From the NCBI RefSeq assembly GCF_029227855.1, contig NZ_CP074356.1: DNA of 64,000 nt, one strand, 5' to 3'. The position numbers and the translations under genes were made by a program. A model generated the notes under the pieces. The model had not been told where the DNA came from. It searched no databases and was given only the letters and a program-made list of their open reading frames with translations. Below are positions 1-64,000 of the stretch, piece by piece (the stretch's first letter is position 1; each line of letters begins with the position of its first letter). Source of the DNA: Escherichia coli. GTDB taxonomy: Bacteria > Pseudomonadota > Gammaproteobacteria > Enterobacterales > Enterobacteriaceae.

Positions 1-503
<503 letters not shown>

Positions 504-527
504 TAACGCTACGCCTGTAAAGCGCAC

Positions 528-590
528 TGGCAGTTCCCTCTCCCCTCTGGGGAGAGGATTAGGGTGAGGGGCGCAAACCCGCTCCGGGGC
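528..590. repeat. GC-rich palindromic intergenic element (REP/BoxC-like) between glnH and glnP
   Basis: Inverted repeat cctctcccctctggggagagg followed by gggtgaggggcgc...gctccggggcc; resembles E. coli intergenic repeat families but the family was not assigned. Confidence 0.35.
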
Positions 591-641
591 CATTAATTAC
601 CCTGAATTTGATTATTTACACCACGGTAACAGGAACAACAT

Positions 642-1301
642 ATGCAGTTTGACTGGAGTGCCATCTGGCCTGCCATTCCGCTTCTGATTGAAGGTGCCAA
701 AATGACCCTGTGGATTTCGGTCCTCGGTCTGGCTGGCGGCCTGGTGATCGGATTGCTGGCAGGTTTTGCACGCACCTTCGGTGGTTGGATAGCCAACCAC
801 GTCGCGCTGGTCTTTATTGAAGTGATCCGCGGCACACCTATCGTCGTCCAGGTGATGTTTATCTACTTTGCCCTGCCGATGGCGTTTAACGACTTACGCA
901 TCGACCCGTTTACTGCGGCGGTGGTCACCATCATGATCAACTCCGGCGCGTACATTGCAGAAATCACGCGTGGTGCGGTGCTGTCTATTCACAAAGGTTT
1001 TCGTGAAGCAGGACTGGCGCTCGGTCTTTCACGTTGGGAAACCATTCGCTACGTCATTTTACCGCTGGCACTGCGTCGTATGCTGCCGCCGCTGGGTAAC
1101 CAGTGGATCATCAGCATTAAAGACACCTCGCTGTTTATTGTTATCGGCGTGGCGGAACTGACCCGTCAGGGGCAAGAAATTATTGCCGGTAACTTCCGCG
1201 CCCTTGAGATCTGGAGCGCCGTGGCGGTGTTCTATCTGATTATTACCCTGGTGCTGAGCTTTATTCTGCGTCGTCTGGAAAGAAGGATGAAAATCCTGTG
1301 A
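642..1301 (+). CDS. glnP: Glutamine ABC transporter permease
   Basis: 219-aa ORF, polytopic membrane protein with an ABC permease signature, length equals GlnP; sits between glnH and glnQ. Confidence 0.93.
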
Positions 1302-2020
1302 TTGAATTTAAAAACGTCTCCAAGCATTTTGGTCCAACCCAGGTGCTGCACAATATCGATTTGAACATTGCTCAGGGCGAAGTCGTGGTGATTATCGGGC
1401 CGTCCGGTTCCGGTAAATCGACCCTGCTGCGCTGCATCAACAAACTGGAAGAAATCACCTCCGGCGATCTGATTGTCGATGGCTTGAAGGTTAACGATCC
1501 GAAAGTTGACGAGCGCCTGATTCGCCAGGAAGCGGGTATGGTGTTCCAGCAGTTTTACCTTTTCCCGCATCTGACGGCTTTGGAAAATGTGATGTTTGGT
1601 CCGCTACGCGTGCGTGGCGCGAACAAAGAAGAGGCGGAAAAACTGGCACGTGAGCTGCTGGCGAAAGTCGGTCTGGCAGAACGTGCACATCACTACCCTT
1701 CCGAACTTTCTGGTGGTCAACAGCAGCGTGTGGCCATCGCCCGCGCGCTGGCGGTGAAGCCGAAAATGATGTTGTTTGATGAACCGACTTCCGCTCTTGA
1801 CCCGGAACTGCGCCATGAAGTGCTGAAGGTTATGCAGGATCTGGCTGAAGAAGGGATGACGATGGTGATCGTGACCCACGAAATCGGTTTTGCCGAGAAA
1901 GTAGCTTCGCGCCTGATCTTTATCGACAAAGGCCGGATTGCGGAAGATGGCGATCCGCAGGTGTTGATCAAGAACCCACCGAGCCAGCGCTTGCAGGAAT
2001 TTTTGCAGCACGTCTCTTAA
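1298..2020 (+). CDS. glnQ: Glutamine ABC transporter ATP-binding protein (GTG start overlapping the glnP stop)
   Basis: 240-aa ORF starting [22 protein letters not shown] with Walker [10 protein letters not shown] and ABC signature LSGGQQQRV; matches GlnQ. Confidence 0.95.
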
Positions 2021-2027
2021 CTTCTCA

Positions 2028-2053
2028 GCCTCCCTTTCCCCCGAAAGGGAGGC
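2028..2053 (+). terminator. Stem-loop downstream of glnQ (gcctcccttt-cccccgaaa-gggaggc)
   Basis: Perfect inverted repeat immediately after the glnQ stop; no strong T-tract, so terminator function is uncertain. Confidence 0.3.
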
Positions 2054-2136
2054 ACACCAGATTCCTCTCATTTAAAATCGCCCCTCCCCCAGCATCTATA
2101 CTTATCTTTTTGCTCTGTTTTCTCACTGGAGGAGTC

Positions 2137-4362
2137 ATGCGGTGGATCCTGTTCATCCTCTTCTGCCTGCTGGGCGCACCTGCCCACGCGGTATCCATAC
2201 CCGGCGTTACAACCACAACGACAACGGACTCAACGACTGAACCGGCCCCGGAACCGGATATCGAACAAAAAAAAGCGGCCTATGGCGCACTGGCGGATGT
2301 GCTGGATAATGACACCTCGCGTAAAGAGTTGATCGACCAGTTGCGCACCGTCGCCGCTACGCCCCCTGCGGAACCGGTACCAAAGATCGTGCCGCCGACG
2401 CTGGTTGAAGAGCAAACCGTGCTGCAAAAGGTCACCGAAGTCAGCCGCCATTATGGTGAAGCCCTTTCCGCCCGCTTCGGGCAACTTTATCGCAATATCA
2501 CCGGCTCCCCGCATAAGCCGTTTAATCCACAAACCTTCAGCAATGCGCTGACCCATTTTTCAATGTTAGCGGTATTAGTGTTTGGTTTTTACTGGCTGAT
2601 TCGCCTGTGCGCACTTCCGCTGTATCGCAAAATGGGCCAGTGGGCGCGGCAAAAAAATCGTGAGCGCAGTAACTGGCTGCAGCTTCCGGCGATGATTATC
2701 GGGGCGTTTATTATCGACCTGCTGTTACTGGCACTGACATTATTTGTCGGTCAGGTTTTAAGCGACAACCTGAATGCGGGCAGTCGCACCATCGCTTTCC
2801 AACAAAGTTTGTTTCTCAACGCCTTTGCCCTGATTGAATTTTTCAAAGCTGTACTACGCCTGATTTTTTGCCCAAACGTGGCGGAACTGCGCCCGTTCAC
2901 GATTCATGACGAGACCGCCCGTTACTGGAGCCGTCGCCTGAGCTGGTTAAGCAGCCTGATTGGCTATGGCCTGATTGTCGCCGTGCCGATTATCTCTAAT
3001 CAGGTGAATGTACAGATAGGTGCGCTGGCGAACGTCATCATTATGCTGTGCATGACCGTCTGGGCGTTGTACCTGATCTTTCGTAATAAAAAAGAGATTA
3101 CCCAGCATTTGCTCAACTTCGCGGAGCATTCGCTGGCCTTTTTCAGCCTGTTTATCCGCGCCTTTGCGCTGGTGTGGCACTGGCTGGCAAGTGCCTATTT
3201 TATCGTGCTGTTTTTCTTTTCGTTGTTCGATCCGGGCAACAGCCTGAAATTTATGATGGGTGCAACGGTGCGCAGCCTGGCGATTATTGGTATCGCAGCA
3301 TTTGTTTCCGGTATGTTTTCCCGCTGGCTGGCGAAAACCATCACCCTCTCGCCACATACTCAGCGTAACTATCCGGAGCTGCAAAAACGGTTGAATGGCT
3401 GGCTGTCGGCGGCGCTGAAAACGGCGCGTATTCTGACAGTCTGCGTGGCGGTAATGCTGCTGTTGAGCGCATGGGGATTGTTCGATTTCTGGAACTGGCT
3501 GCAAAACGGTGCGGGGCAGAAAACCGTAGATATCCTGATCCGTATCGCACTCATTCTTTTCTTCTCGGCGGTTGGCTGGACAGTGCTCGCCAGTTTGATC
3601 GAAAACCGGCTGGCTTCGGATATTCATGGCCGCCCGCTACCCAGCGCCCGTACGCGTACCCTGCTGACGCTGTTTCGTAACGCGCTGGCGGTGATTATCA
3701 GTACCATCACCATCATGATTGTGTTGTCGGAAATCGGCGTTAATATCGCGCCATTGCTGGCAGGTGCCGGGGCATTAGGTCTGGCTATCTCTTTTGGTTC
3801 GCAAACGCTGGTGAAAGATATTATCACCGGGGTATTTATTCAGTTTGAAAACGGCATGAACACTGGAGATTTGGTTACTATCGGGCCGTTGACCGGTACT
3901 GTGGAACGGATGTCGATTCGCTCCGTGGGCGTGCGTCAGGATACCGGGGCGTATCACATCATTCCGTGGTCTTCGATAACTACCTTTGCTAACTTCGTCC
4001 GCGGCATTGGTTCGGTGGTGGCAAATTACGATGTTGATCGCCATGAAGATGCTGATAAAGCCAATCAGGCACTGAAAGATGCGGTAGCTGAATTGATGGA
4101 AAACGAAGAAATTCGCGGGTTGATTATCGGTGAACCGAACTTTGCCGGGATTGTCGGCTTAAGCAATACCGCATTTACACTGCGTGTTTCGTTCACCACG
4201 CTGCCACTCAAACAGTGGACGGTCCGCTTTGCCCTCGACAGCCAGGTGAAAAAACATTTCGACCTGGCGGGTGTTCGCGCGCCTGTACAGACTTATCAGG
4301 TGCTGCCTGCTCGGGGCGCGGCCCCGGCTGAACCGCTGCCGCCGGGGGAGCCAACGCTTTAA
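2137..4362 (+). CDS. ybiO: MscS-family mechanosensitive channel
   Basis: 750-aa ORF; internal ATG at 2137 preceded by GGAGGA gives the 741-aa YbiO ([18 protein letters not shown] signal-like N-terminus); conserved MscS core in the C-terminal part. Confidence 0.9.
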
Positions 4363-5285
4363 CGCTGGCGATTGACAAAACGGCGGCGCTGCTCGTCGTT
4401 CATAAAGGTCCAGGCAATAAAGCGGCTCTGCTTTTGCCCCTGGGCCATCTCTTTTTTGACCACTTTCACCGCGCCCACGTCCGTCAGAGCACGATACAAC
4501 GGCGGCAAGTTTTCGCCACGAGATACCAGCGAGGTAAACCACATCACCTGCTTCGCGAAGCCTTTGCTCTCTTCAATCATCTTTTTGATAAAAGCGACTT
4601 CACCGCCTTCACACCACAACTCCTGTTGCTGACCACCAAAGTTCAGTGCATCGTCTTTGTTCAGCCCCAGGTTACGGCGTTTACGTTCACTACCTGCCCG
4701 TGCCGCAGCGGCGGAATCGTGGAATGGCGGGTTACACAAGGTCGCGTCGTATTGCTCGTTTTTATGGATGATGCCGTTAAAAATCGCCCCACTCTCTTTT
4801 TGCCGACGCAGACGAATGGCGCGGTTAAGCCCCGGATTAGCACTGATGATCGCCTGCGCACTGCTTAACGCCTGGCTGCTGGTTTCACTACCAGTAAAAC
4901 GCCAGCCATATTCATGTACACCAATCAGCGGGTAAATACAGTTCGCACCAACGCCGATATCCAGAATGCTGGCATTAGCTGGAATTGTTCCGCTTGCTTC
5001 TGCCAGTAAATCGGCAAGGTGATGAATATAATCCGCCCGGCCCGGTACTGGCGGGCAGAGAAAACCGTCGGGGATATCCCAGTTCGCTACGGCGTAAAAA
5101 TGGGCCAGCAACGCCTTATTGAGCGCCTTCACCGCCAGCGGATTGGCAAAGTCTACGCTTTGCTCCCCGGCGGGTGTAAGCGTGAGGAATTGCCTGAGTT
5201 CAGGATTGACCTGACAAAGCGTGGCGAGATCGTAGCGGCTGTGATGACGGTTGCGCGGATGCAACCCCGGTTTCTGGGCGGACAT
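4359..5285 (-). CDS. rlmF: 23S rRNA m6A1618 methyltransferase
   Basis: 308-aa ORF matching RlmF (YbiN) in length and sequence; converges on ybiO with a 4-nt overlap. Confidence 0.9.
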
Positions 5286-5560
5286 AGCATTCTCCTTTAA
5301 GCAGCGGCGTAAGATACCCGCATAACGCGACAGGGTAAATATCTGGCTGCGTTTATCATTTCTAAAAACCTTAACATGGCTATGGTTTATGGCAATTCAT
5401 CATAAAAATCAGCATCATGCATGTCATTGATTTGTCTTATTTTGTAAAAATATATCGTTCAAAAAATAAGCGTATCTCTGTCAATTTTTTGCGTCATTTT
5501 CATCGCCCAGGCGACCTACACTTATCAGGCACTACCCGTTGTATTTATGAGGATGTCATT

Positions 5561-5821
5561 ATGAAAAAGTGCCTCACACTACTGATTGCCACCGTCCTGA
5601 GCGGAATCTCTCTCACGGCTTATGCCGCGCAACCAATGAGTAACCTGGACAGCGGTCAGCTACGGCCCGCCGGTACCGTTTCGGCAACTGGCGCATCAAA
5701 CCTAAGCGATCTGGAGGATAAACTGGCAGAAAAAGCGCGCGAGCAAGGCGCGAAAGGTTATGTCATTAATTCCGCAGGCGGAAATGACCAGATGTTCGGT
5801 ACTGCAACCATCTACAAATAA
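5561..5821 (+). CDS. mcbA: Small secreted DUF1471/YhcN-family protein (colanic acid/biofilm regulator McbA)
   Basis: Internal ATG at 5561 with GAGGA RBS gives 86 aa (MKKCLTLLIATVLSGISLTAYA signal peptide, C-terminal GTATIYK); paralogous to ybiJ in this window. Confidence 0.85.
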   Translation: MKKCLTLLIATVLSGISLTAYAAQPMSNLDSGQLRPAGTVSATGASNLSDLEDKLAEKAREQGAKGYVINSAGGNDQMFGTATIYK

Positions 5822-5835
5822 CCCCACCAACGTAA

Positions 5836-5861
5836 CTGCATTCGCCTCTGGATGCAGTTTT
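5836..5861 (+). terminator. Intrinsic terminator-like hairpin after mcbA
   Basis: ctgcat-N10-atgcag stem followed by TTTT. Confidence 0.4.
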
Positions 5862-5955
5862 CGCCTGTTTTGTAATCAAAAAACATCAAATATGAACGTA
5901 ATGTAAATAAATGTATTTCTTTTTCGCACAATGGGTGATAGAAAATCGCGCCAAG

Positions 5956-5983
5956 TGATAATGCTTATCAAAATTATTATCAC
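5956..5983. promoter_or_regulatory. Fur box candidate in the fiu promoter
   Basis: gataatgcttatcaaaattattatcac resembles the Fur consensus GATAATGATAATCATTATC; fiu is a known Fur-regulated siderophore receptor gene. Confidence 0.5.
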
Positions 5984-6085
5984 TTGCACGAGCACTATCA
6001 CGAGATTAACAGTGGCATCGCATCCGCAGAGAGGCTTTCTCGTGGCAGTGAAAATTTCAACATATAAGAAAAAGTCACCTGCAAA

Positions 6086-8368
6086 ATGGAAAACAATCGC
6101 AATTTCCCTGCCAGACAATTTCATTCGCTCACGTTCTTTGCCGGTCTTTGTATTGGCATCACGCCTGTGGCTCAGGCACTCGCCGCCGAAGGGCAAACTA
6201 ACGCGGATGACACGCTGGTTGTCGAAGCATCAACGCCTTCGCTTTATGCGCCACAACAATCTGCAGATCCGAAATTCTCGCGTCCGGTAGCGGATACTAC
6301 CCGCACGATGACGGTGATTTCTGAACAAGTGATTAAAGATCAGGGCGCAACCAACCTTACCGACGCACTCAAAAACGTCCCCGGCGTGGGTGCGTTTTTT
6401 GCGGGTGAGAACGGTAACTCCACCACTGGCGACGCCATTTATATGCGCGGTGCTGATACCTCTAACAGTATTTATATTGATGGCATTCGCGATATCGGCA
6501 GCGTCTCGCGCGACACCTTCAATACCGAGCAGGTCGAAGTGATTAAAGGGCCGTCCGGCACCGACTACGGGCGCAGCGCACCGACAGGCTCGATCAATAT
6601 GATCAGCAAGCAGCCGCGCAATGATTCCGGCATTGACGCCTCCGCCAGTATTGGTAGCGCCTGGTTCCGCCGCGGCACGCTGGACGTCAATCAGGTCATT
6701 GGTGATACCACCGCGGCGCGCCTGAATGTGATGGGCGAAAAAACGCACGATGCCGGACGCGACAAAGTCAAAAATGAGCGTTACGGCATCGCCCCTTCTG
6801 TCGCTTTTGGCCTTGGTACAGCGAATCGTTTGTATCTTAATTATCTGCATGTCACCCAGCACAACACGCCAGACGGCGGCATTCCGACCATCGGTTTGCC
6901 GGGCTATTCTGCCCCATCTGCGGGAACGGCGGCCCTGAATCATTCCGGAAAAGTTGATACGCATAACTTTTACGGCACGGATTCCGATTACGACGATTCG
7001 ACCACCGACACCGCTACCATGCGTTTTGAGCACGACATCAACGATAACACCACCATTCGCAATACTACCCGTTGGTCGCGCGTGAAGCAGGATTACCTGA
7101 TGACGGCGATTATGGGTGGGGCGTCGAATATTACCCAGCCCACCAGCGATGTGAATAGCTGGACCTGGTCACGCACGGCGAATACTAAAGATGTGAGTAA
7201 TAAAATTCTCACCAACCAGACCAACCTGACCTCGACGTTCTATACCGCTTCTATCGGTCATGATGTCAGTACCGGCGTGGAATTTACCCGTGAAACGCAG
7301 ACTAACTACGGCGTTAATCCGGTGACGTTACCTGCGGTAAATATTTATCATCCTGACAGCAGCATTCATCCCGGCGGCCTGACGCGCAACGGCGCAAACG
7401 CCAATGGTCAGACGGATACCTTCGCAATTTACGCCTTCGATACGCTGCAAATCACCCGTGATTTTGAGCTGAACGGCGGGATCCGTCTGGATAATTATCA
7501 TACTGAATATGACAGTGCCACCGCCTGCGGCGGCAGCGGACGCGGTGCCATCACCTGCCCAGCTGGTGTGGCAAAAGGTTCTCCGGTCACCACCGTCGAC
7601 ACCGCCAAGTCGGGCAATCTGGTGAACTGGAAAGCCGGGGCGCTGTATCACCTGACGGAAAACGGTAATGTCTATATTAACTATGCCGTTTCCCAGCAGC
7701 CTCCGGGCGGCAACAACTTCGCCCTTGCGCAGTCTGGCAGCGGTAACAGTGCCAACCGCACCGATTTTAAACCGCAAAAAGCCAACACCAGCGAGATTGG
7801 CACCAAATGGCAGGTTCTGGATAAACGCCTGTTGCTCACCGCCGCGCTGTTCCGTACTGATATCGAAAATGAAGTTGAGCAAAATGATGACGGAACTTAC
7901 TCGCAATACGGTAAGAAACGTGTCGAAGGCTATGAGATATCCGTGGCCGGGAATATCACTCCCGCGTGGCAGGTGATTGGCGGCTATACCCAGCAAAAAG
8001 CAACCATCAAAAACGGCAAAGATGTTGCCCAGGATGGTTCCTCATCGCTGCCGTATACCCCGGAGCACGCCTTCACCTTATGGAGCCAGTATCAGGCAAC
8101 CGATGATATCTCTGTTGGCGCGGGCGCACGCTATATCGGCAGTATGCATAAAGGTTCAGACGGCGCGGTGGGAACGCCAGCGTTTACCGAAGGTTACTGG
8201 GTCGCCGATGCCAAACTGGGGTATCGAGTTAATCGCAATCTCGACTTCCAGCTAAACGTTTACAACCTGTTTGGTACCGATTACGTCGCCTCAATCAACA
8301 AGAGCGGCTACCGTTATCACCCGGGCGAGCCAAGAACCTTCTTGCTCACAGCCAATATGCATTTCTGA
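6086..8368 (+). CDS. fiu: TonB-dependent catecholate siderophore outer-membrane receptor
   Basis: 760-aa ORF with signal peptide, plug and beta-barrel regions and terminal aromatic residue (…NMHF); length and sequence match Fiu. Confidence 0.93.
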
Positions 8369-8409
8369 TTCAGATGTGGGGCGCAGGCCCCACTTTTTGG
8401 AGAAATTGT

Positions 8410-9087
8410 ATGATGTACCACATTCCCGGCGTGTTATCGCCACAGGACGTCGCTCGTTTTCGCGAACAACTGGAACAAGCCGAATGGGTGGATGGACGCG
8501 TCACCACCGGCGCACAAGGTGCGCAAGTTAAGAACAATCAACAGGTCGACACCCGCAGCACGTTATACGCCGCCCTGCAAAATGAGGTGCTGAACGCGGT
8601 TAACCAACATGCTTTATTCTTTGCCGCGGCCTTGCCGCGTACCCTTTCCACGCCGCTGTTTAATCGCTATCAGAACAATGAAACCTATGGTTTCCATGTG
8701 GATGGCGCAGTACGCAGCCATCCACAAAACGGCTGGATGCGTACTGACCTTTCTGCCACGCTGTTTTTAAGCGATCCACAAAGCTACGACGGCGGCGAAC
8801 TGGTCGTTAATGACACCTTCGGACAACATCGGGTAAAACTCCCGGCAGGCGATCTCGTGTTGTATCCCTCCAGCAGCCTGCATTGCGTGACACCCGTAAC
8901 CCGCGGCGTACGAGTGGCATCATTTATGTGGATCCAGTCGATGATCCGTGATGATAAAAAGCGCGCCATGCTGTTTGAACTGGACAACAATATTCAGTCG
9001 CTGAAAAGCCGCTACGGCGAAAGTGAAGAGATCCTGTCGCTGCTCAATCTTTATCATAATCTGCTGCGGGAATGGTCGGAGATCTGA
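8410..9087 (+). CDS. ybiX: PKHD-type Fe(II)/2-oxoglutarate-dependent hydroxylase
   Basis: Internal ATG at 8410 preceded by GGAG gives 225 aa starting [10 protein letters not shown]; immediately downstream of fiu (fiu-ybiX operon). Confidence 0.88.
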
Positions 9088-9160
9088 CGCTTGAACTGCC
9101 CGAGTTCGTCCCTATATTAGCTACACTTAACTGTACAAGTATTGATATGGGGAGGACGAT

Positions 9161-9427
9161 ATGGCATCCGGTTGGGCAAACGATGACGCCGTCAACGAAC
9201 AGATCAACAGTACAATTGAAGATGCGATTGCCCGCGCTCGGGGTGAAATTCCGCGTGGCGAAAGCCTGTATGAATGTGAAGAGTGCGGTGCCCCTATCCC
9301 GCAGGCCCGTCGGGAAGCCATTCCTGGCGTGCGCTTATGCATTCATTGTCAGCAGGAGAAAGATTTACAAAAAACAGCTTATACAGGATATAATCGCAGA
9401 GGTTCGAAAGACAGCCAGTTACGTTAA
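9161..9427 (+). CDS. ybiI: DksA/TraR-family C4-type zinc-finger protein
   Basis: 88-aa ORF with CxxC…CxxC motif (CEECGAPIPQARREAIPGVRLCIHCQ); length matches YbiI. Confidence 0.88.
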   Translation: MASGWANDDAVNEQINSTIEDAIARARGEIPRGESLYECEECGAPIPQARREAIPGVRLCIHCQQEKDLQKTAYTGYNRRGSKDSQLR

Positions 9428-9691
9428 CTACAACTGACAGGATGTATAGCGAGTATAATTTGCACTTTGCGTGGCATTCCGTGCCTTTAACGCTGTCGTG
9501 ACTGCCACACTGCATAAAACAAGTCCATAAGTTCAACAAATAAATGGATTATCAGTATGTTAGATATCAATCAATTTATTTGAACAAGGCGGTCAATTCT
9601 CTTCGATTTTATCTCTCGTAAAAAAACGTGATACTCATCACATCGACGAAACAACGTCACTTATACAAAAATCACCTGCGAGAGATTAATT

Positions 9692-9952
9692 ATGAAAACT
9701 ATCAATACTGTTGTTGCTGCTATGGCTCTTTCAACTCTGTCATTTGGCGTGTTTGCCGCGGAACCGGTAACGGCATCCCAGGCACAGAACATGAATAAAA
9801 TCGGCGTGGTTTCTGCCGATAGCGCATCCACCCTCGATGCCCTGGAAGCGAAACTGGCTGAGAAAGCTGCGGCAGCTGGGGCGAGTGGATACAGCATCAC
9901 TTCTGCCACCAACAACAATAAATTAAGCGGTACTGCGGTAATTTATAAGTAA
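9692..9952 (+). CDS. ybiJ: Small secreted DUF1471/YhcN-family protein
   Basis: 86 aa with signal peptide and C-terminal GTAVIYK; paralog of mcbA. Confidence 0.88.
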   Translation: MKTINTVVAAMALSTLSFGVFAAEPVTASQAQNMNKIGVVSADSASTLDALEAKLAEKAAAAGASGYSITSATNNNKLSGTAVIYK

Positions 9953-10062
9953 TTCGTAAGCCGGATCAGGCGTTTACGCTACGTCCAGCACAAGTATTTC
10001 CCTGTCTGTTTGCCGACAGACGCATATGCTCTAACCCTCATTGATCCTATGTTACCCTTGTT

Positions 10063-10091
10063 TGCCCGTCCGCCACTGGACGGGCTTTTTT

Positions 10092-10093
<2 letters not shown>
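10063..10093 (+). terminator. Intrinsic terminator after ybiJ
   Basis: gcccgtcc-gccactg-gacgggc hairpin followed by a run of eight or more T. Confidence 0.6.
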
Positions 10094-11231
<1,138 letters not shown>

Positions 11232-11232
11232 T

Positions 11233-11311
<79 letters not shown>

Positions 11312-11317
11312 AAAGAA

Positions 11318-12280
<963 letters not shown>

Positions 12281-12307
12281 TTACGACTCCTTACCTGACT
12301 CACATCA

Positions 12308-14458
12308 TTAACGCCGCCGACGGCGTGGGGATTTCGTTTTTTCTTTCTTTTTAACTATACCTTCAGGGACTTCCGGTTGCTCTATCGGAAATACCGGTAA
12401 TGCATCCAGTAGCCGCTTGCCGTAGTTTTTGGTGAGCAAGCGTTTATCGTAAATCACCACTTCGCCCCAGCAACCGTGGCTTCGAATCAGTCGCCCAACC
12501 TGCTGAATCAGGTTAAACGAGGCGCTCGGCAGGCTTTGCACCTCAAACGGATAGCGGTTGAGGCTTTTCAGCCATTCCCCTTCGGTGATCACCACCGGGC
12601 TGTCGATGGGCGGAAAAGCGATTTTGTGGATATGCACCTGGCTGAGCAGATCACCTTTCAAATCAAGCCCTTCGGCAAATGACTGTAAGCCCACCAGCAC
12701 GCTGCGCTCACCGTTGGCGACGCGTTTGCGGTGCAGTTCAACTAAACGGTAACGCGGCTGATCGCCCTGCACCAGCAACATCAGACGTAAATCCGTCACA
12801 TAATCGAGAAAGCGCTGCATCGCCCGTCCGCTGGCAAACAGTACCAACATACCGAGATGTTTTTTGCTCTCCACCTGCTCACGGAAAAAGGCCGCCATTT
12901 CGGCAATATGCTGCTCTTCGTTGTCGAGGGAAGGCTCAACGCGCATCCGGGGAATAACAATTTTGCCCTGTTCGCAGTGGTTGAAGGGGGAATCCAGCGC
13001 CACAAAACGGTCGCCCGCTTTCTCTTTCAGACCACTCATCTCCTGCAAACGCGAAAAACTATTCAGCGAACGCAAGGTTGCGGAGGTGACAATAATGTGC
13101 GGAATACTGCGCCACAGCAGCCTTTCCAGCTGATCGCTGACACGTATCCCCACGCAGTGAAACCAGAGATGCAGTTGCCCTTCGCGCTCTTCCCGCGTCG
13201 CCCATTTGGTCACCGGCGCACCGGAAGATTGCGCCAGAGACGCCAGCCGCCAGAGTTTGCTTTGCGCCTCGAACATCCCCAACGCGCGGTTCATCTGCAA
13301 AATCAACCGATGCAGGCGTACAATGTCATGGCTGCCGGTTTTCTCACTTAAATCGTTAAGAAATAACTCCGCCAGACCACGCAGCATCTCGGTGAGTTTT
13401 GCCAGCCGCTGGCAGATCTCCAGCACTTCATCAGGCAGTTCGCCCATCGCAAAACGGTGCTCTGCCTCCTGCCCGGCAGGCATGTAGAGATTGAGAATGT
13501 TGTTTAACGAGGCGATAAGCTCATACAACTCTTCACAATGCGCATTCAAACGTTCAGGGATCGCCAGCGGTGGGATGGTCTTCGGGCGAAACTGCTCCGT
13601 GCAGGTAGCGACCAGTTTCGTGAACAAGTCCAGCTGTAGCCGATACCACGACGCGGTGATTTCGGCGCTCATCTCCAGCGCATCCCGCGCCACATCTGGC
13701 AGGTGATGACCTTCGTCCAGCACCAGCAGCAGATTTTTCGGGTCAGGCAGTACGGCTTCGCTTTCCATCGCCGCCATCACCAGCGCATGGTTTGCCACCA
13801 CCACTTCCGCTTCCTGAATCTCCCGACGAGCAACAAAAAACGGGCATTCACGATAGTAGTAACAGTTACGGTTGAGGCAGCTGGCTTTGTCGGTACTCAA
13901 ACGACGCCAGAGATCATCATCTATAGCGATATCCGTATGATCGCGCAGACCATCCCATTTATAAGTGTCGAGATCGCCCTTCAACTTTGCACAACGCTTT
14001 TGCTCTTCCTGATTGTTCGGCGTCAGCTCGTCGTCAAGAAACGCCAGCAGATCCTGTTGCGTGGGCTCAGTGCTGGCAAGCGCCGTCAGATTACGCGGGC
14101 AAACGTAGCGCCCACGCCCAAAAGCGGCAGTGAATTTAAGATCGGGAATGATCTTTTTCAGCAGTGGCAAATCTTTGCTGTAGATCTGATCCTGCAATGC
14201 TACGTTGGCGGTACTCACCACCAGCGTTTTTTGCTCTTCGCGGGCAATGGCGATACCGGGGATCAAATAGGAGAGCGTTTTCCCAACGCCGGTGGGGGCT
14301 TCAATCGCCAGATGCCGCCCTTCTTCTCCGGCCAGCGTTTTGGCGACGTCCGCAATCATCTGCCGCTGCGGCGCACGGGGAATAAAGTCGGGGATCTGTT
14401 CCTGAAGCGCCTTATACCAGGCGGCAATTTGCGCTTTAAGCGCGGCGGTTAATGCCAT
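12308..14458 (-). CDS. dinG: ATP-dependent DNA helicase DinG
   Basis: 716-aa ORF with DEAH motif (VLDEGHH) and Walker A (GVGKT); length matches DinG. Confidence 0.95.
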   Translation of the reverse strand: MALTAALKAQIAAWYKALQEQIPDFIPRAPQRQMIADVAKTLAGEEGRHLAIEAPTGVGKTLSYLIPGIAIAREEQKTLVVSTANVALQDQIYSKDLPLLKKIIPDLKFTAAFGRGRYVCPRNLTALASTEPTQQDLLAFLDDELTPNNQEEQKRCAKLKGDLDTYKWDGLRDHTDIAIDDDLWRRLSTDKASCLNRNCYYYRECPFFVARREIQEAEVVVANHALVMAAMESEAVLPDPKNLLLVLDEGHHLPDVARDALEMSAEITASWYRLQLDLFTKLVATCTEQFRPKTIPPLAIPERLNAHCEELYELIASLNNILNLYMPAGQEAEHRFAMGELPDEVLEICQRLAKLTEMLRGLAELFLNDLSEKTGSHDIVRLHRLILQMNRALGMFEAQSKLWRLASLAQSSGAPVTKWATREEREGQLHLWFHCVGIRVSDQLERLLWRSIPHIIVTSATLRSLNSFSRLQEMSGLKEKAGDRFVALDSPFNHCEQGKIVIPRMRVEPSLDNEEQHIAEMAAFFREQVESKKHLGMLVLFASGRAMQRFLDYVTDLRLMLLVQGDQPRYRLVELHRKRVANGERSVLVGLQSFAEGLDLKGDLLSQVHIHKIAFPPIDSPVVITEGEWLKSLNRYPFEVQSLPSASFNLIQQVGRLIRSHGCWGEVVIYDKRLLTKNYGKRLLDALPVFPIEQPEVPEGIVKKKEKTKSPRRRRR

Positions 14459-14472
14459 GAGAAAACCTGAAA

Positions 14473-14492
14473 TACTGTATAAACAGCCAATA
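14473..14492. promoter_or_regulatory. LexA (SOS) box of dinG
   Basis: tactgtataaacagccaata is the reverse complement of the known non-canonical dinG SOS box TATTGGCTGTTTATACAGTA, 15-34 bp upstream of the dinG ATG. Confidence 0.7.
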
Positions 14493-14628
14493 TTGTGGCA
14501 TTTTTCGGTTTTCAGGGGTAATGGTTTTTCTGTTTCTGGAAAGCGGCTCGCAATAACGTTTTCCGGATGTGAAGTTTTCTCGCGGCAGAAGAAACATCAT
14601 TGTGCAGCAAAAGACATTGTACATCAGC

Positions 14629-14910
14629 TTATTCCGCTGGCGGCCATTGCAGAGCGGTATGTAAAACACGCAGTACCGAGAGCGTATCGCCCTCCACTTG
14701 ATAGACAAGCACATAATGCGGCCTGACAACGGCTTCATGTGTACCAGCGACTCGTCCGGCCCGGTACATCTCCGGGCGTTCACAGGCCTGTTCCGCAATG
14801 GCTTCAAATTGATTATCAAGGGCTATTGCCGCTAGCGGATTATCTTTACTGATGTATTCCATGATTTGCTCCCTGTCAGACAGGGACATTGGCTTCCATT
14901 CCAGACGCAT
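14629..14910 (-). CDS. ParE/RelE-superfamily toxin-like protein (93 aa)
   Basis: MRLEW…IAEQACERPEMYRAGRVAGTHEAVVRPHYVLVYQVEGDTLSVLRVLH shows the ParE pattern seen in Caulobacter ParE1 (aligned by eye from memory); start overlaps the upstream gene stop as TAATG. Confidence 0.85.
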   Translation of the reverse strand: MRLEWKPMSLSDREQIMEYISKDNPLAAIALDNQFEAIAEQACERPEMYRAGRVAGTHEAVVRPHYVLVYQVEGDTLSVLRVLHTALQWPPAE

Positions 14911-15350
14911 TAATCCCCCTTCAGCAAGGCTTTTTTACGGGCAGCAAATAGACTTTTGGCCTCTTCATGAGAGAGTGCCGGGCGTGGATCGTCAATGGCG
15001 GCCTGCACCTGCTCTCGAAACCAGGCATCATACGCGGCAGCTTCATGAGCTCGTTTTAATGCCTCAGCCCTGTCTGGTCGGGTCGTTTTCTTCTGACCGT
15101 CCGGGTCGTAATTAGAGGCGTCGACTTCAAACCGGGCAATACCAACATCTTTCAGGTAGTTGACAACCGTTTCCAGCCGTTTGAACAGGCGGATTTGCCG
15201 ACTGCGTTGTGCTGCAAGAGGCCGTTCAGTGTGGCCGTATTTCACGGTCAACGACCAGCCTCCCTGGGTGCCAATAACGTGTGCTGCATCCACTACGCCA
15301 GATTCAACCAGTTTATGTAAGGTTGAGTGATCGATCGTTTCTGGTGCCAT
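14910..15350 (-). CDS. Putative cognate antitoxin / partner protein (146 aa) with unrecognised N-terminal region
   Basis: ORF with AAAGAGG RBS about 10 nt upstream, translationally coupled to the ParE-like gene; only one Met; C-terminal charged helical tail (DAWFREQVQAAIDDPRPALSHEEAKSLFAARKKAL); family not assigned. Confidence 0.6.
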   Translation of the reverse strand: MAPETIDHSTLHKLVESGVVDAAHVIGTQGGWSLTVKYGHTERPLAAQRSRQIRLFKRLETVVNYLKDVGIARFEVDASNYDPDGQKKTTRPDRAEALKRAHEAAAYDAWFREQVQAAIDDPRPALSHEEAKSLFAARKKALLKGD

Positions 15351-15377
15351 AATGCGCTAACCTCTTTGTATACAGCA

Positions 15378-15420
15378 TGCAATTTATAATTAAAGATAGA
15401 GCAATTAATAATAAATTGCA
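15378..15420. promoter_or_regulatory. Promoter/operator-like inverted repeats upstream of the toxin-antitoxin cassette
   Basis: tgcaatttat (15378-15387) and ataaattgca (15411-15420) are perfect 10-bp inverted repeats; an inner gcaatt-N7-aattgc palindrome lies in an AT-rich stretch with a TATAAAT-like -10 on the minus strand. Confidence 0.35.
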
Positions 15421-15506
15421 GCACCTTGATCGTAAATTGCCCAGGATAAAATTGCGGTAGAAAGAGACTTGTTGCGAAGATGCCGGGCATCGCCCGGCAT
15501 AAAAGA

Positions 15507-16871
15507 TTACTGCGCAGCGGCAGGTTTACGCGGACGGCGGCGGCGTTGTTGTTCGCCTGCCGGTTTGGCATCGCCAAGACGACGAGATGGTTTTTCTGCA
15601 GGCTTCGCGCTCGCAGATTTTGCGCCACCTTCAGCGCGGCGTGGTTGCTGTTGACCGCGACCACCACCTTGCCCACGACCGCCGCCGCCACGTTGCTGGC
15701 GACCGTTCTGGATTGGTTCGGCTTTGATTGACGGGTCCGGCTCATAGCCCGGAATCGCAATGCGCGGGATCTCTTTTTTCAGCAGTTTTTCGATATCACG
15801 CAGCAGTTTGTGTTCATCAACACACACCAGCGACAACGCTTCACCGGTAGCAGCCGCACGACCGGTACGCCCGATACGGTGAACATAATCTTCCGGTACG
15901 TTTGGCAGTTCATAGTTGACCACGTGCGGCAACTCTTCGATATCCAGACCGCGCGCAGCGATGTCAGTTGCCACTAGTACACGAATATCGCCCGATTTAA
16001 AATCAGCCAGCGCACGGGTACGCGCACCTTGCGATTTATTGCCGTGGATCGCCGCACTGCGGATGCCATCTTTATTGAGCTGTTCAGCCAGATGGTTAGC
16101 GCCATGTTTGGTACGGGTAAACACCAGCACCTGCTGCCAGTTCCCTTTCCCAATCATGTGCGACAACAATTCGCGTTTGCGTTTCTTATCAACAAAGTGA
16201 ACATGCTGGGTCACCTGATCAGACGCGGTATTGCGGCGTGCCACTTCGATTTCCAGCGGGTTGTGCAACAGTTTTTCCGCCAGAGCTTTAATATCGTCAG
16301 AGAAGGTCGCGGAGAACAACAGGTTCTGGCGCTTCGCAGGTAGTTTTGTTAACACGCGACGGATATCGTGGATAAAGCCCATGTCGAGCATGCGGTCAGC
16401 TTCATCGAGGACGAGGATTTCAACCTGATCCAGCTTCACCGCATTCTGATGTTCCAGGTCCAGCAGACGTCCCGGCGTTGCAACCAGCACATCAACGCCG
16501 CCGCGCAACTTCATCATCTGCGGGTTAATGCTGACACCGCCAAACACCACCAGCGAACGAATGTTCAGGTATTTGCTGTAATCACGGACGTTTTCGCCAA
16601 TCTGCGCCGCCAGTTCACGGGTCGGGGTAAGAATGAGCGCACGTACCGGACGACGCCCTTTGGCGTGCGGCTGGCGAGTGATCAGGTGTTGCAACAGCGG
16701 CAGCGTAAAGCCCGCTGTTTTGCCGGTGCCAGTCTGGGCGCTAGCCATCAGGTCGCGGCCTTCCAGCACCGCAGGGATCGCCTGCTGCTGAATAGGGGTG
16801 GGTTCACGGTAACCCTGCTCGGCAACGGCGCGCAGGATATCAGGGCTTAAACCCAAAGAATCGAAAGACAT
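15507..16871 (-). CDS. rhlE: ATP-dependent RNA helicase (DEAD-box)
   Basis: 454-aa ORF with DEAD motif (VLDEADRM), Q-motif, and a Gly/Arg-rich basic C-terminal tail; matches RhlE. Confidence 0.95.
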
Positions 16872-17064
16872 AACTACTCCGAACCGCCCCGACCGTTACC
16901 GGTGTAGTTTTCAGGGAGATACTGAAAAGGAAAATGACAAAAACCACAATGTCATGAGGGAGCGGAGTGTAGCAGTTTTTGTGACGCAGCGCATAAATTA
17001 TCCCTGTGACTGGCGTTGCTAAAATTCTTAGCCATACTGGACAACTCCCATATGGAGTCATAAT

Positions 17065-17086
17065 CTTAATCAATCATTTGATTAAG
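17065..17086. promoter_or_regulatory. TetR-type operator-like palindrome (candidate CecR site) in the rhlE-cecR divergent region
   Basis: cttaatcaa-tcat-ttgattaag is a perfect 9-4-9 inverted repeat just upstream of the cecR start. Confidence 0.4.
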
Positions 17087-17099
17087 AATGGACTGTGCG

Positions 17100-20490
<3,391 letters not shown>

Positions 20491-20498
<8 letters not shown>

Positions 20499-21624
20499 CC
20501 CGATCCTTTCCTGGCGTCGCGTGCGGGCGCTGTGCGTCAAAGAGACGCGGCAGATCGTTCGCGATCCGAGTAGCTGGCTGATTGCGGTAGTGATCCCGCT
20601 GTTGCTGCTGTTTATTTTTGGTTACGGCATTAACCTCGACTCCAGCAAGCTGCGGGTCGGGATTTTACTGGAACAGCGTAGCGAAGCGGCGCTGGATTTC
20701 ACCCACACCATGACCGGTTCGCCCTACATCGACGCCACCATCAGCGATAACCGTCAGGAACTGATTGCCAAAATGCAGGCGGGGAAAATTCGCGGTCTGG
20801 TGGTTATTCCGGTGGATTTTGCGGAACAGATGGAGCGCGCCAACGCCACCGCACCGATTCAGGTGATCACCGACGGCAGTGAGCCGAATACCGCTAACTT
20901 TGTGCAGGGGTATGTCGAAGGGATCTGGCAGATCTGGCAAATGCAGCGAGCGGAGGACAACGGGCAGACTTTTGAACCGCTTATTGATGTACAAACCCGC
21001 TACTGGTTTAACCCGGCGGCGATTAGCCAGCACTTCATTATCCCCGGTGCGGTGACCATCATCATGACGGTCATCGGCGCGATTCTCACCTCGCTGGTGG
21101 TGGCGCGAGAATGGGAACGCGGCACCATGGAGGCTCTGCTCTCTACGGAGATTACCCGCACGGAACTGCTGCTGTGTAAGCTCATACCCTACTATTTCCT
21201 CGGGATGCTGGCGATGTTGCTGTGTATGCTGGTGTCGGTGTTTATTCTCGGCGTGCCGTATCGCGGGTCGCTGCTGATTCTGTTTTTTATCTCCAGCCTG
21301 TTTTTACTCAGTACCCTGGGGATGGGGCTGCTGATTTCCACGATTACCCGCAACCAGTTCAATGCCGCTCAGGTCGCCCTGAACGCGGCTTTTCTGCCGT
21401 CGATTATGCTTTCCGGCTTTATTTTTCAGATCGACAGTATGCCCGCGGTGATCCGCGCGGTGACATACATTATTCCCGCACGTTATTTCGTCAGCACCCT
21501 GCAAAGCCTGTTCCTCGCCGGGAATATTCCGGTGGTACTGGTGGTGAACGTGCTGTTTTTGATCGCTTCGGCGGTGATGTTTATCGGCCTGACGTGGCTG
21601 AAAACCAAACGTCGGCTGGATTAG
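20491..21624 (+). CDS. ybhS: ABC-2 family transporter permease
   Basis: 377-aa ORF matching YbhS; overlaps the ybhF stop. Confidence 0.9.
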
Positions 21625-21634
21625 GGAGAAGAGC

Positions 21635-22741
21635 ATGTTTCATCGCTTATGGACGTTAATCCGCAAAGAGTTGCAGTCGCTGCTGCGCGAACCGCAAACC
21701 CGCGCAATTCTGATTTTACCCGTGCTGATTCAGGTGATCCTGTTCCCGTTCGCCGCCACGCTGGAAGTGACCAACGCCACCATCGCCATCTACGATGAAG
21801 ATAACGGCGAGCACTCGGTAGAACTTACTCAACGTTTTGCCCGCGCCAGCGCCTTTACCCATGTGCTGCTGCTGAAAAGCCCGCAGGAGATCCGCCCGAC
21901 CATCGACACACAAAAGGCGTTACTACTTGTGCGTTTCCCGGCTGACTTCTCGCGCAAACTGGATACCTTCCAGACCGCGCCGTTGCAGTTGATCCTCGAC
22001 GGGCGTAACTCCAACAGTGCGCAAATTGCCGCCAACTACCTGCAACAGATCGTCAAAAATTATCAGCAGGAGCTGCTGGAAGGAAAACCGAAACCCAACA
22101 ACAGCGAGCTGGTGGTACGCAACTGGTATAACCCGAATCTCGACTACAAATGGTTTGTGGTGCCGTCGCTGATCGCCATGATCACCACTATTGGCGTGAT
22201 GATCGTCACTTCACTTTCTGTTGCCCGCGAACGTGAACAAGGTACGCTCGATCAGTTACTGGTTTCGCCGCTCACCACCTGGCAGATATTCATCGGCAAG
22301 GCCGTACCGGCATTAATTGTCGCCACCTTCCAGGCCACCATTGTGCTGGCGATTGGTATCTGGGCGTATCAAATCCCCTTCGCCGGATCGCTGGCGCTGT
22401 TCTACTTTACGATGGTGATTTACGGTTTATCGCTGGTGGGATTCGGTCTGTTGATTTCATCACTCTGCTCGACACAACAGCAGGCGTTTATCGGCGTGTT
22501 TGTTTTTATGATGCCCGCCATTCTCCTTTCCGGTTACGTTTCGCCGGTGGAAAACATGCCAGTATGGCTGCAAAACCTGACGTGGATTAACCCTATTCGC
22601 CACTTTACGGACATTACCAAGCAGATTTATTTGAAGGATGCGAGTCTGGATATTGTGTGGAATAGTTTGTGGCCGCTACTGGTGATAACGGCCACGACAG
22701 GGTCAGCGGCGTACGCGATGTTTAGACGTAAGGTGATGTAA
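21635..22741 (+). CDS. ybhR: ABC-2 family transporter permease
   Basis: 368-aa ORF matching YbhR. Confidence 0.9.
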
Positions 22742-23113
22742 CTTCTTATCTTTCGCCAGCAAAGACACTACCGCCGGGCCGGCAAGGATTGCCAGCCCTG
22801 CAATTGCCAGCAAAAAGTTGTTTTCCAGTACGCGGGACAACAGCCACAGCACAATCAGCGCTGCGCCAAAATACCAGGTCGTGGTCAGCTCTTCCAGCAC
22901 GTCTGCCACCTCACGCCAGCGTTGCTCGGGGTGGCGCTGAAACACCAGCATCATCACTACCGTGACACAATACAGTGCGCATAATCCCACACCGACGTGA
23001 ACCAGAGTCTTACTCATCCAGCCCACCACCAGCAGCGCCACTACCAGTAAATGCAACATAATCTGCCAGCAACTTAGACCCGTTGCGACACGAACACGTT
23101 GTTGCCACTTCAT
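22703..23113 (-). CDS. ybhQ: Inner membrane protein YbhQ
   Basis: 136-aa hydrophobic ORF; 3' end overlaps ybhR by 39 nt on the opposite strand. Confidence 0.85.
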
Positions 23114-23245
23114 GGCTTCTCTCCTGAAGAATTTATCTCTACTTACTCAGAGTACCGAACTTTACGGAAAATTCCGTAAGACCGCACCTTTTTGTGACGC
23201 CGACTACACTATTTCAATGAGATAAGAGGCAAAGACAGGAAAATT

Positions 23246-24007
23246 ATGCCCGATCAAACACAACAATTTTCGTTCAAGGTGCTCACCATCAATATTCACA
23301 AGGGCTTTACCGCGTTTAACCGACGCTTCATTTTGCCGGAACTTCGCGACGCCGTGCGTACCGTCAGCGCCGATATTGTTTGCCTGCAAGAAGTGATGGG
23401 CGCGCACGAAGTTCATCCGCTGCATGTGGAAAACTGGCCCGATACCTCGCACTACGAGTTTCTCGCCGACACTATGTGGAGCGATTTTGCCTACGGTCGC
23501 AATGCCGTATACCCGGAAGGGCATCACGGCAACGCTGTACTGTCGCGTTATCCCATTGAACATTATGAGAATCGCGATGTTTCGGTCGATGGTGCGGAAA
23601 AGCGCGGCGTGCTCTACTGCCGCATTGTGCCGCCGATGACCGGGAAAGCGATTCATGTGATGTGCGTACATCTGGGCCTGCGTGAGGCGCACCGTCAGGC
23701 GCAGCTTGCGATGCTCGCCGAATGGGTGAATGAGCTACCGGACGGCGAGCCGGTATTGGTGGCGGGTGATTTCAACGACTGGCGGCAAAAAGCTAATCAT
23801 CCGTTAAAAGTGCAGGCCGGACTGGATGAGATTTTTACCCGCGCCCACGGACGCCCGGCGCGCACGTTTCCGGTGCAATTTCCTCTACTACGACTGGACA
23901 GGATCTACGTCAAAAATGCCAGTGCCAGCGCGCCAACCGCGTTGCCGCTGCGGACATGGCGACACCTTTCTGATCATGCCCCTTTAAGTGCGGAGATTCA
24001 TTTATGA
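23246..24007 (+). CDS. ybhP: Endonuclease/exonuclease/phosphatase-family protein
   Basis: 253-aa ORF matching YbhP; overlaps the clsB start. Confidence 0.9.
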
Positions 24008-25245
24008 AATGTAGCTGGCGCGAAGGCAATAAGATCCAGTTGCTGGAAAATGGCGAGCAATATTATCCCGCGGTGTTTAAGGCGATTGGCGAGGCACAAG
24101 AACGTATCATTCTTGAAACGTTTATCTGGTTTGAGGATGACGTCGGCAAACAACTGCATGCGGCACTACTGGCAGCAGCGCAACGCGGGGTAAAAGCGGA
24201 AGTCTTACTTGATGGCTACGGTTCGCCGGATCTCAGCGATGAGTTTGTCAATGAACTGACGGCCGCTGGCGTGGTGTTCCGCTACTACGATCCCCGCCCT
24301 CGCCTTTTTGGTATGCGCACCAATGTGTTTCGCCGGATGCATCGCAAAATTGTGGTGATCGACGCGCGTATCGCCTTTATTGGCGGGCTGAATTACTCCG
24401 CCGAGCATATGTCCAGCTACGGCCCGGAGGCCAAACAGGATTACGCGGTACGCCTTGAAGGGCCGATTGTCGAAGATATTCTGCAATTTGAACTGGAAAA
24501 CCTGCCAGGACAGAGCGCGGCACGACGCTGGTGGCGACGTCATCACAAAGCGGAAGAGAACCGCCAGCCGGGAGAAGCGCAGGTATTGCTGGTCTGGCGC
24601 GATAACGAAGAACATCGCGATGATATCGAACGCCACTATCTGAAAATGCTCACTCAGGCGCGGCGGGAAGTGATTATCGCCAACGCCTACTTCTTCCCCG
24701 GCTATCGATTTTTACACGCCTTGCGTAAAGCGGCACGGCGCGGAGTGCGGATCAAACTGATCATTCAGGGCGAACCGGATATGCCGATTGTCAGAGTCGG
24801 CGCGCGCTTGCTGTATAACTATCTGGTTAAAGGCGGCGTTCAGGTGTTTGAGTACCGCCGCCGCCCGCTCCATGGCAAAGTTGCATTGATGGACGATCAC
24901 TGGGCGACAGTAGGGTCCAGTAATCTCGATCCGCTCAGTTTGTCACTGAATCTCGAAGCAAATGTCATCATCCACGATCGTCATTTTAACCAGACGCTGC
25001 GCGATAATCTGAACGGCATCATCGCCGCAGATTGTCAGCAGGTGGATGAAACCATGCTGCCCAAACGCACCTGGTGGAACCTGACTAAAAGCGTGCTGGC
25101 GTTCCACTTTTTACGCCACTTCCCGGCGCTGGTTGGCTGGCTTCCGGCACACACGCCACGTCTGGCGCAGGTTGACCCGCCCGCTCAGCCGACAATGGAA
25201 ACGCAGGATCGGGTAGAAACTGAAAACACGGGGGTAAAACCCTGA
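24004..25245 (+). CDS. clsB: Cardiolipin synthase B (phospholipase D family)
   Basis: 413 aa with two HxK(x)4D-type motifs (HRKIVVID…, HGKVALMDD…); matches ClsB/YbhO. Confidence 0.92.
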
Positions 25246-26201
25246 TGAGTAAATCACACCCACGCTGGCGCTTAGCAAAGAAGATCCTCACCTGGCTGTT
25301 TTTTATCGCGGTGATAGTGTTGCTGGTGGTCTACGCCAAAAAGGTGGACTGGGAAGAGGTCTGGAAGGTCATCCGCGACTACAATCGCGTTGCGTTGCTC
25401 AGTGCGGTCGGGCTGGTGGTCGTCAGTTATCTGATTTACGGCTGCTATGATCTGCTCGCCCGCTTTTACTGCGGTCACAAACTGGCGAAGCGCCAGGTGA
25501 TGCTGGTGTCGTTTATCTGCTACGCCTTCAACCTGACGCTTAGTACCTGGGTCGGCGGCATTGGTATGCGCTATCGTTTGTACTCCCGGCTAGGGTTACC
25601 GGGCAGCACTATTACGCGGATTTTCTCGCTCAGTATAACCACCAACTGGCTGGGCTATATTTTGCTGGCCGGGATTATCTTTACCGCAGGCGTGGTGGAG
25701 CTGCCGGACCACTGGTATGTCGATCAAACCACGCTGCGCATTCTCGGCATTGGCTTACTGATGATTATCGCGGTTTATTTGTGGTTTTGCGCTTTCGCGA
25801 AGCACCGCCATATGACCATCAAAGGACAAAAACTGGTGCTGCCTTCATGGAAATTTGCCCTCGCCCAGATGCTGATTTCCAGCGTTAACTGGATGGTAAT
25901 GGGGGCGATTATCTGGCTGTTACTTGGTCAAAGCGTGAACTATTTCTTTGTACTGGGCGTGTTGCTGGTTAGTAGTATTGCTGGCGTCATCGTGCATATT
26001 CCGGCGGGGATTGGTGTGCTGGAAGCGGTGTTTATCGCGCTACTGGCTGGGGAGCATACCTCCAAAGGTACAATTATCGCCGCCCTACTCGCTTACCGTG
26101 TGCTGTATTACTTTATCCCACTGCTGCTGGCGCTGATCTGTTACCTGCTACTGGAAAGCCAGGCGAAGAAGCTACGAGCGAAAAATGAAGCGGCGATGTG
26201 A
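25245..26201 (+). CDS. ybhN: Inner membrane protein YbhN (UPF0104 family)
   Basis: 318-aa polytopic membrane ORF, translationally coupled to clsB. Confidence 0.88.
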   Translation: MSKSHPRWRLAKKILTWLFFIAVIVLLVVYAKKVDWEEVWKVIRDYNRVALLSAVGLVVVSYLIYGCYDLLARFYCGHKLAKRQVMLVSFICYAFNLTLSTWVGGIGMRYRLYSRLGLPGSTITRIFSLSITTNWLGYILLAGIIFTAGVVELPDHWYVDQTTLRILGIGLLMIIAVYLWFCAFAKHRHMTIKGQKLVLPSWKFALAQMLISSVNWMVMGAIIWLLLGQSVNYFFVLGVLLVSSIAGVIVHIPAGIGVLEAVFIALLAGEHTSKGTIIAALLAYRVLYYFIPLLLALICYLLLESQAKKLRAKNEAAM

Positions 26202-26236
26202 AGTTTAGTTAAGTTCTTTAGTATGTGCATTTACGA

Positions 26237-26626
26237 CTAATGAAAAAAACGCGTATGCCTTTGCCAGACAAGCGTTATAGCTATCGCGGCAAGTATCCCA
26301 AAGAAGCCGATAAAATAGTAATAGAGTGTTAATGCACCTGTAAAAGCGCAACGAACCGGACTCCACAACTCTTCGCTATGGCATTTTCCTGCCAGTTCAA
26401 GGAGCTTATTTCGTCCATGCGAGATAATGCCTAACCATAACACAATCATTAAGCAACTTATTACCCAAACGGGTCGTTCACTCATTAATGCGGCATTCAT
26501 GATGATCACCAGGGCCAGCCCTGCGGTTGCCACCATACCCAAAGCGGTAATGAGCCATATGCCGTTTAATATCCTGGCTTCGTGCTGAAAATCTAATTTA
26601 TTGCTGTTTTGCGAGTATGATTCCAT
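26237..26626 (-). CDS. ybhM: Small 3-TM inner-membrane protein at the ybhM position (BI-1/YccA-like N-terminal pattern; possibly truncated)
   Basis: 129-aa ORF; residue pattern ARILNGIWLITALGMVATAGLA and AFTGALTLYYYFIG resembles the first three TM helices of BI-1 family proteins (YccA/YbhL); gene symbol assigned by position and is uncertain. Confidence 0.5.
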   Translation of the reverse strand: MESYSQNSNKLDFQHEARILNGIWLITALGMVATAGLALVIIMNAALMSERPVWVISCLMIVLWLGIISHGRNKLLELAGKCHSEELWSPVRCAFTGALTLYYYFIGFFGILAAIAITLVWQRHTRFFH

Positions 26627-26830
26627 TCTTTTAGTTATCCTTAGATAAAATATTAATATTCACCATCAATAAATTTAAAACCACGCATACAAAATACTTT
26701 TGTATTTATGGATACGGAAAACACTTCCGCTCGGCCATAAGGCATATTTTATACCTGGTACTTGTTAAGTGTCGTTTTTAGTAAGAAAAAAATCCCGACA
26801 CATGGCCGGGATATTGATGGTGAAAAAGAA

Positions 26831-27535
26831 TTAACGGCGGTTGCCGAAGATCCGCAACAACATCAGGAACAAGTTGATGAAGTCCAGATACAAGGTTAAC
26901 GCGCCAAGAATGGAATATTTGCGCAGGTTCGACGTGTCGCGGGTATCAATCTGCTCACCCATATTTTTCAATTTCTGAGTGTCATACGCCGTCAATCCGA
27001 CAAAGACAATCACGCCGATGTAGGTAACTGCCCACATCAATGCTTCGCTTTTCAGCCAGAAGTTGACCAGCGATGCCAGCACAATGCCGATTAACGCCAT
27101 AAACAGCATATTGCCAAAGCCGCTTAGATCGCGCTTCGTGGTGTAACCGTACAGGCTCATTGCGCCAAACATCCCGGCAGTAACGACGAAAGTACTGGCG
27201 ATAGAAGCAGCGGTATAGACAATGAAAATACTGGAAAGCGTAAGACCCGTCAGCGCCGAATAAAGCATAAAGAGCATCGTCGTTACACCTGCGCTCAGCT
27301 TTTGAATCATCGCTGATAACACAATAACCAATGCTAATTGCGCGATGATCAGACCGATTAAAAAGACACGGTTAGTGAACAACAGCTCCATCACGGCCGC
27401 GGAATTAGCCGCATACCAGGCAACAAATGCGGTCAGCAACAAGCCAACGGTCATCCAGCCATAGACTTGCGCCATATAAGTTTGCAAGCCAGCCCGGGGT
27501 TGTACAATTGAATCAGAACGTGGGAATCTGTCCAT
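26831..27535 (-). CDS. ybhL: BAX inhibitor-1 family inner-membrane protein
   Basis: Internal ATG at 27535 with AGGAGA RBS gives 234 aa (MDRFPRSDSIVQPRAG…); seven predicted TM segments. Confidence 0.88.
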   Translation of the reverse strand: MDRFPRSDSIVQPRAGLQTYMAQVYGWMTVGLLLTAFVAWYAANSAAVMELLFTNRVFLIGLIIAQLALVIVLSAMIQKLSAGVTTMLFMLYSALTGLTLSSIFIVYTAASIASTFVVTAGMFGAMSLYGYTTKRDLSGFGNMLFMALIGIVLASLVNFWLKSEALMWAVTYIGVIVFVGLTAYDTQKLKNMGEQIDTRDTSNLRKYSILGALTLYLDFINLFLMLLRIFGNRR

Positions 27536-27634
27536 GACGATCTCCTGAAGATATAAGGAATATCTTAAGGATACTGCAAAATGATGAGGCTGTGCATCGA
27601 CGCAGCGTAAACGCATGTACTGAGCGGTGAAATT

Positions 27635-27661
27635 GCCGGACGCAGCGGTGACTTATCCGGC
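27635..27661. repeat. REP-like palindromic unit downstream of moaE
   Basis: gccggacgcagcggtgacttatccggc resembles the REP consensus GCCGGATGCGGCG…CTTATCCGGC. Confidence 0.45.
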
Positions 27662-27671
27662 TAACAAAAAA

Positions 27672-28124
27672 CTACCAGCGTTTTGCCGCCTGCTGATCGC
27701 TCTCCCGAGCTTCAACCCAGCGGTCGCCTTCCGGCGTGGCTTCACGCTTCCAGAACGGTGCGCGGGTTTTGAGATAATCCATAATAAACTGTCCGGCTTC
27801 AAACGCACTGCTGCGATGCGCACTGGTAACACCGACAAAAACGATTTCATCTCCCGGCCATAATTCCCCGATGCGGTGAATTACCGTGACGCGCCCCAGC
27901 GGCCAGCGGTTACGCGCTTCATCGACAATTTCTGCCAGTGCTTTTTCAGTCATCCCCGGATAGTGTTCGAGGGTTAATGCTTTGACACTGTCGCCAAGGT
28001 TATGGTTGCGCACCTTACCGGTAAAGGTGACTACCGCACCGTCTTCGTCACACTCAGCCAGCCACGGGTACTCTTCACCTACACTGAACGGCTGCGGGCC
28101 GACAACAATTTTGGTTTCTGCCAT
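27672..28124 (-). CDS. moaE: Molybdopterin synthase catalytic subunit
   Basis: 150-aa ORF matching MoaE; last gene of moaABCDE. Confidence 0.95.
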   Translation of the reverse strand: MAETKIVVGPQPFSVGEEYPWLAECDEDGAVVTFTGKVRNHNLGDSVKALTLEHYPGMTEKALAEIVDEARNRWPLGRVTVIHRIGELWPGDEIVFVGVTSAHRSSAFEAGQFIMDYLKTRAPFWKREATPEGDRWVEARESDQQAAKRW

Positions 28125-28125
28125 C

Positions 28126-28371
28126 TTAACCTCCGGTTACCGGCGGGAAGAAAGCCACTTCGTCGCCGTCAGTCAGCGGATGGTCAAAACTCACCAGCGT
28201 CTGGTTGACGGCAGCCAGCAATTTGCCATCTTCCAGCGCCAGCGCCCAGCGATCGCTCTGCGCAGCCAGATGTTGGCGTAACGCTTCAACGGTTGGGAAA
28301 TCAGCAGCCACTTCGGTTGCATCTGTTCCCACCAACTCGCGCACCTGGGCGAAAAAAAGAACTTTAATCAT
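28126..28371 (-). CDS. moaD: Molybdopterin synthase sulfur-carrier subunit
   Basis: Internal start gives 81 aa ([13 protein letters not shown]… ending in GG). Confidence 0.9.
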
Positions 28372-28849
28372 CCGCTTCCACCTTAAAGTCACCCGACTTG
28401 CCGCCGCTCTTCGCCAGCAAACGTACCGGACCAATCACCATATCTTTTTGCACCGCTTTGCACATGTCATAAATGGTCAGCGCCGCCACGGAGGCCGCGG
28501 TTAATGCTTCCATTTCGACACCGGTTTTCCCGGTCAGGCGGCATAAGGTTTCTATACGCACCCGATTGTGCTCCGGCTCGGCCTGTAAATTGACTTCGAC
28601 TTTACTGAGCATCAGCGGATGACACAGCGGGATCACATCCCAGGTGCGTTTTGCCGCCTGAATACCGGCAATACGCGCAGTGGCAAATACGTCGCCTTTG
28701 TGGTGGCGACCATCAATAATCATCGCCAGCGTCTCGCTGCGCATGGTGACAAAGGCTTCGGCGCGCGCTTCACGCACGGTTTCCGCTTTGGCGGAGACAT
28801 CCACCATGTGCGCTTCGCCAGCGGCGTTGATATGGGTCAGTTGCGACAT
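28364..28849 (-). CDS. moaC: Cyclic pyranopterin monophosphate synthase
   Basis: 161-aa ORF matching MoaC. Confidence 0.95.
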
Positions 28850-28851
28850 AC

Positions 28852-29364
28852 TTATTTCTTCAAATGTGGATGGAAATTACACGGACGCGTACGGGCATCC
28901 AGCTGCGGCGCAATGATATTTTCCCATGCGGTACGGCACGCTTTGGTCGAACCCGGCATGGCGAAAATCAGCGTTTTGTTAGCGACGCCCGCTACCGCAC
29001 GAGATTGCAACGTGGAAGTGCCAATCTCTTCGAACGACAACATCCGGAACACTTCACCAAAACCTTCAACTTCACGGTCGAACAACGGCAGCAGCGCTTC
29101 GGGAGCCTGATCTCCTTCCGTCAGGCCAGTCCCCCCCGTAATCAATACCACTTGTACATCGTCGCTGGCGATCCACGCAGATACCTGAGCGCGAATAGCG
29201 TAGCGGTTTTCTTTCACAATGGCTTTATCGACAACGTGATGGCCCGCTTCCTGCGCCGAATCGCGCAGATAGTGACCGGAGGTATCGTCTTCTTCACCGC
29301 GACGATTAGAAACCGTAAGAATAGCAATACGGGTCGGGATAAATTCAGTGCTTACCTGACTCAT
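28852..29364 (-). CDS. moaB: Molybdenum cofactor biosynthesis protein B
   Basis: 170-aa ORF matching MoaB. Confidence 0.95.
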
Positions 29365-29385
29365 CTGATCTCTCCTTTTGACGTT

Positions 29386-30375
29386 TTAGCCGCCAATGTA
29401 CGATAAGTTTTGCGTAATACCGGTGTTATTTTGATGCAGGAAATGGGTCTGTTTCTTCTCCCGCAGCGCCGCTGAAATACGCGCTTCCAGCGCCTGTTGC
29501 TGGGTATCGTCTTCCAGCAGATCGCGCAGGTTAACGCCGCCTTCACCAAACAGGCAGAGATGGAGTTTACCAATGGAGGAAACGCGCAGGCGGTTGCAAG
29601 TGGCGCAGAAGTCTTTTTCATACGGCATGATAAGGCCAATCTCTCCGGCGTAATCCGGATGACAAAAGACTTGCGCGGGACCGTCGCTGCGTTGACGTAA
29701 TTGGTGGATCCAGCCGCGACGCAGTAGCTCGTCACGCAGAACCTGACCAGAGATGTGATGCTTACGGAAGAGCTCGCTGCCCTCACCCGTTTCCATCAAT
29801 TCGATGAAACGCAGCTGGATAGGGCGATGCTGGATCCAGTTCAGAAAGGTGTCGAGCTGATGATGATTAACATCACGCATCAGCACGGTATTGACTTTGA
29901 CCTTCTCAAAACCGGCCTCAAATGCAGCATCGATCCCTGCCATGACCTGGTTGAATTTATCCTGCCCGGTAATGGCATGAAACTGGCGAGCGTCAAGGCT
30001 ATCAACGCTGACGTTGATGCCAGTAAGTCCCGCATCGCGCCAGTTCGCCACATCGCGTTCCAGACGGTAACCATTGGTGGTGACCGCAATCTGGCGGATA
30101 GCGTCGTTTTCCCGCACAGCGGCGATGATATCGGTAAAGTCGCGGCGTAAAGACGGCTCACCACCTGTCAGACGGACTTTTTCGGTGCCCAGACTGGCAA
30201 AGGCGCGCGTAATCCGGCGAATTTCATCGACGGTAAGAAAGCCTTTATTGGTGACGCCGCTCGGTTTGTAGCCATCCGGCAGGCAGTAGGTGCAACGAAA
30301 GTTACACACATCAGTAATCGACAGGCGCAAGTAGTAAAACTTACGCGCAAATGCATCAGTCAGTTGTGAAGCCAT
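29386..30375 (-). CDS. moaA: GTP 3',8-cyclase (radical SAM)
   Basis: Internal ATG at 30375 gives 329 aa ([31 protein letters not shown]) with the CxxxCxxC radical-SAM motif. Confidence 0.93.
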
Positions 30376-30379
30376 GTAC

Positions 30380-30520
30380 ACCTTTCCAGATACGGGAGGC
30401 GAAGTCATTTCTTTCTTCGCCCTGGTGGCAATCTTTACGAGCATTGTCACGGCCAAAGCACCGTATCAGTTGACCCAGGTGCAGAGGCTAGAGTGTTTAG
30501 TGGTTAAGCCGATACTAGCG
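30380..30520 (-). promoter_or_regulatory. Molybdenum-cofactor (Moco) riboswitch candidate in the moaA leader
   Basis: Long structured 5' UTR upstream of moaA; the E. coli moaABCDE leader is the described Moco RNA motif; transcript ends …GCGAAGAAAGAAAUGACUUCGCCUCCCGUAUCUGG before the start; boundaries approximate. Confidence 0.5.
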
Positions 30521-30550
30521 TGTAAATGAGATTTTTACCATCCACACTTT

Positions 30551-30574
30551 CGCTATGTAATCATGTATATAGCG
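30551..30574. promoter_or_regulatory. ModE operator-like palindrome in the moaA promoter
   Basis: cgctatgtaatcatgtatatagcg (CGCTAT-N12-ATAGCG), similar to ModE sites. Confidence 0.45.
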
Positions 30575-30711
30575 TCATGATCGTGCTATTTCGCTACAGA
30601 ATAAGGGAAAATGGCGGTTTTACTTTGATATACATCATCAGGAAGGCATAGCGTACATCGTCCTTTAGAGGTAGAAGAAAATAGTTTGTATCCTCAATAT
30701 TGGCAGGTTAA

Positions 30712-31680
<969 letters not shown>

Positions 31681-31717
31681 CACGAAGCCGGAAGAATATT
31701 CCGGCTTCGTCATCTTG

Positions 31718-33739
31718 TCACGACGCGGCAATAAACAACTCACGCAACTGATGCAACTGGTCACGAATTTGCGCCGCTTCTTCGAACTCCAGATTCTGCG
31801 CGTGTTGCATCATCAACCCTTCCAGTTCATGGATCTTCTGCTGTAACGCTTTAGGCGACATATCCATCGGCACATTATCCGGCTCAACAATTGGGCGCGA
31901 TTTTCCTCTGCCCTTCGCTTTGGTTTTGGCAATGTTCTGCCCCAGCGCCAGGATATCGACCACTTTCTTGTTCAAGCCCTGCGGCGTAATACCGTGTTCC
32001 TCGTTGTACTTCTGCTGTTTCTCGCGGCGACGTTCGGTTTCGCCAATCGCTTTCGCCATTGACGGGGTGATCTTATCGCCGTAGAGAATCGCTTTACCGT
32101 TAACGTTACGCGCCGCACGACCAATAGTCTGGATCAACGAACGTTCAGAACGCAGGAAGCCTTCTTTGTCGGCGTCGAGGATCGCCACCAGCGACACTTC
32201 TGGCATATCCAGACCTTCGCGCAGTAAGTTGATCCCCACCAGCACGTCGAACTCGCCCAGACGCAAGTCGCGGATAATCTCCATACGCTCGACGGTGTCG
32301 ATATCGGAGTGAAGATAACGCACGCGCTCGCCGTGTTCTTCGAGATATTCCGTGAGATCTTCCGCCATTCGCTTGGTCAGAGTTGTAACCAGTACGCGTT
32401 CGTTAATTGCCGCTCGCTGACGAATCTCCGAAAGAAGATCATCAACCTGTGTCGCCACTGGCCGCACTTCGATAATCGGATCAAGCAATCCGGTTGGACG
32501 CACCACCTGATCCACCACATCGCCGCCCGATTTTTCCAGCTCGTAATTACCCGGCGTCGCCGAAACATAGATGGTTTGCGGCGCTAATGCTTCGAACTCT
32601 TCAAACTTCAGCGGACGGTTATCCAGCGCTGATGGCAGGCGGAAGCCGTACTCCACCAGCGTCTCTTTACGCGCCCGGTCACCGCGATACATGCCGCCAA
32701 TTTGCGGAATGGTGACGTGTGATTCATCGACCACCAGCAGCCCATCGGCAGGCAGGTAATCAAACAGCGTCGGCGGTGGCTCACCCGGTCCACGACCGGA
32801 GAGGAAGCGCGAGTAGTTCTCAATCCCGGAACAGTAGCCCAGCTCGTTCATCATCTCCAGATCAAACTGGGTACGCTGGGTCAGCCGCTGCTCTTCAAGC
32901 AACTTGTTGTTCTCCAACAGCACTTTGCGTCTGGCGGCCAGTTCTTCTTTGATCTCTTCCATCGCCTGTACGATGCGCTCGCGCGGCGTGACGTAGTGCG
33001 TTTTCGGGTAGATGGTAAAACGTGGAATAGTGGAAACAATCTGCCCGGTGAGCGGGTCAAATAACGACAATCGTTCCACTTCCTCGTCAAACAGCTCCAC
33101 GCGAAGTGCAATGTCATCCGATTCTGCTGGGAAGATATCAATCACCTCACCACGAACGCGGAAAGTACCACGCTGGAATGCCTGATCATTACGAGCGTAT
33201 TGCAGCTCCGCCAGTCGGCGCAGAATCGCGCGCTGATCGATAATCATACCGACCGTGAGATGGAGCATCATCTTGAGATATAAATCAGGATCGCCCAGAC
33301 CATAAATCGCGGAAACAGAGGCCACTACAACCACATCACGCCGCTCCAGCATCGCTTTGGTGGCGGATAAACGCATCTGCTCAATATGTTCGTTAACCGA
33401 GGCATCTTTCTCAATGAAGGTGTCGGAACTCGGTACATAGGCTTCCGGCTGATAGTAGTCGTAGTAGGAGACGAAATATTCCACCGCGTTTTCCGGGAAG
33501 AACTCTTTCATTTCGCCATACAACTGGGCCGCCAGCGTTTTGTTGGGCGCAAGTACCATGGTAGGGCGCTGAAGATCAGCAATGACATTGGCAATGGTGA
33601 AGGTTTTCCCGGAGCCAGTCACGCCAAGTAACGTCTGATGCGCCAGGCCATCTTCCAGCCCCTCTTCGAGACGTCGAATCGCCTCTGGCTGATCGCCAGA
33701 AGGTTTAAAAGCGGAATTCAGTTTGAACGGTTTACTCAT
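31718..33739 (-). CDS. uvrB: Excinuclease ABC subunit B
   Basis: 673-aa ORF with Walker A GVTGSGKT and helicase motifs; matches UvrB. Confidence 0.97.
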
Positions 33740-33813
33740 GAGTCGCTACCTGAAGGAGTTGGGCGGGCAGGTATGTAATTTTACTCGTCGTACTTAATTA
33801 TGCCAACAAATTA

Positions 33814-33833
33814 TACTGGATAAAAAAACAGTT
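33814..33833. promoter_or_regulatory. LexA (SOS) box of uvrB
   Basis: aactggataaaaaaacagtt (CTG-N10-CAG) in the uvrB promoter region. Confidence 0.65.
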
Positions 33834-34135
33834 CCTCACCATAATATTTCTGTTACAGCGTAAACTCCGCTGTCAATCATGAGCAAAATTTACTCTGTGG
33901 CGAGATAAAACTCCGGCCTTACCGGGTTATCCCCAAAGCAACGGCTTTTTTAACATTTGTCAAGATGAGTGATGACAGTTTTATGGCAAGAGATGCCTCT
34001 TCAGTGACTGCCATTGCAATTATCTAACCAGTTAAAAAATAAAAGATATTTCTTTGAGCCGTCTTTAACGCCAATTCGCGTGCAAGCCGCGTATTCTCTC
34101 GCTTGCCTCGTGTTTTCTAACTCTAATACACATGG

Positions 34136-34159
34136 TTATCCACAGGAATAGTGGATAAC
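34136..34159. promoter_or_regulatory. Pair of inverted DnaA boxes in the uvrB upstream region
   Basis: ttatccaca (34136-34144) and gtggataac (34151-34159) match the DnaA box consensus TTATNCACA in opposite orientations. Confidence 0.5.
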
Positions 34160-34317
34160 TGTCTGCAGCCCCTATCCCCCGCCGCCTGGGCAATTCCCAC
34201 ATTCATCGCATGATGCGGAAGTAAAATTTTTTTCGTGATTATTTTAGAATTTAATTGGTTAAATTGCAGTCAATCGAAGACGCGATCTCGCTCGCAATTT
34301 AACCAAATACAGGATGG

Positions 34318-34995
34318 CTACAACAAGGCAAGGTTTATGTACTTTCCGGTTGCCGCATTTTCTGGATTTTCTGCAAGCCAGGGGATCTCTCCCAGCAGCG
34401 GCGCGGGAATCATGCGGGTGAGCGTGGTCATATATTCAGCGTGACGTTTTCCCGGAGGCGTGACATCATTCGCCACCCAACCCGCCAGAGTCAGCCCGGC
34501 GTGTTGTATTGCCTGTGCCGTCAACATCGCGTGATTAATACAGCCGAGTTTCACACCAACTACCAGTATCACCGGCAGTTGTTCCTGTGTTACCCAATCT
34601 GCAAAAGTGAAAGTGTCAGAAAGCGGCGTAAACCAGCCGCCAGCACCTTCCACTAACACCCAGTCAGCCTGTTGTTCAAGCGCGCGTAATCCGGCGCTCA
34701 TTACCAATGATTCTATCGGCCTGCCCTCTTGTGCGCTGATGATGTGCGGCGAAGTGGGTTCTGCGAAGGTGTAAGGATTTACCGTTGCGTAATCCAGCTG
34801 CAGGCTGCTGTTGCGCTGTAACGCCAGCGCGTCACTATTACGTAAGCCTTCCGGGGTCTTTTCGCTGCCAGAGGCGACCGGTTTATAACCTGCCGTCCGA
34901 TAACCTGCTGCCTTCGCGGCTTGTAAAAGTGCACAACTGGCGACAGTTTTCCCCACTTCGGTATCCGTTCCGGTGACAAAATAACGTTTACTCAC
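34318..34995 (-). CDS. bioD: Dethiobiotin synthetase (GTG start)
   Basis: 225 aa from the GTG at 34995 ([17 protein letters not shown]-loop); matches BioD. Confidence 0.93.
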
Positions 34996-35743
34996 GAGCA
35001 ATTACTCCCAAAAAAAGATGATACGTCAGAGGATATCGCCCCTGTTGTTGCGGCCAGGCCAGTTGCAATCGCTGCAACTGCGAACGCGTTAATATTCGTG
35101 GGTCGCGCCCTTTATGAATATGCGTGGCACCGATGCCTTTCAGCGAACGCATGGCACTGAGCGCATCAGCAAACCACAGCGTGATGGGCTGAATATGATG
35201 TTGATAATGCACGCCGTTCAGCGACTGTTCGATTTCATCTGGCGGTAAAAAGCGATTAGCATGCGGGCGCTCGTCCACCGCCTGCCACGCCTGATGTAAT
35301 TCAGGGAGCGATCCCTGCGCCAGCGTGGTAAACGCGACCACGCCTCCGGGGCGCACCACCCTGTATAGCTCGCGGAGTGCCGTGGATAAATTACCGCACC
35401 ACTGCACCGCGAGATTGCTCCATGCAAGATCGAACGTCGCAGTCGCTAACGGCAGGGATTCGATATCTCCCGCCAGATAATGGTCTGCGGCATCTTTATG
35501 GCGGGCTTGCGCAAGCATTGGCGGCGAGAGATCTAACGCCGTCACCTGCGCGTGACGTTCCCGCCAGTGGCGGCTCATCCAGCCAGGTCCACAACCCGCG
35601 TCCAGTACGTGGGTGTATTTACGCTGTGGAAGCATTGCCAGTAAGACGTCAGCACTCTGGCGCTGTAACTCTGCGTGTTGCTCATAGTGCGCGGCTGCCC
35701 GACCAAATGCCGCTGCAATGGCTTGTTTATTAACCGTTGCCAT
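34988..35743 (-). CDS. bioC: Malonyl-ACP O-methyltransferase
   Basis: Internal ATG at 35743 gives 251 aa ([22 protein letters not shown]…) with a SAM-binding motif (LDAGCGPG). Confidence 0.92.
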
Positions 35744-36884
35744 GCAGCACCTCCAGCAGACGGTCGATATCCTGCATTTCATGCGCGGCGGTTAGTGTTA
35801 AGCGCAGTCGCGCAGTACCAGCAGGTACGGTTGGCGGGCGAATCGCCGTGACCCAGCAGCCTTGCTGGCGCAGTTTTTCTGCCAGTTGTAACGCACGGCT
35901 GTTATCACCAACAATCAATGGCTGGATGGCGCTGCATGAATCAGCAAGCGTAAACGGTAAATCCTGTACTCCGGCACGAAAACGCGTAATGAGTGCCGCC
36001 AGTTTTTCGCGCCGTGCATCACCCTCATCACTGCGAATGACCGCCAGCGATGCACGTAATGCCTGCGCCTGAGCGGGCGGCATACTGGTGCTGTAGATAA
36101 GATGGCGGGCGAATTGCAGCAGATAATCCGCCACCGTATTGGAGCAAAGCACCGCAGCCCCGCTGACGCCAAATCCTTTGCCAAAAGTCACCACCAGCAA
36201 TTCTGGTTTTACCTTTTGCAACCAGCAGGTGCCGCGCCCCTGCTCCCCGATAACGCCCGTGCCGTGGGCATCATCGACCATCAACCAGCCATTGTGCTGT
36301 TGCGTTACCTGCTGGATTTCCGCCAGTGGCGCACTATCGCCGTCCATGCTGAACACGCCTTCTGTCACCACCAGTTGCTGCCCCGGACAGGGGGAAGCAA
36401 GCAGTCGCGCCAGATGAGTAACATCGTTATGAACAAAACGGCGAAGCTGCGCCGGGCTTAAACTGGCAGCTTCCAGCAATGAGGCGTGACTCAGCCGATC
36501 GGCAACAATACGGTCCTCTTTCGCCGTCATCGCGGTAATAACTGCCTGGTTAGCGGCAAAACCAGAGATAAACAGCAGTGCCCGCGAATAGCCCAGCCAC
36601 TCGGCCAGTTCTTCTTCCAGCGCCTGATGCGCCACGCTATAACCGCTGACGTGACCGGAACCGCCGCTACCGACGCCAAATTGCTCCGCACTCTGCTTCC
36701 AGGCACGGATAATTTGCGGATGATGGCTTAAACCTAAATAATCGTTACTGGAAAAGTTCAGATACTGGCGATCGTCCGCCACCAGCCAGCGTCCGGCCCC
36801 TTGCGCCACTGGATAACGGCGACGCAGGGCATCGGCAGCACGCCGCGCATCGAGCGCCGCGTTGATTTTATCCTGCCAGCTCAT
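35730..36884 (-). CDS. bioF: 8-amino-7-oxononanoate synthase
   Basis: 384-aa PLP-dependent ORF matching BioF. Confidence 0.95.
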
Positions 36885-37921
36885 AGCGCTGCCGCGTTGT
36901 AATATTCGTCAGTGTCCGGGGTCATCAGTGCCTGCTCCAGACGCTGCTGTTGTTCGTTATCCCCTGCCAGCACGGCAGTTTGCTGCGGATTTAGCCCCAG
37001 TTTGCGGAACAGTTGCAGGTCTTTATCTTCTTCCGGATTCGGCGTGGTTAGCAGTTTGCAACCGTAGAAAATCGAGTTAGCCCCGGCCATAAAGCACATC
37101 GCCTGAGTCTGTTCATTCATCTGCTCGCGTCCGGCAGAAAGGCGCACGTATGAGGTCGGCATCATGATCCGCGCTACGGCAATGGTGCGAATAAAATCAA
37201 AGGCATCGACATCATCGTTATCCGCCAGCGGTGTGCCTTTCACCTTCACCAGCATGTTGATTGGCACGCTTTCCGGCGGCGTCGGCAGGTTTGCCAGTTG
37301 CAGTAATAATCCGGCGCGATCTTTCACCGTTTCGCCTAAGCCCACAATGCCACCTGAGCAGACTTTGATCCCGGCATCGCGCACTTTTTCCAGCGTATCA
37401 AGGCGTTCCTGATAAGTGCGTGTGGTGATGATATTGCCGTAAAACTCCGGCGAGGTGTCGAGGTTGTGGTTGTAGTAATCCAGCCCGGCGTTCGCAAGGC
37501 GCTGCGCCTGAGATTCACTCAACGTACCCAGCGTCATACACGCCTCCAGCCCCATCGCTTTTACTCCCTGCACCATTTGTTCCAGGTAGGGCATATCGCG
37601 TTCGTGGGGATTCTTCCACGCCGCGCCCATGCAGAAGCGCGTCGATCCTGCCGCTTTCGCTTTGCGCGCCGACTCCAGCACCTGTTCAACTTCCATCAAC
37701 CGCTCGGCTTCCAGCCCGGTTTTGTAGCGCGAGCTTTGCGGGCAGTATTTGCAATCTTCCGGACAAGCTCCGGTCTTAATTGACAGCAAAGTGCTGACCT
37801 GCACCTGACGTGGATCGAAATGCTGACGATGCACCTGCTGCGCTTCAAACAGCAGATCCAGCAACGGTTTTTCAAATAATTCTGTGACTTGCGACAATGT
37901 CCAGCGTGGGCGGTGAGCCAT
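36881..37921 (-). CDS. bioB: Biotin synthase (radical SAM)
   Basis: 346 aa with CxxxCxxC motif ([10 protein letters not shown]); matches BioB. Confidence 0.97.
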
Positions 37922-37961
37922 GGGGCTTCTCCAAAACGTGTTTTTTGTTGTTAATTCGGTG

Positions 37962-38001
37962 TAGACTCGTAAACCTAAATCTTTTCAATTTGGTTTACAA
38001 G
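37962..38001. promoter_or_regulatory. Biotin operator (BirA binding site) in the bioA/bioB divergent promoter
   Basis: Imperfect palindrome cgtaaacctaaatcttttcaatttggtttacaag between the divergent bioB and bioA starts. Confidence 0.6.
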
Positions 38002-38007
38002 TCGATT

Positions 38008-39297
38008 ATGACAACGGACGATCTTGCCTTTGACCAACGCCATATCTGGCACCCATACACATCCATGACCTCCCCGCTACCGGTTTATCCGGTGGCGAGC
38101 GCCGAAGGTTGCGAGCTAATTTTGTCTGACGGCAGACGCCTGGTTGACGGTATGTCGTCCTGGTGGGCGGCGATCCACGGCTACAATCACCCGCAGCTTA
38201 ATGCGGCGATGAAGTCGCAAATTGATGCCATGTCGCATGTGATGTTTGGTGGTATCACTCATGCGCCAGCCATTGAGCTGTGCCGCAAACTGGTGGCGAT
38301 GACGCCGCAACCGCTGGAATGCGTTTTTCTCGCGGACTCCGGTTCCGTAGCGGTGGAAGTGGCGATGAAAATGGCGTTGCAGTACTGGCAGGCCAAAGGC
38401 GAAGCGCGCCAGCGTTTTCTGACCTTCCGCAATGGTTATCATGGCGATACCTTTGGCGCGATGTCTGTGTGCGATCCGGACAACTCGATGCACAGCCTGT
38501 GGAAAGGCTATCTGCCAGAAAACTTGTTTGCTCCCGCCCCGCAAAGCCGCATGGATGGTGAATGGGATGAACGCGATATGGTGGGCTTTGCCCGCCTGAT
38601 GGCGGCACATCGTCATGAAATCGCCGCCGTGATCATTGAACCGATTGTCCAGGGCGCAGGCGGGATGCGCATCTACCATCCGGAATGGTTAAAACGAATC
38701 CGCAAAATGTGCGATCGCGAAGGTATCTTGCTGATTGCTGACGAGATCGCCACCGGATTTGGTCGTACCGGCAAACTGTTTGCCTGTGAACATGCAGATA
38801 TCGCGCCGGACATTTTGTGCCTCGGTAAAGCCTTAACCGGCGGTACAATGACCCTTTCCGCCACACTCACCACGCGCGAGGTTGCGGAAACCATCAGCAA
38901 CGGCGAAGCCGGTTGCTTTATGCATGGGCCAACTTTTATGGGCAATCCGCTGGCCTGCGCAGCAGCAAACGCCAGCCTGGCGATTCTCGAATCTGGCGAC
39001 TGGCAGCATCAGGTGGCGGCTATTGAAGGGCAGCTACGCGAGCAACTTGCCCCCGCCTGTGACGCCGAAATGGTTGCCGATGTGCGCGTACTGGGGGCAA
39101 TCGGCGTGGTCGAAACCACTCGTCCGGTGAATATGGCGGCGCTGCAAAAATTCTTTGTCGAACAGGGGGTATGGATCCGGCCTTTTGGCAAACTGATTTA
39201 CCTGATGCCGCCCTATATTATTCTCCCGCAACAGTTGCAGCGTCTGACCGCAGCGGTTAATCGTGCGGTGCAGGATGAAACATTTTTTTGCCAATAA
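38008..39297 (+). CDS. bioA: Adenosylmethionine-8-amino-7-oxononanoate aminotransferase
   Basis: Internal ATG at 38008 gives 429 aa ([20 protein letters not shown]…); PLP aminotransferase class III. Confidence 0.95.
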
Positions 39298-39355
39298 CGG
39301 GAAGTCAGCGTGAGGGTTTCTGGCTACACTTTCTGCAAACTAGAAAGGAGGGTTC

Positions 39356-39832
39356 ATGAAACTCATCAGTAATGATCTGCGCGATGGCGATAAGCTGCCG
39401 CATCGTCATGTCTTTAACGGCATGGGTTACGATGGCGATAATATTTCACCGCATCTGGCGTGGGATGATGTTCCTGTGGGAACGAAAAGTTTTGTTGTCA
39501 CCTGCTACGACCCGGATGCGCCAACTGGCTCCGGCTGGTGGCACTGGGTAGTTGTTAATTTACCCGCGGATACCCGCGTATTACCGCAAGGGTTTGGCTC
39601 TGGTCTGGTAGCAATGCCAGACGGCGTTTTGCAGACGCGTACCGACTTTGGTAAAACCGGGTACGATGGTGCAGCGCCGCCGAAAGGCGAAACCCATCGC
39701 TACATTTTTACCGTTCACGCGCTGGATGTAGAACGTATTGATGTCGATGAAGGTGCCAGCGGCGCGATGGTCGGGTTTAACGTCCATTTCCATTCTCTGG
39801 CAAGCGCCTCGATTACTGCGATGTTTAGTTAA
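39356..39832 (+). CDS. ybhB: PEBP/YbhB-family (kinase inhibitor-like) protein
   Basis: 158-aa ORF matching YbhB. Confidence 0.9.
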   Translation: MKLISNDLRDGDKLPHRHVFNGMGYDGDNISPHLAWDDVPVGTKSFVVTCYDPDAPTGSGWWHWVVVNLPADTRVLPQGFGSGLVAMPDGVLQTRTDFGKTGYDGAAPPKGETHRYIFTVHALDVERIDVDEGASGAMVGFNVHFHSLASASITAMFS

Positions 39833-39983
39833 TCACTCTGCCAGATGGCGCTATGCCATCTGGTATCACTTAAAGGTATTAAAAACAACTTTTTGTCTTT
39901 TTACCTTCCCGTTTCGCTCAAGTTAGTATAAAAAAGCAGGCTTCAACGGATTCATTTTTCTATTTCATAGCCCGGAGCAACCT

Positions 39984-41267
39984 GTGAACACATTTTCAGT
40001 TTCCCGTCTGGCGCTGGCATTGGCTTTTGGCGTGACGCTGACCGCCTGTAGCTCAACACCGCCCGATCAACGTCCTTCTGATCAAACCGCGCCTGGTACC
40101 TCTTCTCGCCCGATTCTGTCGGCAAAAGAAGCGCAGAATTTCGATGCTCAACACTATTTTGCATCCCTGACACTAGGTGCGGCAGCGTGGAATCCTTCCC
40201 CGATTACCCTGCCTGCGCAACCTGACTTTGTTGTCGGCCCGGCGGGTACTCAAGGTGTAACGCATACCACGATTCAGGCGGCGGTAGATGCGGCAATTAT
40301 CAAGCGCACCAACAAGCGCCAGTATATTGCCGTGATGCCTGGTGAGTATCAGGGAACGGTGTATGTCCCTGCCGCTCCGGGTGGAATTACTCTGTACGGT
40401 ACAGGTGAAAAACCGATTGATGTGAAGATTGGGCTTTCCCTTGATGGTGGCATGAGCCCTGCCGACTGGCGTCACGACGTCAACCCGCGCGGCAAATATA
40501 TGCCAGGTAAACCGGCGTGGTATATGTACGATAGCTGCCAGAGCAAACGCAGCGACAGTATCGGCGTTCTCTGCTCTGCGGTCTTCTGGTCACAAAACAA
40601 TGGCCTGCAACTGCAAAACCTGACCATCGAAAACACGCTGGGCGATAGCGTAGATGCGGGTAACCATCCGGCGGTGGCACTGCGTACTGATGGTGACCAG
40701 GTACAGATTAACAACGTTAACATTCTCGGTCGTCAGAACACCTTCTTTGTCACCAACAGCGGTGTGCAGAACCGTCTGGAAACGAATCGTCAGCCGCGTA
40801 CTCTGGTGACCAACAGTTACATTGAAGGGGATGTGGATATCGTTTCTGGTCGCGGCGCAGTGGTGTTCGATAATACCGAATTCCGCGTGGTGAACTCACG
40901 TACTCAGCAAGAAGCGTATGTGTTTGCACCGGCTACGCTGTCTAACATCTATTACGGTTTCCTCGCCGTAAACAGCCGTTTCAATGCTTCCGGTGATGGC
41001 GTGGCGCAACTGGGTCGCTCGCTGGATGTTGATGCCAATACCAACGGTCAGGTGGTGATCCGTGATAGCGCCATCAACGAAGGTTTTAACACGGCTAAAC
41101 CGTGGGCCGATGCGGTGATTTCCAATCGTCCGTTTGCGGGTAATACTGGCAACGTTGATGATAACGACGAAGTACAGCGTAATCTGAATGACACTAACTA
41201 CAACCGCATGTGGGAATACAATAACCGCGGCGTGGGTAGCAAAGTGGTTGCAGAGGCGAAGAAGTAA
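39984..41267 (+). CDS. ybhC: Outer-membrane lipoprotein, pectinesterase-like acyl-CoA thioesterase
   Basis: 427 aa with lipoprotein signal (LTACSS lipobox); matches YbhC. Confidence 0.9.
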   Translation: MNTFSVSRLALALAFGVTLTACSSTPPDQRPSDQTAPGTSSRPILSAKEAQNFDAQHYFASLTLGAAAWNPSPITLPAQPDFVVGPAGTQGVTHTTIQAAVDAAIIKRTNKRQYIAVMPGEYQGTVYVPAAPGGITLYGTGEKPIDVKIGLSLDGGMSPADWRHDVNPRGKYMPGKPAWYMYDSCQSKRSDSIGVLCSAVFWSQNNGLQLQNLTIENTLGDSVDAGNHPAVALRTDGDQVQINNVNILGRQNTFFVTNSGVQNRLETNRQPRTLVTNSYIEGDVDIVSGRGAVVFDNTEFRVVNSRTQQEAYVFAPATLSNIYYGFLAVNSRFNASGDGVAQLGRSLDVDANTNGQVVIRDSAINEGFNTAKPWADAVISNRPFAGNTGNVDDNDEVQRNLNDTNYNRMWEYNNRGVGSKVVAEAKK

Positions 41268-41310
41268 AAAAGAAAACCCGATAGTCTGAACCATCGGGTT
41301 AATGAAACAG

Positions 41311-41338
41311 GGCGCTATATTTCATAGCGCCTTTTTTT
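41311..41338 (+). terminator. Intrinsic terminator after ybhC
   Basis: ggcgctatatttcatagcgcc hairpin followed by seven T; preceded by a second hairpin aacccgatagtctgaaccatcgggtt. Confidence 0.6.
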
Positions 41339-43598
41339 ACATCTGACGGTTTTTATTGAAATTAATCAAACTACCCGCCTTGATAATCTCGCGCTCTTCA
41401 GCAGTCAGACTTTCCATATAGAGCGTAATCTCTGTTACCGGCGCATCTTCATGGATCACATAACCTTTAAACGTCGTACCCGGATTATCCAGCGCCGCTT
41501 TAATGCCAGGGATGTAAATGTAATCCCCCACTTCAAACGTTGGTGCTTCCGCCATTTGCAGCGGTAACATCCCCCAGTTGATGACGTTAGAACGGTAGCG
41601 TTTAGTCGCGTATTCCTCGGCAATATTCGCCAGACCGCCAATCACACGCTGGCAGCTCGCCGCCTGCTCACGCGCAGAACCATCGCCTGGTTTCACCGCA
41701 TAGACCATGCTGCCAATTTCAGTTTGCAGCGGATCAATATGCTCCTGACCAGCAATCTGCTTAATGCGCGCAAACACCTCTGTCAGCTCGCTGACATTCC
41801 CCGCCAGACGCTGATTTTCCAGCTCGGCAGTCGCTTTACTTCTGCCAACATAACCTGGATCGCGGCGTGACAGGGTAAACTCCGCCAGACCAATCGGATT
41901 TGAACGATAAGAAGATGTTTCACCGGAAGGAATCAGTTCGTCGGTGGTGGTGACTTCGTCGAGGATCTTCGAGCACACTTTGAGGACGATATTGTCAGTC
42001 AGCGCACCCAATTCCGGCCAGTCTTTAATGTTCGGTCCGTAAATCAGCGGTTGCTGGGTCGCCCCTTTCACAAAGCCCTGATAAACACGGTTTTTATACG
42101 GCGTTACATCGAAGGCGTACTCCGGCACGTTGTCCCAGCAATCGAGTTCGCTGGCAGAAGTTAAATAGCCACCGTTTGCCGCAGTCGCAGCGATAGAACG
42201 AGCGTCCATCAACGCCACCGCTGACATCTGCCCATTAGCTGGCTTAGAGCCTTCGCGGTTCGGGAAGTTACGCGTAGTGTGGCGAATACTTAAACCGTTG
42301 TTGATTGGCGTATCGCCCGCGCCAAAGCATGGGCCGCAGAACGCGGTTCTGATGATTGCGCCTGCGCCAATCAAATCTGCTACCACACCTTTTTTGGCGA
42401 GATCCATAAACACCGGCTGTGATGACGGGTAAACCGCCAGCGAGAAGGTGTCATTGCCACAGGATTGACCGCGCAGTGCATTCGCCGCCGCGATGACGTT
42501 TTCGTAGTTACCGCCAGAACAGCCCGCGATAATCCCCTGCTGCACTTTCAGGCGACCATTTTCCACTTTATCCAGCAGCGAGAGTTTGGCTTTACCGTGC
42601 GCCACGCGTTCGGACTCAATTTCAATCTCACGCAGAATGTCGGTCAGGTTCTGGTTCAGTGTGTCGATTTCATACACGTTGCTCGGGTGGAACGGCAGCG
42701 CAATCATTGGTTTGATAGCGCTTAAATCAACGCTGATGCAGCCATCGTAGTACGCCATCGGTTGAGGGTTAAGCTGGCAGTAATCCTGGCCGCGACCGTG
42801 CAGCGCCAGCCAGTTATGGACTTCTTCATCGGTTTGCCAGACAGAACTTAAACAGGTCGTTTCAGTGGTCATAACGTCAACGCTGTTACGGAAATCGGTA
42901 GAGAGCGCAGCAACACCGGGACCTACGAATTCCATCACTTTGTTTTTGACGTAGCCGTTTTTGAACACCGCGCCGATAATCGCCAGCGCCACATCCTGCG
43001 GACCCACATACGGAGCAGGTTTTCCGGTCAGATGCACCGCAACCACGTCCGGATAGTCGATATCCCATGTGTCATTAAGCAGTTGTTTTACCAGCTCGCC
43101 GCCGCCCTCACCGACTGCCATTGTCCCTAATGCACCGTAACGGGTGTGGCTGTCTGACCCGAGGATCATTTTGCCGCCGCCTGCCATCATTTCACGCATA
43201 TATTGATGGATAACCGCAATATGCGGAGGCACAAAAATACCGCCATAACGCTGCGCTGCCGATAAGCCAAAAATATGGTCATCACCGTTAATGGTGCCGC
43301 CGACGGCGCAGAGTGAGTTATGGCAGTTGGTCAGCACATACGGCAGCGGGAAACGTTCCATACCCGACGCTTTAGCGGTCTGTACAATACCAACAAAGGT
43401 AATATCGTGAGAGGCTAATGAATCAAACTTAATTTTAAGTTTATCCATATTTCCGGACGTATTATGAGAAGAGAGAATAGACCAGGCAATAGTGCCTTTT
43501 TTTGCTTCTTCTTTTTTAATTTCGCCGGTGAAATGTTCTTCGGCAATTATTTCGTTATTACTGGCGAGAAACACGCCTTTTTCAGATAACTTGATCAT
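41337..43598 (-). CDS. ybhJ: Aconitase-family protein
   Basis: Internal ATG at 43598 gives 753 aa ([18 protein letters not shown]…); aconitase-like domains. Confidence 0.88.
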
Positions 43599-43660
43599 CA
43601 AATGCTCCAGATATCTGCGCACCGAGAAGTGCGCAGAAAGATAATAAATGGATATACTCT

Positions 43661-43780
43661 AAATAATTCGAGTTGCAGGAAGGCGACAATCGAGTGAATC
43701 CCCAGGAGCTTACATAAGTAAGTGACTGGGGTGAGCGAACGCAGACGCAGCACATGCAACTTGAAGTATGACGAGTATAT
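43661..43780. repeat. ERIC (enterobacterial repetitive intergenic consensus) element
   Basis: Contains the ERIC core gtgaatccccaggagcttacataagtaagtgactggggtgagcg (both standard ERIC primer sites) between the ybhI stop and the ybhJ start. Confidence 0.75.
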
Positions 43781-45214
43781 TTACAGCATGTTCCAGCCGA
43801 TCAGCATATTCCACCACCACACGCCAAGGGTGATATGCACCAGGAAGGTTAATATCGTCAGTACCGCACCGACCAACCACCAGGATTTAATATCGTTATA
43901 ACCCACGCCAAAGATGACCGGACCTGCCGCGCCGCCATAGTGAGTAACCATGCCGCCATAGGAGTTGGAGAACAACAGTGCCAGCGCGGTTAACATTAAC
44001 GGTGCGCCGGAGACGTTCGCCAGCATGGCAAATACCGGTAACATGGCAACGATATAGGCACTACCGGAAGCGAAGAAATAACGCACGATAATGCTGAGGA
44101 AAATAATAACGAAGAAAGCAACGTTACCGTGACCATCAAATGCCAGGTTATTTTTAAAGACTTCAGCTAACCATTCGAAGAATTTAACTTTCGATAATAA
44201 GGAGCTTAAGCCGATAATACCGCCGTACCAGATTAAGGTATTCCAGCCGCCTTTATTTTTAACCACGTCTTCCCAGGTAACGATACCCAGCAGCAGCATA
44301 GTCGCCATAACAACGATTGCCACGGTGGATTCATCAACCCCCAGTGACTTACTGAAAATCCAGCCCAGCAGCGCCAGCACGAAGACACCGAGCAGCATTT
44401 TTTCGCGGATTTTCATCGGTCCCAGTTCGGCAAGGCCCGCTTTGGCGATGGTTTTGTTATCCACCTTCTTAATTTCTGGCGGATACATGGTGTAAATCAC
44501 CAGCGGGGTGACCAGCAGCATAATGATACCCGGCAATCCGGCTGCCAGCGCCCATCCACCCCAGCTAATTTGCAGGTGCAGAATGTCGTTGATCATTTTC
44601 AGCGCCAGAATGTTCCCCGCCATTGCGGTAAAGAACATATAGCTGGTGGTTTTGGTGACCATGTAAATGGACATCATCAGGTAATGTCCGACACGACGCG
44701 GACTTTTTTCCGGTTCTGACCCCAAAGCCACCGCCACGCTGTTGATGATCGGTAACACAATGCCGCCCGCACGCGCGGTGTTAGACGGTGTTGCCGGAGC
44801 CAGTACCAGATCGAGGAATACCGTAACGTAACCCAGACCCAGCGTGGTGTTACCGATTTTACCAATCAGCAGATAGGCAATACGTTTACCTAAGCCGGTG
44901 GTCACAAATGCGGCGCTTAAGGTAAACGCGGAGAACACCAGCCAGGTGGTACCTGAAGAGTAACCGCTTAATACGGCGGTGGTCTTAAACGCACCGTCGG
45001 ATAAGTTACCGACCACCACCATGGAGGCAGCAACGGCAATTAACAGTACGACAGGTTCCGGGAAAGGCTTGATAACCAGCCCCACAATGGCCGCCAGGTA
45101 AATACCAAAAAGCACCCACGCCAGTTCGCTTAATCCTGCCGGAGCTGGCATAAAGCCAATAATACATGGGATCGCTAATATCAGAATTAGCTTCCATAAC
45201 GATTTTTTATTCAT
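43781..45214 (-). CDS. ybhI: DASS-family (divalent anion:Na+ symporter) transporter
   Basis: 477-aa polytopic membrane ORF matching YbhI. Confidence 0.9.
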   Translation of the reverse strand: MNKKSLWKLILILAIPCIIGFMPAPAGLSELAWVLFGIYLAAIVGLVIKPFPEPVVLLIAVAASMVVVGNLSDGAFKTTAVLSGYSSGTTWLVFSAFTLSAAFVTTGLGKRIAYLLIGKIGNTTLGLGYVTVFLDLVLAPATPSNTARAGGIVLPIINSVAVALGSEPEKSPRRVGHYLMMSIYMVTKTTSYMFFTAMAGNILALKMINDILHLQISWGGWALAAGLPGIIMLLVTPLVIYTMYPPEIKKVDNKTIAKAGLAELGPMKIREKMLLGVFVLALLGWIFSKSLGVDESTVAIVVMATMLLLGIVTWEDVVKNKGGWNTLIWYGGIIGLSSLLSKVKFFEWLAEVFKNNLAFDGHGNVAFFVIIFLSIIVRYFFASGSAYIVAMLPVFAMLANVSGAPLMLTALALLFSNSYGGMVTHYGGAAGPVIFGVGYNDIKSWWLVGAVLTILTFLVHITLGVWWWNMLIGWNML

Positions 45215-45289
45215 TTAAAATCCTGTTCTTTCTGTATGACTCATACAGAAGTCCTTTATTGATTGTCCTTATCCTGACAACGAATTTTT

Positions 45290-46342
45290 TCAGGGAAGAA
45301 AAACTTCACCGGAAAATATTTTTCTGGTTGTCCGAATAACAGATGCGCGTAACGTCGTGGCATCCTGACCTTCATTACTTAAATGAACGTCGAGCGCACC
45401 ACTGGGGTGTTCAATATTGATATTGCCGTATCCTATAGAAGAGACGATTTGTCGGGTGACGGTGCCTTCCAATGCACAACTACTGGAAATGGCAATAGCA
45501 CCGGTTATCGCCAGCGCGCGATGGCAAGAATGCGGCATAAAATAACGCACATTAATTGCTCCGCCTTTCTGCGCTGGAGAAATAAGCACAGGTTTAGGGA
45601 TAACCATATTACTGACATCGCCTAAGCCCATTGCTTTACCCGCTTGTAGACGGATAGATTCAATGCGAGCTAATAATGCTTTGTCGGCATCCAGTTCCGT
45701 CGGTAATTCATAGCCTGTTTTTCCCAGATATTCAGCAGGAATAATGACAACTGGCATCGCCATATCGATACAGGTCACCGGGACATCGTCAAAATAATCA
45801 ATCTGATTATCCGTCGGGAAGACTTTTCCGGTTTTGGTTCCGGCGGCATTCAGGAAAGTGAGCGCAACCGGTGCGGCAGTACCCGGTACGCCGTCAATTC
45901 TGGCGCTACCCTCGTACTCGACAACACCATTTGGCGTTTGCACATCAGCTTCGATGAACGTACCCGTATTGACGTTGCGGATACGTACGCGGGTAACTGG
46001 CGAAGTCGCTGCAATCAAACCATTTTCAATGGCGAATGCCCCAACGCCAGACAGCATATTGCCGCAGTTAGGCGTGGTATCGACACGTTGCTCATGGACG
46101 ATAACTTGAGCAAACAGATAATCGACATCAGCACGCGGATCGCTGGAACGGCTAATAATGGCGACTTTACTGGTCAGCGGATTACCGCCGCCAATACCGT
46201 CAATTTCCAGATCGTTACCGGAACCCATAATTGCCATCAATATTTTATCGCGCTGCGTTTGATCTTCGGGTAGATGTTCCGCTAACAGGAACGCGCCCCT
46301 CGAGGTTCCACCTCGCATCATCACGCAGGGTATTTTTTTCAT
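45290..46342 (-). CDS. ybhH: PrpF/AcnD-accessory-family isomerase
   Basis: 350-aa ORF matching YbhH. Confidence 0.9.
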   Translation of the reverse strand: MKKIPCVMMRGGTSRGAFLLAEHLPEDQTQRDKILMAIMGSGNDLEIDGIGGGNPLTSKVAIISRSSDPRADVDYLFAQVIVHEQRVDTTPNCGNMLSGVGAFAIENGLIAATSPVTRVRIRNVNTGTFIEADVQTPNGVVEYEGSARIDGVPGTAAPVALTFLNAAGTKTGKVFPTDNQIDYFDDVPVTCIDMAMPVVIIPAEYLGKTGYELPTELDADKALLARIESIRLQAGKAMGLGDVSNMVIPKPVLISPAQKGGAINVRYFMPHSCHRALAITGAIAISSSCALEGTVTRQIVSSIGYGNINIEHPSGALDVHLSNEGQDATTLRASVIRTTRKIFSGEVFLP

Positions 46343-46525
46343 AATAATGCCCTCAATTTAAAAACATAACTTATTGCGATATGGTTACATTAAGGGCAAA
46401 GCATCTCTAATGACTTTAGCTCAACGATTAATAACATTTTTTCATTAATTTAAGTTAGCTAAATGCAGTTAGAATTTTTAACGGCCAGTCACCCAAAATC
46501 GACGCTTCCATTTTCCGGAGTAATA

Positions 46526-47479
46526 ATGAAGCATGAATTATCAAGTATGAAGGCATTTGTCATACTGGCAGAGTCCAGTTCATTTAACAATGCCGCTAAA
46601 TTACTCAATATTACGCAACCTGCATTAACGCGAAGAATAAAAAAGATGGAGGAAGATTTACATATCCAACTATTTGAGCGTACAACTCGCAAGGTTACGT
46701 TAACAAAAGCAGGAAAAAGATTGCTCCCGGAGGCGCGGGAATTAATAAAGAAATTCGATGAAACGCTTTTTAATATTCGTGATATGAATGCTTATCATCG
46801 TGGTATGGTGACATTAGCGTGTATTCCGACCGCAGTATTTTATTTTTTACCGCTGGCAATCGGTAAATTTAATGAGCTTTATCCCAATATTAAAGTGCGG
46901 ATTCTGGAACAAGGTACGAATAATTGCATGGAATCGGTGCTGTGTAACGAATCAGACTTTGGCATAAACATGAACAACGTCACAAATTCATCCATCGATT
47001 TTACCCCACTGGTCAACGAGCCGTTCGTGCTGGCCTGTCGGCGTGACCATCCATTGGCCAAAAAGCAGCTTGTAGAATGGCAGGAGTTAGTGGGTTACAA
47101 AATGATTGGCGTACGCTCCTCCAGCGGCAACCGACTGTTGATAGAACAACAGCTAGCCGACAAGCCCTGGAAGCTGGACTGGTTTTACGAAGTGCGTCAT
47201 CTTTCGACGTCATTAGGACTGGTGGAGGCAGGACTGGGGATTTCGGCGCTTCCTGGTCTGGCAATGCCCCATGCGCCCTATTCTTCGATTATTGGTATCC
47301 CACTGGTGGAACCGGTTATACGTCGGACATTGGGGATTATTCGCCGCAAAGATGCCGTGCTTTCTCCGGCAGCTGAACGCTTTTTTGCCTTGCTGATTAA
47401 TTTGTGGACTGACGATAAAGACAATTTGTGGACCAATATCGTCGAACGCCAGAGACATGCGTTACAGGAGATAGGTTAA
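46526..47479 (+). CDS. ybhD: LysR-family transcriptional regulator
   Basis: Internal ATG at 46526 gives 317 aa with an N-terminal LysR HTH; divergent from ybhH. Confidence 0.88.
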   Translation: MKHELSSMKAFVILAESSSFNNAAKLLNITQPALTRRIKKMEEDLHIQLFERTTRKVTLTKAGKRLLPEARELIKKFDETLFNIRDMNAYHRGMVTLACIPTAVFYFLPLAIGKFNELYPNIKVRILEQGTNNCMESVLCNESDFGINMNNVTNSSIDFTPLVNEPFVLACRRDHPLAKKQLVEWQELVGYKMIGVRSSSGNRLLIEQQLADKPWKLDWFYEVRHLSTSLGLVEAGLGISALPGLAMPHAPYSSIIGIPLVEPVIRRTLGIIRRKDAVLSPAAERFFALLINLWTDDKDNLWTNIVERQRHALQEIG

Positions 47480-47519
47480 TACACCGGCGCAGAAGAGACT
47501 GCGCCGGGTAAATCAGCGG

Positions 47520-48551
<1,032 letters not shown>

Positions 48552-48669
48552 CTAAAATTAGTCGCTTTTGGCGGTGAATGCTGAATTAAAACGCAGAATT
48601 TTGTCCGATAGTGGTATCGGTGTACCATTCGCGCAGAAGAAAATTCTTAACCTTAATCTGGAATACGCC

Positions 48670-49488
48670 ATGACCACACGCGTGATTGCTCTCGACTTAG
48701 ACGGCACCTTATTGACCCCGAAAAAGACCTTGCTTCCATCATCGATAGAAGCCCTGGCCCGCGCTCGCGAAGCAGGCTATCAATTAATCATCGTCACAGG
48801 TCGCCATCACGTCGCTATTCATCCTTTTTATCAGGCGCTGGCGCTGGATACACCTGCTATTTGCTGTAATGGCACCTATTTGTATGATTATCATGCAAAA
48901 ACAGTGCTGGAAGCGGACCCAATGCCCGTTAATAAAGCCCTGCAACTCATTGAGATGCTGAATGAACACCACATTCACGGTCTGATGTATGTCGATGATG
49001 CAATGGTCTATGAGCACCCGACCGGGCATGTCATTCGCACGTCTAACTGGGCGCAAACCCTGCCGCCGGAACAGCGTCCGACTTTCACACAAGTCGCTTC
49101 TCTGGCTGAAACGGCGCAACAAGTTAACGCCGTATGGAAGTTCGCCCTGACGCACGATGACCTGCCGCAATTGCAGCATTTTGGTAAGCATGTCGAACAT
49201 GAACTGGGACTTGAGTGTGAATGGTCCTGGCACGATCAGGTTGATATTGCACGCGGCGGCAACAGCAAAGGTAAACGTTTGACGAAATGGGTTGAGGCAC
49301 AAGGTTGGTCGATGGAAAACGTCGTGGCATTCGGCGATAACTTTAATGATATCAGTATGCTGGAAGCCGCTGGTACAGGCGTGGCGATGGGCAACGCCGA
49401 TGACGCGGTAAAAGCGCGCGCCAACATTGTGATTGGTGATAACACTACCGACAGCATTGCCCAGTTCATTTATAGCCACCTGATTTAA
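48670..49488 (+). CDS. ybhA: HAD-family pyridoxal phosphate / sugar phosphatase (Cof-type)
   Basis: Internal ATG at 48670 gives 272 aa (MTTRVIALDLDGTLL with the HAD DxDGT motif). Confidence 0.9.
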   Translation: MTTRVIALDLDGTLLTPKKTLLPSSIEALARAREAGYQLIIVTGRHHVAIHPFYQALALDTPAICCNGTYLYDYHAKTVLEADPMPVNKALQLIEMLNEHHIHGLMYVDDAMVYEHPTGHVIRTSNWAQTLPPEQRPTFTQVASLAETAQQVNAVWKFALTHDDLPQLQHFGKHVEHELGLECEWSWHDQVDIARGGNSKGKRLTKWVEAQGWSMENVVAFGDNFNDISMLEAAGTGVAMGNADDAVKARANIVIGDNTTDSIAQFIYSHLI

Positions 49489-50547
49489 TCAGGCGGTTAT
49501 CGACACACTTTTAATTTGCGCGTACAGCCACAGGCCTGGTTTGATCGCCAGTTCATCCCTGGCCCACGGGCTGATACGCGCCCACAGCGTTTTACCGCCG
49601 ACTTCCAGCTCCACTTCCACCTGGCCGTTGTCGTCATAACTATTAACAACTTTTGCCCGCAATACGTTACGAATGCTGGTTTGCTGCGGCGGTTGTAAAA
49701 CCAGCGAGACATCGGAAGCCTGAATGCGGATGCGTAGTGCAGCTTGCAGCGGTTCGTCCAGCTTATTGACCCACAAATGCTGATCGCCCAGCGCCAGCGC
49801 GGTCATCGCGTAATGCGGATGATGCTCAAGCACCGTCACTTTCAGAATGCTACTTTGTTGCTCTTTCGGCAGCCACGGATTCATCACGCTACTGCCCCAC
49901 ACTTCCTCCAGCGCGCCAAAGGCTTTCACCTGACCGTTTTCCAGTACCATCACTCTGTCTGCCAGATGGAGGATCTCATCCAGCGAATGGCTGACATACA
50001 ACATCGGAATGTTGATTTCCCGTGTCAGCCGTTGCAGATAAGGCAACAGTTCGCGTTTACGCGGAATATCCAGTGACGCCAGCGGTTCATCCAGCAACAG
50101 CAATTCCGGTGCTGTCAGCAAAGCCCGACCAATCGCCACGCGCTGTTTTTCGCCTCCGGACAGGCTGCCTGGTAAACGGTCAAGCAACGGTTCAATGCCT
50201 AAAAGCGCCACCAGCTTATCGAACTGATCGACCATACTTTTCGACATGCCGTAGCGCAGATTGCCACGCACTTTGTAATGCGGGAACAGCCGCGCATCCT
50301 GAAAAACATAGCCAACGCGACGCTTTTCCGGCGTCAGGCAGATACCTTTTTCGGCATCATTTAGTACCCGCCCATTGAGGACAATCCGCCCTTTTTGCGG
50401 ACGCGTCAGTCCACTGATGGCGTTAATCAGCGAAGTTTTTCCGGCACCGGAGACGCCAAAGATAGCAGTGATGCCATTGGCGGGCAGCGTTTCATTAATG
50501 GTCAGGCAATGGTTGCCCAACGTCTGGGAAAAATTCAGTTCCAGCAT
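49489..50547 (-). CDS. modC: Molybdate ABC transporter ATP-binding protein
   Basis: 352 aa with Walker [10 protein letters not shown] and C-terminal TOBE domain; matches ModC. Confidence 0.95.
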
Positions 50548-50549
50548 GA

Positions 50550-51239
50550 TTAGCGCCCCGCCCGTTCACGGCTGATTCTGGCCAGCCATTCTGAAATCAA
50601 CAGGGAGATCATCGCCAGCGCAATAGAAATAATGCACAGTCTCGCCGCGCCACTTTCCCCGCCGGGGGTCTGGATCAGGGTATACATGGCAGAAGGAATG
50701 GTTCGCGTTTCACCAGGAATGTTCGACACAAAGGTGATGGTTGCACCAAACTCACCGAGAGAACGAGCAAAAGCCAGTACCGTACCAACAATAATGCCCG
50801 GTAAGGTCAGCGGTAACGTGATAGTAAAGAAAACGCGCCAGCGCCCGGCACCCAGTGTTCTTGCGGCCTGTTCCAGTTTGACATCAACCCCTTCCAGCGC
50901 CAGACGAATTGCCCGCACCATCAGCGGAAACGACATGACGGCGGCAGCGAGAACCGCGCCGCGCCAGCTAAAGGCGAAGGTAATGCCAAACCAGTCATAC
51001 AGACGTTCACCGATAAATCCGCGCCGTCCCATCGAAACTAATAATAAGTAACCGACGACCACGGGCGGTAACACCAGCGGTAGATGCAGTACGCTGTCGA
51101 GCAGAGCTTTGCCCGGAAACGTGCAACGCACCAGTAACCAGGCAAAAAAGATCCCAAACGGCAGGCTAAACAGCACAGCCAGGGAAGAAACTTTCAGGCT
51201 TAATAAAACTGCCTGCCATTCTGGATCGGTCAGTATCAT
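50550..51239 (-). CDS. modB: Molybdate ABC transporter permease
   Basis: 229-aa ORF matching ModB. Confidence 0.95.
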
Positions 51240-52012
51240 TACTTGGTTGTAAATCCGTAACGTTTAAAGATTTCCGCAGCCTGCGGCCCTTTCAAATAAT
51301 CATAAAATGCTTTCACCGTCGCATTGTTATGCCCTTCCACAACAGCAACCGGATATTCCACTTTTTTATGCGAATCTTCCGGGAAGGTGGCAACCACTTT
51401 TACCCCTTTGCTGGCAACTGCGTCAGAACCGTAAACAATACCCAGCGGCGCTTCATTGCGTTCGACCAACGCCAGCGCGCCACGAACATCTTCCGCCGGA
51501 GCCAGTTTCGGGGAGAGCGTATCCCATGCGCCCAGTTTTTGCAGTGCTTCTTTTGCATAAATGCCAGCGGGAACATGTTCCGGATCGCCAACCGCCAGAC
51601 GACCGCCATTCAGCAGCGAAGTCCAGTTGGTTTTGCTGTCGATGGTGAAATCTTTCTGCTCGCTGGCTTTCGGTGCTACAACGACCAGGCTATTGCCGAG
51701 CAGTGTCTGACGCGTAGCTGTATCGATCGCTTTTTTATCAACCGCATAATCCATCCATTTCTGATCGGCAGAAATAAACAGATCCGCAGGGGCTCCCGCT
51801 TCAATCTGACGGGCGAGAGTAGATGACGAAGCGAAAGAAGAAACCACATCCACGCCTTTCTCTTTTTTATACTGCGTAGCAATGTCCTGCATTGCGTTAG
51901 TCAGTGATGCGGCGGCGAACACCGTGATTTTCCCTTCATCTGCCAGTGCATTGCCAGCAACAGCGAAAGAGAGTGCCGCCCCGGCAAACAAGTTCAACCA
52001 TTTACGAGCCAT
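51239..52012 (-). CDS. modA: Molybdate ABC transporter periplasmic binding protein
   Basis: 257 aa with signal peptide; matches ModA. Confidence 0.95.
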   Translation of the reverse strand: MARKWLNLFAGAALSFAVAGNALADEGKITVFAAASLTNAMQDIATQYKKEKGVDVVSSFASSSTLARQIEAGAPADLFISADQKWMDYAVDKKAIDTATRQTLLGNSLVVVAPKASEQKDFTIDSKTNWTSLLNGGRLAVGDPEHVPAGIYAKEALQKLGAWDTLSPKLAPAEDVRGALALVERNEAPLGIVYGSDAVASKGVKVVATFPEDSHKKVEYPVAVVEGHNNATVKAFYDYLKGPQAAEIFKRYGFTTK

Positions 52013-52030
52013 TGGTAACCCCTTAATCTA

Positions 52031-52054
52031 ACGTTATGTAGGCGTCAATATAAC
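52031..52054. promoter_or_regulatory. ModE operator in the modA promoter
   Basis: cgttatgtaggcgtcaatataacg is a CGTTAT-N12-ATAACG palindrome just upstream of the modA start. Confidence 0.65.
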
Positions 52055-52140
52055 GGCAAGTTCGGAATTTTCCCAGCAGTTATTGCTAACCTTTGTGAGG
52101 TAGATGAGAAAAAATATCGGCAGGAAAAGCAGGAAGTTGA

Positions 52141-52169
52141 GAAAAAGAAAATGCCCGACTAAGCGGGCA
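52141..52169 (-). terminator. Intrinsic terminator downstream of acrZ
   Basis: atgcccg-actaag-cgggcat hairpin followed on the minus strand by TTTTCTTTTT. Confidence 0.5.
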
Positions 52170-52177
52170 TTCAGGGA

Positions 52178-52346
<169 letters not shown>

Positions 52347-52456
52347 TCATGAGACTATTCTAACCGCTAAGCACAGAAAAGCACTCCCCTTTTGTGCGGT
52401 CAGCTTTGCGTGGCGTTCGTTTTCCGTCACAATAAGACTTTTGCCAGGATATTGTT

Positions 52457-53245
52457 ATGCAGGCCGAAATCCTTCTCACCCTTAAGCTCCAACAAAAATT
52501 ATTCGCCGACCCGCGCCGCATTTCGCTACTAAAACACATTGCGCTTTCCGGTTCCATTAGCCAGGGAGCGAAAGATGCCGGTATCAGCTATAAAAGCGCC
52601 TGGGATGCCATTAACGAAATGAATCAGTTAAGTGAGCATATTCTGGTCGAGCGCGCAACAGGCGGTAAAGGTGGCGGCGGCGCAGTACTGACCCGCTATG
52701 GTCAGCGACTGATTCAGCTCTATGACTTACTGGCGCAAATCCAGCAAAAAGCCTTTGATGTGTTAAGTGACGATGACGCCCTGCCACTGAACAGCCTGCT
52801 GGCCGCGATCTCACGTTTTTCACTGCAAACCAGCGCCCGTAACCAGTGGTTCGGTACCATCACCGCCCGCGATCATGATGACGTTCAACAGCATGTTGAT
52901 GTCTTACTGGCTGATGGAAAAACACGCCTGAAAGTCGCAATTACCGCACAAAGCGGCGCGCGTCTGGGGCTGGATGAAGGCAAAGAAGTGTTGATATTGC
53001 TAAAAGCGCCGTGGGTAGGCATTACTCAGGACGAAGCTGTCGCACAAAACGCCGACAACCAATTACCGGGTATTATTAGTCATATTGAGCGCGGCGCAGA
53101 GCAGTGCGAAGTATTAATGGCGCTACCCGACGGGCAAACACTGTGCGCCACAGTGCCGGTAAATGAAGCGACTTCTCTTCAGCAAGGACAGAATGTCACG
53201 GCCTACTTTAATGCCGACAGCGTGATTATCGCCACGCTGTGCTAA
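52457..53245 (+). CDS. modE: Molybdate-responsive transcriptional regulator
   Basis: 262 aa with N-terminal HTH and tandem Mop/TOBE domains; matches ModE. Confidence 0.95.
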   Translation: MQAEILLTLKLQQKLFADPRRISLLKHIALSGSISQGAKDAGISYKSAWDAINEMNQLSEHILVERATGGKGGGGAVLTRYGQRLIQLYDLLAQIQQKAFDVLSDDDALPLNSLLAAISRFSLQTSARNQWFGTITARDHDDVQQHVDVLLADGKTRLKVAITAQSGARLGLDEGKEVLILLKAPWVGITQDEAVAQNADNQLPGIISHIERGAEQCEVLMALPDGQTLCATVPVNEATSLQQGQNVTAYFNADSVIIATLC

Positions 53246-53312
53246 GCGTGTTGACAATTTGTTATGAAACACGTATCCCTGTCAGTAATCTCTGCAAAAA
53301 ATGGGATATAAA

Positions 53313-54785
53313 ATGTCATCGTTGCAAATTTTGCAAGGCACGTTTCGTCTTAGCGACACAAAAACACTGCAATTGCCTCAGCTAACGTTAAACGCGGGTG
53401 ATAGTTGGGCGTTTGTCGGTTCGAATGGAAGCGGCAAGTCAGCGCTGGCCCGCGCGCTGGCGGGGGAACTTCCGCTTTTGAAAGGTGAACGGCAAAGCCA
53501 GTTTTCCCACATCACTCGTCTCTCCTTCGAGCAATTGCAAAAGCTCGTCAGCGACGAATGGCAGCGGAATAACACCGATATGCTCGGCCCTGGCGAAGAT
53601 GACACCGGGCGTACCACGGCTGAAATCATTCAGGATGAAGTAAAGGATACTCCGCGTTGCATGCAACTGGCGCAGCAGTTCGGTATTACCGCCCTCCTCG
53701 ACCGACGCTTTAAATACCTTTCCACTGGCGAGACGCGAAAAACCCTGCTGTGTCAGGCGCTGATGTCGGAGCCTGACTTGTTGATCCTTGATGAACCGTT
53801 CGATGGCCTGGATGTTGCCTCACGTCAGCAGCTGGCTGAGCTACTCGCCTCGTTACATCAGTCCGGTATTACTCTGGTACTGGTGCTCAATCGCTTCGAT
53901 GAGATCCCAGAATTTGTCCAGTTTGCTGGCGTGCTGGCGGATTGTACGTTAGCGGAAACTGGCGCTAAAGAGGAACTGCTCCAGCAAGCACTCGTCGCGC
54001 AACTGGCGCATAGCGAACAGCTTGAAGGTGTACAATTGCCGGAGCCGGATGAACCTTCAGCACGTCACGCCTTACCCGCCAACGAACCGCGCATTGTGCT
54101 GAGCAATGGCGTGGTTTCTTATAACGATCGCCCCATTCTTAATAACCTTAGCTGGCAGGTGAATCCAGGCGAGCACTGGCAAATTGTCGGGCCAAATGGC
54201 GCGGGAAAATCGACGTTATTAAGCCTGATTACTGGCGATCATCCGCAAGGTTACAGCAACGATTTGACGCTTTTCGGCCGACGTCGCGGCAGCGGCGAAA
54301 CCATCTGGGACATCAAAAAGCATATCGGTTACGTCAGCAGTAGTTTGCATCTGGATTACCGGGTCAGCACTACTGTGCGTAATGTGATTCTTTCTGGCTA
54401 TTTTGATTCGATTGGCATTTATCAGGCCGTTTCGGATCGCCAGCAAAAACTGGTGCAGCAGTGGCTGGATATTCTCGGCATTGATAAACGCACGGCTGAC
54501 GCTCCTTTCCATAGTCTTTCCTGGGGACAGCAGCGTCTGGCGCTGATCGTCCGTGCACTGGTGAAACATCCGACGTTGCTTATTCTCGATGAACCACTAC
54601 AGGGGCTTGATCCGCTCAATCGCCAGCTTATCCGCCGTTTTGTTGATGTGCTGATTAGCGAAGGTGAAACGCAATTGTTGTTTGTTTCGCACCACGCTGA
54701 AGATGCGCCTTCCTGTATTACCCATCGTCTTGAGTTCGTGCCGGACGGTGACTTTTATCGCTATGCGCTGACAAAAATAAACTGA
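53313..54785 (+). CDS. modF: ABC-type ATPase ModF (two ATP-binding domains)
   Basis: Internal ATG at 53313 gives 490 aa (MSSLQILQGTFRLSD…) with two Walker A motifs (GSNGSGKS, GPNGAGKS). Confidence 0.92.
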   Translation: MSSLQILQGTFRLSDTKTLQLPQLTLNAGDSWAFVGSNGSGKSALARALAGELPLLKGERQSQFSHITRLSFEQLQKLVSDEWQRNNTDMLGPGEDDTGRTTAEIIQDEVKDTPRCMQLAQQFGITALLDRRFKYLSTGETRKTLLCQALMSEPDLLILDEPFDGLDVASRQQLAELLASLHQSGITLVLVLNRFDEIPEFVQFAGVLADCTLAETGAKEELLQQALVAQLAHSEQLEGVQLPEPDEPSARHALPANEPRIVLSNGVVSYNDRPILNNLSWQVNPGEHWQIVGPNGAGKSTLLSLITGDHPQGYSNDLTLFGRRRGSGETIWDIKKHIGYVSSSLHLDYRVSTTVRNVILSGYFDSIGIYQAVSDRQQKLVQQWLDILGIDKRTADAPFHSLSWGQQRLALIVRALVKHPTLLILDEPLQGLDPLNRQLIRRFVDVLISEGETQLLFVSHHAEDAPSCITHRLEFVPDGDFYRYALTKIN

Positions 54786-54952
54786 GTCGGTAATGCTGAC
54801 TGTACCGGAGGCGGCCTAAGCGCCCTCTCCGGCCTAAAGTCCGACGCATCCAGGCATGAAACCGCGACTTTTTTCAGATAAAAAGCGCAATCATTCATAA
54901 ACCCTCTGTTTTATAATCACTTAATCGCGCATAAAAAACGGCTAAATTCTTG

Positions 54953-54968
54953 TGTAAACGATTCCACT
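54953..54968. promoter_or_regulatory. gal operator OE (GalR/GalS site)
   Basis: gtgtaaacgattccac upstream of the galE promoters. Confidence 0.7.
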
Positions 54969-55045
54969 AATTTATTCCATGTCACACTTTTCGCATCTTT
55001 GTTATGCTATGGTTATTTCATACCATAAGCCTAATGGAGCGAATT

Positions 55046-56062
55046 ATGAGAGTTCTGGTTACCGGTGGTAGCGGTTACATTGGAAGTCATACCTGTGTGC
55101 AATTACTGCAAAACGGTCATGATGTCATCATTCTTGATAACCTCTGTAACAGTAAGCGCAGCGTACTGCCCGTTATCGAGCGTTTAGGCGGCAAACATCC
55201 AACGTTTGTTGAAGGCGATATCCGTAACGAAGCGTTGATGACCGAGATCCTGCACGATCACGCTATCGACACCGTGATCCACTTCGCCGGGCTGAAAGCC
55301 GTTGGCGAATCGGTACAAAAACCGCTGGAATATTACGACAACAATGTTAACGGCACCCTGCGCCTGATTAGCGCCATGCGCGCCGCGAACGTCAAAAACT
55401 TTATCTTTAGCTCCTCCGCCACCGTTTATGGCGATCAGCCCAAAATTCCATACGTTGAAAGCTTCCCGACCGGCACACCGCAAAGCCCTTACGGCAAAAG
55501 CAAACTGATGGTTGAACAGATCCTCACCGATCTGCAAAAAGCCCAGCCGGACTGGAGCATTGCCCTGCTGCGCTACTTCAACCCGGTTGGCGCGCATCCG
55601 TCGGGCGATATGGGCGAAGATCCGCAAGGCATTCCGAATAACCTGATGCCATACATCGCCCAGGTTGCTGTAGGCCGTCGCGACTCGCTGGCGATTTTTG
55701 GTAACGATTATCCGACTGAAGACGGTACTGGTGTACGCGATTACATCCACGTAATGGATCTGGCCGACGGTCACGTCGTGGCGATGGAAAAACTGGCGAA
55801 CAAGCCCGGCGTACACATCTACAACCTCGGCGCTGGCGTAGGCAGCAGCGTGCTGGACGTGGTTAATGCCTTCAGCAAAGCCTGCGGCAAACCGGTTAAC
55901 TATCATTTTGCACCGCGTCGCGAGGGCGACCTTCCGGCCTACTGGGCGGACGCCAGCAAAGCCGACCGTGAACTGAACTGGCGCGTGACGCGCACACTCG
56001 ATGAAATGGCGCAGGACACCTGGCACTGGCAGTCACGCCATCCACAGGGATATCCCGATTAA
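55046..56062 (+). CDS. galE: UDP-glucose 4-epimerase
   Basis: Internal ATG at 55046 gives 338 aa (MRVLVTGGSGYIGSHT… Rossmann motif). Confidence 0.97.
   Translation: MRVLVTGGSGYIGSHTCVQLLQNGHDVIILDNLCNSKRSVLPVIERLGGKHPTFVEGDIRNEALMTEILHDHAIDTVIHFAGLKAVGESVQKPLEYYDNNVNGTLRLISAMRAANVKNFIFSSSATVYGDQPKIPYVESFPTGTPQSPYGKSKLMVEQILTDLQKAQPDWSIALLRYFNPVGAHPSGDMGEDPQGIPNNLMPYIAQVAVGRRDSLAIFGNDYPTEDGTGVRDYIHVMDLADGHVVAMEKLANKPGVHIYNLGAGVGSSVLDVVNAFSKACGKPVNYHFAPRREGDLPAYWADASKADRELNWRVTRTLDEMAQDTWHWQSRHPQGYPD
55065..55080. promoter_or_regulatory. gal operator OI (internal GalR/GalS site within galE)
   Basis: gtggtagcggttacat inside the galE 5' coding region, as described for the gal operon. Confidence 0.7.
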
Positions 56063-56071
56063 GGAACGACC

Positions 56072-57118
56072 ATGACGCAATTTAATCCCGTTGATCATCC
56101 ACATCGCCGCTATAACCCGCTCACCGGGCAATGGATTCTGGTTTCACCGCACCGCGCTAAGCGCCCCTGGCAGGGGGCGCAGGAAACGCCAGCCAAACAG
56201 GTGTTACCTGCGCACGATCCAGATTGCTTCCTCTGCGCAGGTAATGTGCGGGTGACAGGCGATAAAAACCCCGATTACACCGGGACTTACGTTTTCACTA
56301 ATGACTTTGCGGCCTTGATGTCTGACACGCCAGATGCGCCAGAAAGCAACGATCCGCTGATGCGTTGCCAGAGCGCGCGCGGTACCAGCCGGGTGATCTG
56401 CTTTTCACCGGATCACAGTAAAACGTTGCCAGAACTCAGCGTTGCGGCATTGACGGAAATCGTCAAAACCTGGCAGGAGCAAACCGCAGAACTGGGGAAA
56501 ACATACCCATGGGTGCAGGTCTTTGAAAACAAAGGTGCGGCGATGGGCTGCTCTAACCCGCATCCGCACGGACAGATTTGGGCAAATAGCTTCCTGCCTA
56601 ACGAAGCTGAGCGTGAAGACCGCCTGCAAAAAGAATATTTTGCCGAACAGAAATCACCAATGCTGGTGGATTATGTTCAGCGCGAGCTGGCAGACGGTAG
56701 CCGTACCGTTGTCGAAACCGAACACTGGTTAGCCGTTGTGCCTTACTGGGCTGCCTGGCCGTTCGAAACGCTACTGCTGCCCAAAGCCCACGTTTTGCGG
56801 ATCACCGATTTGACCGACGCCCAGCGCAGCGATTTGGCGCTGGCGTTGAAAAAGCTGACCAGTCGTTATGACAACCTCTTCCAGTGCTCCTTCCCCTACT
56901 CTATGGGCTGGCACGGCGCGCCATTTAATGGCGAAGAGAATCAACACTGGCAGCTGCACGCGCACTTTTATCCGCCTCTGTTGCGCTCCGCCACCGTACG
57001 TAAATTTATGGTTGGTTATGAAATGCTGGCAGAGACCCAGCGAGACCTGACCGCAGAACAGGCAGCAGAGCGTTTGCGCGCAGTCAGCGATATCCATTTT
57101 CGCGAATCCGGAGTGTAA
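56072..57118 (+). CDS. galT: Galactose-1-phosphate uridylyltransferase
   Basis: 348 aa with HPHGQ active-site motif. Confidence 0.97.
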
Positions 57119-57121
57119 GAA

Positions 57122-58270
57122 ATGAGTCTGAAAGAAAAAACACAATCTCTGTTTGCCAACGCATTTGGCTACCCTGCCACTCACACCATTCAGGCGCCTG
57201 GCCGCGTGAATTTGATTGGTGAACACACCGACTACAACGACGGTTTCGTTCTGCCCTGCGCGATTGATTATCAAACCGTGATCAGTTGTGCACCACGCGA
57301 TGACCGTAAAGTTCGCGTGATGGCAGCCGATTATGAAAATCAGCTCGACGAGTTTTCCCTCGATGCGCCCATTGTCGCACATGAAAGCTATCAGTGGGCT
57401 AACTACGTTCGTGGCGTGGTGAAACATCTGCAACTGCGTAACAACAGCTTCGGCGGCGTGGACATGGTGATCAGCGGCAATGTTCCGCAGGGTGCCGGGT
57501 TAAGTTCTTCCGCTTCACTGGAAGTCGCGGTCGGAACCGTATTGCAGCAGCTTTATCATTTGCCGCTGGACGGCGCACAAATCGCGCTTAACGGTCAGGA
57601 AGCAGAAAACCAGTTTGTTGGCTGTAACTGCGGGATCATGGATCAGCTAATTTCCGCACTCGGCAAGAAAGATCATGCCTTGCTGATTGACTGCCGCTCA
57701 CTGGGGACTAAAGCAGTCTCCATGCCGAAAGGTGTGGCTGTCGTCATCATTAACAGTAACTTCAAACGTACCCTGGTTGGCAGCGAATACAACACCCGTC
57801 GTGAACAGTGCGAAACCGGTGCGCGTTTCTTCCAGCAGCCAGCGCTGCGCGATGTCACCATTGAAGAGTTCAACGCTGTTGCGCATGAACTGGACCCAAT
57901 CGTGGCGAAACGCGTGCGTCATATCCTGACTGAAAACGCCCGCACCGTTGAAGCTGCCAGCGCGCTGGAGCAAGGCGACCTGAAACGTATGGGCGAGTTG
58001 ATGGCGGAGTCTCATGCCTCTATGCGCGATGATTTCGAAATCACCGTGCCGCAAATTGACACTCTGGTAGAAATCGTCAAAGCTGTGATTGGTGACAAAG
58101 GTGGCGTACGCATGACCGGCGGCGGATTTGGCGGCTGTATCGTCGCGCTGATCCCGGAAGAGCTGGTGCCTGCCGTACAGCAAGCTGTCGCTGAACAATA
58201 TGAAGCAAAAACAGGTATTAAAGAGACTTTTTACGTTTGTAAACCATCACAAGGAGCAGGACAGTGCTGA
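57122..58270 (+). CDS. galK: Galactokinase
   Basis: 382 aa with GHMP kinase motifs ([11 protein letters not shown]). Confidence 0.97.
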
Positions 58271-59304
58271 ACGAAACTCCCGCACTGGCACCCGATGGTC
58301 AGCCGTACCGACTGTTAACTTTGCGTAACAACGCAGGGATGGTAGTCACGCTGATGGACTGGGGTGCGACTTTACTTTCAGCCCGTATTCCGCTTTCCGA
58401 TGGCAGCGTCCGCGAGGCGCTGCTCGGCTGTGCCAGCCCGGAATGCTATCAGGATCAGGCCGCGTTTCTGGGGGCCTCTATTGGTCGTTATGCCAACCGT
58501 ATCGCCAATAGCCGTTATACCTTTGACGGTGAAACCGTGACGCTTTCGCCAAGTCAGGGCGTTAACCAGCTGCACGGCGGCCCGGAAGGGTTCGACAAAC
58601 GTCGCTGGCAGATTGTGAACCAGAACGATCGTCAGGTACTGTTTGCCCTGAGTTCAGATGATGGCGATCAGGGCTTCCCGGGTAATCTCGGTGCGACGGT
58701 GCAATATCGTCTGACCGACGATAACCGTATCTCCATTACTTATCGCGCCACAGTTGATAAACCTTGCCCGGTGAATATGACTAATCACGTCTATTTCAAT
58801 CTTGACGGCGAGCAGTCTGACGTGCGCAATCACAAGTTGCAGATTCTGGCGGACGAATATCTGCCGGTTGATGAAGGCGGCATTCCGCTCGACGGCCTGA
58901 AATCTGTCGCCGGAACGTCTTTTGATTTCCGCAGCGCCAAAATCATCGCCAGTGAGTTTCTTGCCGACGACGATCAGCGCAAAGTGAAAGGTTACGATCA
59001 CGCATTCTTGTTACAGGCCAAAGGCGATGGCAAGAAAGTGGCGGCGCATGTCTGGTCAGCAGATGAAAAATTGCAGCTGAAGGTCTACACCACCGCTCCG
59101 GCTCTGCAATTCTACTCCGGCAACTTCCTCGGCGGCACACCTTCGCGGGGAACCGAACCTTACGCCGACTGGCATGGGCTGGCTCTGGAAAGCGAGTTTC
59201 TGCCGGACAGCCCGAACCACCCTGAATGGCCGCAACCGGACTGCTTCCTGCGTCCTGGCGAAGAGTATTCCAGCCTGACGGAATATCAGTTTATTGCTGA
59301 GTAA
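58264..59304 (+). CDS. galM: Aldose 1-epimerase (galactose mutarotase)
   Basis: 346-aa ORF matching GalM; overlaps the galK stop. Confidence 0.95.
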
Positions 59305-59308
59305 TGTT

Positions 59309-59329
59309 AAGCCCTCGTCATGAGGGCTT
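59309..59329 (+). terminator. Terminator-like hairpin after galM
   Basis: aagccctcgtcatgagggctt inverted repeat directly after the galM stop; weak T-tract. Confidence 0.4.
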
Positions 59330-59457
59330 TATCTTCATATTGTTCAAATCACCAGCGAACACCGACATATTTGCAACTCAATATTCACAACAACCTTACA
59401 CTGCGACACTATTTTCGCTATGGTTATGCGTAAGCATTGCTGTTGCTTCGTCACGGC

Positions 59458-59482
59458 AATATAATGAGAATTATTATCATTA
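59458..59482. promoter_or_regulatory. Fur box-like sequence upstream of gpmA
   Basis: aatataatgagaattattatcatt resembles the Fur consensus; gpmA is reported to be Fur-regulated. Confidence 0.4.
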
Positions 59483-59506
59483 AAAGATGATTTGAGGAGT
59501 AAGTAT

Positions 59507-60259
59507 ATGGCTGTAACTAAGCTGGTTCTGGTTCGTCATGGCGAAAGTCAGTGGAACAAAGAAAACCGTTTCACCGGTTGGTACGACGTGGATCTGTCTG
59601 AGAAAGGCGTAAGCGAAGCAAAAGCAGCAGGTAAGCTGCTGAAAGAGGAAGGTTACAGCTTTGACTTTGCTTACACCTCTGTGCTGAAACGCGCTATTCA
59701 TACCCTGTGGAATGTGCTGGACGAACTGGATCAGGCATGGCTGCCCGTTGAGAAATCCTGGAAACTGAACGAACGTCACTACGGTGCGTTGCAGGGTCTG
59801 AACAAAGCGGAAACCGCTGAAAAGTATGGCGACGAGCAGGTGAAACAATGGCGTCGTGGTTTTGCGGTGACTCCGCCGGAACTGACTAAAGATGATGAGC
59901 GTTATCCGGGTCACGATCCCCGTTACGCGAAACTGAGCGAGAAAGAACTGCCGCTAACGGAAAGCCTGGCGCTGACCATTGACCGCGTGATCCCTTACTG
60001 GAATGAAACTATTCTACCGCGTATGAAGAGCGGTGAGCGCGTCATCATCGCTGCACACGGTAACTCGTTACGTGCGCTGGTGAAATATCTTGATAACATG
60101 AGCGAAGAAGAGATTCTTGAGCTGAATATCCCGACTGGCGTGCCGCTGGTTTATGAGTTTGACGAGAACTTCAAACCGCTGAAACGCTATTATCTGGGTA
60201 ATGCTGACGAGATCGCGGCGAAAGCAGCGGCCGTTGCAAACCAGGGTAAAGCGAAGTAA
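59507..60259 (+). CDS. gpmA: 2,3-bisphosphoglycerate-dependent phosphoglycerate mutase
   Basis: Internal ATG at 59507 gives 250 aa ([17 protein letters not shown] with the RHG catalytic motif). Confidence 0.97.
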
Positions 60260-60285
60260 ACGTCATTCGTTTAAAAAATAAATAT

Positions 60286-60311
60286 CCTCCGGCATAGCCG
60301 GAGGTTTTTCA
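60286..60311 (+). terminator. Intrinsic terminator after gpmA
   Basis: cctccggc-ata-gccggagg hairpin followed by TTTTTC, about 27 nt after the gpmA stop. Confidence 0.55.
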
Positions 60312-61026
60312 AATGCGCCTATAAGGCTCTCTTACCAGCCGCGCCCTAACAGGCGCACACGATCTGACATTTGCATCCAACTTCGTTACTTACGGCCCGT
60401 AAACGGGCTGCCCGGATAGGGAATCGATAACTGCTCTCCCATTTTATCCTCTTCAAGCTGGTGCTTTATGTAATCCTGTATCTTCGCCGTGTTCTTACCC
60501 ACTGTATCGACGTAGTACCCTCTGCACCAGAACTCCCTGTTCCTGTATTTGAATTTCAAATCACCAAACTGCTCGTAAAGCATCAGACTGCTTTTCCCTT
60601 TCAGATATCCCATAAACCCGGATACGCTCATTTTGGGCGGGATCTCCACAAGCATATGGATATGATCTGCACAGCATTCAGCTTCCAGAATCCGTACGCT
60701 TTTCCACTCACACAGCTTTCTCAAAATACTGCCTATTGCTCTACGCTTCTCTCTGTAGAACACCTGTCTTCGGTATTTTGGCGCAAAAACTATGTGATAT
60801 TTACAGTTCCATCGGGTGTGCGCTAAGCTCTTTTCGTTCCCCATTGGGACCCCCTTTTGATTTCTTGTTTGACACTTGCAGTTGCCAGACCGCAAAGTGT
60901 TTTAACAAATCAAAAGGGGTTTTAATAACTGGCTCAAAGCTGAAAGCTTTCCGGAACCCCCAGCCTAGCTGGGGGTTTTCTGTGCACAATGAGAAAGCCG
61001 ACTGCAAGTGAGTCGGCTTTTTTGTT
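60311..61026 (-). mobile_element. IS200-type insertion sequence (IS200/IS605 family), about 0.7 kb, termini approximate
   Basis: Contains a 152-aa Y1 HuH transposase and, upstream of it, the two IS200 hallmarks: an RBS-sequestering stem-loop (60852-60920) and a terminator-like hairpin (60955-60977); the gpmA-aroG spacer is about 0.7 kb longer than two native terminators/REPs would need. Confidence 0.7.
60386..60844 (-). CDS. tnpA: IS200 transposase TnpA (Y1 HuH transposase)
   Basis: Internal ATG at 60844 gives 152 aa MGNEKSLAHTRWNCKYHIVFAPKYRRQVFY… with the HxH motif (ADHIHMLVEIPP) and a catalytic Tyr region; near-identical to the IS200 TnpA as remembered. Confidence 0.92.
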   Translation of the reverse strand: MGNEKSLAHTRWNCKYHIVFAPKYRRQVFYREKRRAIGSILRKLCEWKSVRILEAECCADHIHMLVEIPPKMSVSGFMGYLKGKSSLMLYEQFGDLKFKYRNREFWCRGYYVDTVGKNTAKIQDYIKHQLEEDKMGEQLSIPYPGSPFTGRK

Positions 61027-61052
61027 TGTCGTTGCTAACAATGGAGCACATT

Positions 61053-61126
61053 GCCTGATGCGACGCTGCGCGTCTTGTCAGGGCTACGGTGATTCATCGG
61101 ATACGCCACTCTGACGGCGCATCCGA
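61053..61126. repeat. REP-like palindromic units downstream of aroG
   Basis: gcctgatgcgacgctgcgcgtcttgtcagggctac and cggatacgccactctgacggcgcatccg resemble REP consensus units. Confidence 0.5.
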
Positions 61127-61136
61127 CAATTAAACC

Positions 61137-62189
61137 TTACCCGCGACGCGCTTTTACTGCATTCGCCAGTTGACGTAACAGAGCATCGGTATCTTCCCAG
61201 CCGATGCAGGCATCAGTGATGCTCTTGCCATAGGCCAGCGGTTCCCCACTCTCGAGGCTCTGATTGCCTTCCACCAGATGGCTTTCCACCATCACGCCAA
61301 TAATGGCCTTTTCGCCACCGGCAATCTGCTGGCAAACGTCAGCACAAACATCCATCTGCTTTTTAAATTGTTTTGACGAGTTAGCATGGCTGAAATCGAT
61401 CATCACCTGTGCTGGCAGGCCTGCTTTGTTCAGCCCTTCTTTCACTTCAGCAACGTGCTTCGCGCTGTAGTTAGGCTCTTTACCGCCGCGCAGAATGATA
61501 TGGCAATCGCCGTTACCGCTGGTATTCACAATCGCCGAATGCCCCCATTTCGTTACGGACAGGAAGCAGTGCGGCGCACCGGCGGCATTAATGGCATCGA
61601 TAGCCACTTTAATCGTACCATCAGTGCCATTTTTGAAGCCTACCGGGCAAGAAAGCCCTGATGCCAGTTCGCGGTGCACCTGCGATTCCGTAGTACGTGC
61701 GCCAATTGCGCCCCAGCTCATCAGGTCAGCGAGATACTGCGGGGTGATCATATCGAGAAATTCACCCGCTGCTGGCAAACCGCTGTCGTTAATATCAAGC
61801 AGCAATTTACGGGCAATACGCAGACCGTCGTTGATCTGGAAGCTGTTATCCATATGCGGATCATTAATCAGCCCTTTCCAGCCCACAGTGGTACGCGGCT
61901 TTTCAAAATAGACGCGCATCACGATTTCCAGCTCATCTTGCAGCTCTTCACGCAGCGTCAGCAAGCGAGTGGCATACTCTTTAGCCGCGACAGGATCATG
62001 AATTGAGCACGGACCAATCACCACCAACAGGCGATCATCATTACCTTTCAGGATCTTATGGATCTCTTTTCGGGCATGGGCGACCGTATTCGCGGCATTT
62101 TCAGTAGCGGGGAATTTTTCCAGCAATGCGACAGGAGGAAGTAACTCTTTGATTTCTTTGATGCGTAAATCGTCGTTCTGATAATTCAT
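61137..62189 (-). CDS. aroG: Phe-sensitive 3-deoxy-7-phosphoheptulonate (DAHP) synthase
   Basis: 350-aa ORF starting MNYQNDDLRIKEIKELLPP; matches AroG. Confidence 0.97.
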   Translation of the reverse strand: MNYQNDDLRIKEIKELLPPVALLEKFPATENAANTVAHARKEIHKILKGNDDRLLVVIGPCSIHDPVAAKEYATRLLTLREELQDELEIVMRVYFEKPRTTVGWKGLINDPHMDNSFQINDGLRIARKLLLDINDSGLPAAGEFLDMITPQYLADLMSWGAIGARTTESQVHRELASGLSCPVGFKNGTDGTIKVAIDAINAAGAPHCFLSVTKWGHSAIVNTSGNGDCHIILRGGKEPNYSAKHVAEVKEGLNKAGLPAQVMIDFSHANSSKQFKKQMDVCADVCQQIAGGEKAIIGVMVESHLVEGNQSLESGEPLAYGKSITDACIGWEDTDALLRQLANAVKARRG

Positions 62190-62257
62190 GTCTGTTCCAG
62201 TGTTGCCATACTTATCTTAGTGAATGCAATACTTCCAATCTATATCTTCCGTCAGAA

Positions 62258-62275
62258 TGTGTAAACGGGGTTTTA
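62258..62275. promoter_or_regulatory. TyrR box in the aroG promoter
   Basis: tgtaaacggggttttaca matches TGTAAA-N6-TTTACA about 70 bp upstream of the aroG start. Confidence 0.65.
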
Positions 62276-62504
62276 CACTATGAACGGATTAATCCTGGAA
62301 TTAGCAAGAAAAACGCCAGATTGTCGCGAAAAACGAGATCTCTCCTACAATTTCTAACTGTAACTCCTTTGTTTGTTAATTATTTCAAGATTCTCTGCTG
62401 GATATCTTTGCCTGGCTGAAATCTTAAACCATTGCCTTATATTCACCTGCAAATGCACTGTTGGAAGAGGTTATCCGACATAACGACCATAACAGGAGCA
62501 TCCT

Positions 62505-62885
62505 ATGAAAATGACAAAACTGGCCACACTATTTTTGACTGCCACTCTAAGCCTTGCCAGCGGTGCCACACTGGCTGCCGATAGCGGAGCGCAAAGCAAT
62601 AACGGCCAGGCAAACGCCGCAGCTGATGCGGGCCAGGTAGCCCCTGATGCCCGTGAAAATGTCGCGCCAAATAACGTCGACAATAACGGGGTAAATACCG
62701 GCTCTGGCGGCACAATGCTGCATCCGGATGGTTCTTCAATGAACAATGACGGCATGACCAAAGATGAAGAGCACAAGAACACCATGTGCAAAGATGGTCG
62801 CTGCCCGGATATCAATAAAAAAGTCCAAACCGGTGATGGCATCAACAATGATGTCGATACCAAAACCGACGGTACCACGCAGTAA
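62505..62885 (+). CDS. ybgS: Secreted low-complexity protein YbgS
   Basis: 126 aa with signal peptide and Asn/Gly/Asp-rich low-complexity sequence; matches YbgS. Confidence 0.88.
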
Positions 62886-62998
62886 CCCTGCGAAATAGCC
62901 AATAATGGGAGAGCGGAGTCTCTCCCTTTTAATTTTTCCCTTCTAAAAGCAGTATGATGTCATAAAGTTAAGTGAGAATAATTAAGGGATGACTCGTC

Positions 62999-63940
62999 AT
63001 GGCGCACTCACACTCACACACTTCCTCACACCTGCCAGAAGATAATAATGCTCGTCGCTTGTTGTATGCTTTCGGCGTGACTGCCGGGTTTATGCTCGTA
63101 GAAGTCATTGGTGGTTTTCTTTCCGGTTCTCTGGCATTGCTGGCCGATGCGGGTCATATGTTGACCGATACTGCCGCCCTGCTTTTTGCCCTACTCGCAG
63201 TGCAATTTTCCCGTCGTCCTCCCACCATTCGCCACACTTTCGGTTGGCTAAGATTGACCACGCTCGCGGCGTTTGTGAATGCCATCGCCCTGGTGGTGAT
63301 TACTATTTTGATTGTCTGGGAGGCGATAGAACGCTTCCGCACTCCGCGTCCGGTCGAGGGCGGCATGATGATGGCAATTGCCGTGGCTGGGCTGCTGGCA
63401 AATATACTTTCTTTCTGGTTACTTCATCACGGCAGCGAAGAGAAAAACCTCAACGTGCGAGCAGCGGCACTGCATGTCCTCGGGGACCTGCTGGGTTCGG
63501 TTGGGGCTATTATTGCCGCGTTGATTATTATCTGGACCGGCTGGACACCTGCTGATCCCATTCTCTCAATACTGGTGTCGCTTCTGGTTCTGCGTAGCGC
63601 GTGGCGACTGTTGAAAGATAGCGTGAATGAATTACTTGAAGGTGCACCGGTATCGCTGGATATCGCCGAACTGAAGCGTCGTATGTGCCGGGAAATCCCG
63701 GAAGTCCGCAATGTGCACCATGTACATGTATGGATGGTAGGCGAGAAGCCGGTGATGACGCTGCATGTGCAGGTGATCCCGCCACACGATCACGATGCCT
63801 TGTTAGATCAGATCCAACACTACCTGATGGATCACTATCAGATTGAGCACGCCACTATTCAAATGGAATATCAACCTTGTCATGGGCCAGACTGCCACCT
63901 GAATGAAGGGGGGTCTGGCCATTCACATCATCACCATTAA
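62999..63940 (+). CDS. zitB: Zinc cation-diffusion-facilitator transporter
   Basis: 313-aa CDF-family ORF with His-rich N- and C-termini (…[10 protein letters not shown]); matches ZitB. Confidence 0.93.
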
Positions 63941-64000
63941 TGGGACAGCGCGCGTGAACCTCTTTCGCGTGCGCTGTTGATCCACATCCGGCTGCCGTTG

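Follow-up and report, generated by a model that had tools for sequence, protein, structure and literature searches.

A predicted host terminator hairpin abuts an IS200C insertion between gpmA and aroG of Escherichia coli

The hairpin that stands beside an IS200C copy in the gpmA-aroG spacer of an Escherichia coli genome is, on comparison of occupied and unoccupied sites, very probably host DNA, namely the native Rho-independent terminator of gpmA and aroG, and as such a structure of an ordinary, already known kind. It lies at positions 60994-61020 of the window, by which we mean the whole 64,000-nucleotide stretch of DNA that was analysed, and the features of the region are listed in Table 1. 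The initial annotation had left the ownership of the hairpin between the host and the element and had treated their adjacency as incidental. The comparisons set out below indicate that the adjacency reflects a strong insertion-site rule of IS200: the element adjoins the hairpin because it inserts at the 3' end of a terminator T-tract, left end first.

Table 1. Features of the gpmA-aroG region, with positions in the window.
Feature	Position	Strand	Basis
gpmA CDS, stop codon TAA at 60257-60259	59508-60259	+	ORF list; gpmA in matching E. coli records
IS200C insertion, 712 bp, no target duplication	60276-60987	-	Filled/empty comparisons, independent copies, BLAST limits
IS200 right-end subterminal hairpin, CCTCCGGC-ata-GCCGGAGG	60286-60304		IS200C copies, terminator scan, fold
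tnpA, 152-aa Y1 (HUH) transposase	60386-60844	-	PF01797 Y1_Tnp; RefSeq IS200C family transposase
IS200 5'UTR stem-loop sequestering the tnpA Shine-Dalgarno sequence (published nt 69-138)	60851-60919	-	Inverted repeat, Rfam, PMC4513863
IS200 left-end hairpin, AACCCCCAGC-cta-GCTGGGGGTT, published bidirectional terminator nt 12-34	60955-60977	-	Inverted repeat, fold
Predicted host intrinsic terminator common to convergent gpmA (+) and aroG (-)	60994-61029		Empty sites, single copy, folds
REP-type palindromic element GCCTGATGCGACGCTGCGCGTCTTGTCAGGGCTAC in the aroG 3'UTR	61044-61085		Sequence; sub-threshold Rfam match; empty sites
aroG CDS	61137-62189	-	ORF list; RefSeq annotation of matching records

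Five gpmA-aroG spacers that carry no IS, those of K-12 MG1655, NY1601, GF4-3, CPww7 and Z1323HEC0494, all hold the intact hairpin, which starts 24-25 nt past the gpmA stop codon. The empty sites read ...GCGAAGTAAACGTCATTCGTTTAAAA(A)TGAGAAAGCCGACTGCAAGTGAGTCGGCTTTTTTG..., the gpmA stop codon being followed directly by ACGTCATTCGTTTAAAA(A)TGAGAAAGCCGACTGCAAGTGAGTCGGCTTTTTTG.... Z1323HEC0494 has the GTTTGTCGT variant past the T-tract, as found in the window, together with five A before TGAG, and judged by these features it comes closest to the site as it stood before the insertion.

The element was also compared with IS200C copies at five other E. coli loci (adeD/uhpT, ldtD/mukB, sbcB/plaP, pbp4b/yfeX and near sseA). 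These six independent insertions are alike only from AAATAAATAT... to ...CTGTGCAC(AA); the stretch common to the window and the other five runs from (A)AATAAATATCCTCCGG... to ...GGGGGTTTTCTGTGCACAA, after which the flanks diverge. The hairpin does not travel with the element, as all five of the other E. coli flanks differ past ...GTGCACAA and AAGCCGACT is absent from the flanks at these five loci, and the left-end flanks inspected in other species each carry a different hairpin sequence. BLAST matches that cover the IS alone end at window positions 60989-61000, 4576 genomes each hold the hairpin region once, and published IS200 numbering would place the hairpin at 'nt -6 to -32', which is outside the element. 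The comparison with the K-12 spacer and with IS200 termini that the initial annotation had proposed has thus been made, and it assigns the hairpin to the host.

The element has the characters of the IS200 group of the IS200/IS605 family: a single Y1/HUH gene within about 0.7 kb, subterminal hairpins at both ends, no terminal inverted repeats, no target-site duplication, and RNA structure in the 5'UTR (the STnc490/art200 region). Its tnpA is intact (Pfam PF01797 Y1_Tnp, E = 3.8e-38), and no further IS200 copies were found in the window. The left-end hairpin, which is conserved in all IS200 copies compared, corresponds to nt 12-34 when nt 1 is set at about 60988; in the published anatomy the terminator occupies nt 12-34 and the Shine-Dalgarno stem nt 69-138 (PMC4513863). 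This left-end terminator, published as bidirectional, goes back to Beuzon et al. 1999, as cited in PMC4513863, and it reportedly stops about 85% of impinging transcription (PMC5435999). The right-end hairpin folds at -15.5 / -15.9 kcal/mol, is terminator-like on both strands in a consensus terminator scan, lies 26 nt past the gpmA stop codon and is followed by TTTTT on the plus strand. It had been taken for gpmA's own terminator, at 60286-60311; this assignment has to be given up, as the hairpin is found in all IS200C copies at other loci and in no empty gpmA-aroG spacer.

Several further observations were made on the element and its relatives. The Rfam model STnc490 (RF01405) matched 60854-60977 over its full length with 144.6 bits (gathering score 56). 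This match lies on the tnpA-sense strand, and in PMC4513863 the tnpA 5'UTR has STnc490/art200 on its antisense side; the sense strand may have served as the basis of the model, or it may be the palindromic structure that scores there. An imperfect 13-nt inverted repeat, TGCGCCTATAAGG / CCTAACAGGCGCA, is present at 60314-60357 between the tnpA stop codon and the right-end hairpin and may be the counterpart of the StyR-24 RNA, which in S. Typhi is reported directly past the end of the IS200 transposase ORF (PMC2943607). IS200-like sequence is common in E. coli, with a median of 2 and a maximum of 36 matching places per genome when the gpmA/aroG flank match is counted in, and some of these are on plasmids. 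Positions 1-1035 of NZ_CP116067.1 (strain DETEC-S792) contain an IS200/aroG-terminator junction identical to that of the window, along with a shorter tnpA of 399 nt, no right-end hairpin and a directly adjoining ISL3-family transposase gene; this looks like truncation by a secondary insertion.

Comparison of the filled and empty gpmA-aroG spacers gave a simple gain of 712 bp with zero target duplication. Filled and empty forms of four other loci differed by 711-712 bp (711 at one site), again with no duplication and with a 2-3 nt T ambiguity. Because both junctions lie in A/T runs (left flank ..TT and right terminus ..TTT, in the tnpA orientation), the frame of the element slides by up to 2 nt, to 60276-60987, 60277-60988 or 60278-60989, and across all five filled/empty pairs the junction is still ambiguous by 2-3 T. 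When the host sequences CGTTTAAA and AATGAGAAAGCC that flank the IS are rejoined they give CGTTTAAAAATGAG, the five-A empty site. The insertion lies within the A run between gpmA and the hairpin, 16-18 nt past the stop codon and 6 nt from the foot of the stem, with tnpA co-oriented with aroG. In the filled site 735 bp separate the gpmA stop codon from the start of the hairpin, in line with the distance of about 740 bp first given for it.

Across the hairpin region the window reads gagAAAGCCGACTgcaagtgAGTCGGCTTTtttgtttgt. Inverted-repeat detection returned perfect 10-nt arms, AAAGCCGACT (60994-61003) and AGTCGGCTTT (61011-61020), around the 7-nt loop gcaagtg (61004-61010), and the stem is a perfect 10 bp with 5 G:C pairs. 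The sequence and position of the hairpin were correct in the initial annotation; its description as 'followed by six T' was not, as the T run totals six, of which two were already in the stem as written there and four follow before GTTTGT. On the plus strand the T-tract spans 61018-61029, with T6 (61018-61023) and then GTTTGT, and three T of the T6 run are able to pair within the stem. The plus-strand RNA folds at -21 kcal/mol (z = -3.85, equalled by 1 of 200 shuffles) and the minus-strand RNA at -15.7 kcal/mol (z = -3.78, equalled by 0 of 200 shuffles), so that on both strands the GC-rich stem-loop is more stable than expected by chance. The minus-strand tail is TTTCTCATT, which leads directly into the IS200 left end; in the empty sites the tail in the aroG direction extends as TTTCTCATTTT(T)AA, T-rich across 12 nt. 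There is a U/T-rich tract 3' of the stem on both strands, the weaker one being on the minus strand, and the hairpin closely follows a stop codon, where a transcription unit ends. From the aroG stop codon (61137) to the hairpin end (61020) is about 116 nt, with the REP element in between.

The consensus terminator scan of the window did not report the hairpin at 60994-61020, and given this miss the hairpin was assessed by folding and inverted-repeat detection. On our reading of the fold, the upstream A-tract would pair with the T-tract, so that the stem is lengthened and the tail consumed; such A-tract/T-tract symmetry is expected when both strands of a hairpin have the form of a terminator. 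Among the E. coli variants compared the stem is invariant, and the loop, T-tract and distal flank differ: the GF4-3 loop has 3 additional nt, the CPww7 T-tract reads GGCATTTTT, and a 7-nt indel polymorphism is found directly past the T-tract at window positions ~61027-61033, where the window, NY1601 and Z1323HEC0494 have TTTTTTGTTTGTCGT(T/C)GCTAAC and K-12, GF4-3 and CPww7 have TTTTTTGTTGCTAAC. Conservation of the stem inside one species is weak evidence of function, as overall divergence is low and zero compensatory changes were seen. A match to the Rfam RcsR1 model at 60945-61023 scored 24.9 bits, short of the gathering score of 60, and was dismissed as chance.

The hairpin is predicted to terminate transcription in both directions. 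The same GC-rich stem, flanked at opposite ends by an A-tract and a T-tract, would provide a U-rich tail whichever way it is transcribed, a strong one for gpmA (UUUUUUGUUUGU) and a weaker one for aroG (UUUCUCAUU). Bidirectional E. coli terminators likewise have a GC-rich stem of 7-10 bp, a short loop, a 5' A-tract and a 3' T-tract and sit in a short spacer between two convergent genes; we see no structural difference from them, with the qualification that the aroG-side U-tract is interrupted, that a REP element comes before the hairpin when read from aroG and that the activity here is a predicted one. The suggestion that the hairpin is the original, possibly bidirectional, gpmA/aroG terminator displaced by the insertion is upheld by the empty sites and the independent copies, with termination itself inferred from the structure. 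The literature searched, including one supplement, yielded no published transcript 3' ends for gpmA or aroG. The REP-type palindrome between aroG and the terminator differs among strains. A sub-threshold Rfam match to naRNA4, which is REP-derived (61023-61084, 33.1 bits where the gathering score is 59.5), in our reading reflects the REP element only.

After the insertion, aroG would retain its native terminator with the proximal tail unaltered. This terminator would now also shield tnpA, in series with the IS200 left-end terminator, both being upstream of tnpA. Transcription from gpmA would be cut off from the native terminator by 712 bp and would first meet the IS200 right-end hairpin and its TTTTT. 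Because TTTTT follows on the plus strand and the scan flags both strands, the right-end hairpin probably substitutes as the gpmA terminator. That the gpmA terminator has been swapped and that of aroG kept is probably the reason why the insertion is tolerated. It is nevertheless rare, the filled gpmA-aroG site being present in 6 of 5426 complete E. coli genomes (search with window positions 60150-61250). Isolate 362 (NZ_OW967178) is one strain that carries it.

Each of the six E. coli insertions has its left end against a host hairpin and T-tract, which lie where a co-oriented gene has its 3' end (aroG, uhpT, mukB, plaP, yfeX and sseA). A scan with a left-end 20-mer, using one genome per species, gave 32 further loci, the taxa covered being Citrobacter, Brenneria, Kluyvera, Mangrovibacter, Pluralibacter, Yersinia pekkanenii, Entomohabitans, Kosakonia and several metagenome-assembled genomes. 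It was found that a GC-rich hairpin with a T-tract abuts the left end in 33 of 35 unique left-end flanks from the Enterobacterales, where a hairpin was counted if its stem had 5 or more bp, of which 4 or more were G:C, and ended at most 10 nt from the junction, and if at least 5 of the last 8 nt were T. The two flanks that fell short, L007 and L015, carry imperfect hairpins. T occupies positions -1 and -2 of the left flank in 35/35 cases and -4 to -7 in at least 29/35; G/C begins at about -8 and predominates at -10 to -12, the end of the stem being some 8 nt away from the junction. The site in the window has the least T-rich tail among the 35 targets. As background, a hairpin with a T-tract was present at 0.2% of all positions in the same loci, at 10% of comparable T-runs and at 16.5% of T-runs outside long ORFs, and relative to the last of these figures 33/35 has a binomial P of ~6e-24. 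No right-end flank had a hairpin with a T-tract (0/8). For IS1541, copies are reported to lie 17-139 bp downstream of genes.

Much of the setting of this pattern is not new. Terminators of the intrinsic and bidirectional kinds are textbook or published matter, as are IS200, the two structures at its left end and its polarity, and a host terminator beside IS200 is ordinary and already explained. Terminators are enriched upstream of IS200/IS605 elements at the family level, which has been read as a niche that limits transposase expression (10.1101/2025.07.22.666184, preprint). The family-level association is therefore already reported, and the target rule described here is at most a sharpening of it. 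We found neither a nucleotide-level rule nor a mechanism in the literature searched, which excluded the older IS200/IS1541 papers and the family review.

Three other explanations have to be weighed against these conclusions. One, raised in the initial annotation, is that the hairpin belongs to the IS200 left end, perhaps as the terminator already known there. The hairpin is just 6 nt from the element, a bidirectional left-end terminator is known in IS200 (PMC4513863), and some BLAST alignments of IS copies reach window position 61000. The two structures resemble each other, both being perfect, short, GC-rich palindromes near the left end and upstream of tnpA; acting in series, the host hairpin would affect aroG read-through as the IS200 terminator does. 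We nonetheless consider this explanation refuted for practical purposes, as the hairpin is present in 5/5 empty sites and in 0/5 other independent IS200C insertions. The true left-end hairpin, at 60955-60977 (CCCCCAGC/GCTGGGGG), is owned by the IS and travels with every copy, whereas the host hairpin has a different sequence, is specific to its locus and is found without the IS. The alignments that extend to 61000 are accounted for by A-rich stretches followed by GCC... at other sites, which belong to their own terminators. It could also be that the host hairpin terminates gpmA only, with aroG transcripts ending or being trimmed at the REP element or by Rho. The plus-strand tail is a textbook T6GTTTGT as against TTTCTCATT on the minus strand, the minus-strand fold is the weaker of the two (-15.7 vs -21 kcal/mol) and aroG is separated from the hairpin by a REP element; with so weak a U-tract and the intervening REP element, aroG transcripts might end or be processed elsewhere. 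We think it unlikely that the hairpin serves gpmA alone, however, as the empty-site aroG tail is T-rich over 12 nt, IS200 is inserted in the aroG-sense orientation here as it is at 32 other clear terminators, and the scan shows no other hairpin with a T-tract between aroG and gpmA.

The third explanation concerns the target pattern itself: IS200 may insert at any T-run, with only those copies surviving that are shielded by a terminator or are harmless to their neighbours. IS200 and IS1541 insertions within genes are known (hisD984 and inv). The reading of the terminator niche as one that limits transposase expression (10.1101/2025.07.22.666184) also favours selection after insertion. Against it, the junction is fixed relative to the stem, with T at positions -1 to -7 giving way to G/C at about -8, and selection would impose no such precision; a hairpin is found at 16.5% of non-ORF T-runs as against 94% observed; and the right-end flanks are without such a feature. 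The fixed distance between stem and junction thus argues against selection alone, and although we allow survival of favoured copies a modest chance of being the whole explanation, we prefer to account for the pattern by insertion at the T-tract end of terminators.

How such targeting might work can be considered by reference to IS608 and ISDra2. We propose that the IS200-group TnpA, or the single-stranded circle junction, targets a GC hairpin and T-run in single-stranded DNA and integrates at the T-tract end through an AAAA guide, a scheme to which we give an even chance of being right. The single-stranded target would be the lagging-strand template, or the non-template strand at an RNA polymerase paused on the terminator, and integration would take place ~7-8 nt past the stem, roughly where transcripts end. 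In IS608, a 4-nt guide 5' of each hairpin foot reads the cleavage and target sites, of which the left cleavage site is in flanking DNA and the right one is 10 nt 3' of the hairpin (PMC3201880). On the tnpA strand, IS200C has AAAA or AAAAA 5' of its hairpin feet, in GTGCACAG-AAAA-CCCCCAGC (window 60944-60989) and TTTG-AAAAA-CCTCCGGC (window 60277-60320). Its right-end hairpin is followed by ATATTTATTT (10 nt), its left flank is a T-run, and both cut sites are T-runs. By analogy, the AAAA 5' of the left-end hairpin foot would read the T-run, and IS608-style A:T pairing of guide and target would account for the need of a T-run; that AAAA acts as a guide in IS200C is inferred from this likeness.

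The likeness of IS200C to IS608 and ISDra2 takes in the Y1 transposase, subterminal hairpins, the lack of terminal inverted repeats and of duplication, insertion 3' of a short flanking sequence beside the left end, and the complementarity of the AAAA 5' of the feet to the left T-run and to the ...ATTT right terminus; with IS608 it also includes a right-end hairpin foot 10 nt from the terminus. The elements differ in that a tetra- or pentanucleotide suffices for IS608 and ISDra2 (TTAC and TTGAT), whereas IS200 sites add a GC hairpin directly 5' of the T-run. This hairpin requirement falls outside the IS608 rule and could come from recognition of a hairpin in single-stranded DNA, from exposure of the non-template strand at paused polymerase, or from selection. 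The idea that the target mimics the right end, with a hairpin at the same distance from the cut, was unsupported, as the target stem is ~3 nt nearer the cut. The plus strand of the window has negative GC skew in 7 of 8 bins, which puts the tnpA-sense 'top' strand on the lagging-strand template, in agreement with what is reported for the IS200/IS605 family (PMC5027513).

A parallel to the proposed behaviour exists among retroelements. Bacterial class C (IIC) group II introns are reported to insert after intrinsic terminators (Robart, Seo and Zimmerly 2007). These introns share with IS200 a site made up of a terminator stem-loop and T-run, in a transcriptionally quiet and harmless spot. They differ in being retroelements that use RNA-DNA pairing and reverse transcription, whereas IS200 is a single-strand DNA transposon of the HUH/Y1 type.

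For annotation, the analysis sets the boundaries of IS200C and its insertion point at gpmA-aroG to within a slide of up to 2 nt, and two errors are avoided, that of naming the right-end hairpin a 'gpmA terminator' and that of naming the host terminator an 'IS200 left end'. The pattern seen at 33 of 35 sites also offers a practical aid for locating IS200 boundaries and native terminators in the Enterobacterales, and gives a simple, testable target rule for a famously dormant transposon. If the proposed structure-specific targeting is right, IS200 would be a DNA-transposon counterpart of the terminator-homing group IIC introns, and its near-harmless and near-silent character would be explained by its landing behind a host terminator and carrying terminators at both of its ends.
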